From Candidatus Multivoradales bacterium (lineage in GTDB: Bacteria; Acidobacteriota; Thermoanaerobaculia; Multivoradales; JAHEKO01): a stretch of 64,000 bases of DNA. The stretch is from contig CBDCXM010000009.1 of assembly GCA_965223855.1 (NCBI GenBank), forward strand, positions 1,088,001-1,152,000, in the 5' to 3' direction. Every line of letters begins with the position of its first letter. Within the stretch, counting starts at the first letter, position 1. Below the pieces are notes generated by a model. That model worked only from the letters and a program-made list of their open reading frames with translations, searched no databases and was not told where the DNA came from. Positions 1-64,000 of this stretch are shown piece after piece. The translations under genes and the position numbers were made by a program.

Positions 1-922
1 CCGCATGTGGTTGTTGACGTACTGCTGGCCCTCGACCATGTAGAGGCCGTTGAGATGCGCCTCGCACCCTTCACCGTCGAGGGTGGCGTTGACGTCGTTG
101 CGGACGATCGCGCCGCCCCAGGAGAGGCAGTGGGAGGAGAAGTGGCCAGCGCGGCCGACCTTCACCTGCAGGGTGGAGAGGTGGAAGGCGTCCAGTCGAC
201 TCGCGCTGGAGCTTGTAGTGGTCGATGGTGGCGTTGTCGCCGGTGACCGCCTCGAGGAGGGGGCAGGTGAAGTAGCTGCCGCCATCTCCTACGGTCACGT
301 GCTGCTCGAAGACGGTCATCTCGGCCGACTCGCCGGCGACCATCAGCAGGCGCGGGAACATCGCCGCCGGCTCCGCTTCGGGGGTCGAGGCGACGATCAG
401 GTTGATCGGCTGCTCGAGCACCACCTTCGGCGGCACGTAGAGGAACACGCCGTCCCTGAAGAGTGCGGTGTTGAGCGCGACGAACGGGTGGCTCTCGATG
501 TCGGCGTAGCGGCCGAGGTGCTCGTCGACCAGCTCCGGGTGCTCTTCGATGGCGCTCGCGAGCGAGCCGACGATGACGCCCTCGGGCAGGTTGTCGAGGC
601 GCGAGAGCTCCGGCGCCAGGCGGCCGTTGACGACCACCAGCTGGGTGAAGTTGTCGTAGCTGTAGCGCTCGAGGTCGGCGGCGGTGACTTGCGCGGGAGT
701 TGCCGAAACGCTCTTGACCGACTGGGCGATCGGCGCCAGGTTGGTGTTGCGCCAGTTCTCGTCGCGGCGCGACGGGAAGCCGGTCTCGGTGAAGCGGTCG
801 ATCGCCTGCTGGCGGAGCGCCGCCAGCCGCTCGCCGCCGGGGAGCTCGCCCTTGGTGCCGGCGAACGCGGCGCCGTACATCTCTACCGGCGTCATTTCAG
901 AAGGTGGGTTTGCGACAGCCAT
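1..922 (-). CDS. sufD: Fe-S cluster assembly protein SufD (runs off the window edge; +1 frameshift near 197-200)
   Basis: Follows sufC. N-terminus GFPSRRDENWRNTNL and FVALNTALF are SufD-like. After HYKLQRES the SufD-like sequence continues in another frame (DAFHLSTLQV...GGAIVRNDVNATLDGEGCEAHLNGLY) to base 1. Confidence 0.93.
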
Positions 923-935
923 CGTCTCGGTGCCC

Positions 936-1733
936 TCAGGCGCCGACGGGCGCCGGCTCCATCTCGGGCTTGCCGGTGGCGCCGCCGTCGAAGGCGCCGT
1001 AGCCCTGCTCTTCGAGCTTGAGCGCCAGCTCCTTGCCGCCGGTCTCGACGATGCGGCCGTCGACCATCACGGAGACGACGTCGGGGACGATGTAGTCGAG
1101 CAGGCGCTGGTAGTGGGTGATGACGACGAAGCCGCGCTCGTCGTTGCGGAGCGTGTTGACGCCCTCGGCGACGATCTTGAGCGCATCGATGTCGAGGCCG
1201 GAGTCGGTCTCATCGAGCAGCGCCAGCACCGGGTCGAGCACCGCCATGTGGAACACCTCGTTGCGCTTCTTCTCACCGCCCGAGAAGCCCTCGTTGACGG
1301 GGCGCTGGAGCAGCTCCTCGTCCATCTTGACGAGCGCCATCTTCTCGCGCACGTAGGTGAGGAAGTCCATGGCGTCGATCTCTTCCTGGTCGCGGTGCTT
1401 GCGGATCGCGTTGAGCGCGGCCTTCAGGAAGTAGACGTTGGAGACGCCGGGGATCTCGACCGGGTACTGGAAGGCGAGGAAGATGCCCTCGCGCGCGCGC
1501 TCTTCGGGCTCGAGCTCGAGAAGGTCCTCACCCTTGTAGGTGATGGAGCCCTCGGTGATCTCGTACTCCTCGTGCCCGGCGAGCACCTGGGCGAGGGTCG
1601 ACTTGCCGGAGCCGTTGGGCCCCATGATGGCGTGCACCTGGCCGGGCTCGATGGTGAGGTCGAGGCCCTTCAGGATTTCGATGTCGCTGTCTTCCACCTT
1701 GACGTGGAGGTTCTTGATTTCGAGCAGACTCAT
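936..1733 (-). CDS. sufC: Fe-S cluster assembly ATPase SufC
   Basis: [11 protein letters not shown] start at 1733; Walker [46 protein letters not shown]. Confidence 0.97.
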
Positions 1734-1768
1734 GGTCGTAGTTTCCTTAGCGTCTCGGGGTGAAACGG

Positions 1769-3220
<1,452 letters not shown>

Positions 3221-3409
3221 GGTGCCTCCTCCTTGGAGTCGGATTCCGAGCCGCACCCGAGGGCGGGTGGCGGCGAGTGTTGCGGTTCAGGTGGTTGGGG
3301 GTGCCGGCTGTTGCGTCTCTGCCAATGCCGTTGTGCTGCGGGTCGCTCGATGTTGTTCGCGCTCAGTAGCGTGCCGGTTTCGCCGCTGCTGGCGACCCTC
3401 ATCGGAAAC

Positions 3410-3443
3410 GGGACCGTTTTGGTCCCTTTTCGGAATGGTAGCA
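3410..3443 (-). promoter_or_regulatory. Putative sufB promoter (extended -10 TGcTACCAT) followed by palindromic operator GGGACC-N5-GGTCCC
   Basis: Perfect 6-bp inverted repeat at 3410-3426; a similar promoter-operator block recurs upstream of the Rrf2 gene at 4849-4890. Confidence 0.65.
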
Positions 3444-3530
3444 GAGCGCCGCGGCTTGTCCAAGACGCCGCGAAGGCAGGTAGTGGGTCAGCTGACCCAC
3501 TACCCGAAGGTAGCGACAAGTGTCGGCCGA

Positions 3531-3570
3531 AAAAGGAAAACCCGCCGGCCGGAGCGTCTCCGGCGGCGGG
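3531..3570 (-). terminator. Rho-independent terminator after the 3595-4257 gene
   Basis: GC-rich hairpin CCCGCC..CCGGAG/CTCCGG..GGCGGG followed on the minus strand by TTTTCCTTTT. Confidence 0.75.
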
Positions 3571-3594
3571 CTCAGAGTCTCTCGTTCAGACGAC

Positions 3595-4257
3595 TCAGTC
3601 GGCGTCGAGCTCGAACTCGAGCAGCTCGACCGGGACGACCACGGTGCCGGTGGCGCGCAGCATCGCGTTGGCGTTCGACAGCACGGCGTAGTTGGCGCCG
3701 GCGCCGCCGCCGAAGCTCATCTGCATGCCGTGGAAGCCCTGCGCGTTGGTCGACGCGCTCCTCAGCCCCAGGACGCCGCGGCTCGGCTGGCCGCTGTTGA
3801 GGTACATCACCGCCATGAAGTCGTTGCCGACCGGCACGGGGGCGATGCTGATGCCGTCGAAGGTGCTGTTGGTCACCGTGCCGAGGGTAAAGCCGGCAAT
3901 GTAGGGCGCGCCTCCACCGCCGGTGGGCGGGCCCCACAGCGCCACGAGGCCGCCGCCGAGGGTGTTGTTCTGGAGGTAGAAGGAGACCGCGGAGACCGAG
4001 CCGGTGCTGAGCGGCGAACCGTTCCTGGTGTTGAAGCGGTTGCCGATCGACTGGCTGGGACCGCCGCCGCCGAGGGTGAAGTCGGCCGGGGTGCCGGGAT
4101 CGTAGGCGATCGTGCCGGTGCCTTGCGGCGTGGTCTTCTCCTCGCTGGGCTGCGGGTTGCGGTTCGGGTGGTGGCCCTGGGCGAGCGCGGCGTCGCACAG
4201 CACGAGCGCGAGTGCGACGACGAGCAGGGACAGGCAGACGTTCTTCGCGGCCTTCAT
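3595..4257 (-). CDS. Secreted hypothetical protein ending in a VPVELxxF motif
   Basis: Signal peptide MKAAKNVCLSLLVVALALVLCDAALA; RBS AGGAG; Gly/Ser/Thr-rich body; C-terminus VVVPVELLEFELDAD. Confidence 0.8.
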   Translation of the reverse strand: MKAAKNVCLSLLVVALALVLCDAALAQGHHPNRNPQPSEEKTTPQGTGTIAYDPGTPADFTLGGGGPSQSIGNRFNTRNGSPLSTGSVSAVSFYLQNNTLGGGLVALWGPPTGGGGAPYIAGFTLGTVTNSTFDGISIAPVPVGNDFMAVMYLNSGQPSRGVLGLRSASTNAQGFHGMQMSFGGGAGANYAVLSNANAMLRATGTVVVPVELLEFELDAD

Positions 4258-4321
4258 GGCGTTCTCCTGCGGTTCTTGCCCGGTAGCGGGCGCTTTCCGA
4301 CTGGGGGAAAGCGTGAGCGTA

Positions 4322-4795
4322 TCAGAGCTTTGCGCGGCCGGCGTCGCCGTGGCCACCGCTGCCGAGGGTCACGAGCGGGGGCGAGAAGCTCGCCGCCACG
4401 GTCATCTCCGCCAGGGTGATCCCTTCGAGGGCGCCGCGGATCGCGTCGTTGATCCGCTGCCAGTGGCCGCGGATGGCACACGACGGCTCCTGGCTGCATT
4501 CGCCGGGGGTGTCGTCGATGCACTCGGTGATGGCGATCGGGCCGTCGAGCGCCGAGATGATGTCGGCGACGTTGATCTCCTCCGCCGGGCGCGCCAGGCG
4601 GTAGCCTCCCTTGACCCCGCGCAGCGAGTCGAGCAGCCCCGCGCGGGCGAGCGCCTTGAGGATCTTGCTGACCGTCGGCGCCGGCAGCTGGGTGGCGGCG
4701 GCCGCCTCGGCGGCGGTCACCTGGCGTTCCGGCTCCTCGGCCATGCGGGCGAGGAGCACGATGCCGTAGTCGGCCTGCTTGGTCATGCGGATCAT
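4322..4795 (-). CDS. Rrf2-family SUF system transcriptional regulator
   Basis: MIRMTKQADYGIVLL, SLRGVKGGYRLAR and three cysteines (ECIDDTPGECSQEPSC); lies upstream of sufBCD. Confidence 0.93.
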   Translation of the reverse strand: MIRMTKQADYGIVLLARMAEEPERQVTAAEAAAATQLPAPTVSKILKALARAGLLDSLRGVKGGYRLARPAEEINVADIISALDGPIAITECIDDTPGECSQEPSCAIRGHWQRINDAIRGALEGITLAEMTVAASFSPPLVTLGSGGHGDAGRAKL

Positions 4796-4848
4796 CGGCG
4801 GGGCTCGGCGTCGGTGGATGAGGGGCGGCGGATCGGGAGACGCAGTGG

Positions 4849-4890
4849 AAAGAGGGTCGGTTTGGTCCTCTTTCGAACGGAAGGGTAGCA
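4849..4890 (-). promoter_or_regulatory. Putative Rrf2 gene promoter (TGcTACCCT) with palindromic operator AAAGAGG-N11-CCTCTTT
   Basis: 7-bp inverted repeat at 4849-4873 sharing a GGACCAAA core with the sufB site. Confidence 0.62.
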
Positions 4891-4944
4891 GAGCCGTCGG
4901 GAGACGGCGAGACGTTCGGATGCCCGCCTCGGGTGACCGCTCGG

Positions 4945-6909
<1,965 letters not shown>

Positions 6910-6936
6910 CGGGGGTCATTGTAGCTGCACGGGCGA

Positions 6937-6956
6937 GATTATGCTATTATGTAATC
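6937..6956 (+). promoter_or_regulatory. Toxin-antitoxin promoter/operator: extended -10 TGcTATTAT inside inverted repeat GATTA..TAATC
   Basis: AT-rich stretch GATTATGCTATTATGTAATC directly before the antitoxin ATG. Confidence 0.6.
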
Positions 6957-6959
6957 GTT

Positions 6960-7232
6960 ATGAGGGCCACTTTCTCCATCGATGAAGCGACGAGGAAAGC
7001 CTTGGAGCGGTTGTCCAGAAGTCGCGGCCAGTCCAAGAGCGCGATCGTGCGCGAGGCAGTTGTCGAGTACGAAGCGAGACGCGACCGACTCACCGAACGA
7101 GAGCGGCAAGAGCAGCTGTCGGCGCTCGCGACGTTCAAGCAGACGCCGATCCTGGGCGATCAGGCCCAGGTCGAAGCTGAGCTTGCCGAGATCAGAGCAT
7201 CCCGGCAGGCTGCTTCCAGGGACCGCGAGTAA
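6960..7232 (+). CDS. Ribbon-helix-helix (CopG-like) antitoxin, VapB-type
   Basis: MRATFSID..L..LSR..GQSKSAIVREAV RHH pattern; immediately upstream of a PIN gene. Confidence 0.85.
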   Translation: MRATFSIDEATRKALERLSRSRGQSKSAIVREAVVEYEARRDRLTERERQEQLSALATFKQTPILGDQAQVEAELAEIRASRQAASRDRE

Positions 7233-7241
7233 GAGGCTCAG

Positions 7242-7613
7242 ATGATCCTCGTCGACACATCAGCGTTGGTTCGCAGTCTCACCGGTCCACGGACGGAGCT
7301 TGGCGCTCTGGAGGCTCTGGTGGGCGAGGGTCGACGATTGGGGTTGCCGGCTCTGGTGCTCTATGAATGGCGTCGTGGCCCTCGAACCGCCGAAGAGCTT
7401 GCGGTTCAGGAGGCGCTCCTGCCGTCAGACCGGGCGATCGAGTTCGACTCGCGGGCAGCGCTGCTTGCAGCGGAGCTCTACCAGCAGCTCGATCGACCCC
7501 GTGATCGTGGCGTCGATATCGCGATTGCGGCTACCGCCCTTTCTCACGATGCCCGACTCTGGACTTTCAACCCTCGCGACTTTCGGGGAATCGAGGGTCT
7601 CGATCTGATCTGA
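7242..7613 (+). CDS. vapC: PIN-domain toxin (VapC family)
   Basis: ILVDTS, VLYE, DIAIAATAL, TFNPRDF acidic PIN residues. Confidence 0.9.
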   Translation: MILVDTSALVRSLTGPRTELGALEALVGEGRRLGLPALVLYEWRRGPRTAEELAVQEALLPSDRAIEFDSRAALLAAELYQQLDRPRDRGVDIAIAATALSHDARLWTFNPRDFRGIEGLDLI

Positions 7614-7641
7614 GACGTCGGTCAGACGAAACAGCCTTGCC

Positions 7642-10116
7642 TCATCGGCGAGCGACCGAGAGGAGACGTGCCGCTTCGACGGCGCGCGCGTCGCGCTCGC
7701 CGAGCGCCTCGGCGAGGCCGTCGGCTGCTTCGCTCAGGTCGGCGATCGCCTCTGTCGGGCGACCGGCCGCGATCAGGAGCTCGCCCAGTTTGGTCTGGGT
7801 GAGCCAGCGGTGGACGCGGGCGTCGGGGCCCAGTTCTTCGAGAACCCGGCGGTAGAGCGGCTCGGCCCGGTCGAGCTCGCCTGCCGCCAGGTACGAGTCG
7901 GCGAGGCCCTTGCGGGCGGTGGTGAACCTCAGGTTGGTGCCCGAGACCCGGCCCTCGAGGTCGAGCACCGATTCGAACGTGCGGACCGCGTCCGCGGGAC
8001 GGTCGAGGTCCCGGTAGAACATCCCGAGGTTGGTCTGCGCGACGACGACGTCGGGATGAAGCGGCCCGTGGAGCGACTCGAGGATCCGGTACGCCTCCTC
8101 GATCAGCGGCAGGCTCTCGGCGGTCTGGCCGGCAGCGTCGAGCACCAGGCCGAGGCCGTTGAGCGAGTCTGCGACCGGGGCCGAGCGGTCGCCGTGAATC
8201 TGACGGCGCATCTCGAGCGCGGTCTCGAGATCGGCGAGGGCGCCGGCGAACAGGCGCTCGTCCTCCTGCCCTCCGTTGAGATAGGCCTCGAACTGCCGGG
8301 ACCCGCGGTAGTGAAGGATGGTCGCCGTGTCGTCGTTGCCCTCGGGGACGAGCCGCTCGAGGGTCGTGAGGGCGGTCGCGAAGAGCTCCTCGGCACGTTG
8401 AAACCGCGGGTCGCTCGGCGGCGTGTGGCGGGTGAAGGCGAAGGCGAGGGTCCGTTGCGCGCGGGCGGACTCGACCGTCTCGCCGCCGGCGAGATCGACG
8501 AACCCCCGGTGCGCCGCCTCGAGCAGTCGCTCGGCCTCGTCCAGCAGTCCGCCGGAGCCGTAGACGGTGCCGGCGGCCAGGAGCGCCTCGAGGGCGCGCT
8601 CGCGCGGTGCGCCGCTCTCGGAGTGGAGGGCGGCGGCGGCTTCGTAGAGCTCGCCGGCTCGCTGGTGGACCTGGAGGTTGGCGAGCCCTTCGGCGATCAC
8701 CTCGAGAACCCGGGCGCGCTGGCCGAGGTCGGCGATCTCGCCGGCGCCGTCGACGCTGCCTTCGAGCAGTGCCCGAGCGGTCAGCTCGTCGGAGCGCGCC
8801 AGGTCGGGATCGCCGAGGCGCAGCACGTCCATCGCGAAGCCGGAGAGCGATTCGGCCGCTGCCTGGCGCTGCTCGGCGACCCGTGCCCAGCGAAGCGACA
8901 CCGCGGTTGCGGCCAGCAGAGCCAGCGCCGCGACGGTCGCGAAGGCGACCGGCCACCGATGGCGGCGGACGAACTTGCGCAACCGGTACGACGCCGACGG
9001 TGCGCGCGCGAGGATCGGCAGGCCGTGGAGGTAGAGCCGCAGGTCCTCGGCGAGTTCGCCCGCCCAGCCGTAGCGCTCGGCCGGATCGACGGCGAGCGCC
9101 TTGGCGACGATCCGCTCGAGGTCGCCGCGCAGCTCGCGCGAGGCGCTGCCGCGCCTACGGGCCGCGGCGGCGAGCGACGGCATCGTCCGTTCCGCGATCC
9201 GCGGGTCGTCGGGCGGCACGACGCCGCCGTCGATGTCGAACGCCGGTGCGCCGGCGAGGATGCGGAACAGCAGGGCGCCGAGGGAGAAGACGTCGGTCGG
9301 GGTGCCGACCGGGTCGCCGCGCAGCTGCTCCGGAGAGGCGTAGGCGAGGGTGTGGGGCGAGAGCATGCCGGTGGCGGTGAGCTGACCGCCGGTGTCGCCG
9401 ACGCCGATCAGCTTGGCGACGCCGAAGTCGAGCAGGTGCACCCGGCCGTCGCCGTCGACCAGCACGTTCGACGGTTTGAGGTCGCGGTGGATGACCAGCT
9501 TCTGGTGGGCGAACTGCACCGCCTCGCACACCTGGAGGAAGAGCTCGATCCGCGCTCGCAGGTCGAGCTCGCGACACGCCTCGTCGAGCGGTCGCCCGTC
9601 GACCAGTTCGAGCACAAGGTAGGGGACCTCGTCGTCGGTGAAGCCGCCGTCGAGCAGACGGGCGATGTTGGGGTGCTCGAGCTGGGCGAGGATGTGGCGT
9701 TCGGCGTCGAAGCGGCGGCGCGCCGAGTCGCTCGCCAGCTCCCAGCGCAGCACCTTGATCGCCACCTCGCGCTCGAAGCTGCCGTCGGCACGCCTCGCCC
9801 GGAACACCCGGCCCATCCCTCCCTGGTCGAGCGGTTCGACGATCTCGTAGGCGCCGAGCCGGTCACCGGGGCGGAGACCGCCGGCGCGGTCGAACCGGCG
9901 CCCGGCGGCTTCGGCGAGACGACCGACCGCTTCACCGACCGGCCGGTCGAGCGGGCCGTCCGGTCGTTCGGCGGCGGCGATCAGCGCCTCGACCTGCTCG
10001 CGCAGCGCGGCGTCGTCTCCGCACAGCTGTGCGAGCAGGCCGGGCCGATCCTCGACCGTGCTCTCGAGGACGGCATCGAGGATCGTCTCGATGCGTGTCC
10101 AGGATGCCCGGTCGAT
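7642..10116 (-). CDS. Membrane Ser/Thr protein kinase with C-terminal TPR region (start codon uncertain)
   Basis: GGMGRV, VAIK, HRDLKPSN, DFG, YASPE, DVFSLG; one transmembrane segment (WPVAFATVAALALLAATAV), then TPR-like helices (SLNGLG..., TNLG...). Confidence 0.92.
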   Translation of the reverse strand: MDRASWTRIETILDAVLESTVEDRPGLLAQLCGDDAALREQVEALIAAAERPDGPLDRPVGEAVGRLAEAAGRRFDRAGGLRPGDRLGAYEIVEPLDQGGMGRVFRARRADGSFEREVAIKVLRWELASDSARRRFDAERHILAQLEHPNIARLLDGGFTDDEVPYLVLELVDGRPLDEACRELDLRARIELFLQVCEAVQFAHQKLVIHRDLKPSNVLVDGDGRVHLLDFGVAKLIGVGDTGGQLTATGMLSPHTLAYASPEQLRGDPVGTPTDVFSLGALLFRILAGAPAFDIDGGVVPPDDPRIAERTMPSLAAAARRRGSASRELRGDLERIVAKALAVDPAERYGWAGELAEDLRLYLHGLPILARAPSASYRLRKFVRRHRWPVAFATVAALALLAATAVSLRWARVAEQRQAAAESLSGFAMDVLRLGDPDLARSDELTARALLEGSVDGAGEIADLGQRARVLEVIAEGLANLQVHQRAGELYEAAAALHSESGAPRERALEALLAAGTVYGSGGLLDEAERLLEAAHRGFVDLAGGETVESARAQRTLAFAFTRHTPPSDPRFQRAEELFATALTTLERLVPEGNDDTATILHYRGSRQFEAYLNGGQEDERLFAGALADLETALEMRRQIHGDRSAPVADSLNGLGLVLDAAGQTAESLPLIEEAYRILESLHGPLHPDVVVAQTNLGMFYRDLDRPADAVRTFESVLDLEGRVSGTNLRFTTARKGLADSYLAAGELDRAEPLYRRVLEELGPDARVHRWLTQTKLGELLIAAGRPTEAIADLSEAADGLAEALGERDARAVEAARLLSVARR

Positions 10117-10154
10117 GATCCCCTCCCCTTGCGGCTGCTCAGCCGGACGGCTCT

Positions 10155-11238
10155 TCAGCCGGCAAGGGACAACTCTACCCGACGGTTGGCGCGCCGCCCC
10201 TGCACGGTGGCGTTGTCGCCGATCGGCCGGTCGGCACCATGACCGCTCGGCACCAGCCGGTCGCCGGCGATGCCGTGGACCTGGGCGAGGTAGTCGCAAA
10301 CCGCCCGGGCCCGGGCCTCGCTGAGCTCGCGGTTGTAGGCGGCGTCACCGGTCGAGTCGGTGTGGCCGTCGACCGCCAGCACCCAGTCGGGCTCGCGGGC
10401 GAGGACGTCGGCGACCTCGGCGAGCACCGCGGTCGACTCGGGCAGCAGCTGGGCGCTCGAGGTCTCGAAGAGGATGCCGCGGGGCGATCACGCTCTCGCG
10501 GTTCGCGAGCGCGTCGTAGAGGTCGGAGCCGCCGGCGGCGATCGTCAGATCGGTGATGAGGAGCGGCTCCTCTTCGGTGGCGGCGCCGATGAAGTAGAGC
10601 CGGTCGCCCCGCTCGAGCAGCGCCCGTGGCAGGTTGCCGATGCGGTTCTCCTCGACGTAGAGCTTGGCGTACTCGCCGTCGACCTGGATGCGGATGCGGA
10701 CCGGGCCGCTGAAGAGGCGCTCGTCGGAGCCGGTCGAGCTCGGGCCGAGGCTGTCCTTGGTGCGGATGCCGGTGCCGAGGCGATGGGCGACCGACAGGTA
10801 GGAGGTCTTCAGGTAGTGCTCCCACGAGCCTGTGGTGCGGGGCTTTTCGGTGGTGATGCCGAGGCCGTAGCGAACCCGCTGGCGGCCGGCGCCCTCGACG
10901 AAGTCGAACTCGATGGTGAAGCGCTCGGGCAGCGGCGCCGGCAGCGGCACGGCGAAGGTGCTCTCGGGCGCCTCCATCGCCACCCAGCGGCGGCCGTTCC
11001 AGTCCACGACCTGCATCGCACCGTTCTCGAACTCGAGTCGTTGCGGGAAGTTGCCGACCCGGTCGGCAGTGAAGTCCTCGTAGAACAGCACCTCCTCGCC
11101 CGCCTGGTAGTCGAAGTTCGACCACATGGCGTCGGCCTGGAAGGTCGTGGGCGCGGTGGAGCCCTGCGCCGCGAGGACGGGGGCGACGAGGGCGGCAATG
11201 ACGATGGCGGCGAGCAGGTGGATGCGGGATGAAGTCAT
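10155..11238 (-). CDS. Secreted OmpA-family (peptidoglycan-binding) protein, +1 frameshift at 10481-10484
   Basis: Signal peptide MTSSRIHLLAAIVIAALVAPVLA. Removing one base from the C4 run joins ESVIA to RGILFETSSAQLLPES...GHTD...NRELSEARA...NRRVEL, an OmpA C-terminal domain. Confidence 0.88.
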
Positions 11239-11375
11239 GGTCTCCTCCGTGGTGAGTCGGGCCGCCGCTCGCGGTTGTCGCGCTCGGTGGCGCGGCGGCC
11301 TCGAGGCCTTCCGGAGCGGGCTACTGAGGTCTACGGAGGATCGGTACGCCGGCGGACATCGGTCGCCGCCCGCGC

Positions 11376-11957
11376 TCAGCCGTCGGTCGCGCTCTGGTCG
11401 AGATGGTGGTGGAGGAAGGCGCGCGCCTTGACCCAGTCGCGGCGGACGGTGCGCTCGGTGACGCCGAGGACGGCGCCGATCTCGGCCTCGGCGAGGCCGC
11501 CGAAGAAGCGGTACTCGACGACGCGTGCGAGGCGCGGGTTGCCGGCCTCTAGCTGCTCGAGTGCCTCGTGGAGCGCCAGCACGTCGATCGCTTCGCGCTC
11601 GATCGCGCCCTGCTCGTCGTCGAGAGTCACGGGCGCCTCGCCGCCGCCCCGCTTCGCCGCCGACTGGTGGCGCGCGACGTCGACCAGCAGGTGGCGCATC
11701 GCGGTCGCCGCGACGGCGAAGAAGTGGGCGCGGTTGTGCCACTGCGGCTCGTCCTGGCCGAGCAGCTTGAGATACGCCTCGTGCACCAGCTCGGTGGTCT
11801 GGAGATCGACGCCGCGGCCGCTGCGATAGCGCTGGCCGCGGGCGATGCGGCGCAGCTCGGCGTAGACGATCGGCAGCAGCTCGTCGAACGCCTCGCCGTC
11901 GCCGTCGCCGATGCGCTCGAGGTAGCGGGTGATGGCGGCGTGGTTGCTGGTGCTCAC
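11376..11957 (-). CDS. ECF sigma factor of the kinase-associated type (TIGR02999/ECF43-like)
   Basis: LLPIVYAELRRIA, LQTTELVHEAYLKL, HFFAVAATAMRHLLVD.AR, KRGG, ERTVRRDW.KARAFL; GTG start overlaps the SMUG1 stop. Confidence 0.93.
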   Translation of the reverse strand: MSTSNHAAITRYLERIGDGDGEAFDELLPIVYAELRRIARGQRYRSGRGVDLQTTELVHEAYLKLLGQDEPQWHNRAHFFAVAATAMRHLLVDVARHQSAAKRGGGEAPVTLDDEQGAIEREAIDVLALHEALEQLEAGNPRLARVVEYRFFGGLAEAEIGAVLGVTERTVRRDWVKARAFLHHHLDQSATDG

Positions 11958-12682
11958 GACGTCAGAGTGCCCAGATCGATGCCCAGTTCCGAGAAGTTGC
12001 GCGCCGCCTGCTCGGCCCAGCCGCGGTTGGCGGCGGGGGAGGCGGGGCTCGGATGGAGAATGCGGCCGATGCGGACGTCGAGGTCGGCGAGTGCGCGGCG
12101 CGCCTGGGCCTCGGCGAAGGCGCCGACGCCGATCACCCACTCGGGATCGAGCGCTTGCACCGCCGCCGCCAGGGCGGGGTCGCACGCCGCTTCGACCGCT
12201 CGCTTCTCGTCCGCCGGCAGCTTGTCGGGGGTGCGGTTGCGGCCGCTCTCCTCCATGAAGGCGAGCGGGCAGTAGTTGAGGACGAAGAGGCGCTCGAACA
12301 TCCGCTCCGGCGTGCCGAAGGTGTCGCGGAAGAACCCCCACAGCCGCCGGCCGCTGACCTCGCTGCGGGCGCAGTCGAAGCCTTCGATCGGTCGCTTCGG
12401 GTGCTCGTCGGCAGGCCGTCCGACCGGCGCCTCGACGCCCAGCCAGTCACGCACGAGCTCAACCTCGCCGAACGGCACGCCGGTCTGCGCCATCCCCCAG
12501 GGCCCGGGGTTCATGCCGAGTAGGACGATCTCCTTGCTGCCGCCGCCCCAGCGCTCCAGGTAGGCGCGGTGCGGCTCCCAGGCGTAGCCGAGCGGGTTGT
12601 AGACGTGGGTCACCGGCGGCGAGAACGACAGCCGATCGACCGCCTCCGCCAGCTCGCGATCGATGGCGACGAGCTCGCTCAC
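11954..12682 (-). CDS. SMUG1-type (family 3) uracil-DNA glycosylase
   Basis: VYNPLGYA, GMNPGPWGMAQTGVPFG, SEVSGRRLW, NYCPL, HPSPASP. Confidence 0.93.
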   Translation of the reverse strand: MSELVAIDRELAEAVDRLSFSPPVTHVYNPLGYAWEPHRAYLERWGGGSKEIVLLGMNPGPWGMAQTGVPFGEVELVRDWLGVEAPVGRPADEHPKRPIEGFDCARSEVSGRRLWGFFRDTFGTPERMFERLFVLNYCPLAFMEESGRNRTPDKLPADEKRAVEAACDPALAAAVQALDPEWVIGVGAFAEAQARRALADLDVRIGRILHPSPASPAANRGWAEQAARNFSELGIDLGTLTS

Positions 12683-12722
12683 GCAGCGGATTCTAGCCAC
12701 GCGCGTTGCTACCCTTCCGGCA

Positions 12723-14193
12723 ATGTCCGCCGAACACCGCTTCGTGCTGCGCTTCTCCGGCGAGGTCTCCACCAAGGGGCGCCAGACCCGGCTGCGTTTC
12801 GCCGGCCGGATCGTCGAGGCGGCCGAGGACGCGCTGGCGAGCCACGGCATCGAAGGGCGTGTGAAGCGGATCTGGAGCCGCCTCTTCGTCACCGCGGACG
12901 ATCCGGCGGCGGGCGAGGTGCTGAGCCGGATCTTCGGTGTGCAGTCGGTATCGCCGGCGCGGCGGGTTCGCTGGCGCGCGATGAAGGACATCGTCGCCGC
13001 CGGCGAGGAGGCGTTCGGCGATGTCGTCGCCGGCAGGACGTTCGCCGTGCGGGTGCGCCGCACCGCCGGCCATCCGAAGCTCGACTTCGACTCCCCCCAG
13101 CTGGAGCGCGCCCTCGGGGCGCGGCTCGCCCCCCGCGCCGCCGGGGTCGATCTCGGCAACCCTGAGGTGACGGCCGGAGTCGAGGTGCACGAGGAGTACG
13201 CCTATCTCTTCAGCGAGCGCCTCGCCGGCCCCGGAGGGCTGCCGATCGGCGTCGAGGGCAAGGCGCTGGCGCTCGTCTCAGGCGGATTCGACTCGGCGGT
13301 GGCGTGCTGGGAGATGTGGAAGCGCGGCGTCGCCCAGGACTTCGTCTTCTTCAACCTCGGCGGGGCGGCGCACGAGGCGGGAGCGGCGGCGGTGGTCGAG
13401 CAGCTCGCTCGCCACTGGGCCTACGGCGACCGGCCGCAGCTCCACCTCGTCGACCTGCAGCCGTTCCTCGAGCCGCTCCAGGAGCAAGTGAAGCAGCGCT
13501 ACTGGCAGCTCGCCCTGAAGGCGCTGATGCTGCTGGCGGCCGACGCCCTCGCCGACGAACTCAAGGTGCCGGCCCTCGTCACCGGCGAGGCGCTCGGCCA
13601 GGTGTCGTCCCAGACGCTCACCAACCTCACCCTCCTCGACCGGGCGGTCCCCCGCGCGATCCTGCGACCGCTCCTCACCGCCAACAAAGAAGACATCGTC
13701 GCCGCCGCCCGCCGCATCGGCACCTACGAACAGTCCGCGGTCGTCCCCGAGTTCTGCTCGCTCGCCGCCCGCCACGCCGAAACCAAGGGCCACGCCGGCG
13801 AGCTCGCCGGCGCCATCGGCACCCTCGATCGCGAGGCGATTGCGCACGCCGTCGCCGACCGAGAGATCCGCGACGCCCGCTCGTCCGCCGCCAGCGGAGA
13901 AGTGGCCGGAGCGATCGACCCCGAGGCCCTGGAGCCCGGCTGGACCGTCATCGACCTCCGCACCCCCGAGGAGTACCGAGACTGGCACTGGCCCGACGCC
14001 CTCCACCTCCCCTACCCCCCAGGCCCTCCAGGCCTACGGCTCGCTCGATCGCGAGCAGCGCTACGTCTTCTACTGCGAAGTCGGCCTCAAGAGCGCCCAC
14101 CTCGCCTCTCTGCTGCAGGAGAAGGGAGTGGAGGCTCGGCACGTGCCTCGAGGAGCTGGGGCGTTGCGGCGCCTCGATGGTCCGAGAGGATGA
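12723..14193 (+). CDS. thiI: tRNA 4-thiouridine synthase ThiI with C-terminal rhodanese domain, +1 frameshift at 14015-14020
   Basis: THUMP region, PP-loop SGGFDS, TGEALGQVSSQT, PEFC. Removing one C from the C6 run continues into ...YVFYCEVGLKSAHLA (rhodanese Cys), stop at 14193. Confidence 0.92.
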
Positions 14194-14390
14194 CTGCTCG
14201 GTGTTTGCCGGTCCTCTTCGTCGATCGTGCACGCTGAGCCCAAAGGGGACGTCGCGCGTACTCGGTGGGACGATCTTCAGCGCGCGCTCTCTCGCCGTCG
14301 GCCGACGGCCTGCGCTCTGGTCCCAAGGCTTACGGGCCTCGGCGAGAGCCCCTTTGGCTCTCAGCATGCACGCTCGACGGGGGACCTACG
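14192..14390 (-). repeat. Copy A of a 199-nt structured non-coding element
   Basis: CGTAGGTCC start, long outer stem (14219-14248 with 14349-14379), core shared with copy B, end GGACCGGCA..AGTC. Confidence 0.8.
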
Positions 14391-14413
14391 GTTTGAGTCA
14401 AGCAGGAATCTGT

Positions 14414-14440
14414 CAAGGAAGCGGCTTGTCCGCTTCCTTG
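14414..14440. repeat. Perfect 11-bp hairpin between the two element copies
   Basis: CAAGGAAGCGG-CTTGT-CCGCTTCCTTG. Confidence 0.7.
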
Positions 14441-14536
14441 TCGATTGTCTTTCCTCCCCCTTCTTCAGCGGTTTCGGGTCGCTGGTTCGTGCTTCGGGAT
14501 ACGACCGTGGTAGTTCGAGGGCGATCTCGCCGCGAT

Positions 14537-14735
14537 CGTAGGTCCGCGTCACGTGGGGTGGTCTGTGCGCGAGGGGGCTCGAGCCGAGGCCCGAAAGCAA
14601 CGGCGATAGATCGCAGGAAGTTGGCCGAAGGCGAAAGAGCGCGCGCTGAAGGTCGTCCTACCGAGTACGCGCGACGTACCCCTCGCGCGCAGACCACCCC
14701 ACGACATCAACCGGACCGGCACAAGCCACGGAGTC
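14537..14735 (+). repeat. Copy B of the 199-nt structured non-coding element
   Basis: CGTAGGTCC start, 25-bp outer stem (14552-14576 with 14679-14703), shared core, end GGACCGGCA..AGTC. Confidence 0.8.
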
Positions 14736-14784
14736 TGCCCACCCGCCGTTACAATCTCCGCCTGGCGCTCACAATCGACAAAAC

Positions 14785-15624
14785 ATGACCGAACAAGCTC
14801 TCCAGCAACCCACCGGCCGCACCGGCCTACCAGGCATGCTCCACGCCCTATGGCTCTACCGCCGCTTCGTAGCCTCCATGGTGCGGCGCGAATTCGTGAG
14901 CCGCTACCTCGGTTCGCTGCTGGGCGGCATCTGGGCGCTGATCACCCCCCTGGTGACGATCCTCATCTACCTGGTGATCTTCTCCGCGGTCATGCGCGGC
15001 AAACTGCCGGGAGGTTCCGAGGACTCGCTCGGCTACGGCATCTTCCTGTGCACCGGGATCCTGGTGTGGACCTACTTCGCCGAGGTGGTGTCGCGCTGCC
15101 AGGGGACGTTCGTCGAGAACGCGAACCTGCTCAAGAAGATGAGCTTCCCGCGCATCACCCTGCCGATCATCGCTCTGCTCAACGCGACGGTGAACTTCGT
15201 GCTCGTGGCGGTGCTGTTCGTCATTCTGCTGGTGGTCGTCGGCCGCTTTCCGGGGCCGGCGATGCTCGGCTTTCTACCGCTCCTGGCGCTTCACCTCGCG
15301 TTGGCTCTCGGCCTCGGCATTCTCCTCGGCACGCTCCATGTCTTCTTTCGCGACGTCGGCCAGATCTGGGCGGTGCTGGTGAATCTGTGGTTCTGGGTGA
15401 CACCGATCGTCTACCACCCGGACATCCTGCCTGAAGGGACCCGCTGGATCCTCGACTGGAATCCGCTGACGCCGCTCTTCCGCGCCTATCAGCGGATCGT
15501 GCTCGAAAGTGCGTGGCCCGAGTGGAGCACGCTGGCGGCTCCGGCCGTTCTGGCGGCGGTGTTGCTCGTGCTCGGGCTGTTCGCCTTCCGGCGTCTGTCG
15601 GGCGAGATGGTGGACGAGCTGTGA
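14785..15624 (+). CDS. wzm: ABC-2 polysaccharide exporter permease (Wzm/RfbA type)
   Basis: RYLGSLLGGIWALITP, FFRDVGQI, WFWVTPIVY, NPL, FRRLSGEMVDEL. Confidence 0.92.
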   Translation: MTEQALQQPTGRTGLPGMLHALWLYRRFVASMVRREFVSRYLGSLLGGIWALITPLVTILIYLVIFSAVMRGKLPGGSEDSLGYGIFLCTGILVWTYFAEVVSRCQGTFVENANLLKKMSFPRITLPIIALLNATVNFVLVAVLFVILLVVVGRFPGPAMLGFLPLLALHLALALGLGILLGTLHVFFRDVGQIWAVLVNLWFWVTPIVYHPDILPEGTRWILDWNPLTPLFRAYQRIVLESAWPEWSTLAAPAVLAAVLLVLGLFAFRRLSGEMVDEL

Positions 15625-16862
15625 CGGGGACGGTGCAGGCCCGCGATCTGGGCAAGAAGTACAAGCGCTACGACGGCCCGTGGCGGCGGCTCGGCGAATG
15701 GCTGAGCGGCGGTCGCCGCCGGATGCACGAAGAGCACTGGGCGCTGCGGCACCTGACCTTCGACGTCGGCCAGGGGGAGACGGTCGGCATCGTCGGACAG
15801 AACGGCGCCGGCAAGAGCACGCTCCTGAAGCTGATCGTCGGCACGACCCAGCCGAGCGAGGGGACGTTCGCGGTGGGGGGACGGGCGACGGCGCTGCTCG
15901 AACTGGGGATGGGGTTCCACCCCGACTTCAACGGTCGCCAGAACGCGCTGATGACGCTCCGCATGGCGGGGTTCAGCGAGGAGGAGTCGGAGGCGATCCT
16001 GCCGGAGGTCGTGGAGTTCTCGGAGCTCGGCGGATTCATGGAGCAGCCGCTGCGCACCTACTCGAGCGGCATGCAGGTGCGGCTCGGCTTCGCCATCGCC
16101 ACCGCGCGACGGCCCGACATCCTGATCGTCGACGAGGCGCTCTCGGTCGGCGACGCCTACTTCCAGCACAAGTGCATCCGCCGGATTCGCGACTTCAAGG
16201 AGGAGGGGACGACGATGCTCTTCGTCTCGCACGACCCGATCGCCGTCAAGTCGCTGTGCGACCGGGCGATCCTCCTCGACCACGGGCGGATGATCCAGCA
16301 GGGCTCGGCGGAGGCGGTGCTCGACTACTACAACGCGATGATCGCCGAGCGGGAGCAGCACGACAAAGCGGTGCGGCAGGAGGCGGCCGGGGAGCAGGAG
16401 GAGCGGGTGCGCACCGAGTCCGGGAGCGGCGAGGTGCGGATCACCCGGGTGTCGATGACCAACGGCGAGGGGATGGAGACGACTTCCTTCACCACCGGCG
16501 AGCGGACGGTCGTCACCTGCGAGCTCGAGTTCCGCGACGAGCTCCACGACTACGCCGTCGGCATCCTGCTGCGCGACCGGCTCGGCAACGAGGTCTACGG
16601 CATCAACACCACCTACCTCGGCGTGAGCGCCATCCCCGCCATGCCGGGCGACAAGGTGGAAGCGCACTTCTCGGTCGATCTCAACCTCGGCTACGGCCAC
16701 TACGCGATCTCGGTCGCCGCCCATTCGCCCGACGGCCATGTCGACGCCAACTACCACTGGCTCGACAACGCGATCGCCTTTCAGGTGATCCCGGGAGACT
16801 CGGCGCGCTTCGCCGGGGTGGCGGCGCTACCGGCGCGCGGGTCGTTCCGACGGTCGCGGTAG
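15621..16862 (+). CDS. wzt: ABC polysaccharide exporter ATPase with C-terminal carbohydrate-binding domain (Wzt)
   Basis: GQNGAGKST, YSSGMQVRLGF, DEALSVGDAYFQHKC, C-terminal Ig-like extension; GTG overlaps the wzm stop. Confidence 0.93.
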   Translation: MTGTVQARDLGKKYKRYDGPWRRLGEWLSGGRRRMHEEHWALRHLTFDVGQGETVGIVGQNGAGKSTLLKLIVGTTQPSEGTFAVGGRATALLELGMGFHPDFNGRQNALMTLRMAGFSEEESEAILPEVVEFSELGGFMEQPLRTYSSGMQVRLGFAIATARRPDILIVDEALSVGDAYFQHKCIRRIRDFKEEGTTMLFVSHDPIAVKSLCDRAILLDHGRMIQQGSAEAVLDYYNAMIAEREQHDKAVRQEAAGEQEERVRTESGSGEVRITRVSMTNGEGMETTSFTTGERTVVTCELEFRDELHDYAVGILLRDRLGNEVYGINTTYLGVSAIPAMPGDKVEAHFSVDLNLGYGHYAISVAAHSPDGHVDANYHWLDNAIAFQVIPGDSARFAGVAALPARGSFRRSR

Positions 16863-16863
16863 C

Positions 16864-17379
16864 TCAGCTTCCGCCGCAACGCGGGCAGTGCTCGTCGACC
16901 TCGGTCGCCAGGAATCCGCAGCGACGGCATTCCCAGTGACCTTCACTCAGCATGCGCGCGCGCCGGATCGTCGCGGGAAGTTCGTCGGCGAGGGCTCCCG
17001 CCGGAAACGCCAGAAGTGGCACTGCGATCCTGGGTGCGCTCAGAGTGGCCTGAGCTTCGTCCGCGGAGAGGCCGCTGCCTGTGTAGCGAAACCACAGGTA
17101 GACGAAGGAGCCGACCGTCATGGCCAGTACCGTGAGAGTGGGGTACCGGACCCAGTCGCACTGCCACCTCAGGTAGTAGCCTGAAACGAAGCAGCTCAGA
17201 ACAGCCGCGACGAACAGCCACGGCGCATCCCGCGGAATCTGGCGTCCGAGGAAGGTCGGTTCGTCTCCGGGCGGCTCCGCCGAGAAGTAGTCGACGGCAC
17301 CCGGAAACCCGCCCGCCAGCCACACCAGCAGGAACGCTGCCATCCACCAGGCACTACGGTGCATCAGATCGCGAGGCAT
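16864..17379 (-). CDS. Hypothetical membrane protein with C-terminal zinc ribbon
   Basis: About four hydrophobic segments, then WECRRCG...EHCPRCG; start uncertain (17379 or 17364). Confidence 0.65.
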   Translation of the reverse strand: MPRDLMHRSAWWMAAFLLVWLAGGFPGAVDYFSAEPPGDEPTFLGRQIPRDAPWLFVAAVLSCFVSGYYLRWQCDWVRYPTLTVLAMTVGSFVYLWFRYTGSGLSADEAQATLSAPRIAVPLLAFPAGALADELPATIRRARMLSEGHWECRRCGFLATEVDEHCPRCGGS

Positions 17380-17443
17380 TCCGCCCGCCCTTCCTCGGAT
17401 GAATTGTGGCGTCGATTCGCCAAACCCGGAGGCATGGCTTTCC

Positions 17444-18118
17444 CTACGGCTGCGGCTCGTCGGTGATTCCGCGTAGCGCGCGATGCCGATCCACCCAGTA
17501 CGCCCACGCCACCAGAAGCCACTGCGCCTGACCGACCCACGCGACCGCCGCGACGCTCGGCGGTGGCGGGCCGAGGAGGTTGCCGAGATGGGTGAGGCAG
17601 AGAAAGGCGAGGAGCGCACCGAGCCCCCATCGACCGATCCGGTCGAGCGCCCGCCCGGCGCGGAGGAAGAGGATCACCCCGACGACGAAGACGGCGGTTT
17701 CGATGGTGACGGCGGGGACGGGGTGATTCCACAGGCCGAGTCCTACCCGGCCGGCGCTCCCTGGAAGAAGGGGGAGATCCGGCTTGTGGGTGAGCGCGTC
17801 GAGGAACCAGTGACTGGCGACCAGCGCGGCGCAGAGCAGCGCGCCGCGAGCGGTCCGCCGAACGGCGTAGACCACCGCGCCGAAGGCCGCGGCCCAGGCG
17901 AGGACCGCGGCGAGGCTGTGGCTGATCGGGTAGTGGGTGAACTCGAGCGGCGTCAGTTTCGTCGCCGCCGGGTCGATTCGTACCGACTCCAGTCCCAGCA
18001 GAAGCAGTGACGGCCAGAGCAGATCGAGCCATTGGCTCGCCAGGAAGAGAGTGCCGAGCGACATCCGCGGCTCTGCCCGCTTCGCCGCGAGGCCGACTCC
18101 GAAGTGCCCGAGAAACAT
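17444..18118 (-). CDS. Membrane-bound metal-dependent hydrolase-like protein
   Basis: MFLGHFGVG, DLLWP, YPISHSL, SHWFLD.LTH.PDLP. Confidence 0.8.
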   Translation of the reverse strand: MFLGHFGVGLAAKRAEPRMSLGTLFLASQWLDLLWPSLLLLGLESVRIDPAATKLTPLEFTHYPISHSLAAVLAWAAAFGAVVYAVRRTARGALLCAALVASHWFLDALTHKPDLPLLPGSAGRVGLGLWNHPVPAVTIETAVFVVGVILFLRAGRALDRIGRWGLGALLAFLCLTHLGNLLGPPPPSVAAVAWVGQAQWLLVAWAYWVDRHRALRGITDEPQP

Positions 18119-18180
18119 CTCGTGGACGACTCTACCGGTAGCCGGCCGCCGTGGCGGTCAGGCAGTGGCCGTCGGTCCCC

Positions 18181-19149
18181 TCAGACGGCGATATCGCCGC
18201 GTCTCAGATCCTGATCGATCATCACCGCCGCGATGTTCCCCGTCCCCATCGCCACCGACACCTGCTGGGTCATCGGCCTCAGGTCGCCGGCGATCCACAC
18301 GCCCGGCACGTTGGTGTCGCCACGCTGGGAGGCGGGTTGTGCGTGGTGGCCGGTGTGGGCCATCTCGACGCCGAGCTCTCTGGCGAGGTCGGTGCGGCCG
18401 CGCGCCGGGCTCGAGACGAAGAAGGCGTCGGCTTCGAGGGTGCGGCCGTCTTCGAGCTCGAGGGCGGCGAGGAAGCTCTTGCGCTCCTCCTGGCCGACCA
18501 GCTTTGCGATCTTCCCGCGGGTGTGAGCGATGCCGCGCGTTTCGAGGCTCGCGGCGCGCTCGGGGGAAAGCTCGTCGTCGGTGGTCACGAGCACGGTGAT
18601 CTCGTCGCTGTAGCGCGACAGCCCTACCGCCATTCCGGCGGCGCCGTCGGCGGTGCCGGAGCCGATGACCACGGTGCTCTTGCCCGCGATCTCGGGCGCC
18701 TCGCAGTCGGGGCAGTAGAAGAGGTTGCCCTTGCCGGCGTACTTGAAGCACGGGCGGTAGTCGCCGTCGACGGTCGGGTGGTAGCGGGCCACACCGGTGG
18801 CGAGGAGGATCTTCTCGGCGTGCCACCGCTCGCCGTTCTCGCCGCGCAGCACGAAGGCCCCGTCTTCGCCGCTCGCCTCGACGACGTTGCCTTTCACGAC
18901 CTCGACGCCGAGCTCTTCCGCCTGCCGGCGAAGCTGCCGCATGATGTCGATACCCCGCGCCGCCGGCATGCCGGGGACGTTGTGGAGCTTCTCCAGGGTG
19001 AAGAACAGCGGCCCGGTGCGGCGGTCGATGACGAGGGTGCGGCGGCGGTGCCAGCCGAGGTGGATGGCGGCCGAGAGGCCGGCGACTCCGGCGCCGACGA
19101 TGATGACCTGGTAGCTGTTGTCGTGTTCCAGACCGGCTCGATCGCTCAT
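18181..19149 (-). CDS. Thioredoxin-reductase-like FAD-dependent oxidoreductase
   Basis: IIVGAGVAGLSAA, LLATG, redox motif YCPDC, TNVPGVWIAGD. Confidence 0.88.
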   Translation of the reverse strand: MSDRAGLEHDNSYQVIIVGAGVAGLSAAIHLGWHRRRTLVIDRRTGPLFFTLEKLHNVPGMPAARGIDIMRQLRRQAEELGVEVVKGNVVEASGEDGAFVLRGENGERWHAEKILLATGVARYHPTVDGDYRPCFKYAGKGNLFYCPDCEAPEIAGKSTVVIGSGTADGAAGMAVGLSRYSDEITVLVTTDDELSPERAASLETRGIAHTRGKIAKLVGQEERKSFLAALELEDGRTLEADAFFVSSPARGRTDLARELGVEMAHTGHHAQPASQRGDTNVPGVWIAGDLRPMTQQVSVAMGTGNIAAVMIDQDLRRGDIAV

Positions 19150-19201
19150 GGCGAGAGGATACGGCAGCCGCGCGCCCGCGGATCCCTGCCGGGTCGCCGG
19201 G

Positions 19202-19852
19202 TCAGGAGCGGCGCTCCACCAGCGCGGCGCGGCCGCGCGGCAGGCTGAAGCGGTCGCGGGTACGGCAGTAGTCGGGCCCGCCCATCCGGCCGATGGCGGC
19301 CAGCGTCTCCGGGTCGATGTGGAGCGCTTCGTCGACGACCGCTTCGTCGAGGTGAATGTGGACCACTTCGCCGAGGACGAGGTTGCCGCCTCCAGCCACC
19401 CCCGGATTGGTGCGGATCACCTGGATTGTGCGGCATTCGAAGGCGATCGGCGAGCGGGCGACGCGGGGAGCGGCGACGACGGTCGACGGCACCGCCTCGA
19501 GGCCGGTGAAGTCGAACTCACTCTCGCCGAACGGCAGTGCCTCGGAGGCGGCGGACATCTCGAGCGCCCAGCCCTCGGTGGCGACGTTGACGACGAACTC
19601 TCCGGTGCCTCCCTCGACGGCCGGTTTGGCGTTGCGGAGGGTGTCCTTCTCCGAGCCGTCGGGATGATTGCCGGGACAGAAGGCGAGGGTCATCGGGTTC
19701 GAGCCGACACCGCAGAAGAAGGAGAACGGGGCGAGGTTGGTGTCGCCGGCGGGGGAGATCGTGGAGACCACCGCGATCGGACGCGGGACGATCGCACCGA
19801 TCAGCAGCTTGTAGCGGTCACGCAGCGGAAGCTCTTCGGGTCGCAGATCCAT
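19202..19852 (-). CDS. Flavin reductase family protein (DIM6/NTAB)
   Basis: IVPRPIAVVST, NLAPFSFF, KDTLRN, GEFVVN, GRMGG..Y. Confidence 0.9.
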   Translation of the reverse strand: MDLRPEELPLRDRYKLLIGAIVPRPIAVVSTISPAGDTNLAPFSFFCGVGSNPMTLAFCPGNHPDGSEKDTLRNAKPAVEGGTGEFVVNVATEGWALEMSAASEALPFGESEFDFTGLEAVPSTVVAAPRVARSPIAFECRTIQVIRTNPGVAGGGNLVLGEVVHIHLDEAVVDEALHIDPETLAAIGRMGGPDYCRTRDRFSLPRGRAALVERRS

Positions 19853-19951
19853 GCCGAAAGTCTAGCCGCATGTAACGGTCGCGCTCGTTGTGTCGCCTCC
19901 TCGGGTGAGGGACAGCACGGCCGGCCCGCCGTTTCCGGAAGGAGAACCCTG

Positions 19952-20656
19952 ATGCAGTCTCGACCCGATTCCCGAATCCCCCGCCCCTGGCTGAGTGCCT
20001 TCGTCATCGCCCTGGTGGCGATGAGCGTCGCCGGATGCCGCACGGTCATGCTGGCCGAGTTCGATCGCCACGGCATCGGCTACCGCTTCACCGTGGCGGG
20101 ATCGCCGCACAACCTCGCCGGCTCGCCAACCGGCGATACGGGTAGCTACCGGGCGAGCGGCGACCGCGTCGCACCGGCGGTGGCGAACATGGCGGGGCAG
20201 CGCTTTCTTCGCTTCGAGAACGTCAACGGCAATCACACCATTTCGCTCCAGAGCCGCAACTTCCCGGCCTCGAGCGACAACCAGCACAACATCGCCTGGG
20301 CGGGCCAGATGCTCGATGACCTCGGCTCCGAGATGCGAGTCGAGTTCAGGAACGGCAACGGAGCGGTGCTGTGCTCGGTGACGCTCGACAACGGCAACTG
20401 GGAGATCGGCGGTCGTGCGGTCGGTCCGTACCAGATCGGGCGCGCACACTCGGTGGTCATCGTCGCCCGCCGGGATCTCATGCAGTGCCAGTACACGATC
20501 TCGGGACTGACGCCGCCTTCACCGCTGGTCAGCACGATCACGTCGGCCTGGGCGGGGAACAACCGACGTCTCGACTTCACGTTCGTCGATGGCGACAGCA
20601 ACTCGGTCTATCGCCTCGACACGGCGACCATCGCCCGCGCCGGCGACGGCACCTGA
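19952..20656 (+). CDS. Hypothetical lipoprotein, beta-rich
   Basis: RBS AAGGAG; lipobox VAGC after a hydrophobic stretch; followed by a terminator. Confidence 0.72.
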   Translation: MQSRPDSRIPRPWLSAFVIALVAMSVAGCRTVMLAEFDRHGIGYRFTVAGSPHNLAGSPTGDTGSYRASGDRVAPAVANMAGQRFLRFENVNGNHTISLQSRNFPASSDNQHNIAWAGQMLDDLGSEMRVEFRNGNGAVLCSVTLDNGNWEIGGRAVGPYQIGRAHSVVIVARRDLMQCQYTISGLTPPSPLVSTITSAWAGNNRRLDFTFVDGDSNSVYRLDTATIARAGDGT

Positions 20657-20689
20657 GCGATCCGGCCGACCGACTCGAAGATCGACCGC

Positions 20690-20719
20690 GCCGGCCCGGG
20701 TGACTCCCGGGCCGGCTTT
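20690..20719 (+). terminator. Rho-independent terminator
   Basis: GCCGGCCCGGG-TGACT-CCCGGGCCGGC-TTT. Confidence 0.7.
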
Positions 20720-20730
20720 GCGCCCTGGCT

Positions 20731-20773
20731 ACGAAGCTCTTCGTTGACAAATACGAAGACCTTCGTGTAGCTT
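20731..20773 (+). promoter_or_regulatory. Sigma-70 promoter (TTGACA-N18-TAGCTT) overlapped by two ACGAAG-N2-CTTCGT palindromes
   Basis: Palindromes at 20731-20744 and 20753-20766; TTGACA at 20744-20749. Confidence 0.72.
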
Positions 20774-20964
20774 GCCGGCGTGTGCTGCTCTCGCACCACA
20801 GGCTCGACCGAGCCTGCGCCCTGCTGCGCCGCGTCGGCTGAGAACGACTCGAGGTACCGGCGGGAACCAGGCGCGCTCTCGCGGAGTCTGTGCCCGTGAG
20901 CCTCGCCCCCCGAAGCCCGCTCGACCCTCGCAACCTTGACCTGCCCGGAGGCGTACCCACACCC

Positions 20965-23211
20965 ATGCGTGCGAACAGAGCCGTCCTCGTTCTCGCCGCC
21001 CTTCTTTCGACTCCCGCTCTTCGAGCCTCGACTCCCGACTCGGAAGAGCTGGCGGCGCTGAGGGTGGTACGGGTCGCCTCCGAGATCGTCGTCGACGGCT
21101 CGCTCGACGATCCGGGCTGGCAGGAGGTCGCGCCGATCGAGACCTGGTTCGAGACGCGTCCCGGCGACAACATCGAACCGAAGGTAGCCAACGTCGGCTA
21201 CCTCGCCTACGACGATCGCTACCTCTACGCCGCCTTCAGGTTTACCGACCCGGAGCCGCAGAGAATCCGCGCGCCTCTGGCCGATCGCGACAACGTGCCG
21301 AGCTCGACCGACTACGGCGGCCTGATTCTCGATGCGACGAACGACGCCCGCACGGCACAGATGTTCCTGGCCAATCCGAAGGGAATTCAGTACGACGCGA
21401 TCACCAGCGACGCGGCCGGTGAGGATTCGGCGCCCGACTTCTTCTGGGACAGTGCCAGCCGGGTGACCGAAGACGGCTGGATCCTCGAGATGCGGATCCC
21501 GTTCGCCTCGATCCGCTACAACGACAGCAACCCGGAGCAGTGGGGGCTGATGATGTACCGCAACTGGCCGCGCGAGTACCGCTACCAGATGTTCACCTCG
21601 CGCCTGCCGCGCGACTCCGGCTGCTTCATCTGCAACGTCCGCCCGCTCGAGGGGTTGGCCGAGCTGCCGTCGGGCCGTCACTACGTGATCGCCCCCTACG
21701 GCAACGCCAGCCAGTTCGCGATGCCCGAAGGCGATCTCGGTACGCCGCTAGAGACCGGGGATGCCAGCGGCGAGTTCGGCCTGGACGTCAAGTGGCTGCC
21801 CAACCCGAACACGGTCTTCGACCTGACGCTCAATCCCGATTTCTCGCAGATCGAGTCGGACCAGGCGCAGATCGCCGCCAACGAGCGTTTCGCTCTCTTC
21901 TTCCCCGAGCGCCGACAGTTCTTCCTCGAGGGGGTCGATCTGTTCTCGACCCCGATCAACGCGGTCTTTACCCGGACCTTCACGGCGCCGCGCTGGGGAA
22001 CCAGGGCGACCGGTGAGTTCGCCGGCAACACCTACACCTTCCTGGTGGGGGAGGATCGGGGCGGCGGCAGCGTCATCCTCCCCGATTCCAACTCCTCGAG
22101 CTTCGCCGACCAGGACTTCGAGTCGTTCGTCGGCATCGGCAGGCTGCGGCGGGACTTCGGCCGCTCCTTCGGCAGCTTCCTGATGAGCGCGCGCGAGGTC
22201 GATGGCGGCGGCTACAACCGGGTCTACGGCCCCGACTTCCGCTGGCAGGCGACCGACCACGACGTCATCACCGGTCAGTTCCTGATGAGCGACACGGTCA
22301 CACCCGACCGCCCCGACCTCGCGGACGAATGGGACGGCCGCAGCCTCTCCGGCACCGCCGCGGAGCTGTGGTGGTACCGGCAGCTCGAGAAATGGGACGT
22401 CTTCGCGCTCGGCAGCCGGGTAGGGAGCGAGTTCCGGGCCGACAACGGCTTCGTGCCGCAGGTCGGCTACACCCAGGCGCTGGGCGAGATAGGCCGCACC
22501 TGGCGGCCGGAGGACAAGGCGATTTCACGCCTCCGGTTGTTCTTCTTCAACGAGCGGCAGGAGGATGAAGACGGTCGCCTGCTGCTGAGGGAGACGACTC
22601 CCGGTTTTGCTTTCGACGCCCGCAAGGACTCGTTCGTCCGCTTCGAGTTCCGCTTCGACGAGGTGCTCGGCGTCAACCGGACCTTCGACCGCAACTGGGT
22701 CCACTACTTCCTCTTCTTCACCCCGAGCAAGAAGTTCAACCGGGTGGGCCTCACCGGCAACTTCGGCGATCAGGTCGACTTCGCCAACGACCGTCTGGGT
22801 GACGGCGGAACCGTCAACCTGCAGGCGACCATCCGTCCGACCGACCACCTCGAGTTGCGTCTCGACGCCGGCCGGCGGTGGCTCGACGTCACCAACGAGG
22901 AGGGGCTGTCAGGGCGCCTCTTCACGGCCGACATCGCCCGCCTCAAGGCGACCTACACCTTCAACGCCCGCTCGTGGCTGCGCCTGATCGCCCAGGACGT
23001 GGCGACGAACCGTGATCCGCGTCTCTATCTCGACGAGGTCGACGACGACAGCGGATCGTTCTCCGGCTCAGCCGTCTTCGCCTACAAGCTGAACTGGCAG
23101 ACGGTGCTCTTCGTCGGCTACGCCGACAACCGGGCGCAGGACGAGTTCGATCGCCTGCAGCCGGCCGACCGGGCCCTCTTCACCAAGGTCTCGTACGCGT
23201 TTCAGCGCTGA
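20965..23211 (+). CDS. CBM9-like/DUF5916 outer-membrane protein
   Basis: Signal peptide, DGSLDDPGW, W..EMRIPF.SIRY, TLNPDFSQIESD, FFPERRQFFLEG, barrel-type C-terminus KVSYAF. Confidence 0.87.
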   Translation: MRANRAVLVLAALLSTPALRASTPDSEELAALRVVRVASEIVVDGSLDDPGWQEVAPIETWFETRPGDNIEPKVANVGYLAYDDRYLYAAFRFTDPEPQRIRAPLADRDNVPSSTDYGGLILDATNDARTAQMFLANPKGIQYDAITSDAAGEDSAPDFFWDSASRVTEDGWILEMRIPFASIRYNDSNPEQWGLMMYRNWPREYRYQMFTSRLPRDSGCFICNVRPLEGLAELPSGRHYVIAPYGNASQFAMPEGDLGTPLETGDASGEFGLDVKWLPNPNTVFDLTLNPDFSQIESDQAQIAANERFALFFPERRQFFLEGVDLFSTPINAVFTRTFTAPRWGTRATGEFAGNTYTFLVGEDRGGGSVILPDSNSSSFADQDFESFVGIGRLRRDFGRSFGSFLMSAREVDGGGYNRVYGPDFRWQATDHDVITGQFLMSDTVTPDRPDLADEWDGRSLSGTAAELWWYRQLEKWDVFALGSRVGSEFRADNGFVPQVGYTQALGEIGRTWRPEDKAISRLRLFFFNERQEDEDGRLLLRETTPGFAFDARKDSFVRFEFRFDEVLGVNRTFDRNWVHYFLFFTPSKKFNRVGLTGNFGDQVDFANDRLGDGGTVNLQATIRPTDHLELRLDAGRRWLDVTNEEGLSGRLFTADIARLKATYTFNARSWLRLIAQDVATNRDPRLYLDEVDDDSGSFSGSAVFAYKLNWQTVLFVGYADNRAQDEFDRLQPADRALFTKVSYAFQR

Positions 23212-23241
23212 GTCCGGGAACCGGGCCCTTGTGGGCGCGAT

Positions 23242-24300
23242 TCAGCTCCGCGGCACCCGGCCGCGTCGCCAGCTGCGATAGACGAGCACCGCCAGGGTCA
23301 CCCCGGTCAGGGGGAGGACGAACGACGCCATCACCCAGCCGAGGCCGGTGGCGGTGTGGTGCTCCGTGGCCCTGAGCACCAGATAGGCGGTGTAGGCCAC
23401 GTAGTAGCCGAGGAAGAGCGCGCCCTTCCAGCGATGCAGCCGGTAGCCGTGGAAGAACAGCGGCAGGCAGGCGAAGGCGACCGCCAGCATGATGGGGAAG
23501 TCGAAGGTGAGAGTCGAGGTCGCGACCGGGATGCCGTGGGGTGAGAAGGCGGCGGTGATGCCGATGACCAGCAGGATGTTGAAGACGTTACTGCCGACCG
23601 CGTTGCCGACTGCGATGTCCTTCTCGCCCCGCAGGCCGGCGAGCGACGAGGTGGCGATCTCCGGCATCGAGGTGCCGACCGCCACCACCGTCAGGCCGAT
23701 CACGAGTTCCGACAGCCCGAACGACTGGGCAAGCTGCACGGCGCCGGAGACCAGCCACCCGGAGCCGATCACGATGCCGACGAAGCCGACGACGATCCAA
23801 CCGATCGAGCCGAGCAGCTTCGGACGAGTCTTCCGGTCGCCGTCGGTGCCCTCGGCATCACGACGCGCGGCCCCCACCAGCCAGACGTTGTAGGCGACGG
23901 CCAGCAGCAGCAGGAGGATGCCGTCCGCGCGTCCGAGCAATCGATCGGACGCCAGCCCCCACAGCAGCAGTGAGAAGCCGAGCATCACCGGTACGTCGAC
24001 CCTCACGACCCGGGCCGACACCGGCAGCGGGGAGATGAGACTTGCCAGCCCGAGGATCAGCAGGATGTTGGCGATGTTGCTGCCGATCACGTTGCCGAGG
24101 CCGATGTCGGAGTCGCCCGACAGCACCGACTGTACGCCGACCGCAGCCTCGGGTGCGCTGGTGCCGAACGCCACCACCGTGAGGCCGATCACCAGCGCCG
24201 GCACGCCGAAGGCGACGGCGACCCGCGAGGACCCGCGAACGAAGAACTCGGCGCCGACGAGCAGCACCGCCAGCCCGCCGAGAAACAGAAGCCAGGCCAT
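23242..24300 (-). CDS. Calcium/sodium antiporter (YrbG/CaCA family)
   Basis: Two alpha repeats GTSAPE..GNVIGSNIAN and GTSMPE..GNAVGSNVFN. Confidence 0.93.
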   Translation of the reverse strand: MAWLLFLGGLAVLLVGAEFFVRGSSRVAVAFGVPALVIGLTVVAFGTSAPEAAVGVQSVLSGDSDIGLGNVIGSNIANILLILGLASLISPLPVSARVVRVDVPVMLGFSLLLWGLASDRLLGRADGILLLLLAVAYNVWLVGAARRDAEGTDGDRKTRPKLLGSIGWIVVGFVGIVIGSGWLVSGAVQLAQSFGLSELVIGLTVVAVGTSMPEIATSSLAGLRGEKDIAVGNAVGSNVFNILLVIGITAAFSPHGIPVATSTLTFDFPIMLAVAFACLPLFFHGYRLHRWKGALFLGYYVAYTAYLVLRATEHHTATGLGWVMASFVLPLTGVTLAVLVYRSWRRGRVPRS

Positions 24301-24313
24301 CAGTGGCGGGGGC

Positions 24314-27235
<2,922 letters not shown>

Positions 27236-27239
<4 letters not shown>

Positions 27240-29368
27240 GCGCGCTCGTCACTGGGGTGCTCGTGGCGCTCGTCGGTCTCGGCGTGACCGAACTGTGGGC
27301 GGCGCGGCTCGGCGGCCGGCGCTGGCGACCGGGCCGGCGCAGGGCCGTGAGCGTCGCGGTGGCCGCAGTGCTGGCGCTGGCGTGGCTGACTCCGCGCTGG
27401 TCGCTGCGCTACGGCGATGCACTCGTCCCGAGGCTCCTGGCGGCCGTGCTCGTGGTGCTCCTGGGCGTCTACCTGTGGCAGTTGCTGCCGCGGCTGCGGC
27501 CGCTCCTCGGCCGGCAACTCGACTCCCGGCCCTCGCTGCTCTTTGCCTGGCTGCCCTTCGTCGTCTACCTCTCACTGATGCCGTGGGCGACCCAGGAGCG
27601 CCCACCGGACGGCGACGAGCCGTATTACCTGCTCCTCACCCACAGCCTCGCCCACGACTTCGATACCGACCTGGCGAACAACTATGCCGCCGAGGACTCG
27701 ATCGCCATCGTCGGCAGGGCGCTCGAGCCGCAGCAGGGCGATCCGACCGGGCCGGACGGCGAGATCTACTCGCGGCACAACGCCCTGATGCCGGCCCTGC
27801 TGGTACCGGTCTACCTGGTTGCCGGCAGGTTCGGCGTGCTGAGTGTGATGTGTGCCGTCGCCGCCCTCCTTGCCTGGTGGTCGCTGCGTCTCGCCCGACA
27901 CTGGTTCGCCGACCGCCCCGGGGCGGCGCTCGCCGCCTACTTCGTCGTCGCGTTCACGCCGCCGCTCCTCCTCTACTCCCACCAGGTGTGGGTGGAGATC
28001 CCGGCGGCGCTCCTGTTCACGATCGGGCTCGACGCCGCATGGAGCCTCGAGGCCGGCGGACGCCGAGGTCGCCGGCTGACGATCCTGCTGCTGGTGGCGG
28101 GCGTCCTGCCTCTGCTGAAGCTGCGATTTCTGCTGCTCGTCGCGCCGCTCCTGCTGCTGGCCGGACTGCGGCTGCGCGGAGCGGAGACGGACCGGTCGGG
28201 GATCGGTGTCCGCGGCCGCCGGATCGTGGCGGCGGCCCTGCTGGGTCTCGTGCTCCTCGCCGCGGCGATGCTGTGGTTCAACCAGATCACCTACGGCAAC
28301 CCGCTCAAGTATCACGATCTCTCGAAGCTCGACTTCTACTGGAAGGAGCCGGGGCGCTATCCGGTTGGCTTCGCCGGACTGCTGTTCGACGTCGCCTTCG
28401 GCCTCTTCGCCTGTGCTCCGATCTGGCTGCTGCTGTTCGCATCGAGGCCCGGGAGACGACTCGCTCTCGAAGGTCTGCTGCTCGCCTCCCCCTATCTTCT
28501 GGCGCTGGTTCCTCGCGCCGAGTGGTACGGAGCGTGGTCGCCGCCGTTTCGCTACGGCTGTTTCGCGCTGGCGCTTCTGATGCTGCTCCTCGTCCCGATC
28601 TTCGAGCGGCGGCGCGGTGCCGGCGCCCGATGGCTGCTGGGGGCGCTCGGCGGCTCGACCGCCGTGCTGACGCTGCTGTGGACTGTGCGCCCCGGGTGGA
28701 CCTACAACTTCGCGCACGGCCGCAGTCACCTGGTCGACCTGCTGTCGAGCACGATGCAGATCGACGTCGCCCGCTTCTTTCCGACGGCGCTGCGCCCCAA
28801 CCTGGCGCTGTGGTGCTGGCCGCCGGTACTGATCCTTCTCGTGGTCCTGCTCTGGCGGACCGGGTCCGGCAGACGCCGCCATGCGACCGCCTGGACACTC
28901 CTCGGTGTGGTGACGCCGCCGCTGCTGCTGGCGGGCGTGCTGGTTGCCGCTCACCGGGTTCCGACCTCGCGGGTGGAGGCGGAGGATCCCTACGTCGCTC
29001 CCCTCGGCGGGACGCTCTACCCGGAACAGTGGGTCACCGCCCGAGCGCGCCATCGTGGGGGTTGGCGGCTCGGCGAGCACGACCGGCTGGTCGCGCCCGT
29101 CGTCGCAGGCGGCTCCCGCTTCGAGGTCGATGTCGAGTTCCACTCCAGTGCGCACAAGTACCCGATCGTGCTGTGGATCGCTCCCGTGGGGAGCCCGGCG
29201 CAACCGATCGAGATCGAGCGCCTCCCCGGGTGGCGCACGGTCCGCAGTTCGCCGGCGCCCTGGCCGGCCGATACGACCCACCTGAGCATCTCCTTCGACT
29301 CGGTGCGCGACAGCGCCCCGACCGCGCGCCTGTTGGTGGACCGCGTCAGGATCCGCTGGCTCGACTGA
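27236..29368 (+). CDS. Polytopic membrane protein, probable GT-C-fold glycosyltransferase
   Basis: PPDGDEPYYLLLTHSL..D.DTDLANNY loop after the early TM helices, YSHQVWVEIP, GLFACAP.W, W.GAWSPPFRY. Confidence 0.7.
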
Positions 29369-30407
29369 CACGTCGCTGTCGCACGAGCTCGAGCGTAGTC
29401 GCGACGACGGCTGCCAGCGGTTCGGCCGAGGCGCGACCGGTCCCGGCCAGGTCGAAGGCTGTGCCGTGATCGACCGAGGTGCGGAGGAACGGCAGGCCGA
29501 GGGTCCAGTTGGTCGCGCTGCCGAACGCCGCCGTCTTGACCGCGATCAGCCCCTGGTCGTGATAGAGCGCCAGCACCCAGTCGAACTCGCCGCGGCGGGC
29601 GCGGGCGAAGATCGAGTCGGGGCTCTCCGGGCCGTGGACGTCGATGCCGCGCTCGCGCGCCGCGTCCAGGGCGGGGACGATCCTCTCCCCCTCCTCCGTT
29701 CCCATCAGGCCGCCTTCTCCAGCATGCGGGTTGATCCCGGGGACGGCAATCGAGCCGTCGACGTGGCGGGCGAGACAGCCGAGTGCCTCGGTGATCGAGT
29801 CCGAGGTGACGGCGTCGAGCGCCTCCGTCAGGGGCAGATGGGTGTTGAGGAGCGCTACCCGCAGGTCGGCGCTGAGAAACGCCATCAGGTAGTCGCGGCC
29901 GTAGCGCTCGAGGCCGGCGGCGTGCGCGAGGTAGTCGGTGTGGCCGCGGAACGAGGGGTCGACGTGACGGGCGATCGACGCCTTGGACAGCGGAGCGGTG
30001 ACGAGGGCGTCCGCGGCTCCCGAGCGGGCGAGCGCGGCGCCGACGTCGAGCGCCGCCATCGCGCCGCCGGCGTCCGCGGCGGTCGAGCGGCCCGGCTCGA
30101 TCGTGCGGCGGCGGCCGACGGGATCGATCGCGAGGACGGCGTTCCCCGACTCGCGCCGAGCGGTCGCGTCCCCGAGCGCATCGGGCTCGATCCAACGCAG
30201 GCGCTCGGCGGCGTCTTCTCGGTCGGCCAGGCGCGGCGCGCAGGCTTCGACGGCGGCGCGCTCGATCACGAGCAACGGGCGCCAGCTCCGGTCGGCCGCG
30301 AGAGCCGTCGCGAGGACGATCTCCGGACCGACCCCGGCGGGATCGCCCTGGGTCAGTGCGAGGAGCGGCGTCGAGCTGGAACGGCTCACGCCGGAGATGG
30401 ACGGCAC
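29346..30407 (-). CDS. pdxA: 4-hydroxythreonine-4-phosphate dehydrogenase PdxA
   Basis: GDPAGVGPEI, TAPLSK, GHTDYL, NPHAGEGG, YHDQGLI, RTSVDHGTAFD; start may be GTG 30389. Confidence 0.94.
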   Translation of the reverse strand: MPSISGVSRSSSTPLLALTQGDPAGVGPEIVLATALAADRSWRPLLVIERAAVEACAPRLADREDAAERLRWIEPDALGDATARRESGNAVLAIDPVGRRRTIEPGRSTAADAGGAMAALDVGAALARSGAADALVTAPLSKASIARHVDPSFRGHTDYLAHAAGLERYGRDYLMAFLSADLRVALLNTHLPLTEALDAVTSDSITEALGCLARHVDGSIAVPGINPHAGEGGLMGTEEGERIVPALDAARERGIDVHGPESPDSIFARARRGEFDWVLALYHDQGLIAVKTAAFGSATNWTLGLPFLRTSVDHGTAFDLAGTGRASAEPLAAVVATTLELVRQRRVSRASGS

Positions 30408-30453
30408 AGGGGAGGACGCCTCGGGCGTGTGCAGGGAGGACGCGGCTCGCGCC

Positions 30454-30774
30454 TCAGGATCCGTCGCGTCGCCGGCGCTCTTCCTTGTACATGTAGCGGA
30501 TGTTGTGCTTCGGGACCAGCAGGTTGGGCTCGCGCTGCCGGTTGATCTTGATCGAAGACTTGTCGTACCACTCGATCCAGCCGCGCAATTCCTCGTCGTT
30601 GGTGAGCACGACGACCATCGGTGTGCGGGCCGTCATCTGCTTGAGGTAGTAGAACTCCTCCGCGTTGGTCTGCTCGGGCGGGGTCTGCTTGCGGCGGACG
30701 ACCCGGGAGCCCTCACGGCCGCGATCGCCGGAGCCGGGGCGGATCAACTTTCGCTGGGTGCCGGAATCAGGCAT
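30454..30774 (-). CDS. Hfq-like Sm-fold RNA-binding protein (divergent paralogue)
   Basis: E..YLKQ....[24 protein letters not shown] (Sm1-like) and [11 protein letters not shown] (Sm2-like); basic N- and C-terminal tails. Confidence 0.78.
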
Positions 30775-31501
30775 GACTTCGATTCTCCGGTTTCTTCTTC
30801 TTTCTCTTCAGTGGCGGGTACTGTTCGTTCTCGTAGGACAGGCAGCAAAGGAGACGTCCGCACTGGCCGGAGATCTTGGACGGGTTGAGGCTCAACCCCT
30901 GGCGCTTGGCCATCTGGATCGAGATCGGCTTGAAGTCACCGAGCCACGTGGAGCAGCACAGCGTCTGACCGCAAACGCCGACTCCACCCAGTAGTTTCGC
31001 CTCGTCACGGGCTCCCAGTTGCACCATCTTGATGCGAACGGAGAAACGGCTCGAAGCCTCGCGGACCAGCCGTCGGAAATCGACCCGCTCGTCGGCGGTA
31101 AAGAACACCTTCGCCCGCTTGCCGTTGAGGGAGAACTCGACCTTCGAGATCTTGAGGTCGAGATCGAGATTGCGCGCCTTCTCGCGCAGGAAGAGCTTCG
31201 CGGTCGCCTCGCGCTCGAGCTTGCGGTCGTAGGCGGCGGCGTCCTCGGTCGTCGCGCGGCGCGAGATCGATCGGGCGCTCGACTTCTGACACGGCTTGAA
31301 GACCGGCATCGGCGACTGCTCGACCCGCCCGAAGTGAGGGCCGGAGTCGAGATCGACGATCACCCGGTCCCCCCGGGCGTAGATCTCCCCACCGGTCCCG
31401 CAGAGGGTCAGGTTGGTCTCTTCGTCGAAGCGCACGCCGACGAAGCTGTCCTCGACAGCGGTCGACATCCCCTTGAAACTGCATCCGCTACAGCCAGCCA
31501 T
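30767..31501 (-). CDS. ricT: PSP1-domain protein (RicT/YaaT family)
   Basis: [56 protein letters not shown]; start 31501 (MAGCSGC) or 31468. Confidence 0.92.
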
Positions 31502-31616
31502 CGGTCTTGCGGGAACTCCTTGCACGTCGGATACCAGGCTCCGAGCGCGAATTCAGTCCCTTCGCATAAGGAAAGGACCGTTCAGAAACGAAAGGGTCAC
31601 AGAAATCTTGTCGGTC

Positions 31617-31646
31617 ATTATGGCGCTTCGCCGAAGAAGCGGTCAA
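31617..31646 (-). promoter_or_regulatory. Sigma-70 promoter for ricT-hfq-like-pdxA (TTGACC-N18-CATAAT)
   Basis: Near-consensus hexamers in an AT-richer intergenic region. Confidence 0.6.
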
Positions 31647-31688
31647 AGCGGCGTGGGGTTGAATTGGTCACACACCGGCGTGAGAAGT

Positions 31689-32954
31689 TCAGGCTAGAAC
31701 CCGGCGACCGATGTCGCGCCGCAACGTGCGCCCCTCCCAGCTGACCTTGTCGGCGAGAGCGTAGGCGCGCGCGAGGGCGGCCTCGAGATCGGCGCCGCGG
31801 GCGCAGGCGTTGATCACGCGGCCGCCGGCGACGAGGACCCGGCCTTCCGAATCGGCTTTCGTGCCGGCGTGGAAGATCGCCTCGCCCTCGCCCGCCGCGT
31901 CGAGGCCGCCGATGACCGCGCCGGTGGCGGGGGTGCCCGGGTAGCCCTCGCTCGCCAGGACGATGCAGGCGGAAGCGCCGTCGTCGAACTCGAGCCGGGT
32001 CGAGCCGAAGTCGCCTGCTGCTGCGGCAGCGAGCACCGGTAACAGGTCGCCGCGCAGACGCAGCATCAGCGGCTGGCACTCCGGGTCGCCGAAGCGCACG
32101 TTGTACTCGAGCACCTGCGGTCCGTCGGCGGTCATCATGAGGCCGGCGTAGAGCACCCCGATGAACGGATGGCCATCGGCGTGCAGGCCGTCGAGCACCG
32201 GCTGGAGCACGGCCGCCTCCAGCCGCCCGGCCTCGTCCTCGTCGAGGACGCCCGAGGGGGAGTGCGACCCCATGCCGCCGGTGTTCGGGCCGGTGTCGCC
32301 CTCGCCGATCCGCTTGTAGTCCTTGGCGGTGGCACAGCGCTCGACCCGGCGGCCGTCGGAGATCGCGATCAGGGAGACCTCTTCACCGACGAGGCACGCC
32401 TCGACGACGACGGAGTCGGCGGCGTCGCCGAACCGGCGTTCCCGGAAGAGCGTCGCCAGCGCCTCCTCTAGCTCGTCCTCGTCGGTGGGGATCAGGACTC
32501 CCTTGCCGGCTGCCAGCCCGTCCGCCTTGAGGACGACCGGCAGGCCGAACCTCGAGGCGGCCTCTCGCGCCTCGGACTCCGAGGAGACGACCTCGAACGG
32601 CGCGGTGGCGATGCCGTGCCGTTCCATGAAGCGTTTGGCGAAGGCCTTGCTGCCCTCGAGCTGGGCGGCGTGGCGATCGGGGCCGAAGACGGCGAGACCC
32701 TCCTCGCGAAACGCATCCACGATGCCGAGGGTGAGGGGCACCTCGGGACCGACGACGGTGAGGTCGATCGCCTCTTCGCGGGCGAACTCCCTGAGTCCCG
32801 CGATGTCGTCCGCGCGCAGGTCCACATTCCGGGCGATCGTGGCCGTGCCGGGACTTCCCGGCGCACAGTAGAGCCGCTCGAGGAGCGGGCTCTGCGCCAG
32901 CTTCCAGCACAGTGCGTGTTCGCGGCCTCCGCTGCCGACGACGAGAACCTTCAT
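31689..32954 (-). CDS. purD: Phosphoribosylamine--glycine ligase
   Basis: [51 protein letters not shown]. Confidence 0.97.
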
Positions 32955-33958
32955 GGCGACACTCCTCGGGAAGGGATGGAGGCGCTCTCGAGCGCCTGGG
33001 CGGCGGTGACCGTGAGGACGTCGACGACGTCGGCGGTCGAACAGCCGCGGGAGAGATCGTGAATCGGTCGCGCCGCCCCCTGGAGGAGGGGGCCGATGGC
33101 GCGGGCGCCGGCGAGCCTCTCGGTCAGCTTGTAGGCGATGTTGGCGGCGTCGAGATCGGGAAAGACCAGCACGTTGGCTCGCCCGGCGACGGGACTGCCC
33201 GGCGCCTTGCGGGAGGCGACGCTCGGATCGAGCGCCGCGTCCGCCTGCAGTTCGCCGTCGAAGGCGAAGTCGGGCTCGAGGTCGGCGAGCCGCTCCTTTG
33301 CCGCACGGACCTTGTCGACGCGCGGATGGTCGGCGCTGCCGAGAGTCGAGAAGGAGAGCAGGGCGACCCGCGGTTCGACACCGAGGTAGCGCCGGCAGCT
33401 CCTCGCCGCGGCCATCGCGATCCCGGCCAGCTGCTCCGCTGTGGGGTCCGGCACGACACCGCCGTCGCTGTAGACCAGCGATCGGCCGTCCGGCATCACC
33501 ATGACGAAACAGGACGAGAGCAGCGTCGCGCCCGGCTCGAGGCCGATCGTGCGCAGCGTCACCCGCAGGGTCTCGGCGGTCGTTTCCTCGGCGCCCATGA
33601 CGAGGCCTGCGACCTCGTTGCGGCGGGTGAGGAGGCCGGCGTAGTAGGTCGGCAGGCCGGCGAGTTCCTCGGCACGAGCTTCGTCGCCTTCGAGGAGGGT
33701 CGTCAGCGAGGCGACGCACTCTCTTCTCGCCGGATCGGTGGCCGGATCGACGATCTCGAAGGCGGACGCCTCGAGCCCCTCGTCACCGAGGGCCGTGGCG
33801 ACGAGCCTTCGGTCGCCGATGAGGACCGGCCGGCAGATGCCCTCGCTCTGCGCCCGCGCCGCGGCTTCGAGGATTCGCCGGTCGGTGGCCTCCGGCAGCG
33901 CGATGCGGGGCGCCCGGCCGGCAATGCGGCCACGCAGCTGCGCGATCGGATCGGACAC
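32951..33958 (-). CDS. pta: Phosphate acetyltransferase (short PTA_PTB type)
   Basis: [49 protein letters not shown]. Confidence 0.9.
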
Positions 33959-33962
33959 CGCG

Positions 33963-34820
33963 TCAGCAGGGCGCCGCCACGAGCCGGAGGACCTCCTGCT
34001 CCACCTCGTCGATCATGTAGTCGGGGGTGGAGGCTCCGGCCGTGACGCCGACCGTCGCGACACCCTCGAACCAGCCCGGGTCGAGGTCGTCGAGGTCGTG
34101 CACGAGGTGGCAGGGCTTGAACTCGCGCCCAAGCTCCCAGAGGTGGCGGGTGTTGGCGCTGTTGCGACCGCCGATGACCAGAATCAGATCGACCTCTTCG
34201 TCCGCGCACAGCTCGCGAACAGCGTCCTGGTTCTCCTTGGTGGCGTAGCAGATCGTGTCGGCGCGCGAGGTCTCGACCTGCGATTCGATGTACGAGACGA
34301 CGTCGTCGTAGTCCTCGGCGTTGAGGGTGGTCTGGTAGAGCACCTTGACCTGGCGGTAGCGACTCCAGTCGACCGCCTGTGCCTGCTCCTTCGTCAGGAG
34401 CACGTGGTAGGTCGACGGGTCGCGGTCGTGGGTGTAGCCGATCACCTCGCGGTGGTTCGGCTGGCCGATGAAGACGAGATGAGCTCCCTCGGCGACGGCG
34501 GCGTCCGCCTCGTCGTGAATGTCGTAGACGAACGGGCAGGTGGTGTCGAGGATCTTGAGCCCGCGGGAACGAGCGTCGTCGTGAAACGACGGCGGCACGC
34601 CGTGAGCGGAGAAGACGATCGTGCCGCGATCGAGCTCCTCCATCGCCTCCACCGTCGGTACCCCGAGCTCGGTCATCTCCTCGACCACACGCTCGTTGTG
34701 GACCACCTGCCCGAGGATGCCGCCCCCCTTGCCCCCGAGTTCGGCGAACCGTTTGACCTTCTTGTCGGCGAGGCGCACCCCGGCGCAGAAGCCGTAGTTG
34801 ACGGCGCGCTTGAACTTCAT
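33963..34820 (-). CDS. ispH: 4-hydroxy-3-methylbut-2-enyl diphosphate reductase
   Basis: [49 protein letters not shown]. Confidence 0.96.
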
Positions 34821-34951
34821 CGAAGGGATGTTAGCAGCCGGTTTCTGTTCCGAGCCACGGACGGCGACCGTCCTCAACTAGCAACAGAAGCGGCGAGAAT
34901 TACGGCGTTGGAAGGTCGGTCGAGGCTGCTGCCATGGGCCTCCTCGGGAGT

Positions 34952-34967
34952 TGGCACCGCAGTTGCT
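34952..34967 (+). promoter_or_regulatory. Sigma-54 (-24/-12) promoter
   Basis: TGGCAC-CGCAG-TTGCT matches TGGCAC-N5-TTGCW exactly, about 60 bp before the porin-like gene. Confidence 0.8.
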
Positions 34968-35028
34968 CATCTCGATGAGTGTGCAGGCGCCTGAGACGAC
35001 CTCACGGCGCGGAAGGGAGGAACCCGAG

Positions 35029-35733
35029 ATGTGGAAACAGATTGCAACAGGCCTGATGGCCGTTGGCTTGCTGGCGGCCGCCGTACCGGCCGAGGCGCAG
35101 GGGAGCTACCGTCGCTACGGTGGCGAGAGCGAGCTGAGGTTCCGCCTCGGCAACTTCGAGCCTGATGCCGAGTCGGTGTACTGGGACGACACCTTCTTCG
35201 ACTTCACCGGATCGCCGGAGAGCTTCGAAGACGTGATCGTCGGCGTCGACTACGTTCATCGGCTGGGCAATCGGGTGAGCCTGATCGCCTCGGGGTCGGT
35301 CTACGAATCGGAAGCGCGTCAGGCGTACCGTGACTTCGTCGACGGCGACGGTCGCGACATCCGTCACGACACGTTCCTCGAGATCGGCAGCGGGACGGTC
35401 GGGTTGCTGCTGAACTTCGCCGGTCGCGACGCGACGATACAGCCCTACATCGGGGGTGGCGGCGGGTTCTACGCGTGGACGCTCGAGGAGAGCGGTGACT
35501 TCATCGACTTCACCGACGACACGATCTTCAGCGACACCTTCCTCGCCGAAGGCACGGCCTTCGGCACCTTCTTCGTCGCCGGCATCAGCATCCCGATCGG
35601 CGACACGGCCTCCGTCTTCGCCGAGGGTCGGTGGGACTCGGCGGATGACGAGCTGGGGGACGACTTCGACGGTCTGGGAACGATCGACCTTTCCGGTCGG
35701 CAGCTCTCCGCCGGCTTCTCCTGGCGGTTCTGA
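35029..35733 (+). CDS. Outer-membrane beta-barrel protein (OmpW/OmpA-membrane-like)
   Basis: RBS GGGAGG, signal peptide ending AEA, PYIGGGGG, C-terminal AGFSWRF. Confidence 0.85.
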   Translation: MWKQIATGLMAVGLLAAAVPAEAQGSYRRYGGESELRFRLGNFEPDAESVYWDDTFFDFTGSPESFEDVIVGVDYVHRLGNRVSLIASGSVYESEARQAYRDFVDGDGRDIRHDTFLEIGSGTVGLLLNFAGRDATIQPYIGGGGGFYAWTLEESGDFIDFTDDTIFSDTFLAEGTAFGTFFVAGISIPIGDTASVFAEGRWDSADDELGDDFDGLGTIDLSGRQLSAGFSWRF

Positions 35734-35757
35734 GCATCCGTGACTCCGGAGGCTCGG

Positions 35758-35785
35758 CGGGGCGGTCCCGAGAGGGGCCGCCCCG
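35758..35785. terminator. Hairpin between convergent genes, probable terminator
   Basis: CGGGGCGGTCCC-GAGA-GGGGCCGCCCCG. Confidence 0.6.
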
Positions 35786-35794
35786 TTGTCGTCT

Positions 35795-36592
35795 TCATGG
35801 AGCGTCGGCCGGCGCCGTCAGCGTTCCTTCGAGGACCGTGACGGCCCGGCCTTCCAGCAGCACCCGGTCGCCGAGGTCTTCGACGACGAGACGTCCGCCG
35901 CGGGCGGAGGCCTGGTAGGCGCGCAATCGGCTCCGTCCGAGCCGCCGGGACCAGAACGGCGCGAGCTGGCAGTGGGCGGAGCCGGTGACGGGATCCTCGT
36001 CGATCCCGAGCCGGGGCGCGAAGAAGCGCGAGACGAAGTCGTCGTCGCCGTCGGCCGGTGCCGTGACGAGGATGCCTCTCGCATCGATCTCGGCCAGCGC
36101 CTTGAAGTCGGGCGCCAGACCGAGGACCCCTGCGGCGCTCGGAAGCTCGACCAGGAGGTCCCAGCGACCGCGCCAGGTGCCTACCGGCTCGGCTCCCAGG
36201 GCTGCGCCGAGCCCGTCCGGCTCTTCGACCGACGCACTCTCTACGGCGGGGAAGTCGAGGACGATGCGGGGCTCGTTGCGGCGAGCGGTGAGGCGACCGC
36301 TCGCGGTGTCGAAGTCGAGAGTGTCGCCGTCGGCGAGCCCCGTGGTCCAGAGAATGTGGGCCGAGGCGAGCGTCGCATGGCCGCACAGCTCCACTTCCGC
36401 GACCGGCGTGAACCAGCGCAGCCTCCAACCCGTTTCCTGTCGCCACAGGAAGGCGGTCTCCGAGAGGTTCATCTCGCTCGCCACGGCCTGCATCCAGGCC
36501 GCGTCCGGAGCGCTCGGCAGCGGGCAGACGGCGGCAGGGTTGCCGGCAAACGGTCGATCGGTGAAGGCGTCGACCTGGTAGAGGTGGGTCAA
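35795..36592 (-). CDS. PhzF-family isomerase
   Basis: QVDAFT..PF.GNPAAV, NLSETAF, EVELCGHATLA, EDPVTGSAH. Confidence 0.93.
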   Translation of the reverse strand: MTHLYQVDAFTDRPFAGNPAAVCPLPSAPDAAWMQAVASEMNLSETAFLWRQETGWRLRWFTPVAEVELCGHATLASAHILWTTGLADGDTLDFDTASGRLTARRNEPRIVLDFPAVESASVEEPDGLGAALGAEPVGTWRGRWDLLVELPSAAGVLGLAPDFKALAEIDARGILVTAPADGDDDFVSRFFAPRLGIDEDPVTGSAHCQLAPFWSRRLGRSRLRAYQASARGGRLVVEDLGDRVLLEGRAVTVLEGTLTAPADAP

Positions 36593-37044
36593 TCGTCGCT
36601 TCGCCGCAGGCCGCCGAGACAGGCGCCGGCGGCGCCGACCAGAGGAATCACCCAGTTGTACCAGGAGGGGTTGCGGGCGACCTGACCCGCCTCGGCGAAG
36701 GTGAGGTCGGCGACCGGCTTCTCGGCGGCTACGTTGGCGACTCGCTTCTCGTAGGCACTCTCCGCGGTGAGGGCTGCGAAGGTGCCGAGCACCAGGATGA
36801 GGCCGATGAGAATCTTCGGCGCCAGCGGCCCCCGTCCGACCTTGAGCGCCACCTTGCCGCCGACGAAGGCGGCCAGGAGACCGAAGACGAGAGCGGAGCC
36901 GATCCAGGCGGTGGAGGGGTAGGGGCCCTCGCCGGAGAACGACCCTGCGGCTCCGAGTACCTGCCAGGTGAGGAAGAGGCCGGCAATGACGACGACGACG
37001 ATCGCGACATAGCCGAGAACGGCTCCGAGAATGCTGCGCAGCAT
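36589..37044 (-). CDS. Hypothetical membrane protein
   Basis: Four hydrophobic segments; RBS TAAGGAG; stop overlaps the PhzF start. Confidence 0.75.
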   Translation of the reverse strand: MLRSILGAVLGYVAIVVVVIAGLFLTWQVLGAAGSFSGEGPYPSTAWIGSALVFGLLAAFVGGKVALKVGRGPLAPKILIGLILVLGTFAALTAESAYEKRVANVAAEKPVADLTFAEAGQVARNPSWYNWVIPLVGAAGACLGGLRRSDD

Positions 37045-37082
37045 GGCGGTCTCCTTAGGGGGGATCTGGTGGCGGGAAGAGT

Positions 37083-37334
37083 CTATCCCTCGTGGTCGCC
37101 GGTCTCGACTCCGAGAGGGCGGACCCCGTAGATGCACACGCCTCCCTCGCCGCGCTGGTAGAGCACCGCGAGCCGCTCGATCGTCCTGCGGCAGCGGCCT
37201 CCGGCGGCGAGACGTTCGCCCGGCTGCTCGCTGCCGAGCTCGCTCAGCGCCAGGACGACCGCACGCCGTCGCTCGAGCGGTTCGATCGCCCGCAGCTCCG
37301 CCAGCGCGGAGGGGCGGATGAGCAACCGCGTCAT
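37083..37334 (-). CDS. Divergent RelE/ParE-like toxin
   Basis: N-terminal LLIRPSALAELRAI pattern, 83 aa, coupled to the upstream RHH gene. Confidence 0.55.
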   Translation of the reverse strand: MTRLLIRPSALAELRAIEPLERRRAVVLALSELGSEQPGERLAAGGRCRRTIERLAVLYQRGEGGVCIYGVRPLGVETGDHEG

Positions 37335-37555
37335 CAGATTTCGCCGGATCGACGCAGGTTCCGCAGCACCAGCTCGAACGAGTAGGCGCTCTCGCTACTC
37401 CTCGAGGCGAAGGTCTCGAGGTCCGCGAGGTCGTCTCCCAGAGAGGCGCGGACCGATTCGTTGACGAGATCGGAGACGCTGCGGTCGGTCTCGGCGGCGC
37501 GCAGCTTGAGGGCCTGGTGGAGGCCCGGCTCGAGGTAGACGGTGACTCGCTTCAT
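37334..37555 (-). CDS. CopG/RHH antitoxin-like regulator
   Basis: MKRVTVYLEPGLHQALKLRAAETDRSVSDLVNESVR with acidic tail. Confidence 0.85.
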   Translation of the reverse strand: MKRVTVYLEPGLHQALKLRAAETDRSVSDLVNESVRASLGDDLADLETFASRSSESAYSFELVLRNLRRSGEI

Positions 37556-37586
37556 TGAACGTTAAAACGCTATCACGCTAAAACGT
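37555..37586 (-). promoter_or_regulatory. Four tandem 8-bp repeats over the promoter of the RHH gene
   Basis: Plus strand TTGAACGT TAAAACGC TATCACGC TAAAACGT; minus strand contains TGaTAGCGT. Confidence 0.7.
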
Positions 37587-37684
37587 CCATAGTTGCAAAC
37601 GTGGCGCCCCGCTGCGGCGACCGATGCGGCCGGGGGGTATGATGCGGGAACGGACACAGCAGCTTCGCAGGGAAGGGGAGAGCG

Positions 37685-39580
37685 ATGAGGTGGACAGCGA
37701 CTCGAATCGGCCTCGCGGCGGTCCTGGCTCTCGCCGGGGTCGGCCCGGCACAGGCGCGGGAACTTCACTGGCGCGAGCTCGCGGTGACGGCGAAGCTCGA
37801 CGCCGAGGGCCGGTTGCACGTGCGCGAAGTGCACGCGATGGTGTTCGACGGCTCGTGGAACGGCGGCGAGCGGATCTTCCGCCTCGGCAGCGGACAGCGG
37901 ATCGAGCTCCATTCGATCGAGAAGCTCGGCGAAGACGGGGTCTTCGAACCCCTTCGACAGGGAGACCTCAGCCGGGTCGATCAGTGGGACTGGCACGAAG
38001 GGTCGGCCGTGCGCTGGCGCAGCCGTGCGGCCGACGACCCCTGGTTCGAGAACGAGGAGCTGACCTACGCCATCGACTACACGTTGAGCCGGATCCTCAT
38101 CCCGACCGAAGACGGGTACCTGCTCGACCACGACTTCGCGTTTCCCGATCGCGACGGCGTGATCGAGCTCTACTCGCTCGATTTCGAGGTCGACCCGGTC
38201 TGGATCGTCTCGCCTCCAGCCGGCCGCTTCGAAGCCGAGCAGATGTGGCCCGGAAGGGGCTTCGTGCGGACCTTCTCGCTCGAGCACGCCGACAGGCGGC
38301 AGCTCGAGGGTGTGCTCTACCCGATCGACGAGCGCTGGTGGTGGGGGGTGCTCGCCGCCACCCTGGCGGCGATCGCTCTGCTCTTCGGCCGATTCGTGCG
38401 GCGCGAGTCGAACCTGGGGAGCTTCCGGGAGGCGGAGGCGCCCGGATCGTGGGACTGGACGTGGCTCCAGGAGAACCTGCTCTCGTGGTTGCCCGAGCAG
38501 GCCGGCGCGCTGTGGGACGAGTCGATCGGGGCGCCGGAAGTCGCCGCACTGATCGCCCGCTGGACGAGCGAGGGGAAAGTGACGAGCAGCGTGGAAAGAG
38601 AGGGGCGCTGGTATCGCCGGGCGGTCATGAAGCTCACCCGCAACATCCGGCAGGGCGCGTTCGACGGCTACGAACAACGGCTGGCGAGCGGGCTCTTCTA
38701 CTCCGGCCGGCGGTCGGTGACGACGGAGCAGCTGCGCAAGCACTACCGCTCGAAGGGGTTCGTGCCGGCGAGCCGCATCCGCTCCGGAATCGAGTCCGCC
38801 ATCAAGGGTCGGCTGGACGAGGACCATCCGCCCGAGAAGCCGAAGCCGTGGTTCACGGTGGCGTGCTTCGTCGGCGGGATCCTGGTTCTCGTTCCCGAGT
38901 TCGGGCGCTTCCCGCAGGAGACCCTCGGCTGGGGCGTGCTGACGCTGGTGAGCTGGCTGGCGCTCTATCTGATCGGGCTCATCGCCGCCAATCGTTGGCG
39001 CAAGGCGGTCTCGGGCCTGAAGTCGAGACTGGTGTGGGTGATCGCTCCCGTCCTGCTGCTGGCGGCTCTCTACTCCTGGTACCTCGGCTGGTTCGCTCTC
39101 GGGCCGCGGATCTTCGGGATCTGCGCTCTCGGCCTGTTCCTGCTGGGAACGGCGTCGAGTCTCTTCAATCAGGCGGCCACCCGCTCCTCCAGGCAGCGGG
39201 TCGAGGCGCGCCAGCGACTCGGCATCGCACGCGACTGGCTGCGACGGGAACTCAGGAGCGCCCGGCCGCGGCTGACCGACGATCTTCTTCCTCACCTGCT
39301 CGCCCTCGAACTGTCGGACGAGGTCGATCGCTGGTCGAAGTCCTACGGGGAATCGGTGCCGACGACGAGCTTCGGCGGAGGGACGTCGACGGTCGGCTCC
39401 GGGGGCGGCTCGTGGACCGGAGGCGGAGGTGCCTTCGGAGGGGCGGGCGCCACCGGAGCCTGGACGGCCGCCGCCGCCGGGCTGGCCGGAGGGGTCGCGG
39501 CCGCCAGCTCCTCGAGCGGCGGCAGCAGTGGCGGTGGGGGAGGTGGATCGAGCGGCGGCGGCGGTGGCGGCGGCTGGTAG
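37685..39580 (+). CDS. DUF2207-like membrane protein with Gly-rich tail
   Basis: Signal peptide, V.A.LD..G.L.V.E start, several TM helices, LLPHLLAL.L, GGGGSSGGGGGGGW end. Confidence 0.82.
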   Translation: MRWTATRIGLAAVLALAGVGPAQARELHWRELAVTAKLDAEGRLHVREVHAMVFDGSWNGGERIFRLGSGQRIELHSIEKLGEDGVFEPLRQGDLSRVDQWDWHEGSAVRWRSRAADDPWFENEELTYAIDYTLSRILIPTEDGYLLDHDFAFPDRDGVIELYSLDFEVDPVWIVSPPAGRFEAEQMWPGRGFVRTFSLEHADRRQLEGVLYPIDERWWWGVLAATLAAIALLFGRFVRRESNLGSFREAEAPGSWDWTWLQENLLSWLPEQAGALWDESIGAPEVAALIARWTSEGKVTSSVEREGRWYRRAVMKLTRNIRQGAFDGYEQRLASGLFYSGRRSVTTEQLRKHYRSKGFVPASRIRSGIESAIKGRLDEDHPPEKPKPWFTVACFVGGILVLVPEFGRFPQETLGWGVLTLVSWLALYLIGLIAANRWRKAVSGLKSRLVWVIAPVLLLAALYSWYLGWFALGPRIFGICALGLFLLGTASSLFNQAATRSSRQRVEARQRLGIARDWLRRELRSARPRLTDDLLPHLLALELSDEVDRWSKSYGESVPTTSFGGGTSTVGSGGGSWTGGGGAFGGAGATGAWTAAAAGLAGGVAAASSSSGGSSGGGGGGSSGGGGGGGW

Positions 39581-39621
39581 CCGCCGTCAGCCGCCTCGAG
39601 CCGGCGCGCGCAGCCCGGCTG

Positions 39622-41661
39622 CTACCAGACCTCGCAGCGCTCGCGCGGCGCCATCGGCGTTCCCGGCTCGCAGGAGAACGCCTCGGCGAAAGCGGGATTG
39701 AGGGTCAGCGGGCCGTTGACGCGGAACTTCGAGGGCGAGTGCGGATCGGTCGTCACCTGCATCCGCTCGTACTCTTCGCTCGCCTTGGTGCACCACACCT
39801 GACCCCAGGAGACGAAGAAGAGCTGGTCGTCGGTCAGCCCATCGACGAAGGGTTCTCCACCCCCCTGTCTTTCGCGGGCGTTCACGAACGCGACGTAGGC
39901 CTCCTTGACGCCGCCGATATCGCCGATGTTCTCGCCGAGGGTCAACTGCCCGTCGACCGGCGCGCCTTCGGCGACCGAGTAGTCCGAGTAGAAGTCGGCG
40001 ACACACTGCGCCCGTTCCTCGAAGCGTTCGGCGACCTCCGGCTCCCACCACTCCTTGAGCCGGCCGTCGGGCGCGAACTTGCGGCCCTGATCGTCGAATC
40101 CGTGCGTCAGCTCGTGGCCGATGACGCCACCCATGCCGCCGTAGTTCAGCGCCGCCGGGAAATCCTTGTGGAAGAACGGCGGCTGCAGGATGCCTGCGGG
40201 GAAGGCGATCTCGTTCCATAGCGGGTTGTAGTACGCGTTGACCATCTGCGGGGTCATCGCCCACTCCTTGCGGTTGACCGGCTTCTCGATCTTGGCGGCG
40301 TCGAAGTCGAACTCGAACTCGGCCGAGGCGAGGGCGTTGGCGAAGTAGTCGCCCTCGACGACCTCGAGGCCCGAATAGTCGCGCCACTCGTCCGGGTAGC
40401 CGATCTTCTTACCGAGGGCGGCGACCTTCTCCATCGCCCGCTCGCGGGTGACGTCGTCCATCCATTCGAGCGTCGGCAGACCGGACTCGAAAGCGGTGAA
40501 GATGTCGCCGATCATCTCGAGCGCGGTGTCGCGTGAGGAACCGGCGAATTTCTCGGCGACGTAGAGGCGGCCGATCACTTCACCGAGGGCGTCCTCCGTC
40601 GCCTGCACGCAGCGCTTCCACCTCGGCTGGAGCTCCGCCTGGCCGCGCAGCTTGTTGCCGTAGAAGGCGAAATTGGCGTCGACGAACGCCTTCGGAAGCT
40701 GGTCGGCGAAGCGATCGACGACGTGCCAGCGCAGGTAGTTCTCGAGCACGCCGATCTCGGTGTCGCCCACCATCGCCTCCATCGCCTCGAAGAACTCCGG
40801 CGTGGCGACGTTGATCTGTGTGATGTCGGGATAGCCCATGCCGGCCAGATAGGACTTCCAGTCGAGGCTAGGCGTCAGCTCGAGGAGGCCGTCCAGGTCG
40901 ATCTTGTTGTAGAGCTTCTCGGGGATCCGCATCTCGGCTCGCGTGCGCGAGGCCTTCGCCAGTCGCGTCTCGACCGTGAGGACGTCGGCGGCACTCGCCG
41001 CGGCCTCCTCCTCGCTCTGGCCGAGGAGAGAAAACATCGTCGCCACATGCGCCTCATAGTCGGCCAGGAGCTGCTTCTTCTTTTCGTCGTCGCTCACGTA
41101 GTAGTCGCGGTCGGGCATGCCGAGGCCGCCCTGGGCGATGAAGAAGATGTTGTGGTCGGGATTCTGGAAGTCGGGCAGCGCCCCTCCGCCCATATAGGCG
41201 TTGACTCCGGCACGATGCAGCCGGCCGACGAGCGCCGCCCCGTCGCTCACCGTCTCGACCGCGCCGATCTGCTCGAAGAACGGATGGAGCGGTGCCGTGC
41301 CGCGTTCTTCGATCGCCGCCTCGTCCATGCAGGCGCCGTAGAAGGCGCCGACCTTGCGGCGGTCTTCGTCCTCGCCGGGATCGGCGGCCGCCTCCTCGAG
41401 GAGCGCGCGAACGAACTCCCGGTTGGCGTCCCGGATCACCGAGAAGCTGCGCGACCAGCGCGGCTCGTCGCTCGGCAGCGGAGTGGCGTCGAGCCAGCCG
41501 CCGCAGGAGTAGCGGTAGAAGTCCTGACACGGGTCGGCGTCGCGGTCCATCGCTCCCAGCACAGAGGCGCGGATCTCCTCCGGCGAGAGGTCCTGGGCAG
41601 CGGCTGGGGCGCCGGTCGCGAGAGCGAGCGCCAGCAGGGCGAATGGGGTCGTTCGGGTCAT
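39622..41661 (-). CDS. M13 family zinc metallopeptidase (PepO/neprilysin-like)
   Basis: DPCQDFYRYSCGGW, VNAYY, GHELTHGFDDQG, GENIGD, DPHSP..FRVNG. Confidence 0.96.
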   Translation of the reverse strand: MTRTTPFALLALALATGAPAAAQDLSPEEIRASVLGAMDRDADPCQDFYRYSCGGWLDATPLPSDEPRWSRSFSVIRDANREFVRALLEEAAADPGEDEDRRKVGAFYGACMDEAAIEERGTAPLHPFFEQIGAVETVSDGAALVGRLHRAGVNAYMGGGALPDFQNPDHNIFFIAQGGLGMPDRDYYVSDDEKKKQLLADYEAHVATMFSLLGQSEEEAAASAADVLTVETRLAKASRTRAEMRIPEKLYNKIDLDGLLELTPSLDWKSYLAGMGYPDITQINVATPEFFEAMEAMVGDTEIGVLENYLRWHVVDRFADQLPKAFVDANFAFYGNKLRGQAELQPRWKRCVQATEDALGEVIGRLYVAEKFAGSSRDTALEMIGDIFTAFESGLPTLEWMDDVTRERAMEKVAALGKKIGYPDEWRDYSGLEVVEGDYFANALASAEFEFDFDAAKIEKPVNRKEWAMTPQMVNAYYNPLWNEIAFPAGILQPPFFHKDFPAALNYGGMGGVIGHELTHGFDDQGRKFAPDGRLKEWWEPEVAERFEERAQCVADFYSDYSVAEGAPVDGQLTLGENIGDIGGVKEAYVAFVNARERQGGGEPFVDGLTDDQLFFVSWGQVWCTKASEEYERMQVTTDPHSPSKFRVNGPLTLNPAFAEAFSCEPGTPMAPRERCEVW

Positions 41662-41717
41662 GAGAGGTCTCCCGGTCGATCGCCTTTCGGCCGCGCGGGC
41701 CGATCAGGCTGTCGAGG

Positions 41718-42632
41718 TCATTCGAAGGTGTCGCAGGTGTCGCTGTCGCCGGTCTCGAGCCCGCGACGCAGCCAGGCGACACGCTGCTCCGACGAACCGT
41801 GCGTCCACGACTCCGGCCGCACGTAGCCGGTGGTGTTGCGCTGGATCGAGTCGTCGCCGATCGCCGAGGCGGCGCGCAGCCCCTCTTCGACGTCTCCCGG
41901 CTCGAGCAGCTGCCGGTCGCGATGCGCGTGGTGGGCCCAGACGCCGGCGAGGCAGTCGGCCTGGAGCTCCATCTTGACCGACAGCTGGTTGCCCTGCGAG
42001 CGCGACATCCGAGAGCGTGCGCGTTGCACCTGCTCGCTGATGCCGAGCAGGTTCTGGACGTGATGGCCGACTTCGTGGGCGATCACGTAGGCCTGAGCGA
42101 AGTCTCCCGGTGCGCCGAAGCGGCGCTCGAGCTGGTTGAAGAACGACAGGTCGATGTAGATCTTGCGGTCGGCCGGGCAGTAGAACGGCCCGGTGGCGGC
42201 GGAGGTGAAGCCGCAGGCGGAGCGAACGGCATTCGAGAACAGCACCAGAGTCGGCTCCTCGTAGCGGTAGCCGGCCTTGGCGAACTCCCGGCCCCAGGTG
42301 GTCTCGGTGTCGGCGAGGACGACTCCGGCGAACTGCCCGAGCTCGTCGCTCAGGCCGCCCCGTGGCGCTCCCGAATCGGTGCGGGGAGCGGGGGTCGGCT
42401 GGGGAGACGGAGCGCGCTCGGTCGAGACCTGGGTCTGCTGGAGCACGTCGAACAACTGCTGCGGATCGGCCCCGAAGAGGAGCAGCAGGATGCCGATCAG
42501 GAGCAGTCCGCCGCAGCCGCATCCCATCGGCTTGCCGCCGCGCATCATCGGCCCCACGCCGCCGCCGAAACCTCCACCGCGTCCTCGCCGGTCCTCGACG
42601 TTGGTGCTGACCTTGCGTCCTCTCCAGCGCAT
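41718..42632 (-). CDS. Neutral zinc metallopeptidase (YpfJ family)
   Basis: STNVEDRRG, GPFYCPAD, AHEVGHHVQ, ELQADCLAG, THGSSEQR. Confidence 0.94.
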   Translation of the reverse strand: MRWRGRKVSTNVEDRRGRGGGFGGGVGPMMRGGKPMGCGCGGLLLIGILLLLFGADPQQLFDVLQQTQVSTERAPSPQPTPAPRTDSGAPRGGLSDELGQFAGVVLADTETTWGREFAKAGYRYEEPTLVLFSNAVRSACGFTSAATGPFYCPADRKIYIDLSFFNQLERRFGAPGDFAQAYVIAHEVGHHVQNLLGISEQVQRARSRMSRSQGNQLSVKMELQADCLAGVWAHHAHRDRQLLEPGDVEEGLRAASAIGDDSIQRNTTGYVRPESWTHGSSEQRVAWLRRGLETGDSDTCDTFE

Positions 42633-42779
42633 CCCGAATCCTCCAGAGAAAGAGCGACGAGTCTATCGCGCCGTCTGTCGACCGCCCCTGTTGTCCGCCA
42701 CCGGGGGCACCGGAGACGCCAATCGAGGGCGTGTGAGGTTCAACGCGCTGGAGCGGCGCGTTGCGAGCATTGGATCGCG

Positions 42780-43220
42780 TCAGTGGGGGGAGCGATCGGC
42801 CCAGAGAACTCCCAGCAACGAGCCGACGGCGAAAGCGGCCGCGATCCACCCTAGCGGCCGGGGCTCGCCGAGCGAGGCCTGCGGATCGTAGGGGAGGTCC
42901 TCGACCACCGACGGCATGATCCATTGATAGCCGATTCGTGGATGGGTTTCGATGAAGCGGGGAGCCGAGGCGTCGTCTCCCAGCACCCTTCTGAGCTCAC
43001 GGATCGCCATGGTGATCCCGCGATCGAACTCGACGTGGACGTCCTCCGGCCAGAGGGTTTCGCGAATGTCGTCGCGGGTCAGCACCAGCCCGGGATGACG
43101 GACGAACAGCTCCAGCAGACGGTAGGACTGGGGCATGCAGGGCACGACCTCGCCGTCGTGCTCGAGGGAGTAGGGAGCGGTCTGGAAGCGAAAGCCGTCG
43201 AATTCGTAAAGGGCGCGCAT
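42780..43220 (-). CDS. CadC/ToxR-like winged-helix regulator with C-terminal TM helix
   Basis: LLELFVRHPG.VLTRDDI...LWP, IRELRRVLGDDASAPRFIETHPRIGY, then WIAAAFAVGSLLGVLW. Confidence 0.85.
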   Translation of the reverse strand: MRALYEFDGFRFQTAPYSLEHDGEVVPCMPQSYRLLELFVRHPGLVLTRDDIRETLWPEDVHVEFDRGITMAIRELRRVLGDDASAPRFIETHPRIGYQWIMPSVVEDLPYDPQASLGEPRPLGWIAAAFAVGSLLGVLWADRSPH

Positions 43221-43288
43221 GAGTCTCCTTCCGATCCCTCCTCCCAACCCTGGTCGCAAGTTTCGTGCCTGAGCAGGGTCGACCCCCG

Positions 43289-43328
43289 GAAAGAAGAAGC
43301 GGCCGCCGGGGGAAGCCCCGACGGCCGT
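43289..43328 (-). terminator. Terminator after the TonB-dependent receptor
   Basis: Minus strand CGGCCGTCGGGG-CTT-CCCCCGGCGGCCG followed by CTTCTTCTTT. Confidence 0.7.
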
Positions 43329-43383
43329 TCACAAACTGACGCTGGAGGATGTGGGATTTGTAAGCGTCAGCTGTTGGTGAGGG

Positions 43384-46335
43384 CTACCTCCAGTTCACCC
43401 GAACACCGATGCGGTAGATGCGCGGCGACAGCGACTCCGTCAGGAAGTCGGCCGTCGAGGCATCGAGGCGCCGGCGGCGCTGCAGCACGGTGGTCTCGTC
43501 GAACACGTTGAAGATGTCCAGCGAGGTCGAGAACCCGACGTTGCCCGTCGATGCGAACTCCTTCTCGAGTCGCAGATCGAAGGTGGTGATGTCGGGAGCG
43601 CGGAACGAGTCGATCGCGGAGGTGACCTGGACGTTGCGGCTCACGCCGTCGGCGGGCCTCACGTTGTCGAAGTAGGGCAGCGGAGTGCCCTCACGACTGT
43701 AGAGGTTGCCTGCGACGTTGAAGCCCCACGGCTGGTCGGGAGCGATCTGGTACATCCCGTTGAGGTTGAACTGGAAGCCGCTCTCGAGGAACACGTCCTG
43801 CTTGGCACCGGAACCGGCAGCCTGGACGGCGAAGAGTCCGCCGTCGTCGTCGGCCCCACCCTCGATGTTGGTGGGATCGTGGTCGGCGCGGTACTGGGAA
43901 CCGATGTTGTAGGTGCCCTCACCGGAGGTGAAGTACCCACGGAGCATCCACTGGTTGGAGAGACGCTTCGTGAAGTTCACGGAGACGCCCTCGTAGTCGA
44001 TGCTGCGATCGGTGTTCTCGAGGTAGGTGCCGCCCGTCCGGACTCCGGAAGGCAGCGAGTAGTAGGGAACGCTGTACGGCGTGCCGTCGGGGAGAGTCCC
44101 CTCGAGCGTGCCGGCGAGCACGTAGTCGGAGGCGACCGAGGGTCGCGGACCGTCGCCGAAGTCGACCATCTGGCGGGCCGTAGCGGCGCTCGACAGAATG
44201 TCTTCGGTCTCACGCAGGGTGAGCGTGGCACCTGCCACGAACTCCGGCATGAAGGCGTGCTCGACGCCGACGATGAGCTCGGACACCATCGACGGATCGA
44301 GGTTCGGATCCGTGACGTTGGGACTCACGAGCGACGTCGGGTTGTTCGGGTCGAAACCCGCGGCGGCATCGAAGACGAACGGCTCTTCCATGCCGTTCCA
44401 GATGTTGTCGCCGTTGAGGTCGGTGAAGGCGAAGGTCGCGTAGGCGTTGCCGAGCGCGTTGGTGCGACCGATGTTGCCGGTTTGCAGCTGCTCGGGGAAC
44501 TGCGAGAAGCTGCCTCGCAGCAGCGTCTTGCGGTCCTCGCCGAGGGCGTAGGTGACGCCGACGCGCGGCGTGACCGTCTCCCACTCGAAAGGAGCCTGCT
44601 CACCGTTGAACGAGAGCGCCGGAAGGACGTCCGGGAACACCGGATGCGCGTCGACCGTGGCGGCGGAGTTCTCGCCACCCTGGAGGTCGTAGCGCAGGCC
44701 GACGTTGACCGTCAGGTTGCCGGTGCTGATGGTGTCCTGAACCCACGCCGACTCGTAGGTCTGCGCGACCGGCGGGCCGTTGATGCCGCGACGTGCGACG
44801 AAGAGCGGCTCACCGAAGAAGTTCTCGTTCAGGTGGAAGATGTCGCGGCCGGGCCACACGAAGACGCTGGTGCGCTCGAACTCGCGATTGCGGGCGCCGA
44901 ACTTGATCTCGTGCGCGGCGCCACCGGTGTTGAAGAAGTAGGAACCGTCGATCTTGACTTCCTCGGACGGGCGGCTGGAGCCACCGGAGAGGTAGCTGCT
45001 GCCCCAGCCCTCGGCGGCCCAGGTCGTCTCCGGCGCCGCTGTGACCGAACCGGCGGCGATGACCGCCTTCGAGGTCAGCGAGAAGCCGCCATCGACCTTC
45101 GAGGCCGTACCGCCGATGAAGAAGTTGGAGTTCACGACGTGCGTGTCCTCGAGCTTCATGATGGCGGTCGGTCCGCGCTGGTCCCACGTCGTCGGCTGCG
45201 GCCGCGTCGGTCCGGCGTTGCGGCCGAACTTCTGCTTGTTGCCGTCGTTCCACGACCCGGTGAAGGAGTTCGACGAGCCGAGCTGAGCGTTCACCTTGAG
45301 CGCGGTGTTCTCCAGGATGGTGTCGTCGGACTGGACAGCATCCGGAGTAGCGCCGCCGGTGCGGTTCTTGATGTCGTTCGAACCGAACGACCCCCAGAAC
45401 CACAGCTTGTCCTTGATGGCCGGGCCACCGGCCTCGAAGCCGTACTCCTGGACCTGGTTGATGGTGTTGCCGATGAAGCGCTCCTGACCGTCACCGAGAA
45501 TGCCGCTCGACTGGTCGAAGTCCGGCACGTTCTGCTCCAGAGCACCGTTGAAGAAGTTGTCATCGGTGCGCAGGAACCGGGCGCTGCCACGGAACTCGTT
45601 GGTGCCACGCTTGGTGACGAGGTTCACGGAGACGCCGGCGTTCGACTTGGTGACGTCGGTGCCGCCGGTCGTGAACTGCATCTCGGTGAACTGGTCGAAG
45701 TCCCAGTAGCCGGGCGAGGCGCCCACGGCGGCCATGTCGGTCGTCTCGACACCGTCGACGAGGAACGCGTTCTCGTCGTCGGAGACGCCGGGACCGGTGA
45801 AGGTGGACTGCTGCCCACTCTCGTTACCGCCGACGTTGATGCGATCGACCATGACGCCCGGGGTCTGTGAAAGAAGCGACCACGGGTCGCGGGCGGTCGG
45901 GATCTTCTCGAGCTCGACCTGAGAGATCGAGGTGCCGGTCGTGAGCTTGCGCTCGTCGAGGAGCGGGCTCTCCGAGGTGACGGTGATCGTCTCCTCGACG
46001 GCCGGAGCCATCGACAGCTCGATCGTCGTGTTGAGGCCGACGCGGATGCTGACGCTCGGATACTCGATGGTGCTGAAGCTGTCGAGCTCAGCGTTGAGAC
46101 TCACGGTTCCCGGGTCGATCCCGAGAAAGCGTGTCTGCCCCTGAGCGTTGGTGACCTGAACGCGCGGGGCTCCCGCGCCTTCCATCGTCACCGTCACGCC
46201 GGGCAGCGGGTTCCCCTCGTTGTCGATGGTGACGACGAAGAGATTACCCGTGGCCGCCTGCGCGGACGCCATCGAGACGCTGCCGAGCAGCAAGGCGAAG
46301 CCTACGGCCAGGATTTGCCATCTGCTGTGTCGCAT
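43384..46335 (-). CDS. TonB-dependent receptor with N-terminal carboxypeptidase-regulatory-like domain (Oar-like)
   Basis: Signal peptide, LPGVTVT, EETITVTSESPLLD, IPTARDPW, NLVTKRGTN, NVGLRYD, PRIYRIGVRVNW. Confidence 0.93.
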   Translation of the reverse strand: MRHSRWQILAVGFALLLGSVSMASAQAATGNLFVVTIDNEGNPLPGVTVTMEGAGAPRVQVTNAQGQTRFLGIDPGTVSLNAELDSFSTIEYPSVSIRVGLNTTIELSMAPAVEETITVTSESPLLDERKLTTGTSISQVELEKIPTARDPWSLLSQTPGVMVDRINVGGNESGQQSTFTGPGVSDDENAFLVDGVETTDMAAVGASPGYWDFDQFTEMQFTTGGTDVTKSNAGVSVNLVTKRGTNEFRGSARFLRTDDNFFNGALEQNVPDFDQSSGILGDGQERFIGNTINQVQEYGFEAGGPAIKDKLWFWGSFGSNDIKNRTGGATPDAVQSDDTILENTALKVNAQLGSSNSFTGSWNDGNKQKFGRNAGPTRPQPTTWDQRGPTAIMKLEDTHVVNSNFFIGGTASKVDGGFSLTSKAVIAAGSVTAAPETTWAAEGWGSSYLSGGSSRPSEEVKIDGSYFFNTGGAAHEIKFGARNREFERTSVFVWPGRDIFHLNENFFGEPLFVARRGINGPPVAQTYESAWVQDTISTGNLTVNVGLRYDLQGGENSAATVDAHPVFPDVLPALSFNGEQAPFEWETVTPRVGVTYALGEDRKTLLRGSFSQFPEQLQTGNIGRTNALGNAYATFAFTDLNGDNIWNGMEEPFVFDAAAGFDPNNPTSLVSPNVTDPNLDPSMVSELIVGVEHAFMPEFVAGATLTLRETEDILSSAATARQMVDFGDGPRPSVASDYVLAGTLEGTLPDGTPYSVPYYSLPSGVRTGGTYLENTDRSIDYEGVSVNFTKRLSNQWMLRGYFTSGEGTYNIGSQYRADHDPTNIEGGADDDGGLFAVQAAGSGAKQDVFLESGFQFNLNGMYQIAPDQPWGFNVAGNLYSREGTPLPYFDNVRPADGVSRNVQVTSAIDSFRAPDITTFDLRLEKEFASTGNVGFSTSLDIFNVFDETTVLQRRRRLDASTADFLTESLSPRIYRIGVRVNWR

Positions 46336-46469
46336 GTATGGACTCTCCCTTGTACTTTGGTTGTCGTGCCCGACCCGTCTCGCGAGGACGCTCCCCGGGA
46401 GTCTCCGGGTCGATGGGCACGACGGTCACAAGTGCAAGGGGATCGCCACGGAGCCCCTCTTCGCGGCCG

Positions 46470-46517
46470 CTCTGACCGGACTTGACCCTCTCTGACACCA
46501 ATGGGAGCCGCTCTGAC
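46470..46517. promoter_or_regulatory. Helically phased (CTC)TGAC direct repeats upstream of the receptor
   Basis: TGAC at 46473, 46483, 46493 and 46514; CTCTGAC at 46470, 46490 and 46511. Confidence 0.5.
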
Positions 46518-46686
46518 GCGGTTGGCAGCGGAACTGGTGCCCGCAGCGGTGCCGGTCACGGGCGGCTGGGGTGCTTCGAGGAGCCGGAAGCTCCGGCGTC
46601 TTCAAGCCGTTGGACGCGCAATCCAACACCGCGTCCGGCATGCCGGGTGTGGGGGCTCCCGCGGGGAGCCTGCGGTCCCGAGCCGA

Positions 46687-47757
46687 TCAGCCGTCGTGAT
46701 CGACGGTGATCTTCGAGACGCCAGGCAGCGACTCGATGTAGGCGGCGCCGAACGCGAGCGAAGGCGTCTTCGCCCCCGGCTCGACCTCTCCGGCGGCGAC
46801 CCGGCGCGCCGCATCGACCGAAGCCGCAGCGGTGAAGGTGTAACCCTCGGGCACGTCGAAGGTCGCCGTCGCTCCGCGCCGGCGGGCGTTCTCGGCACGA
46901 CCCCAGAGGTAGACCCGGGCCTTGCTGCGGGCTTCGGGGCCCGGCCCGTCGACGCGGCGGCCGATCCACCACTGCAGGCACCGCTTGACCGGCGTCCAGC
47001 CGATCAGATGACGCATCGTCCGCATCCGTGCCGCCCGCTTCGCTCCGCGCGGCGAGATGCCAGTGTAGACCTTGATGTTGGGAATCCCGGTCGAGTAGTA
47101 GGCCGTCGACACGTCGCCCCACGGGATGGTGGCGGTCCATCTCGGGCCGCAGGTGAACTCGATCTCGCGTTGCTCGGCGACCAGCGGGATCGACTCGATC
47201 CTGCCGTCGCGACGCACGGCTCCCTGGGCGGGCAGGCGCTCGATCATCGACTTCATCGTCCCGGCGCTGACACCGCCGCCGTCGGTGAAGAAGGCGAGCT
47301 CGAGCGACATCGCCCGCGGCACCTCCATCGACAGTCTTGCCGCGAGGCAGTCGGTCGGGACGACGTCGAAACCCACGCCCGGCAGCAGCACCGCGTGAGC
47401 CGTCCGGGCGGCCGAATCGCGATTGAGCACCGCCTCGAAGACGTCGATCTCGCCGGTGATGTCGAGATAGTGCGTTCCGGTGGCGAGGCAGGCATCGACC
47501 ATCGGCCGGCTGGTCCACGCGAACGGTCCCGCGCAGTGGAGGACGGCGACGACGTCGATCAGCGCCCGCCGCAGTCCGTCTCGGTCGTCGAGCGACACGA
47601 CCCGTGCCTCGCAGTCGAGTTCGCGGGCGAGTGCCTCGACCTTCTCGCGGTTGCGGCCGGCGAGGATCGGCCGCTCGCCGCGCTCGCACGCCTCACGAGC
47701 CGCCAGCGTCCCCGTGTACCCGGTGGCGCCGTAGATCATCCACTGAGGGCTCGGCAT
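46687..47757 (-). CDS. Saccharopine dehydrogenase-like oxidoreductase
   Basis: IYGATGYTG, LAGRN, HCAGPF, HYLDITGE, GFDVVPTDC. Confidence 0.9.
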   Translation of the reverse strand: MPSPQWMIYGATGYTGTLAAREACERGERPILAGRNREKVEALARELDCEARVVSLDDRDGLRRALIDVVAVLHCAGPFAWTSRPMVDACLATGTHYLDITGEIDVFEAVLNRDSAARTAHAVLLPGVGFDVVPTDCLAARLSMEVPRAMSLELAFFTDGGGVSAGTMKSMIERLPAQGAVRRDGRIESIPLVAEQREIEFTCGPRWTATIPWGDVSTAYYSTGIPNIKVYTGISPRGAKRAARMRTMRHLIGWTPVKRCLQWWIGRRVDGPGPEARSKARVYLWGRAENARRRGATATFDVPEGYTFTAAASVDAARRVAAGEVEPGAKTPSLAFGAAYIESLPGVSKITVDHDG

Positions 47758-47853
47758 CGGGCGATTGTACTCACGGCCCGGACTCCCGTCTGTCATGCGT
47801 CCCGCCTGCTCCGTAAAGCGCCGCCGGCCTTCGCTCGTTTAGACTGAGTCGCC

Positions 47854-49533
47854 ATGATGCGGTTGCGGGTCTTCCCGGCCCAGGGAGAGAACTTCGAGGT
47901 GGTGCTGGACGAGGTCGCCGGCGAGCGGATTCTCGGCCGAGCGTCCGACTGCGACGTCACGATTCCCGACCGCTACCTGTCGCGGCGCCACGCGAAGCTC
48001 TTCGCCCGCGACGGCCGCTGGTGGATCGAGGATCTGGGCTCGCGCAACGGCACCAGCCGCAACGGCAGACGGCTGACCGGCGCCGAGCCGCTCGAGCCGG
48101 GGGACGAGATCGTCGTCAGCGGCAGCTCGCTCACCGTGGGCGGCGGGAGCGAGCGCCCGACGGCGTCGCATGCCGTCTCCCGCGGCCATACGATCTCCAA
48201 CGACTACACGGTCTTTCGCGACGCCTCCGAGGTGCTCGAAAGCCACGCGTCGCTGCCGGAAGCTGACCTGGCGTCGATGCCCGAGCTGCGGACCTACGCC
48301 TCGCGTCTGCAGATTCTCAACCAGGTCCATCAGCTCGTCGCCAACGCCGACACCTTCGAGGAGTTGCTGACGACACTGCTCGAACAGGCGTTCGAGCTCC
48401 TCACCCCCGAGGAGGCCGTCGTCGTCCTGCGCCAGGCGGACGGAGGCTACGAGCCGGCGGCGAGGAAGACCGCAACGGCGGGCGACGAGGAACACCCGGT
48501 CTCGGCGACCCTCGTGCGGGAGGTCGCCGAAAAGGGGATGTCCGCCCTGGTGCTCGACGCCGCCGAGGACGAACGCTTCGCCGAGGCCGAGAGCATCATG
48601 ATGACGGGGATGCGCAGTCTCATCGCAGCACCGCTGACCGACACCGACGGTCCGCTGGGGCTCGTCGCGCTCTCGGCGCGGCTCGAGGAGCGGCAGTTCA
48701 CGGAAGAAGACATGGAGCTGCTCACGTCGCTGGCAGCGGTGGCGGCCCTGAGGATGCGCAACCTCGCTCTGGCGGCCGAGGCGGAGGAACGACGTCGGCT
48801 CGAGCGTGAAGTCGAGCTCGCGCGGCAGATTCAGCTCGGCCTGCTCCCGACGACCCTGCCGGACCTCGGCGCCTTCGAAGTGAGGGGGGGGACGGTCCCG
48901 TCTCAGGGTGTGTCGGGCGACTTCTACGAGGTCATCGACCACGGTGACGGCGGTGCCACACTCGCCGTCGTCGACGTTTCGGGCAAGGGGATCTCGGCCT
49001 CGCTGCTGACGGCCTCGCTCGAAGCGCTCTTCGCCGGCGCGCTCGAGAGCGAGCGGGCACCGGCGCGCGTTTGCGCCGGCGTCTCGCGCCAGCTCTTTAC
49101 CCGCACCCCGCCGGCCAAGTACGCGACCGCGCTGCTGGCGAAGCTCGATCTCGCGAGCGGAGAGCTGCGGTGGACCAACGCCGGCCACAATCCCGGTCTG
49201 GTGGTGCGCTCCGACGGCGCGGTCGAGGAGCTGGGGACGACCGGCCCGCCGCTGGGGCTGCTCGAGACGGCCGACTTCGCGGACGACGCGGTGGGCCTCG
49301 AACCGGGGGATCTGGCGGTGCTCTACACGGACGGCATCACGGAGGCCGAGAATCCCGACGAGGAGGAGTTCGGTCTCGAGCGGTTGCGCGAGACCTGCCG
49401 CGAGCATCGAACGGCCTCGCTGGAGGAAATCGCACGCGCGGTGGACGAAGCGGTGACCGCGTTCGTGGGCGACGTCCCCTTCGCCGACGACCGGACCTTG
49501 GTACTGTTGAGGCGGCGCGCCGAGACCGGCTGA
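47854..49533 (+). CDS. FHA-GAF-SpoIIE (PP2C) phosphatase
   Basis: FHA LGR...SRRHA...DLGSRNGT; GAF region; PP2C VSGDFY, DVSGKG, NAGH, YTDGITEA, DDRT. Confidence 0.93.
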   Translation: MMRLRVFPAQGENFEVVLDEVAGERILGRASDCDVTIPDRYLSRRHAKLFARDGRWWIEDLGSRNGTSRNGRRLTGAEPLEPGDEIVVSGSSLTVGGGSERPTASHAVSRGHTISNDYTVFRDASEVLESHASLPEADLASMPELRTYASRLQILNQVHQLVANADTFEELLTTLLEQAFELLTPEEAVVVLRQADGGYEPAARKTATAGDEEHPVSATLVREVAEKGMSALVLDAAEDERFAEAESIMMTGMRSLIAAPLTDTDGPLGLVALSARLEERQFTEEDMELLTSLAAVAALRMRNLALAAEAEERRRLEREVELARQIQLGLLPTTLPDLGAFEVRGGTVPSQGVSGDFYEVIDHGDGGATLAVVDVSGKGISASLLTASLEALFAGALESERAPARVCAGVSRQLFTRTPPAKYATALLAKLDLASGELRWTNAGHNPGLVVRSDGAVEELGTTGPPLGLLETADFADDAVGLEPGDLAVLYTDGITEAENPDEEEFGLERLRETCREHRTASLEEIARAVDEAVTAFVGDVPFADDRTLVLLRRRAETG

Positions 49534-49578
49534 CCCGTCGAGATCGGTTGAACCAGGCGCGCCGAGAGACATCGACCG

Positions 49579-50061
49579 ATGGACGTTCTCCCCAAGACGC
49601 TCAAGCAGCTTGCCGACCGCGGGGTGAACTACTGTCGCCAGGGTGACTGGGACACCGGGATGGCCTGTCTCGCCAGAGTCGCCGAGGTCGACAACGGCGG
49701 CCTCGAGCTGCCGTCGCTCTTCTATTCCTACCTCGGCTTCGGGATCGCCTATCGTGAGCGCCGGATCCGCGAAGGGCTCGACCTGTGCCGCCACGCCTGC
49801 CGCATCAGCTTCTACGAGCCGGACAACTTCGTGAACCTCGCGCGGACGGCGCTGCTGGCCGGCCATCGCCGTGAGGCCTACAAGGCGATCCAGCGCGGCT
49901 ACGCTCTCGATCCGTCGAGCAACGCTCTCAAGAAGCTCCACAGCAAGCTCGGCTTCCGGAAAGACCCGGTGCTGCGCTTCCTGGCACGTGACAACCCGAT
50001 CAACCGCTTCCTCGGTCGCATGCGGCACGGCATGCGCCGAGGGTCGTCACCGGCTGTCTGA
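49579..50061 (+). CDS. TPR-like hypothetical protein
   Basis: SYLGFGIA, FYEPDNFVNLAR helical repeats; basic tail. Confidence 0.75.
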   Translation: MDVLPKTLKQLADRGVNYCRQGDWDTGMACLARVAEVDNGGLELPSLFYSYLGFGIAYRERRIREGLDLCRHACRISFYEPDNFVNLARTALLAGHRREAYKAIQRGYALDPSSNALKKLHSKLGFRKDPVLRFLARDNPINRFLGRMRHGMRRGSSPAV

Positions 50062-50083
50062 GCCGGTTGGCAGAGTCGGTCCG

Positions 50084-50665
50084 ATGATCGAGTCCTTCGG
50101 TCTCGCCCCGCCTTCGTCCAGGGACGAGGCCCTCGATGCGCTCTCGATCCTCGCCGGGCGGATCGACGAGCTCTATGCCGGCATGCCGATCGAGGAGTTC
50201 CGAGCCCCCCAGGGAGAGCACTGGTCGCCGGAGGGGCATCTGCGGCATCTCGTCAAGAGTGTTCGCGCGGTGAGTTCCGGCTTCTCCAGATCGCGCTGGA
50301 TCCTGCTCTTCTTCGGCCTCTCGCTACGCGGATCCCGATCCTACGGAGCGCTCCTGGCGACCTACCATCAGGCGCTCGCCGACGGTGCTCAGGCGGGTCG
50401 CTACGCTCCGTCGGACCGCGCGATCGACCTCGAGCCGGAGACGTGGCGTGAGCTGCTTCTCGAACGCTGGCGCGAGGCGGGCCGGACCCTCGCCGGAGGC
50501 GCGACGAGGTGGAGCGAGTCGGCGCTCGACAGATATCGCCTTCCCCATCCCGTGCTCGGCAAGCTGACGCTGCTCGAGATGCTGTACTTCACCCTGCTGC
50601 ACAACGCCCATCACGCGGCGCGGGTGACGGAGCGTCGTGGAGGAGACGTGGGAGCGACCGCGTGA
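50084..50665 (+). CDS. DinB-family protein
   Basis: WS...HLRHL, HPVLGKLTLLEMLYF...HNAHH. Confidence 0.85.
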   Translation: MIESFGLAPPSSRDEALDALSILAGRIDELYAGMPIEEFRAPQGEHWSPEGHLRHLVKSVRAVSSGFSRSRWILLFFGLSLRGSRSYGALLATYHQALADGAQAGRYAPSDRAIDLEPETWRELLLERWREAGRTLAGGATRWSESALDRYRLPHPVLGKLTLLEMLYFTLLHNAHHAARVTERRGGDVGATA

Positions 50666-51285
50666 CCCTTCCTCCTCGAGAGGCGCTGCGGCGGCTGCGA
50701 GACGGCCATCGCCGCTATCTCGCCGGCAGCCCCCGCGCGCGGGACCACGGCGCCGACCGTGAGGCGTTGACCGGGCGGCAGCAGCCGTTCGCGGTCGTCC
50801 TCGGCTGCTCCGACTCACGGGTGCCTCCCGAGGTGATCTTCGACCAGGCGCTGGGGGATCTGTTCGTCGTCCGAGTGGCCGGCAACGTCGCTGGCGCTTC
50901 GCAAGTGGCGAGCATCGAGTTCGCCGTCGAAGCGCTGGGCGCCCGACTCATTGTCGTTCTCGGTCACCAATCCTGCGGCGCGGTCATGGCGGCGCTGGCG
51001 AGCCGCGACGAGGCAGGTTCCACCTCGCCCTCGATGGCGGAGCTGCTCGCTGAGATCCGGCCCGCTCTGGGCGGGATCGGAGGCGACTCGGCGGCAGAGG
51101 TCGAGGCGGCAGTGGAGGCCAACGTCTCGGCTGCCTCGCAGCGGTTGCTGGAGCGCTCCGACTCGCTGACCCGGCTGAAAGGGGAGGGGCGGATCGAGGT
51201 CGTCGAGGCGGTCTACTCCCTGGAGGACGGTGCGGTCTCCGGCCTGAACGCCGCAGGGCCCGGAGATTCGAAGCTGGAGATCTGA
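50662..51285 (+). CDS. Beta-class carbonic anhydrase
   Basis: GCSDSRVP, GDLFVVRVAGN, GHQSCGAV. Confidence 0.95.
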   Translation: MTLPPREALRRLRDGHRRYLAGSPRARDHGADREALTGRQQPFAVVLGCSDSRVPPEVIFDQALGDLFVVRVAGNVAGASQVASIEFAVEALGARLIVVLGHQSCGAVMAALASRDEAGSTSPSMAELLAEIRPALGGIGGDSAAEVEAAVEANVSAASQRLLERSDSLTRLKGEGRIEVVEAVYSLEDGAVSGLNAAGPGDSKLEI

Positions 51286-51650
51286 TGGGAGGGCTCCTTC
51301 TGGCCATCGTGCTCCTGGTGCTCGTCGGCGTCGCCCACTCCTACCTCGGCGAGCGCTACATCCTGATCCGGCTGTTCCGCCGGCCTCTGCCGAAACTCTT
51401 CGGTGGCGATGCGTTCACCCGGAAGACGCTTCGGTTCGCCTGGCACCTGACGACGGTGGCGTGGTGGGGACTGGCCGCCCTGATCTGGATCCTCGGAAGG
51501 AGTGAAGAGGGCGCGGCGGGGCTGTGGGTCATCGCCGGCGTGTTCGCGATGCACGGGCTGGTGGCGCTGGTGGCGAGCCGCGGGCGGCACCTCTCGTGGA
51601 TCCCGTTCTTCGCCGTAGCCGTGCTGTGCGCACGAGCGGCAGCCGCATGA
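51285..51650 (+). CDS. Small hypothetical membrane protein
   Basis: HSYLGERYIL..L and TLRFAWHLTT motifs, four hydrophobic segments, coupled to both neighbours. Confidence 0.78.
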   Translation: MGGLLLAIVLLVLVGVAHSYLGERYILIRLFRRPLPKLFGGDAFTRKTLRFAWHLTTVAWWGLAALIWILGRSEEGAAGLWVIAGVFAMHGLVALVASRGRHLSWIPFFAVAVLCARAAAA

Positions 51651-52198
51651 GCCGGCGGATCGCTCTGCTCAGAGGAGTGAACGTCGGCGGGTACAACCGC
51701 CTGGCGATGGAGCAGTTCCGGCTGCTCCTCGCAGAGCTCGGAGCCGAGCGGGTCTCGACCTGGATCCAGAGCGGCAACGCCGTCTACGACGCTCCCGAAG
51801 AGTCCGGGGCCGCCGACCCGGAGACGATCTCGCACGTGCTCGAACGTCGAGCCGGAGTGCGCTCGCCGGTGGTCCTCCGGACGGCGGCGGAACTCGAGAC
51901 GGCACTCCGCGATTGGCCGTGGCCGGAGGCCGAGCCGAACGAGCGCTCGGTGATGTTTCTCGCTTCGCAGCCCGACCCGGAGCGAGTTGCCGCCCTCGAT
52001 CCGCAGCGCTCTCCGCCGGACCGATTCGAGGTTCTCGGTCGCGAGATCTACCTGCGGTTCCCCGACGGGATCGCCCGCTCGAAGCTCACCAACGCCTGGT
52101 TCGACCGGCAGCTCGACACGGTTTCGACGAGCCGCAACTGGCGCACGCTGACGAAGCTGCTGGAGCTCGCGAGGTCGGGAGCGGAGGTCGCCGGGTGA
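51647..52198 (+). CDS. DUF1697 family protein
   Basis: IALLRGVNVGG, TWIQSGN, T.RNWRTL.KL. Confidence 0.92.
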   Translation: MSRRIALLRGVNVGGYNRLAMEQFRLLLAELGAERVSTWIQSGNAVYDAPEESGAADPETISHVLERRAGVRSPVVLRTAAELETALRDWPWPEAEPNERSVMFLASQPDPERVAALDPQRSPPDRFEVLGREIYLRFPDGIARSKLTNAWFDRQLDTVSTSRNWRTLTKLLELARSGAEVAG

Positions 52199-53079
52199 GC
52201 GAGCGCCGGCGCTGCGCGTTCCTGACGATGGCCGACCGGGGCGACTACGTCATCGATGACGACCGGGTCGCCGCGCCGCTCGCCGAACTCGGCTGGGATC
52301 TGGAGGAGCGGGCGTGGGACGATCCTTCGGTTGATTGGGCGAGCTACGCGATCATCGTCGTCCGCTCCACCTGGGACTACCACGAGCGCCGAGACGAATT
52401 CCTGCGGTCGATGGAGGCGCTCGAGCGCGGCGGCGCGGTGCTGGAGAACCGGTTGGCGACGCTGAGGTGGAACGCCGACAAGCGCTATCTGCGCGAGCTC
52501 GACCGCGCCGGAGTCGGAGTGGTCCCGTCGGTGTGGGCGGAGCGGTTGGAGCGGGGAGGGGTCGGGCGTCTTCTCGACGGACTGGGCTCGGAGGAGATCG
52601 TCCTCAAGCCGCAGGTCGGGGCGAGCGCCAGCGGCGTCTATCGGCTCCGAGCGGGCTCGCCCCTCGTCGAGGAGGCGGAGCGCTACTTCGCCGACCGGGC
52701 GCTGGTCGCCCAACCGTTCGTCGAGACGGTGATCGACTCGGGGGAGCTCTCGCTCGTCTTCTTCGCCGGACGCTTCTCCCATGCGCTCTCGAAGCTTCCT
52801 GCGCGCGGCGATTTCCGAGTGCAGGAGGAGCTCGGGGGCCGGATCGCCGGGGTCGAGCCGCCGAAGGCCGCCGTGAAAGCAGCGCACGAAGTGCTGGACC
52901 GGCTCGACGACAGCCCCCTCTACGCGCGCGTCGACGTCGTGCCCTCACCCGACGGTGGTTGGTGGCTGATGGAGCTCGAGCTCATCGAGCCGTCGCTCTA
53001 CCTGCGCACCGACGCCGAGGCGCCGCGACGCTTTGCTCACGCGATCGTCGAGCGTGCGGCGAGTAGGATCGGCCGATGA
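52195..53079 (+). CDS. ATP-grasp ligase (DcsG/RimK-like)
   Basis: [47 protein letters not shown]. Confidence 0.88.
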
Positions 53080-53414
53080 GCACTCTGACGTGGGAGGAGT
53101 TCGAGGCTGTCGAGCTGCGGGTCGGCACCATCGTCGCGGTGGAGGAGTTTCCGGAGGCGCGCAAGCCGGCGTACAAGCTGACGGTCGATTTCGGCGACGA
53201 CGTCGGGCTGCGGAGGTCGAGCGCGCAGATCACCGACCTCTACACCCCGGAGGAACTCGTCGGGCGGCAGGTCGTAGGCGTCGTCAACTTCCCGCCCAAG
53301 CAGATCGGACCGTTCCGCTCCGAGGCGCTCGTCACCGGCTTCTATCGGCCCGACGGCGCGGTGGTGCTGGCGCAGCCGGAGCGTGAAGTCCCCAACGGAA
53401 GCCGGCTCGCCTAG
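53076..53414 (+). CDS. csaA: CsaA/Trbp111-type tRNA-binding OB-fold protein
   Basis: [43 protein letters not shown]. Confidence 0.92.
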
Positions 53415-53417
53415 CCC

Positions 53418-54092
53418 GTGCTGACCGTCTCCCCCGAGATCCCCGAACGCTTCCCCGGCGTGCTGGTGGGGACGATCGTTCTCGACGGCATCGACAACTC
53501 GGGCACCCTGGCGGACGCAGGGCAGCGACTCGAGAGCGCCGCGGCTGCGGCACGCGCGGCGCTGGCCGGCCCGCTCGTGGAGCACCCGAGGATCGCGCCG
53601 TGGCGCGACGCCTATCGCGCCTTCGGCGCCAAGCCGAAGAAGTACCCCTCGTCGATCGAGGCGCTCTGCCGGCGGGCCCTCAAGGGGGAGGCGCCTCCGA
53701 GCATCAGCCCACTGGTCGATCTCTACAACGAGGTGTCGCTGCGTCACCTCCTTCCCGTCGGAGGGGAGGATCTCGAATCTCTGCAAGGTCCGCTGCAACT
53801 CAGGTTCGCCGGCGAAGGCGAGCCGGAAGTCGAGCTCCTGGGTCGGCCCGCTCCCCAGGCGCCGGAGCCGGGTGAGGTGATCTACGCCGACGACGTCGGT
53901 GCGGTCTGCCGGCGCTGGAACTGGCGAGAGGCGGCGCGCACCTGTCTCACCGCCGGGACGCGGCGCGCGATCCTCGTCATCGAGTCGCTGCCGCCGGTCT
54001 CGCGCGCCGAGCTCGAGGCGGCGCTCGGCGAACTGAGAGACCACGTGGTCGAAACGTGCGGCGGCACGGCCGAGCTCGAGGTCCACGGCTGA
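53418..54092 (+). CDS. Stand-alone B3/4-domain protein (PheRS-editing-like)
   Basis: WRDAYRAFG.KP.KYPSSIEAL.RR, ISPLVDLYN.VSL, GGEDL, CRRWNWRE. Confidence 0.9.
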   Translation: MLTVSPEIPERFPGVLVGTIVLDGIDNSGTLADAGQRLESAAAAARAALAGPLVEHPRIAPWRDAYRAFGAKPKKYPSSIEALCRRALKGEAPPSISPLVDLYNEVSLRHLLPVGGEDLESLQGPLQLRFAGEGEPEVELLGRPAPQAPEPGEVIYADDVGAVCRRWNWREAARTCLTAGTRRAILVIESLPPVSRAELEAALGELRDHVVETCGGTAELEVHG

Positions 54093-54123
54093 GGGTGGCG
54101 CTGCCTACCGAGGAGGGGTTGCG

Positions 54124-57100
54124 ATGAGGAAGACGAGATGGAGGGGGCTGGTGCTGGTCCTCGGAACATTCTGCGCTGCGACGGTGAGCGCCGGGATCGA
54201 AGACAAGCTCGACCGCGCCCTCGAGTATCGGCAGGTCGGCCCCTACCGCGGCGGCCGCTCGACCGCCGTCAGCGGCGTGCGCGGCGAGCCGTTCACTTTC
54301 TACATGGGGACCAGCGGCGGCGGGGTATGGAAGACGACCAACGCCGGCACCTCGTGGTTCAACATCTCCGACGCCGACTTCGGTGCCGCGTCGATCGGCG
54401 CGGTCGTCGTGGCCCCCTCGGACCCGAACGTCGTCTACGTCGGCACCGGCTCCGGTTGTCCGCGAGGCAACGTCATGAACGGCGACGGCGTCTACCGCTC
54501 CACCGACGCCGGCTCGACCTGGCAGCACGTCGGCCTCGCCGCCGCCGGCCTCATCCCGCGTATGGTCGTCGATCCACGCGATGCCGATGTCGTCTACGCC
54601 GCGGTGCTGGGAGACATCTTCGAGCCCTCGCCCGAGCGCGGCGTCTACCGCTCGCGCGACGGCGGCGCCTCCTGGGAGGCGGTGCTCCAGGTGTCCGAGC
54701 GCACCGGCGCGGTCGATCTGGTGATCGATCCGGCCAATCCGAGGGTGCTCTACGCGGCGATGTGGACCGCTGAGCGCAAGCCCTGGACGCTCGTCGACGG
54801 CTCCGACGAAGGTGGGGTGTGGAAGTCGATCGACGGTGGTGACACCTGGAGTCGACTCGAGGGGGGGCTGCCCGGCGGCACCCTCGGCCGGATCGGGCTC
54901 GCGCTGTCTCCGGCGCGGCCGCAGCGGATCTGGGCGCAGGTCACGACTCCCGACGACTCCGGAGGCCTGTTCCGCTCCGACGACGCCGGTAAGAGCTGGA
55001 AGCGGGTCAACGCAGAGCGCAAGATCCAGGTGCGCGCCTGGTACTACGCCCATCTCGAGGCCGACCCGGTCGATCCCGACACCGTCTACTCGCTCGGACT
55101 GCGCTTCTGGCGCTCGGTCGATGGAGGGGCGAGCTTCGAGCGCATCTCGACACCACACGGCGACAACCACGCGATGTGGATCAACCCGGACGACCCGCGC
55201 ATCCTGATCGAGGCCAACGACGGCGGTGCCGCGGTGTCGCTCGACCACGGCGCGAGCTGGTCGTCGCTCTACAACCAGCCGACCGCGGAGATCTACCGGC
55301 TGACCGTCGACGATGGGTTCCCGTATCGGCTCTACGGCGCCCAGCAGGACAACACCTCGATCAGCGTGCCGGCCTGGAGCGCCGGCGGTCTGTCGCCGAA
55401 GCAGGAGTGGTGGCGCGCCGGTGGCGGCGAGAGCGGCGACATCGCCCTCCACCCCGAGCGGCCCGACGTCGTCTACAGCGGCAACTACATCGGCCTGATC
55501 GAGCGCTGGGATCGCCGCACCGACGAGCGGCGCTCGATCATGGTGTACCCCGAGCTCGCCGACGGCGTGCCGCCGAGGGATCTGACCTACCGGTTCCAGT
55601 GGAATGCGCCGATCCGAGTCTCGCCTCACGATCCCGACACGCTCTACCAGGCTTCGCATCGGCTCCATCGTTCGAGAGACGGCGGGCAGACCTGGGAGAC
55701 GATCTCGGACGACCTGACCCATGACGACGAGACCAAGCAGGAGCTCCCCGGCGGTCCGGTGCAACACGACGACACCGGGGTAGAGGTCTACGGCACGATC
55801 TTCGCCTTCGAGGAGTCGCCGCACGAGCGCGGCCTCCTGTGGGCCGGCAGCGACGACGGGCGGCTTCATCTCTCACGCGACGACGGGGCAACCTGGCAGG
55901 AGATCACCCCGCCCGGGCTCGCCGTCGACTCGACGATCAACATGATCGAGCTCTCGACGCACGACGCCGGCCGCGCGTTCCTCGCCATCCACCGCTACCG
56001 GTCGGGAGACGACCGTCCGTACCTCCTGCGGACCGACGACTACGGAGCCACCTGGACCTCGCTCGCATCGGGGTTGCCGGCGGACGAGCCGGTGCGGGTG
56101 GTACGCGAGGATCCCGCAGTGCGGGGCCTCCTCTATGCCGGTACGGAGAAGGGGGTGCGGATCTCGTGGGACGACGGCGCTTCGTGGCAGCCGCTCGACC
56201 TCAACCTGCCGCGGGTCCAGGTCTCCGACCTCGCCGTCCGGCACGGCGATCTCCAACTCGCGACCCACGGGCGCTCCTTCTGGGTGCTCGACCAGATCGC
56301 GCCGCTGCGCCAGATGACCGAGGCGATCGCCGAGGCCGATCTGCATCTCTTCTCCCTGCCGCCGGCGCCGCGAGTCCGTGCCGCCGGCCGCTTCGGCGAG
56401 GATCCCCAGCCTGACGCGCGCGGTACCGGAGCGCGGATCGACTTCTGGATCGGCGAGGCCGCACTCGAAGACCTGCCGGAGGACGAGACCGTGGGCCGAC
56501 TGACGATCCGCGACCGCGACGGCGAGGTGGTGCGGAGCTACGACCTGGCGCTCGACGCCGAGGTCGAGTCGGAGGACGAGCTCGAGGTGGAGGTCGTCGC
56601 CGCCGGCCTCAACCGGCTCGTCTGGGACTTCGAGAGCGCCGAGCCGGAGCTCCTCGACGACGCGGTGATGTCCCTCGGCTACACCGGAGGGCTGCCGATG
56701 CCGCCTGACCGCTACGGCGTAGAGGTCTCGATCGGCGAGTCGTCCGTCCTCGGCTTTCTCGAGGTCGCGCCCGATCCGCGGCTCTCTCATGCGGCCGGCG
56801 ACTACGAGGCCGGCTACCAGCTCGCCCGTGCCGCGCGCGACCGCATGGTGGAGGTGCACACCGTGCTCGAGCGCCTGCGCTCGGTACGTGAGCAGCTCGA
56901 ATCGATCGAGTCGCGGCTCGAGGAGGCGGGGCGCGAGACGTCGATCGGTGAGGATGCCGCGGCACTCTATGAAGCGTTCGGTCTTCTCGAGGACGAGCTG
57001 ATCCAGAAGCGCAACGAAGCGCCGCAGGATCCGCTCAACTTCCCGCCGCGCCTCGACAACCAGTACTCGTTCCTCTACGGCGAGCTGGCGTTCGCCTCCG

Positions 57101-57258
57101 GCCGCCCCAACAGCGGCGCCTACCAGCGGATGGAGGATCTCGACCGCGAGTGGGAGCCGCTCAAGCGGCGCTGGCAGGAGCTGCTCGACAACGACCTCGC
57201 AGCGATCCTCTCGCAGCTCGAAGCCGAAGAGCTTCCGGCGATCCTGGTTCCCGAGTAG
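54124..57258 (+). CDS. Secreted VPS10/BNR-repeat beta-propeller glycosyl hydrolase-like protein
   Basis: GPYRGGRS, repeated S/T-x-D-x-G-x-T/S-W Asp boxes, HGDNH, FQWNAPI, ATHGRSFW. Confidence 0.9.
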   Translation: MRKTRWRGLVLVLGTFCAATVSAGIEDKLDRALEYRQVGPYRGGRSTAVSGVRGEPFTFYMGTSGGGVWKTTNAGTSWFNISDADFGAASIGAVVVAPSDPNVVYVGTGSGCPRGNVMNGDGVYRSTDAGSTWQHVGLAAAGLIPRMVVDPRDADVVYAAVLGDIFEPSPERGVYRSRDGGASWEAVLQVSERTGAVDLVIDPANPRVLYAAMWTAERKPWTLVDGSDEGGVWKSIDGGDTWSRLEGGLPGGTLGRIGLALSPARPQRIWAQVTTPDDSGGLFRSDDAGKSWKRVNAERKIQVRAWYYAHLEADPVDPDTVYSLGLRFWRSVDGGASFERISTPHGDNHAMWINPDDPRILIEANDGGAAVSLDHGASWSSLYNQPTAEIYRLTVDDGFPYRLYGAQQDNTSISVPAWSAGGLSPKQEWWRAGGGESGDIALHPERPDVVYSGNYIGLIERWDRRTDERRSIMVYPELADGVPPRDLTYRFQWNAPIRVSPHDPDTLYQASHRLHRSRDGGQTWETISDDLTHDDETKQELPGGPVQHDDTGVEVYGTIFAFEESPHERGLLWAGSDDGRLHLSRDDGATWQEITPPGLAVDSTINMIELSTHDAGRAFLAIHRYRSGDDRPYLLRTDDYGATWTSLASGLPADEPVRVVREDPAVRGLLYAGTEKGVRISWDDGASWQPLDLNLPRVQVSDLAVRHGDLQLATHGRSFWVLDQIAPLRQMTEAIAEADLHLFSLPPAPRVRAAGRFGEDPQPDARGTGARIDFWIGEAALEDLPEDETVGRLTIRDRDGEVVRSYDLALDAEVESEDELEVEVVAAGLNRLVWDFESAEPELLDDAVMSLGYTGGLPMPPDRYGVEVSIGESSVLGFLEVAPDPRLSHAAGDYEAGYQLARAARDRMVEVHTVLERLRSVREQLESIESRLEEAGRETSIGEDAAALYEAFGLLEDELIQKRNEAPQDPLNFPPRLDNQYSFLYGELAFASGRPNSGAYQRMEDLDREWEPLKRRWQELLDNDLAAILSQLEAEELPAILVPE

Positions 57259-57291
57259 CCGCCTTCGCGGTCGGCTCGGAGACCGCCCCGG

Positions 57292-57762
57292 TTACTTCGG
57301 CGCGAGGCGCTTCTCGAACCAGGAATCGCCGTACGGCTCGTCGTTGAACCGCTCGATTTCTCGGTAGCCGGCCGAAACGTAGAGCGCCTGCGCTTCGGGG
57401 AGGGCGCGGTTGGTCTCGAGTCGCACGACGTCGAATCCGAGCTCCACCGCCCGGTCTTCCAACGCCTCGAGCAGCCGGCGACCGAGGCCGAGGCCGCGGG
57501 CGTCCTCGGCCACCCACATCCGCTTGAGGTAGCCGACGCGGGGCTCGAGTGTCTTCAGGCACCCGCAGCCGATCGGGTCGCCGTCGCGGCCGGCGACCAG
57601 GAAGACTCCCCGCGGCGGCACGAGCTCCTCGTCGAGGAGCGGCAGGGCGCGGGAGAGGTCGAATCCTCCTTCGAATCGGACGGCGAGCTCGGCGTAGTAC
57701 TGGCCGAGGCACCAGCGGGCTGCCGGGTCGCTCGGCGCCACCTCACGGATCTCGATCTCCAT
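57292..57762 (-). CDS. GNAT acetyltransferase
   Basis: LKRMWV..DARGLGLGRRLL, RLETNRAL.EA..LY; start may be 57792. Confidence 0.9.
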   Translation of the reverse strand: MEIEIREVAPSDPAARWCLGQYYAELAVRFEGGFDLSRALPLLDEELVPPRGVFLVAGRDGDPIGCGCLKTLEPRVGYLKRMWVAEDARGLGLGRRLLEALEDRAVELGFDVVRLETNRALPEAQALYVSAGYREIERFNDEPYGDSWFEKRLAPK

Positions 57763-57799
57763 CGCACTCGAAGATGAGTCGACCTTGCGCATCGGCCGG

Positions 57800-58282
57800 C
57801 TAGATCCAGCGCCGGACGCGGTCTTGATACTCGCGGTACGGGTCGCCGAAGCGCTCGGTGAGGTAGGCCTCTTCGTGACGGATCGCCCAGCGATACGCCA
57901 GCCACATCGACAGCGGCAGCAGCACCCACCACCACCCCTGGCTCTTCCAGCAGGCGGCGGCCGCCTGGAGGAGCGCCATACCGAGGTACATCGGGTTGCG
58001 GCTCACCCGGTAGAGGCCGCGCTCGACGACGCTCGGCGTCGGCTTCCACGGCTCCGGGTTCTGCCCGCTGCCGACGAGCTGGCCGAGCGATCCGAGGAGA
58101 AAGACCGCGCCCGCCGCGAGGAGTGCGAAACCGACGATCGCCGTCCACGGCTCCCCGAGGTCGAGCGGCATCCGCCGGACGAAGCGATCGAGCAGGTAGC
58201 CGATCAGCATGACGACGGCGAAAATCGCCGGTGGCGGGAAGCGGACCCGGGCGGCCGTCTGCTGCGAACTCTCCGTGCTCAT
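57800..58282 (-). CDS. Isoprenylcysteine carboxylmethyltransferase/PEMT family protein
   Basis: GLYRVSRNPMYLG, EEAYL..RFG..Y.EY...VRRWI. Confidence 0.9.
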   Translation of the reverse strand: MSTESSQQTAARVRFPPPAIFAVVMLIGYLLDRFVRRMPLDLGEPWTAIVGFALLAAGAVFLLGSLGQLVGSGQNPEPWKPTPSVVERGLYRVSRNPMYLGMALLQAAAACWKSQGWWWVLLPLSMWLAYRWAIRHEEAYLTERFGDPYREYQDRVRRWI

Positions 58283-59040
58283 GACGGTTGCGCGCGATCC
58301 TGCCAGTCGAGGTGATCGATCTTCCAGCTTCGCGCCCAGTAGATGAACGGCGTGTCGAGCACCGCGACGATCAGCTTGAAGACGTACTTGGCGGCTGCCA
58401 GTTGAATCGCTGTCCGCAGGTCGAGCACCGCCCACCACACCACCGCCGAGTAGATCGCCGTATCGATCGCCTGCGAGACGGCGGTCGACAGCGTGTTGCG
58501 CAGCCACAGATGGCGCCCCTCGGTGCGCTCCCTGATCCAGTGGAAGAACCAGACGTCATGGCTCTGACTGATCAGATACGCCAGCAGCGACCCGAAGACG
58601 AAGCGCGGGGTGTAGCCGAACAGGAACTCGAGAGCCGCGTGCGCCTGCACCGCGAGGGCGTTGGCCTGCGGGCTCGCCTCGGTGGGGCGGAAGAGCAGGC
58701 TCAGCGCCATGAAGAGCACCACCACGACGCTGACGCAGAAGCCGATCCGCACCGCCCGGTTCGCCTCGCGCTTGCCGTAGCGCTCGCTGAGCAGATCGGT
58801 GGCGAAGTAGATCCCCGAGTAGAGGATCACCCCGAGGCTCGTCGGCAGGCCGAACACCGTCGTCAGCTTCGGCCCCTGGAGGTTGCACAGCAGGACGTTG
58901 AGGCAGATGACGGCGTAGAGGCCCTGGCGGCCGAACAGCCGGTACATCACCAGCGTCAGCGACAGGTCGAGTGCGACCGTCAGCACCCACAGAGCGCTCT
59001 GGTGCTCGCCCCAGAACCGCGCGATCGCTTCGGGCAGCAT
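58279..59040 (-). CDS. yhhQ: Queuosine precursor transporter (YhhQ/VUT family)
   Basis: TDLLSERYG, GSLLAYLISQ.HD, WLRN..ST.VSQ.IDT, DTPF.Y. Confidence 0.9.
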   Translation of the reverse strand: MLPEAIARFWGEHQSALWVLTVALDLSLTLVMYRLFGRQGLYAVICLNVLLCNLQGPKLTTVFGLPTSLGVILYSGIYFATDLLSERYGKREANRAVRIGFCVSVVVVLFMALSLLFRPTEASPQANALAVQAHAALEFLFGYTPRFVFGSLLAYLISQSHDVWFFHWIRERTEGRHLWLRNTLSTAVSQAIDTAIYSAVVWWAVLDLRTAIQLAAAKYVFKLIVAVLDTPFIYWARSWKIDHLDWQDRAQPS

Positions 59041-59099
59041 CTGCGGTGATCGGAAGACGGCGACCGGAAAGACTCAGCGCGATGCCGGAGGCGTCGCTC

Positions 59100-59396
59100 T
59101 CAGTCGGGGTCGGAGTTGATCAGCTCCTGTGCCTCCGCCCAGTCGAAGGCGCGCAGGGTCGTCGTGCGGACGTTGCCGCCGGCGCCGAGCCGCAGCAGCA
59201 CGGCTGCCGCCGCCTCCTCGCTAGGGGCCTCCATGATGAAGACGCCGTCGTGGCTGCCGATCGTCCAGAACTGGTGCTGGATCGTCACGCCGGAGCGCTC
59301 GGCGTACTGGTTGAACGCGTCGGCGCGTTGCGGAGAATCGCGCAGGTTGCGGATCCCCTGATCGGTGTAGTCGAGGAGCACGATGAAAGTCGCCAT
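59100..59396 (-). CDS. GYD-domain protein
   Basis: YTDQGIRN, FWTIGSHD, GNVRTTTLRAF. Confidence 0.9.
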   Translation of the reverse strand: MATFIVLLDYTDQGIRNLRDSPQRADAFNQYAERSGVTIQHQFWTIGSHDGVFIMEAPSEEAAAAVLLRLGAGGNVRTTTLRAFDWAEAQELINSDPD

Positions 59397-59434
59397 GATC
59401 GGGGATCTTACTCGGTGCCCTCAGGCTCTTTCCG

Positions 59435-59830
59435 TCAACCGCCGCGGGCGGCGAGGAAGCCCGCCGTCGCGGTGATCGCGGTGAGGAGCGTCCCCCACAG
59501 CATGTCGACGATGACCATTCTGAGCGGCCACCCCTCGAGTGTCGCGTAGTTGGTCAGGTCGTAGGCGCCGTAGGCGACCGCGCCGAGGACCGCGCCGTAG
59601 AAGGCGGCAGTCTTCCAAGTTCCTCCTGCGAGGGCCGGGTTGACCGCCAGCAGGACGATGCCGACGACGTAGACGAGATAGAAGACTCCCGCCGCGATCA
59701 TGTTCGGGCTCGACCGCAGCCGGTCGCCCAGGCAGTCGGCGTAGAAGCGCTTGGCGATCACCCCAAGCCACGTGCCGTCGAGAATCAGGAACGTGACGAA
59801 CGAGGCGAGGAACGCCCTCAGGTCCAGCAT
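59435..59830 (-). CDS. DUF2177 family membrane protein
   Basis: LDGTWLG, FYL.Y..GI, YGAYDLTNYATL.GW, VDMLWG. Confidence 0.9.
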   Translation of the reverse strand: MLDLRAFLASFVTFLILDGTWLGVIAKRFYADCLGDRLRSSPNMIAAGVFYLVYVVGIVLLAVNPALAGGTWKTAAFYGAVLGAVAYGAYDLTNYATLEGWPLRMVIVDMLWGTLLTAITATAGFLAARGG

Positions 59831-59917
59831 CTCGGTCCCCTCACGAATGTCGTGCGGATGCGTTACCACTCGGAACGGCGGGGAGGATACCGGATGAGCG
59901 GTGCGCTGTCTGTGAGA

Positions 59918-59976
59918 CGCCGGTTTCGGGCCGGTCTTCCGGCCCGTTTCCCGGCCGGTTTCCCGGCCGGTTTCCC
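59918..59976. repeat. 12-bp tandem repeat (GGCCGGTTTCCC), about 5 degenerate copies
   Basis: Units at 59929, 59941, 59953 and 59965 plus a partial unit at 59918. Confidence 0.8.
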
Positions 59977-60009
59977 GGGCTCCGCGGGAATCGAGTACTC
60001 TCCGCTCGC

Positions 60010-60576
60010 ATGACGAGCCGAGCGAACGCCCGCCCCGGCCTTTGGGGCATCCTCATCGCCCTTGCAGCGTTCGCCTGCGGCACCCGGGAGCCGCTGCCGA
60101 CGATCGCCCGCATCGACAGGCTCGAACTGGAACTTCCGACGGGGCAGACCCTCACCGCCGCCGACCTCGACGGCCGCGTGCACGTCGTCGATTTCATCTT
60201 CACCTCGTGCGAGATGGCGTGCCCGATGATGACGGCGCGGATGAGTGAGCTCCACAAGGCCTATGCCGGGGACGATCGGGTGAGGCTCCTGTCGGTCTCG
60301 ACCGATCCCGAGACCGACACCGCTGAAGTGCTGGCTGCCTATGCCGGCAAGTGGAACGCCGATCCCGAGCGCTGGCTCTTCGGCCGCGCGCCGGTGGAGG
60401 AGGTCGTGAGGCTGTCGGAGAAGGAGTTCCTGCTTTCGGCTCAGGGGCTGCCGATGGGGCACTCGCTCAAGTTCGCTCTCGTCGACGACCAGCGGCACAT
60501 CCGTGGCTACTACGACAGCGAGGATGCCGAGGATCTTCGACGGCTCCGGGTCGATCTCGAGAGATTGCTGGGATGA
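60010..60576 (+). CDS. SCO1/SenC copper chaperone, lipoprotein
   Basis: DFIFTSCEMACP, S.STDPE.D, HS.KF.LVD, IRGYY. Confidence 0.92.
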   Translation: MTSRANARPGLWGILIALAAFACGTREPLPTIARIDRLELELPTGQTLTAADLDGRVHVVDFIFTSCEMACPMMTARMSELHKAYAGDDRVRLLSVSTDPETDTAEVLAAYAGKWNADPERWLFGRAPVEEVVRLSEKEFLLSAQGLPMGHSLKFALVDDQRHIRGYYDSEDAEDLRRLRVDLERLLG

Positions 60577-60794
60577 GCAGAGGCCGCCTCGCCTGTTACC
60601 ATCGACAACCCTGAGGCATCGATCCCGTATCTCCGAGGTCATGCCCAGAGCGCCCGGCCCTCGTCGGGCGCCCCTGACGGTCTCCGCTCGGAGGCCACCA
60701 TCACCCCCCAAACGACGCGGCAGGTTCGATCGAGTCCAAGTCGTTCTCGCCTTCGAGGACCCCTCGGAGGCCTACCGAAGAGGAGAAGTGACGA

Positions 60795-62951
60795 ATGTCG
60801 AGAATGATGACCACCCTCGCGGCTGCGGCCGTGGTGACGGTCGCGGTGGGCTGCAGTCAGCCCGCCGAGGAGACCGCCGGAAGCGACGGCGCCGTGAGTG
60901 ACCAGAACATCCTGCTGGCCGAGTGGGAAGGTCCCTACGGCGGCGTGCCCGCCTTCGAGACGATGGACCTCGCGGCTCTCAAGCCCGCCCTCGAGAAGGG
61001 CATGGAGATGACGCTCGCGGAGATCGATGCGATCGCCGGAGACGCCAACCCGCCGACCTTCGAGAACACCATCCTCCCCATGGAGCGTTCCGGTCGCGAC
61101 CTCAACCGGGTCTTCACCTACTGGGGCATCTGGAGCGCCAACCGCTCGACCCCCGAGTTCCGCGAGATTCAGCAGGAGATGGCGCCGGTGCTCTCGGAGT
61201 TCCAGTCGAAGATCACCCAGAACGACGCTCTCTTCCAGCGCATCAAGGCGGTCTATGAGAGCGACGAGATGAAGGAGCTGCGTCCTGACGAGCAGCGACT
61301 GGTGTGGCTGACCTACGACGGCTTCGCCCGCAACGGCGCGACCCTCGAGGGCGAAGCGAAGGAGCGTTACGCGGCAATCAACCAGCGCCTCGCCGAGCTC
61401 CACACGAAGTTCGCCAACAACGTGCTGGCCGACGAAGAGGGCTACGTGACCTACATCACCGAGGATCAGCTCGGCGGCCTTCCCGAGTCGTTCGTCCAGG
61501 CGGCCGCCGCCGCGGCGACCGACCGCGAGCGCGAGGGTGAGTACGCGATCACCAACACCCGATCGTCGATGGACCCGTTCCTCACCTATTCGACCGAGCG
61601 TGAGCTCCGGGAGAAGGTGTGGAACACCTACTACTCGCGCGGCGACAACGGTGACGAGCACGACAACAACGCGCTCATCGCCGAGATCCTGCAACTGCGC
61701 GACGAGCGAGTGAAGCTGCTGGGCTACGACAACTACGCCGAGTGGCGGCTCGAGGACCGGATGGCGAAGAACCCCGCCAACGCCATGGAGCTGATGGAGA
61801 CCGTCTGGCCGGCGGCGATCGGCCGGGTGGCCGAAGAGGTCGCCGACATGCAGGCGGTCGCCGACGAGGAGGGCGCGGATATCACCATCGAGCCGTGGGA
61901 CTACCGCTTCTACGCCGAGAAGGTGCGTCAGGCGAAGTACGACCTCGACTCCGACGAGGTGAAGCAGTACCTGCAGCTCGAGAAGCTGGTCGAGGCGATG
62001 TTCTTCGTCGCCGGCGAGCTCTTCGACTTCGAGTTCACCCCGCTCGCCGAAGGCACGGTGCCGGTGTTCCACGAGGATGTCGGCGTCTGGGAGGTGACGA
62101 AGAAGTCCTCCGGCGATCACGTCGGTCTCTGGTACCTCGATCCCTACGCCCGTCCCGGCAAGCGTTCCGGAGCCTGGGCGACCACCTACCGGAGTCACGA
62201 GACGTTCGACGGCAAGCTGAACGTGTTGGCGTCGAACAACTCCAATTTCATCAAGGGGCCGGAAGGCGAAGCGGTGCTGATCTCCTGGGACGATGCGACG
62301 ACGCTCTTCCACGAGTTCGGCCACGCGCTGCACTTCCTGTCGTCGAACGTCGCCTACCCGACGCTCAACGGCGGCGTGCGCGACTACACCGAGTTCCAGT
62401 CGCAGCTCCTCGAGCGGTGGCTTCTGACCGACGAGGTGATCGACAACTACCTCGTTCACCACGAGACCGGTGAGCCGATCCCGGCGGAGCTGGTCGCCAA
62501 GATCAAGAACGCCGCGACCTTCAACCAGGGATTCTCGACCACCGAGTATCTGGCGTCGGCGCTCGTCGACATGAAGCTGCACACCACCGACCCGACAGGC
62601 CTGGATGCCGATGCGTTCGAGCGCGAGACGCTCGCCGCCCTCGACATGCCGGACGAGATCGTCATGCGTCACCGCACCCCTCACTTCGGCCACATCTTCT
62701 CGGGTGAGGGTTACTCGGCCGGCTACTACGGCTACATGTGGGCCGACGTCCTGACGGCTGATGCCGCCGAGGCGTTCGAGGAGGCGCCGGGCGGCTACTA
62801 CGACAAGGAGCTGGCGAAGAAGCTCGTCGACCATCTCTTCGCCGTGCGCAACGCCGTCGATCCCGCCGAGGCCTACCGCGCCTTCCGCGGTCGGGATGCC
62901 GAGATGGAAGCGCTGATGCGCGACCGCGGCTTCCCGGTTCCCGGCGAGTAG
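60795..62951 (+). CDS. dcp: M3 peptidase (peptidyl-dipeptidase Dcp-like), lipoprotein
   Basis: Lipobox AVGC; PTFENTI, KRSGAW, FHEFGHALH, HIFSG.GYSAGYY.YMW. Confidence 0.92.
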   Translation: MSRMMTTLAAAAVVTVAVGCSQPAEETAGSDGAVSDQNILLAEWEGPYGGVPAFETMDLAALKPALEKGMEMTLAEIDAIAGDANPPTFENTILPMERSGRDLNRVFTYWGIWSANRSTPEFREIQQEMAPVLSEFQSKITQNDALFQRIKAVYESDEMKELRPDEQRLVWLTYDGFARNGATLEGEAKERYAAINQRLAELHTKFANNVLADEEGYVTYITEDQLGGLPESFVQAAAAAATDREREGEYAITNTRSSMDPFLTYSTERELREKVWNTYYSRGDNGDEHDNNALIAEILQLRDERVKLLGYDNYAEWRLEDRMAKNPANAMELMETVWPAAIGRVAEEVADMQAVADEEGADITIEPWDYRFYAEKVRQAKYDLDSDEVKQYLQLEKLVEAMFFVAGELFDFEFTPLAEGTVPVFHEDVGVWEVTKKSSGDHVGLWYLDPYARPGKRSGAWATTYRSHETFDGKLNVLASNNSNFIKGPEGEAVLISWDDATTLFHEFGHALHFLSSNVAYPTLNGGVRDYTEFQSQLLERWLLTDEVIDNYLVHHETGEPIPAELVAKIKNAATFNQGFSTTEYLASALVDMKLHTTDPTGLDADAFERETLAALDMPDEIVMRHRTPHFGHIFSGEGYSAGYYGYMWADVLTADAAEAFEEAPGGYYDKELAKKLVDHLFAVRNAVDPAEAYRAFRGRDAEMEALMRDRGFPVPGE

Positions 62952-62974
62952 CAGCTACCAACCGCAGGAACAAC

Positions 62975-63008
62975 GATGGCGGATCGGCTTCGGTCGATCC
63001 GCCATCTT
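62975..63008 (+). terminator. Hairpin with C(UUCG)G loop after dcp
   Basis: GATGGCGGATCGGC-TTCG-GTCGATCCGCCATC-TT. Confidence 0.65.
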
Positions 63009-63060
63009 CGTCTCTGCCGATCGGCAACCGATCGGACGCATCCATCGAAGGAAGGACCAC

Positions 63061-63486
63061 ATGGACAGACAGACCCTGATCGACCACCTCAACGAAGACC
63101 TCGCCGGGGAACTCTCGGCGATCATCCAGTACGTCACCTATGCCGCGAAGGCGACCGGTCCCTACCGGCCGCAGCTCGTCGACTTCTTCCTCCAGGAGGT
63201 CGCAGACGAGCAGCTCCACGCTCAGTTCCTGGCGAACAAGATCGTCGCCCTCGGCGGTGAGCCGACGACGGTCCCCCGTCCGGTCGCCGAGGCCTCCGAC
63301 AACCGCGAGATGCTCGAGGCGGTGCTGACCGCCGAGACGCAGGCGGAGAAGGACTACACCCGGCGCGCCGTCGAGGCCGACGAGTTCGGCGACAAGGGGC
63401 TCGCCGTGGCGCTCGAGGACATGGTGCGCGACGAGGGTGGCCATCGCGAGGAGACCGAGCGCATCCTGCGCGACTGGCCGTTGTGA
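63061..63486 (+). CDS. Ferritin-like/bacterioferritin-like protein
   Basis: LNEDLAGELSAIIQY, DEQLHA, LGGEP, AE....Y, DEGGH di-iron ligand pattern. Confidence 0.9.
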   Translation: MDRQTLIDHLNEDLAGELSAIIQYVTYAAKATGPYRPQLVDFFLQEVADEQLHAQFLANKIVALGGEPTTVPRPVAEASDNREMLEAVLTAETQAEKDYTRRAVEADEFGDKGLAVALEDMVRDEGGHREETERILRDWPL

Positions 63487-64000
63487 CCACCATCCCCGAG
63501 AGCCGCCTTCGAGACGTCAACGGCGGCGAGATTCGCGCCGACGGCGAATACGTCCTCTACTGGATGATCGCCGCCCGGCGGACCCGGTGGAACTTCGCCC
63601 TCGATCGGGCCGTCGAGTGGGGGCGCGAGTTGGGCAAGCCGGTACTGGTTCTCGAGGCACTCCGGGTCGGGTACCGGTGGGCGAGCGACCGCTTCCATCG
63701 GTTCGTCCTCGACGGCATGCGAGACAACGCCCGGGCCCTGGCCGGCTCGGGGGTCGGCTACTACCCGTACGTCGAGCCGGAGGAGGGGGCGGGAAGCGGT
63801 CTCCTCCGGGAGCTGGGCTCCCGTGCGGCGGTGGTGGTGACGGACGAGTTCCCCTGCTTCTTCCTGCCGCGCATGGTCGAGGCGGCCGGCCGGCAGCTCG
63901 GCGTGCGGCTGGAGGCGGTCGACGGCAACGGCCTCCTGCCGATCGATGCCCCCGGCAGGGCGTTCCATCGTGCATTCGACTTCCGGCGCCATCTACAGAA
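63483..64000 (+). CDS. Class II-like deoxyribodipyrimidine photolyase (partial, runs off the window)
   Basis: Absent from the ORF track because it has no stop in the window. Translated by hand: GEYVLYWM..ARR...NFALDRA...KPVLV.E.L...Y.WAS.RFH.FVLDGM.DN...VVTDEFP...VDGNGLLP; GTG overlaps the ferritin stop. Confidence 0.88.
   Translation, partial: MTTIPESRLRDVNGGEIRADGEYVLYWMIAARRTRWNFALDRAVEWGRELGKPVLVLEALRVGYRWASDRFHRFVLDGMRDNARALAGSGVGYYPYVEPEEGAGSGLLRELGSRAAVVVTDEFPCFFLPRMVEAAGRQLGVRLEAVDGNGLLPIDAPGRAFHRAFDFRRHLQ

Follow-up and report, generated by a model that had tools for sequence, protein, structure and literature searches.

The gap between thiI and a wzm-like gene in the window (the whole 64,000-nucleotide stretch analyzed here, from a Candidatus Multivoradales bacterium) contains two copies of a palindromic repeat that are arranged head to head on opposite strands (Table 1). 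The last 46 nt of thiI, stop codon included, overlap the 3' tail and arm of copy A, and a gene for a Wzt-type ATPase follows the wzm-like ABC-2 membrane gene. Pfam domains agree with the identities that the first-pass annotation of this DNA, made from the letters and open reading frames, had given to these flanking genes.

Table 1. Positions of the paired repeat copies and their flanking genes in the window
Feature	Position	Strand	Basis or remark
thiI reading frame	12663..14237	+	ThiI, PF02568
Copy A, full unit	14192..14390	-	Reading and alignment of both copies, fold, arm comparison
Copy A core	14231..14365	-	Covariance model R1 match, 135.8 bits
Spacer between the two 5' feet (head-to-head pair)	14391..14536	.	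146 nt
10-bp hairpin in the A-B spacer	14415-14439		
Small hairpin in the A-B spacer, just upstream of copy B	14520-14531		
Copy B, full unit	14537..14735	+	Architecture as copy A, outer stem different
Copy B core	14562..14695	+	Covariance model R1 match, 122 bits
wzm-like ABC-2 membrane gene	14785..15624	+	PF01061; start 50 nt past the end of copy B

Copy A consists, in order, of the foot CGTAGGTCC, a private outer stem, a three-way-junction tip, the 3' arm, GGACCGGC and a 23-nt tail ending in AGTC. Most of the earlier description of the pair is borne out, including the coordinates and the 199 nt of each copy from CGTAGGTCC to AGTC, the 55-nt block with four mismatches between the aligned copies, and the single wobble per stem (27 matches plus one G-T in copy A and 24 matches plus one G-T in copy B, by strand-neutral arm comparison). 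The outer arms of the two copies are unalignable, yet each pairs with its own partner (comparison I2: 25 nt, 96% complementarity); the stems of the pair are unrelated, and complementarity between the copies occurs only in the cores and tails (I1 81%, I3 74%). The suggestion that length is under selection did not hold, as 199 nt is no property of the family: other copies measure approximately 171-179 nt from foot to foot, with stems of 15-40 pairs. Predicted RNA folds reach -107.0 kcal/mol for copy A and -109.4 kcal/mol for copy B against shuffle means of about -78, corresponding to z-scores of -6.57 and -7.01, and none of 200 shuffles folds as well. A scan of positions 14100-14850 returned no sigma-70-like promoter and no T-tailed terminator. 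At window position 14194, the left end of copy A, the X3 and X4 run contigs, which carry both copies, diverge leftwards from the thiI end; this could mean that the strains differ there or that the unit has another junction precisely at its end. Among contigs of four DNA runs, which break inside repeats, no joints and no usable empty-site form were found.

RNAalifold folds 25 cores into a three-way junction. In the consensus, the top of the outer stem is formed by GGGGG/CCCCC, the P2-P3 arm carries purine-rich internal loops (GA / GA(A/C)) and a variable end loop, the loop of the G+C arm P4 (CCGAGUA) is conserved in part, and a joiner of 4 nt completes the junction. A loop-E reading of GAA/AGUA in P4 was dropped because the 5' half of the loop is unconserved. 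The conserved tip spans approximately 110 nt, and the foot of the unit features a conserved A-G mismatch (UAGG...CCGG in the own genome), while the long stem is private to each own-genome copy, apart from two near-duplicate copies on contig C8. The covariation proposed as a check by the first-pass annotation is present: in alignment A3 (43 rows, fitted to the model, with row L068 coming from the unpublished genome G005), 92.6% of cells are paired compared with 35-53% when the partners are slid, both sides have changed in 23 of the 31 modelled pairs, and none of 500 shuffles attains the observed values. P4 covaries by lineage, with CGCGCG/CGCGCG in the own genome, GGCGGC/GCCGCC in G019 and ACCCC/GGGGU in part of genus g27.

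The two copies belong to a dispersed family. The own genome (G000; 4.52 Mb, nine contigs, 68% G+C) yielded 18 matches when searched by BLAST with copy B, and an nhmmer profile of the cores recovered 21 copies on two contigs; this search for further homologues, extended to relatives, rules out the local duplication that had been named as the outcome if none were found. Covariance models R1 and R2 detect 20-21 copies in the own genome and 19-20 in its sister species G002. R1 pulled in divergent members of other genera, which keep the junction and have long stems of their own, and R2 is the improved model. With R2, 16 of 45 genomes of the taxonomic family are positive, with 1-52 copies each: 21 in the own genome, 19 in G002, 52 in G058, 18 in G019, 15 in G057, 14 in G056, 13 in G047, 12 in G055, and 1-5 in eight others. 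Two genomes of the same genus (93% and 77% completeness) have 0 copies by this model. A sample of the class contains 14 positive genomes among 151, including 12 of the 21 genomes of g27, a genus of a second taxonomic family, with 1-7 copies each. Copies in relatives number in the hundreds. The nearest named record is a metagenome-assembled genome (MAG) labelled Thermoanaerobaculia, Acidobacteriota. An exact-pattern scan of genome contigs gave five loci, four of them in one MAG labelled Thermoanaerobaculia; the fifth, in a Streptomyces record, was treated as a chance match, and nhmmer gave no confirmation of it.

All own-genome copies are located between GC3-supported reading frames. Their neighbors are unrelated housekeeping Pfam families (cox, corA, mutS2, rpoD, thiI, relA, thrS/rplT, fumarase, acrB and others), and no consistently adjacent gene emerged from the neighboring proteins scanned (75+41+29). 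Copies often abut stop codons, 13 of 20 own-genome copies face a gene 3' end, and four own-genome loci are head-to-head pairs with a minus-strand copy on the left and a plus-strand copy on the right. Several copies are antisense to both neighbors and only about 60 nt from the next start codon (e.g., C9:2124569). Inspection by eye of the sequence upstream of 18 own-genome copies revealed no shared motif. The stem arms were also considered as guides or as inverted flanking DNA: blastn-short searches with 42 arms against the own genome returned only chance matches of 16-21 nt and the arms' own partners, the exceptions being near-duplicate copies and one copy interrupted by another repeat.

No Rfam family matches the element, which supports the earlier suggestion of an undescribed family. 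A search of window positions 13500-15500 against Rfam 15 at E-values up to 1 gave two chance matches, both outside the units, and copies from three other genomes searched at E-values up to 0.1 gave only tmRNA, beside the element. No description of the repeat was found in the literature, which was represented mostly by abstracts. The family is real and uncatalogued, comprising Y-tipped palindromic repeats of a group of Acidobacteriota.

The strand on which the structure is maintained can be read from the mismatches within the stems. For this, the 5' arm of every copy was aligned to its reverse-complemented 3' arm with a symmetric scoring scheme that penalizes G-T and A-C equally. Among 17 parsed own-genome copies (four rows left out, three for lack of the motif and one with only 5 bp), G-T outnumbers A-C by 24 to 5 (two-sided binomial about 5e-4); the counts are 45 to 14 over all 37 parsed rows and 17 to 6 over 16 parsed rows from two other genera, the strand-neutral aligner having left out 5 of 42 and 9 of 25 rows, respectively (no motif, or only 3 or 5 bp), and related copies are not independent in any of these counts. 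The bias is present in plus-strand and minus-strand copies alike and therefore follows the element rather than the replication strand; in class II copies, which are antisense to both neighbors, it stands at 9 to 1.

Copies retained at orthologous loci provide a second view of this selection. In g27, shared loci are filled in two to four species; they lie downstream of a carboxyltransferase gene, of an aminotransferase gene and of two unknown genes, and upstream of tmRNA. In alignments of these orthologues, the stems and cores are conserved, the end loop of P3 is hypervariable, and similarity in the flanks breaks down immediately beyond the foot. Between L114 and L115, two substitutions (C/G and A/G) and a 2-nt indel each have a counterpart on the opposite arm that leaves the helix perfect; the carboxyltransferase set contains a mirrored 1-nt indel together with an A-U to G-C change. 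On the sequence evidence, such mirrored changes would reflect either selection on each resident copy or very efficient correction from arm to arm. Together with the covariation and the excess of G-T over A-C, they uphold the earlier proposal that structure is selected in a single-stranded form: selection keeps individual copies folded, acting on the single-stranded fold of one strand. A conserved tip on arms that drift with exact compensation implies that something reads the folded single strand. At three g27 loci from three species (L117, L122 and L129), the element lies approximately 20 nt before the TAGAAT box of tmRNA, the tmRNA being confirmed by Rfam.

These properties have also led to consideration of dedicated, independently transcribed ncRNA genes of approximately 200 nt acting in trans, for example as a protein sponge, a scaffold, or a precursor cut from the long stem, with dispersal as a side effect of gene duplication. 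Conservation of core sequence and fold across at least two taxonomic families, strong covariation, a wobble bias that follows the element even antisense to both neighbors, and retention at orthologous loci all accord with such genes, and head-to-head pairs could share a divergent promoter region. However, the spacer between copies A and B lacks a promoter-like site, upstream sequences share no motif, no terminator follows the 3' arm, and the stem arms match nothing else in the own genome. Moreover, the copied units in G058 begin only approximately 10 nt upstream of the foot, so that a promoter would not travel along, and the range from 0 to 52 copies among close relatives, including the two same-genus genomes with none, is unusual for a housekeeping RNA. 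Free-standing RNA genes of this type are accordingly considered unlikely.

The distribution of copies among close relatives is patchy and has features resembling those of mobile DNA. Copies that are near-identical, stems included, occur in G002, G019 and G058 and look like recent bursts; those of G002 also share a leader of approximately 50 nt and a tail of approximately 65 nt. Upstream of rpmI, G001 has an empty site, 74 nt long and with a plain hairpin; G002 has a single minus-strand copy there and the own genome a pair. In the core tree, copies at this site do not group across species, which points to recurrent insertion at this position or to homogenization within genomes. Directly following the insertion site, four genomes share a conserved rpmI promoter (TTGYCN - 17 nt - TATAAT; L031 4020-4060; L094, L095, L096). 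Downstream of a sigma-54-activator gene, 7 nt separate convergent stop codons in the own genome, compared with a unit of approximately 345 nt in G002, and the recQ-mltA gap is approximately 25 nt in the own genome and contains a copy in G002. An empty thiI-wzm site could not be shown because the two genes are not neighbors in G001 or G002. The AcrB/Pyr_redox neighborhood was not counted as a site shared by the own genome and G002, the copies being in different intergenic gaps. A DDE-type MITE would have target-site duplications and would share terminal inverted repeats with an autonomous insertion sequence (IS). No such duplication is visible around the units of G002 and G058, whose precise ends are uncertain, and the neighboring proteins scanned included no parent IS or other autonomous parent element.

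Several other small repeats accompany the element. In g27 these are 7-bp hairpins whose loop reads AGAA; the leaders of the G002 copies and of copy B contain a small hairpin; and in G058 (L133-L152) arrays of two to six octamers (GCCCCTAN) and a separate GGGTTGAG-hairpin module lie upstream of most copies. By analogy, these mosaics, those of G058 included, recall bacterial interspersed mosaic elements (BIMEs), as far as the available text of PMC2817692 describes them. A second, unrelated repeat family of approximately 150 nt, with no Rfam match, is represented in the own genome by about 25 copies of high similarity; they begin directly at a stop codon (TAGCCCGG...), include GGTAGGTCGTAGG, and are located, for example, at C8:102145, C8:163744, C8:645953 and C9:1859670 and also in L034 at about 3620-3800. 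One of them lies within the 3' arm of the element at C8:177946 and so interrupts it, and this second family also fills the prfB-nudix gap of the own genome, in which G002, the sister species, carries an A/B pair instead.

The GTAG tetranucleotide at the foot had suggested a link to REP sequences and their RAYT transposases, a lead that stands in part. GTAG is found at the 5' foot of 6 of the 16 own-genome copies with a located foot and of most G002 copies; the remaining own-genome feet read CTAGG, ATAGG or CAGG, and those of other genera CCAGCC or AGAGG. No Y1 gene flanked by copies was identified. Y1_Tnp (IS200-like) matches number 16 in the own genome and 10 in G002, and none of the 16 is near an element copy. 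Fifteen of them are paralogues of approximately 300 aa with a weak Y1_Tnp domain, 60-95% identity and unconserved flanks; they occupy 15 loci (e.g., C9:525703-526617 and C9:1592435-1593337) and make up a gene family of many copies, unlike a classical IS. The other, a gene of 219 aa, is flanked by a different inverted repeat with about 27 copies. Its inverted ends are formed by this approximately 24-nt repeat (GATAGGTAWCCTGTCACCGRAAC; C9:452618-453400, L101 1370-2150), which also occurs singly and in tandem clusters (e.g., C9:1706079-1706341 and C8:466603-466725), with two copies some 50 nt beyond the elements at C8:510276 and C8:514291. The GATAGGTAWCCTGTCACCGRAAC repeat and the 219-aa gene look like a TIR-associated Y1 transposase (TIRYT-type) system. 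Across the 45 genomes, Y1 counts do not track element counts (13 Y1 matches and 0 copies in G048, 4 and 52 in G058, 1 and 12 in G055), and the g27 genomes G171 and G088 have 5-6 copies and no Y1 match. No reverse transcriptase (RVT), TnpB/IscB or other transposase domain was found in the 145 neighboring proteins (75+41+29).

These observations bear on a purely DNA-based explanation, namely a selfish giant palindrome of the REP/REPIN type whose folded strand is recognized by an HUH (Y1, RAYT-like) transposase, with no RNA role and no host benefit. G-T is the mildest mismatch in DNA, which would account for the wobble bias. GTAG or TAGG at the 5' foot in the own genus, inverted pairs and mosaics, the presence of Y1_Tnp matches in the own genome and G002, and the lack of a visible target duplication, as expected for the Y1 transposase class, are likewise in its favor. 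The far end of the G002 unit, ...CTAC, corresponds to GTAG on the other strand together with a small G+C hairpin, the canonical REP shape according to the part of PMC6006769 available. Nevertheless, no Y1 gene is flanked by copies, the flanks of the paralogues of approximately 300 aa are unconserved, the 219-aa gene has a different inverted repeat, Y1 numbers do not follow those of the element, two g27 genomes with copies have no Y1 match, and feet in other genera are without GTAG. Furthermore, mirrored changes in fixed orthologous copies argue for selection on resident copies, something not expected of selfish DNA by itself. An element of this kind is thus doubtful. Finally, a feature confined to this locus, either a decayed tandem or inverted duplication or a riboswitch-like cis leader of the wzm-wzt transporter operon, which might be suggested by copy B, co-oriented with wzm and ending 50 nt before it, is refuted by the dispersed family (21 own-genome copies beside unrelated genes and hundreds in relatives, thiI and wzm not adjacent in G001 or G002, no Rfam match) and retains almost no credibility.

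On balance, and with moderate confidence, the repeat is read as a palindromic element that is mobile but non-autonomous and REP/BIME-like, and whose fold is selected in single-stranded form, probably as RNA. The first-pass annotation had offered an undescribed ncRNA family or a non-autonomous mobile element; the element has no Rfam match and has traits of both, and both alternatives are alive. In some genomes the family resembles non-autonomous mobile DNA in its behavior; in others it resembles a conserved structured element. The units are protein-less palindromic repeats with a long hairpin, a three-way-junction tip and an A-G mismatch at the foot, and under the mobile-palindrome reading they would multiply and be lost like mobile DNA, always between genes and often as head-to-head pairs or in mosaics. 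The selected form may be the transcript of the folding strand, with tip and foot together being a putative docking site for a protein that acts in trans and is conserved throughout the order, and new copies may arise via a folded single-stranded DNA intermediate through an enzyme supplied in trans.

RNA is preferred as the selected form because compensation occurs in place in genomes without Y1 genes and because the bias follows the element's own orientation. Several considerations weigh on the other side. The spacer of the window pair yielded neither a sigma-70-like promoter nor a T-tailed terminator, and the sequences upstream of the 18 own-genome copies inspected share no motif. A transcript of the folding strand is not guaranteed for the copies that are antisense to both neighbors and lie so close to the next start codon, and perfect helices of 25-40 bp would be substrates of RNase III, which counts against an RNA form. 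The lack of a visible target-site duplication and of an autonomous parent, and Y1 counts that do not track copy number, likewise weigh against the mobile-palindrome reading as a whole. Tolerance of G-T fits folded single-stranded DNA as well as RNA, and folded single-stranded DNA read by an HUH-type enzyme is a serious rival to RNA. More speculatively, and with rather low probability, the family could constitute a new class of mobile RNA gene, in which the tip is a ligand or catalytic core for an order-wide protein and the private stem is a payload; if so, the stem might, for example, be cut into copy-specific double-stranded RNAs or act as a barrier that insulates convergent genes. Identification of the reader, whether protein, nuclease or transcription machinery, would explain this type of repeat and could yield a new RNA- or single-stranded-DNA-binding module. 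The covariance model is ready for use in annotating these genomes.

Among known systems, the closest are REP, BIME and REPIN sequences, which the available portions of the relevant sources (PMC2817692; PMC3337134; PMC6006769) describe as extragenic palindromes that fold on one strand and carry a short conserved motif at the 5' foot, with alternating or inverted copies, linkers and mosaics, no target duplication and no encoded protein. Measured against those partial descriptions, the element is similar in being extragenic, in folding on one strand, in the GTAG present at part of the feet in the own genus, in its inverted pairs and mosaics, and in having no encoded protein and no visible target duplication. 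However, its units are 170-200+ nt compared with the 21-65 nt given there for REPs, and its combination of a conserved tip with a private stem is the reverse of the REP arrangement. The halves of a REPIN doublet pair into one long hairpin, whereas the members of an element pair cannot pair along their stems. Copy numbers are 1-52 per genome rather than the hundreds of REPs, no RAYT gene flanked by copies and no correlation with Y1 genes was found, and, unlike in REPs, the core is conserved across taxonomic families.

HEARO and omega RNAs of the IS200/IS605 type resemble the element in being multi-copy, strongly structured, non-coding units of approximately 150-300 nt that spread with mobile DNA; unlike HEARO, it has no Rfam HEARO match, no TnpB/IscB domain among the neighboring proteins scanned and no single-stranded guide segment. 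A retron msr-msd is not indicated, as no RVT domain occurs in the 145 neighboring proteins scanned, nor is a riboswitch or cis leader, since copies hold no constant position upstream of one functional gene class and their neighbors are unrelated. Parvovirus inverted terminal repeats (ITRs) are T- or Y-shaped terminal hairpins, with a long stem and two short arms, that are read as single-stranded DNA by an HUH nicking enzyme. The resemblance is an analogy of shape only, because the element is chromosomal and dispersed and is not the end of a replicon. ERIC, Correia, RPE and similar MITE-like repeats are imperfect palindromes of approximately 100-150 nt between genes, some of which are kept at orthologous sites and may function in transcripts as RNA hairpins whose effects depend on orientation. 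Their whole sequence is conserved, arms included, they have no branched conserved tip, and they belong to unrelated taxa, so that, from this general description, the likeness to the element is one of lifestyle only. Extragenic palindromes of bacteria are as a rule short, restricted to a species and conserved along their arms, whereas the present family is large, branched and conserved in its tip across at least two taxonomic families.
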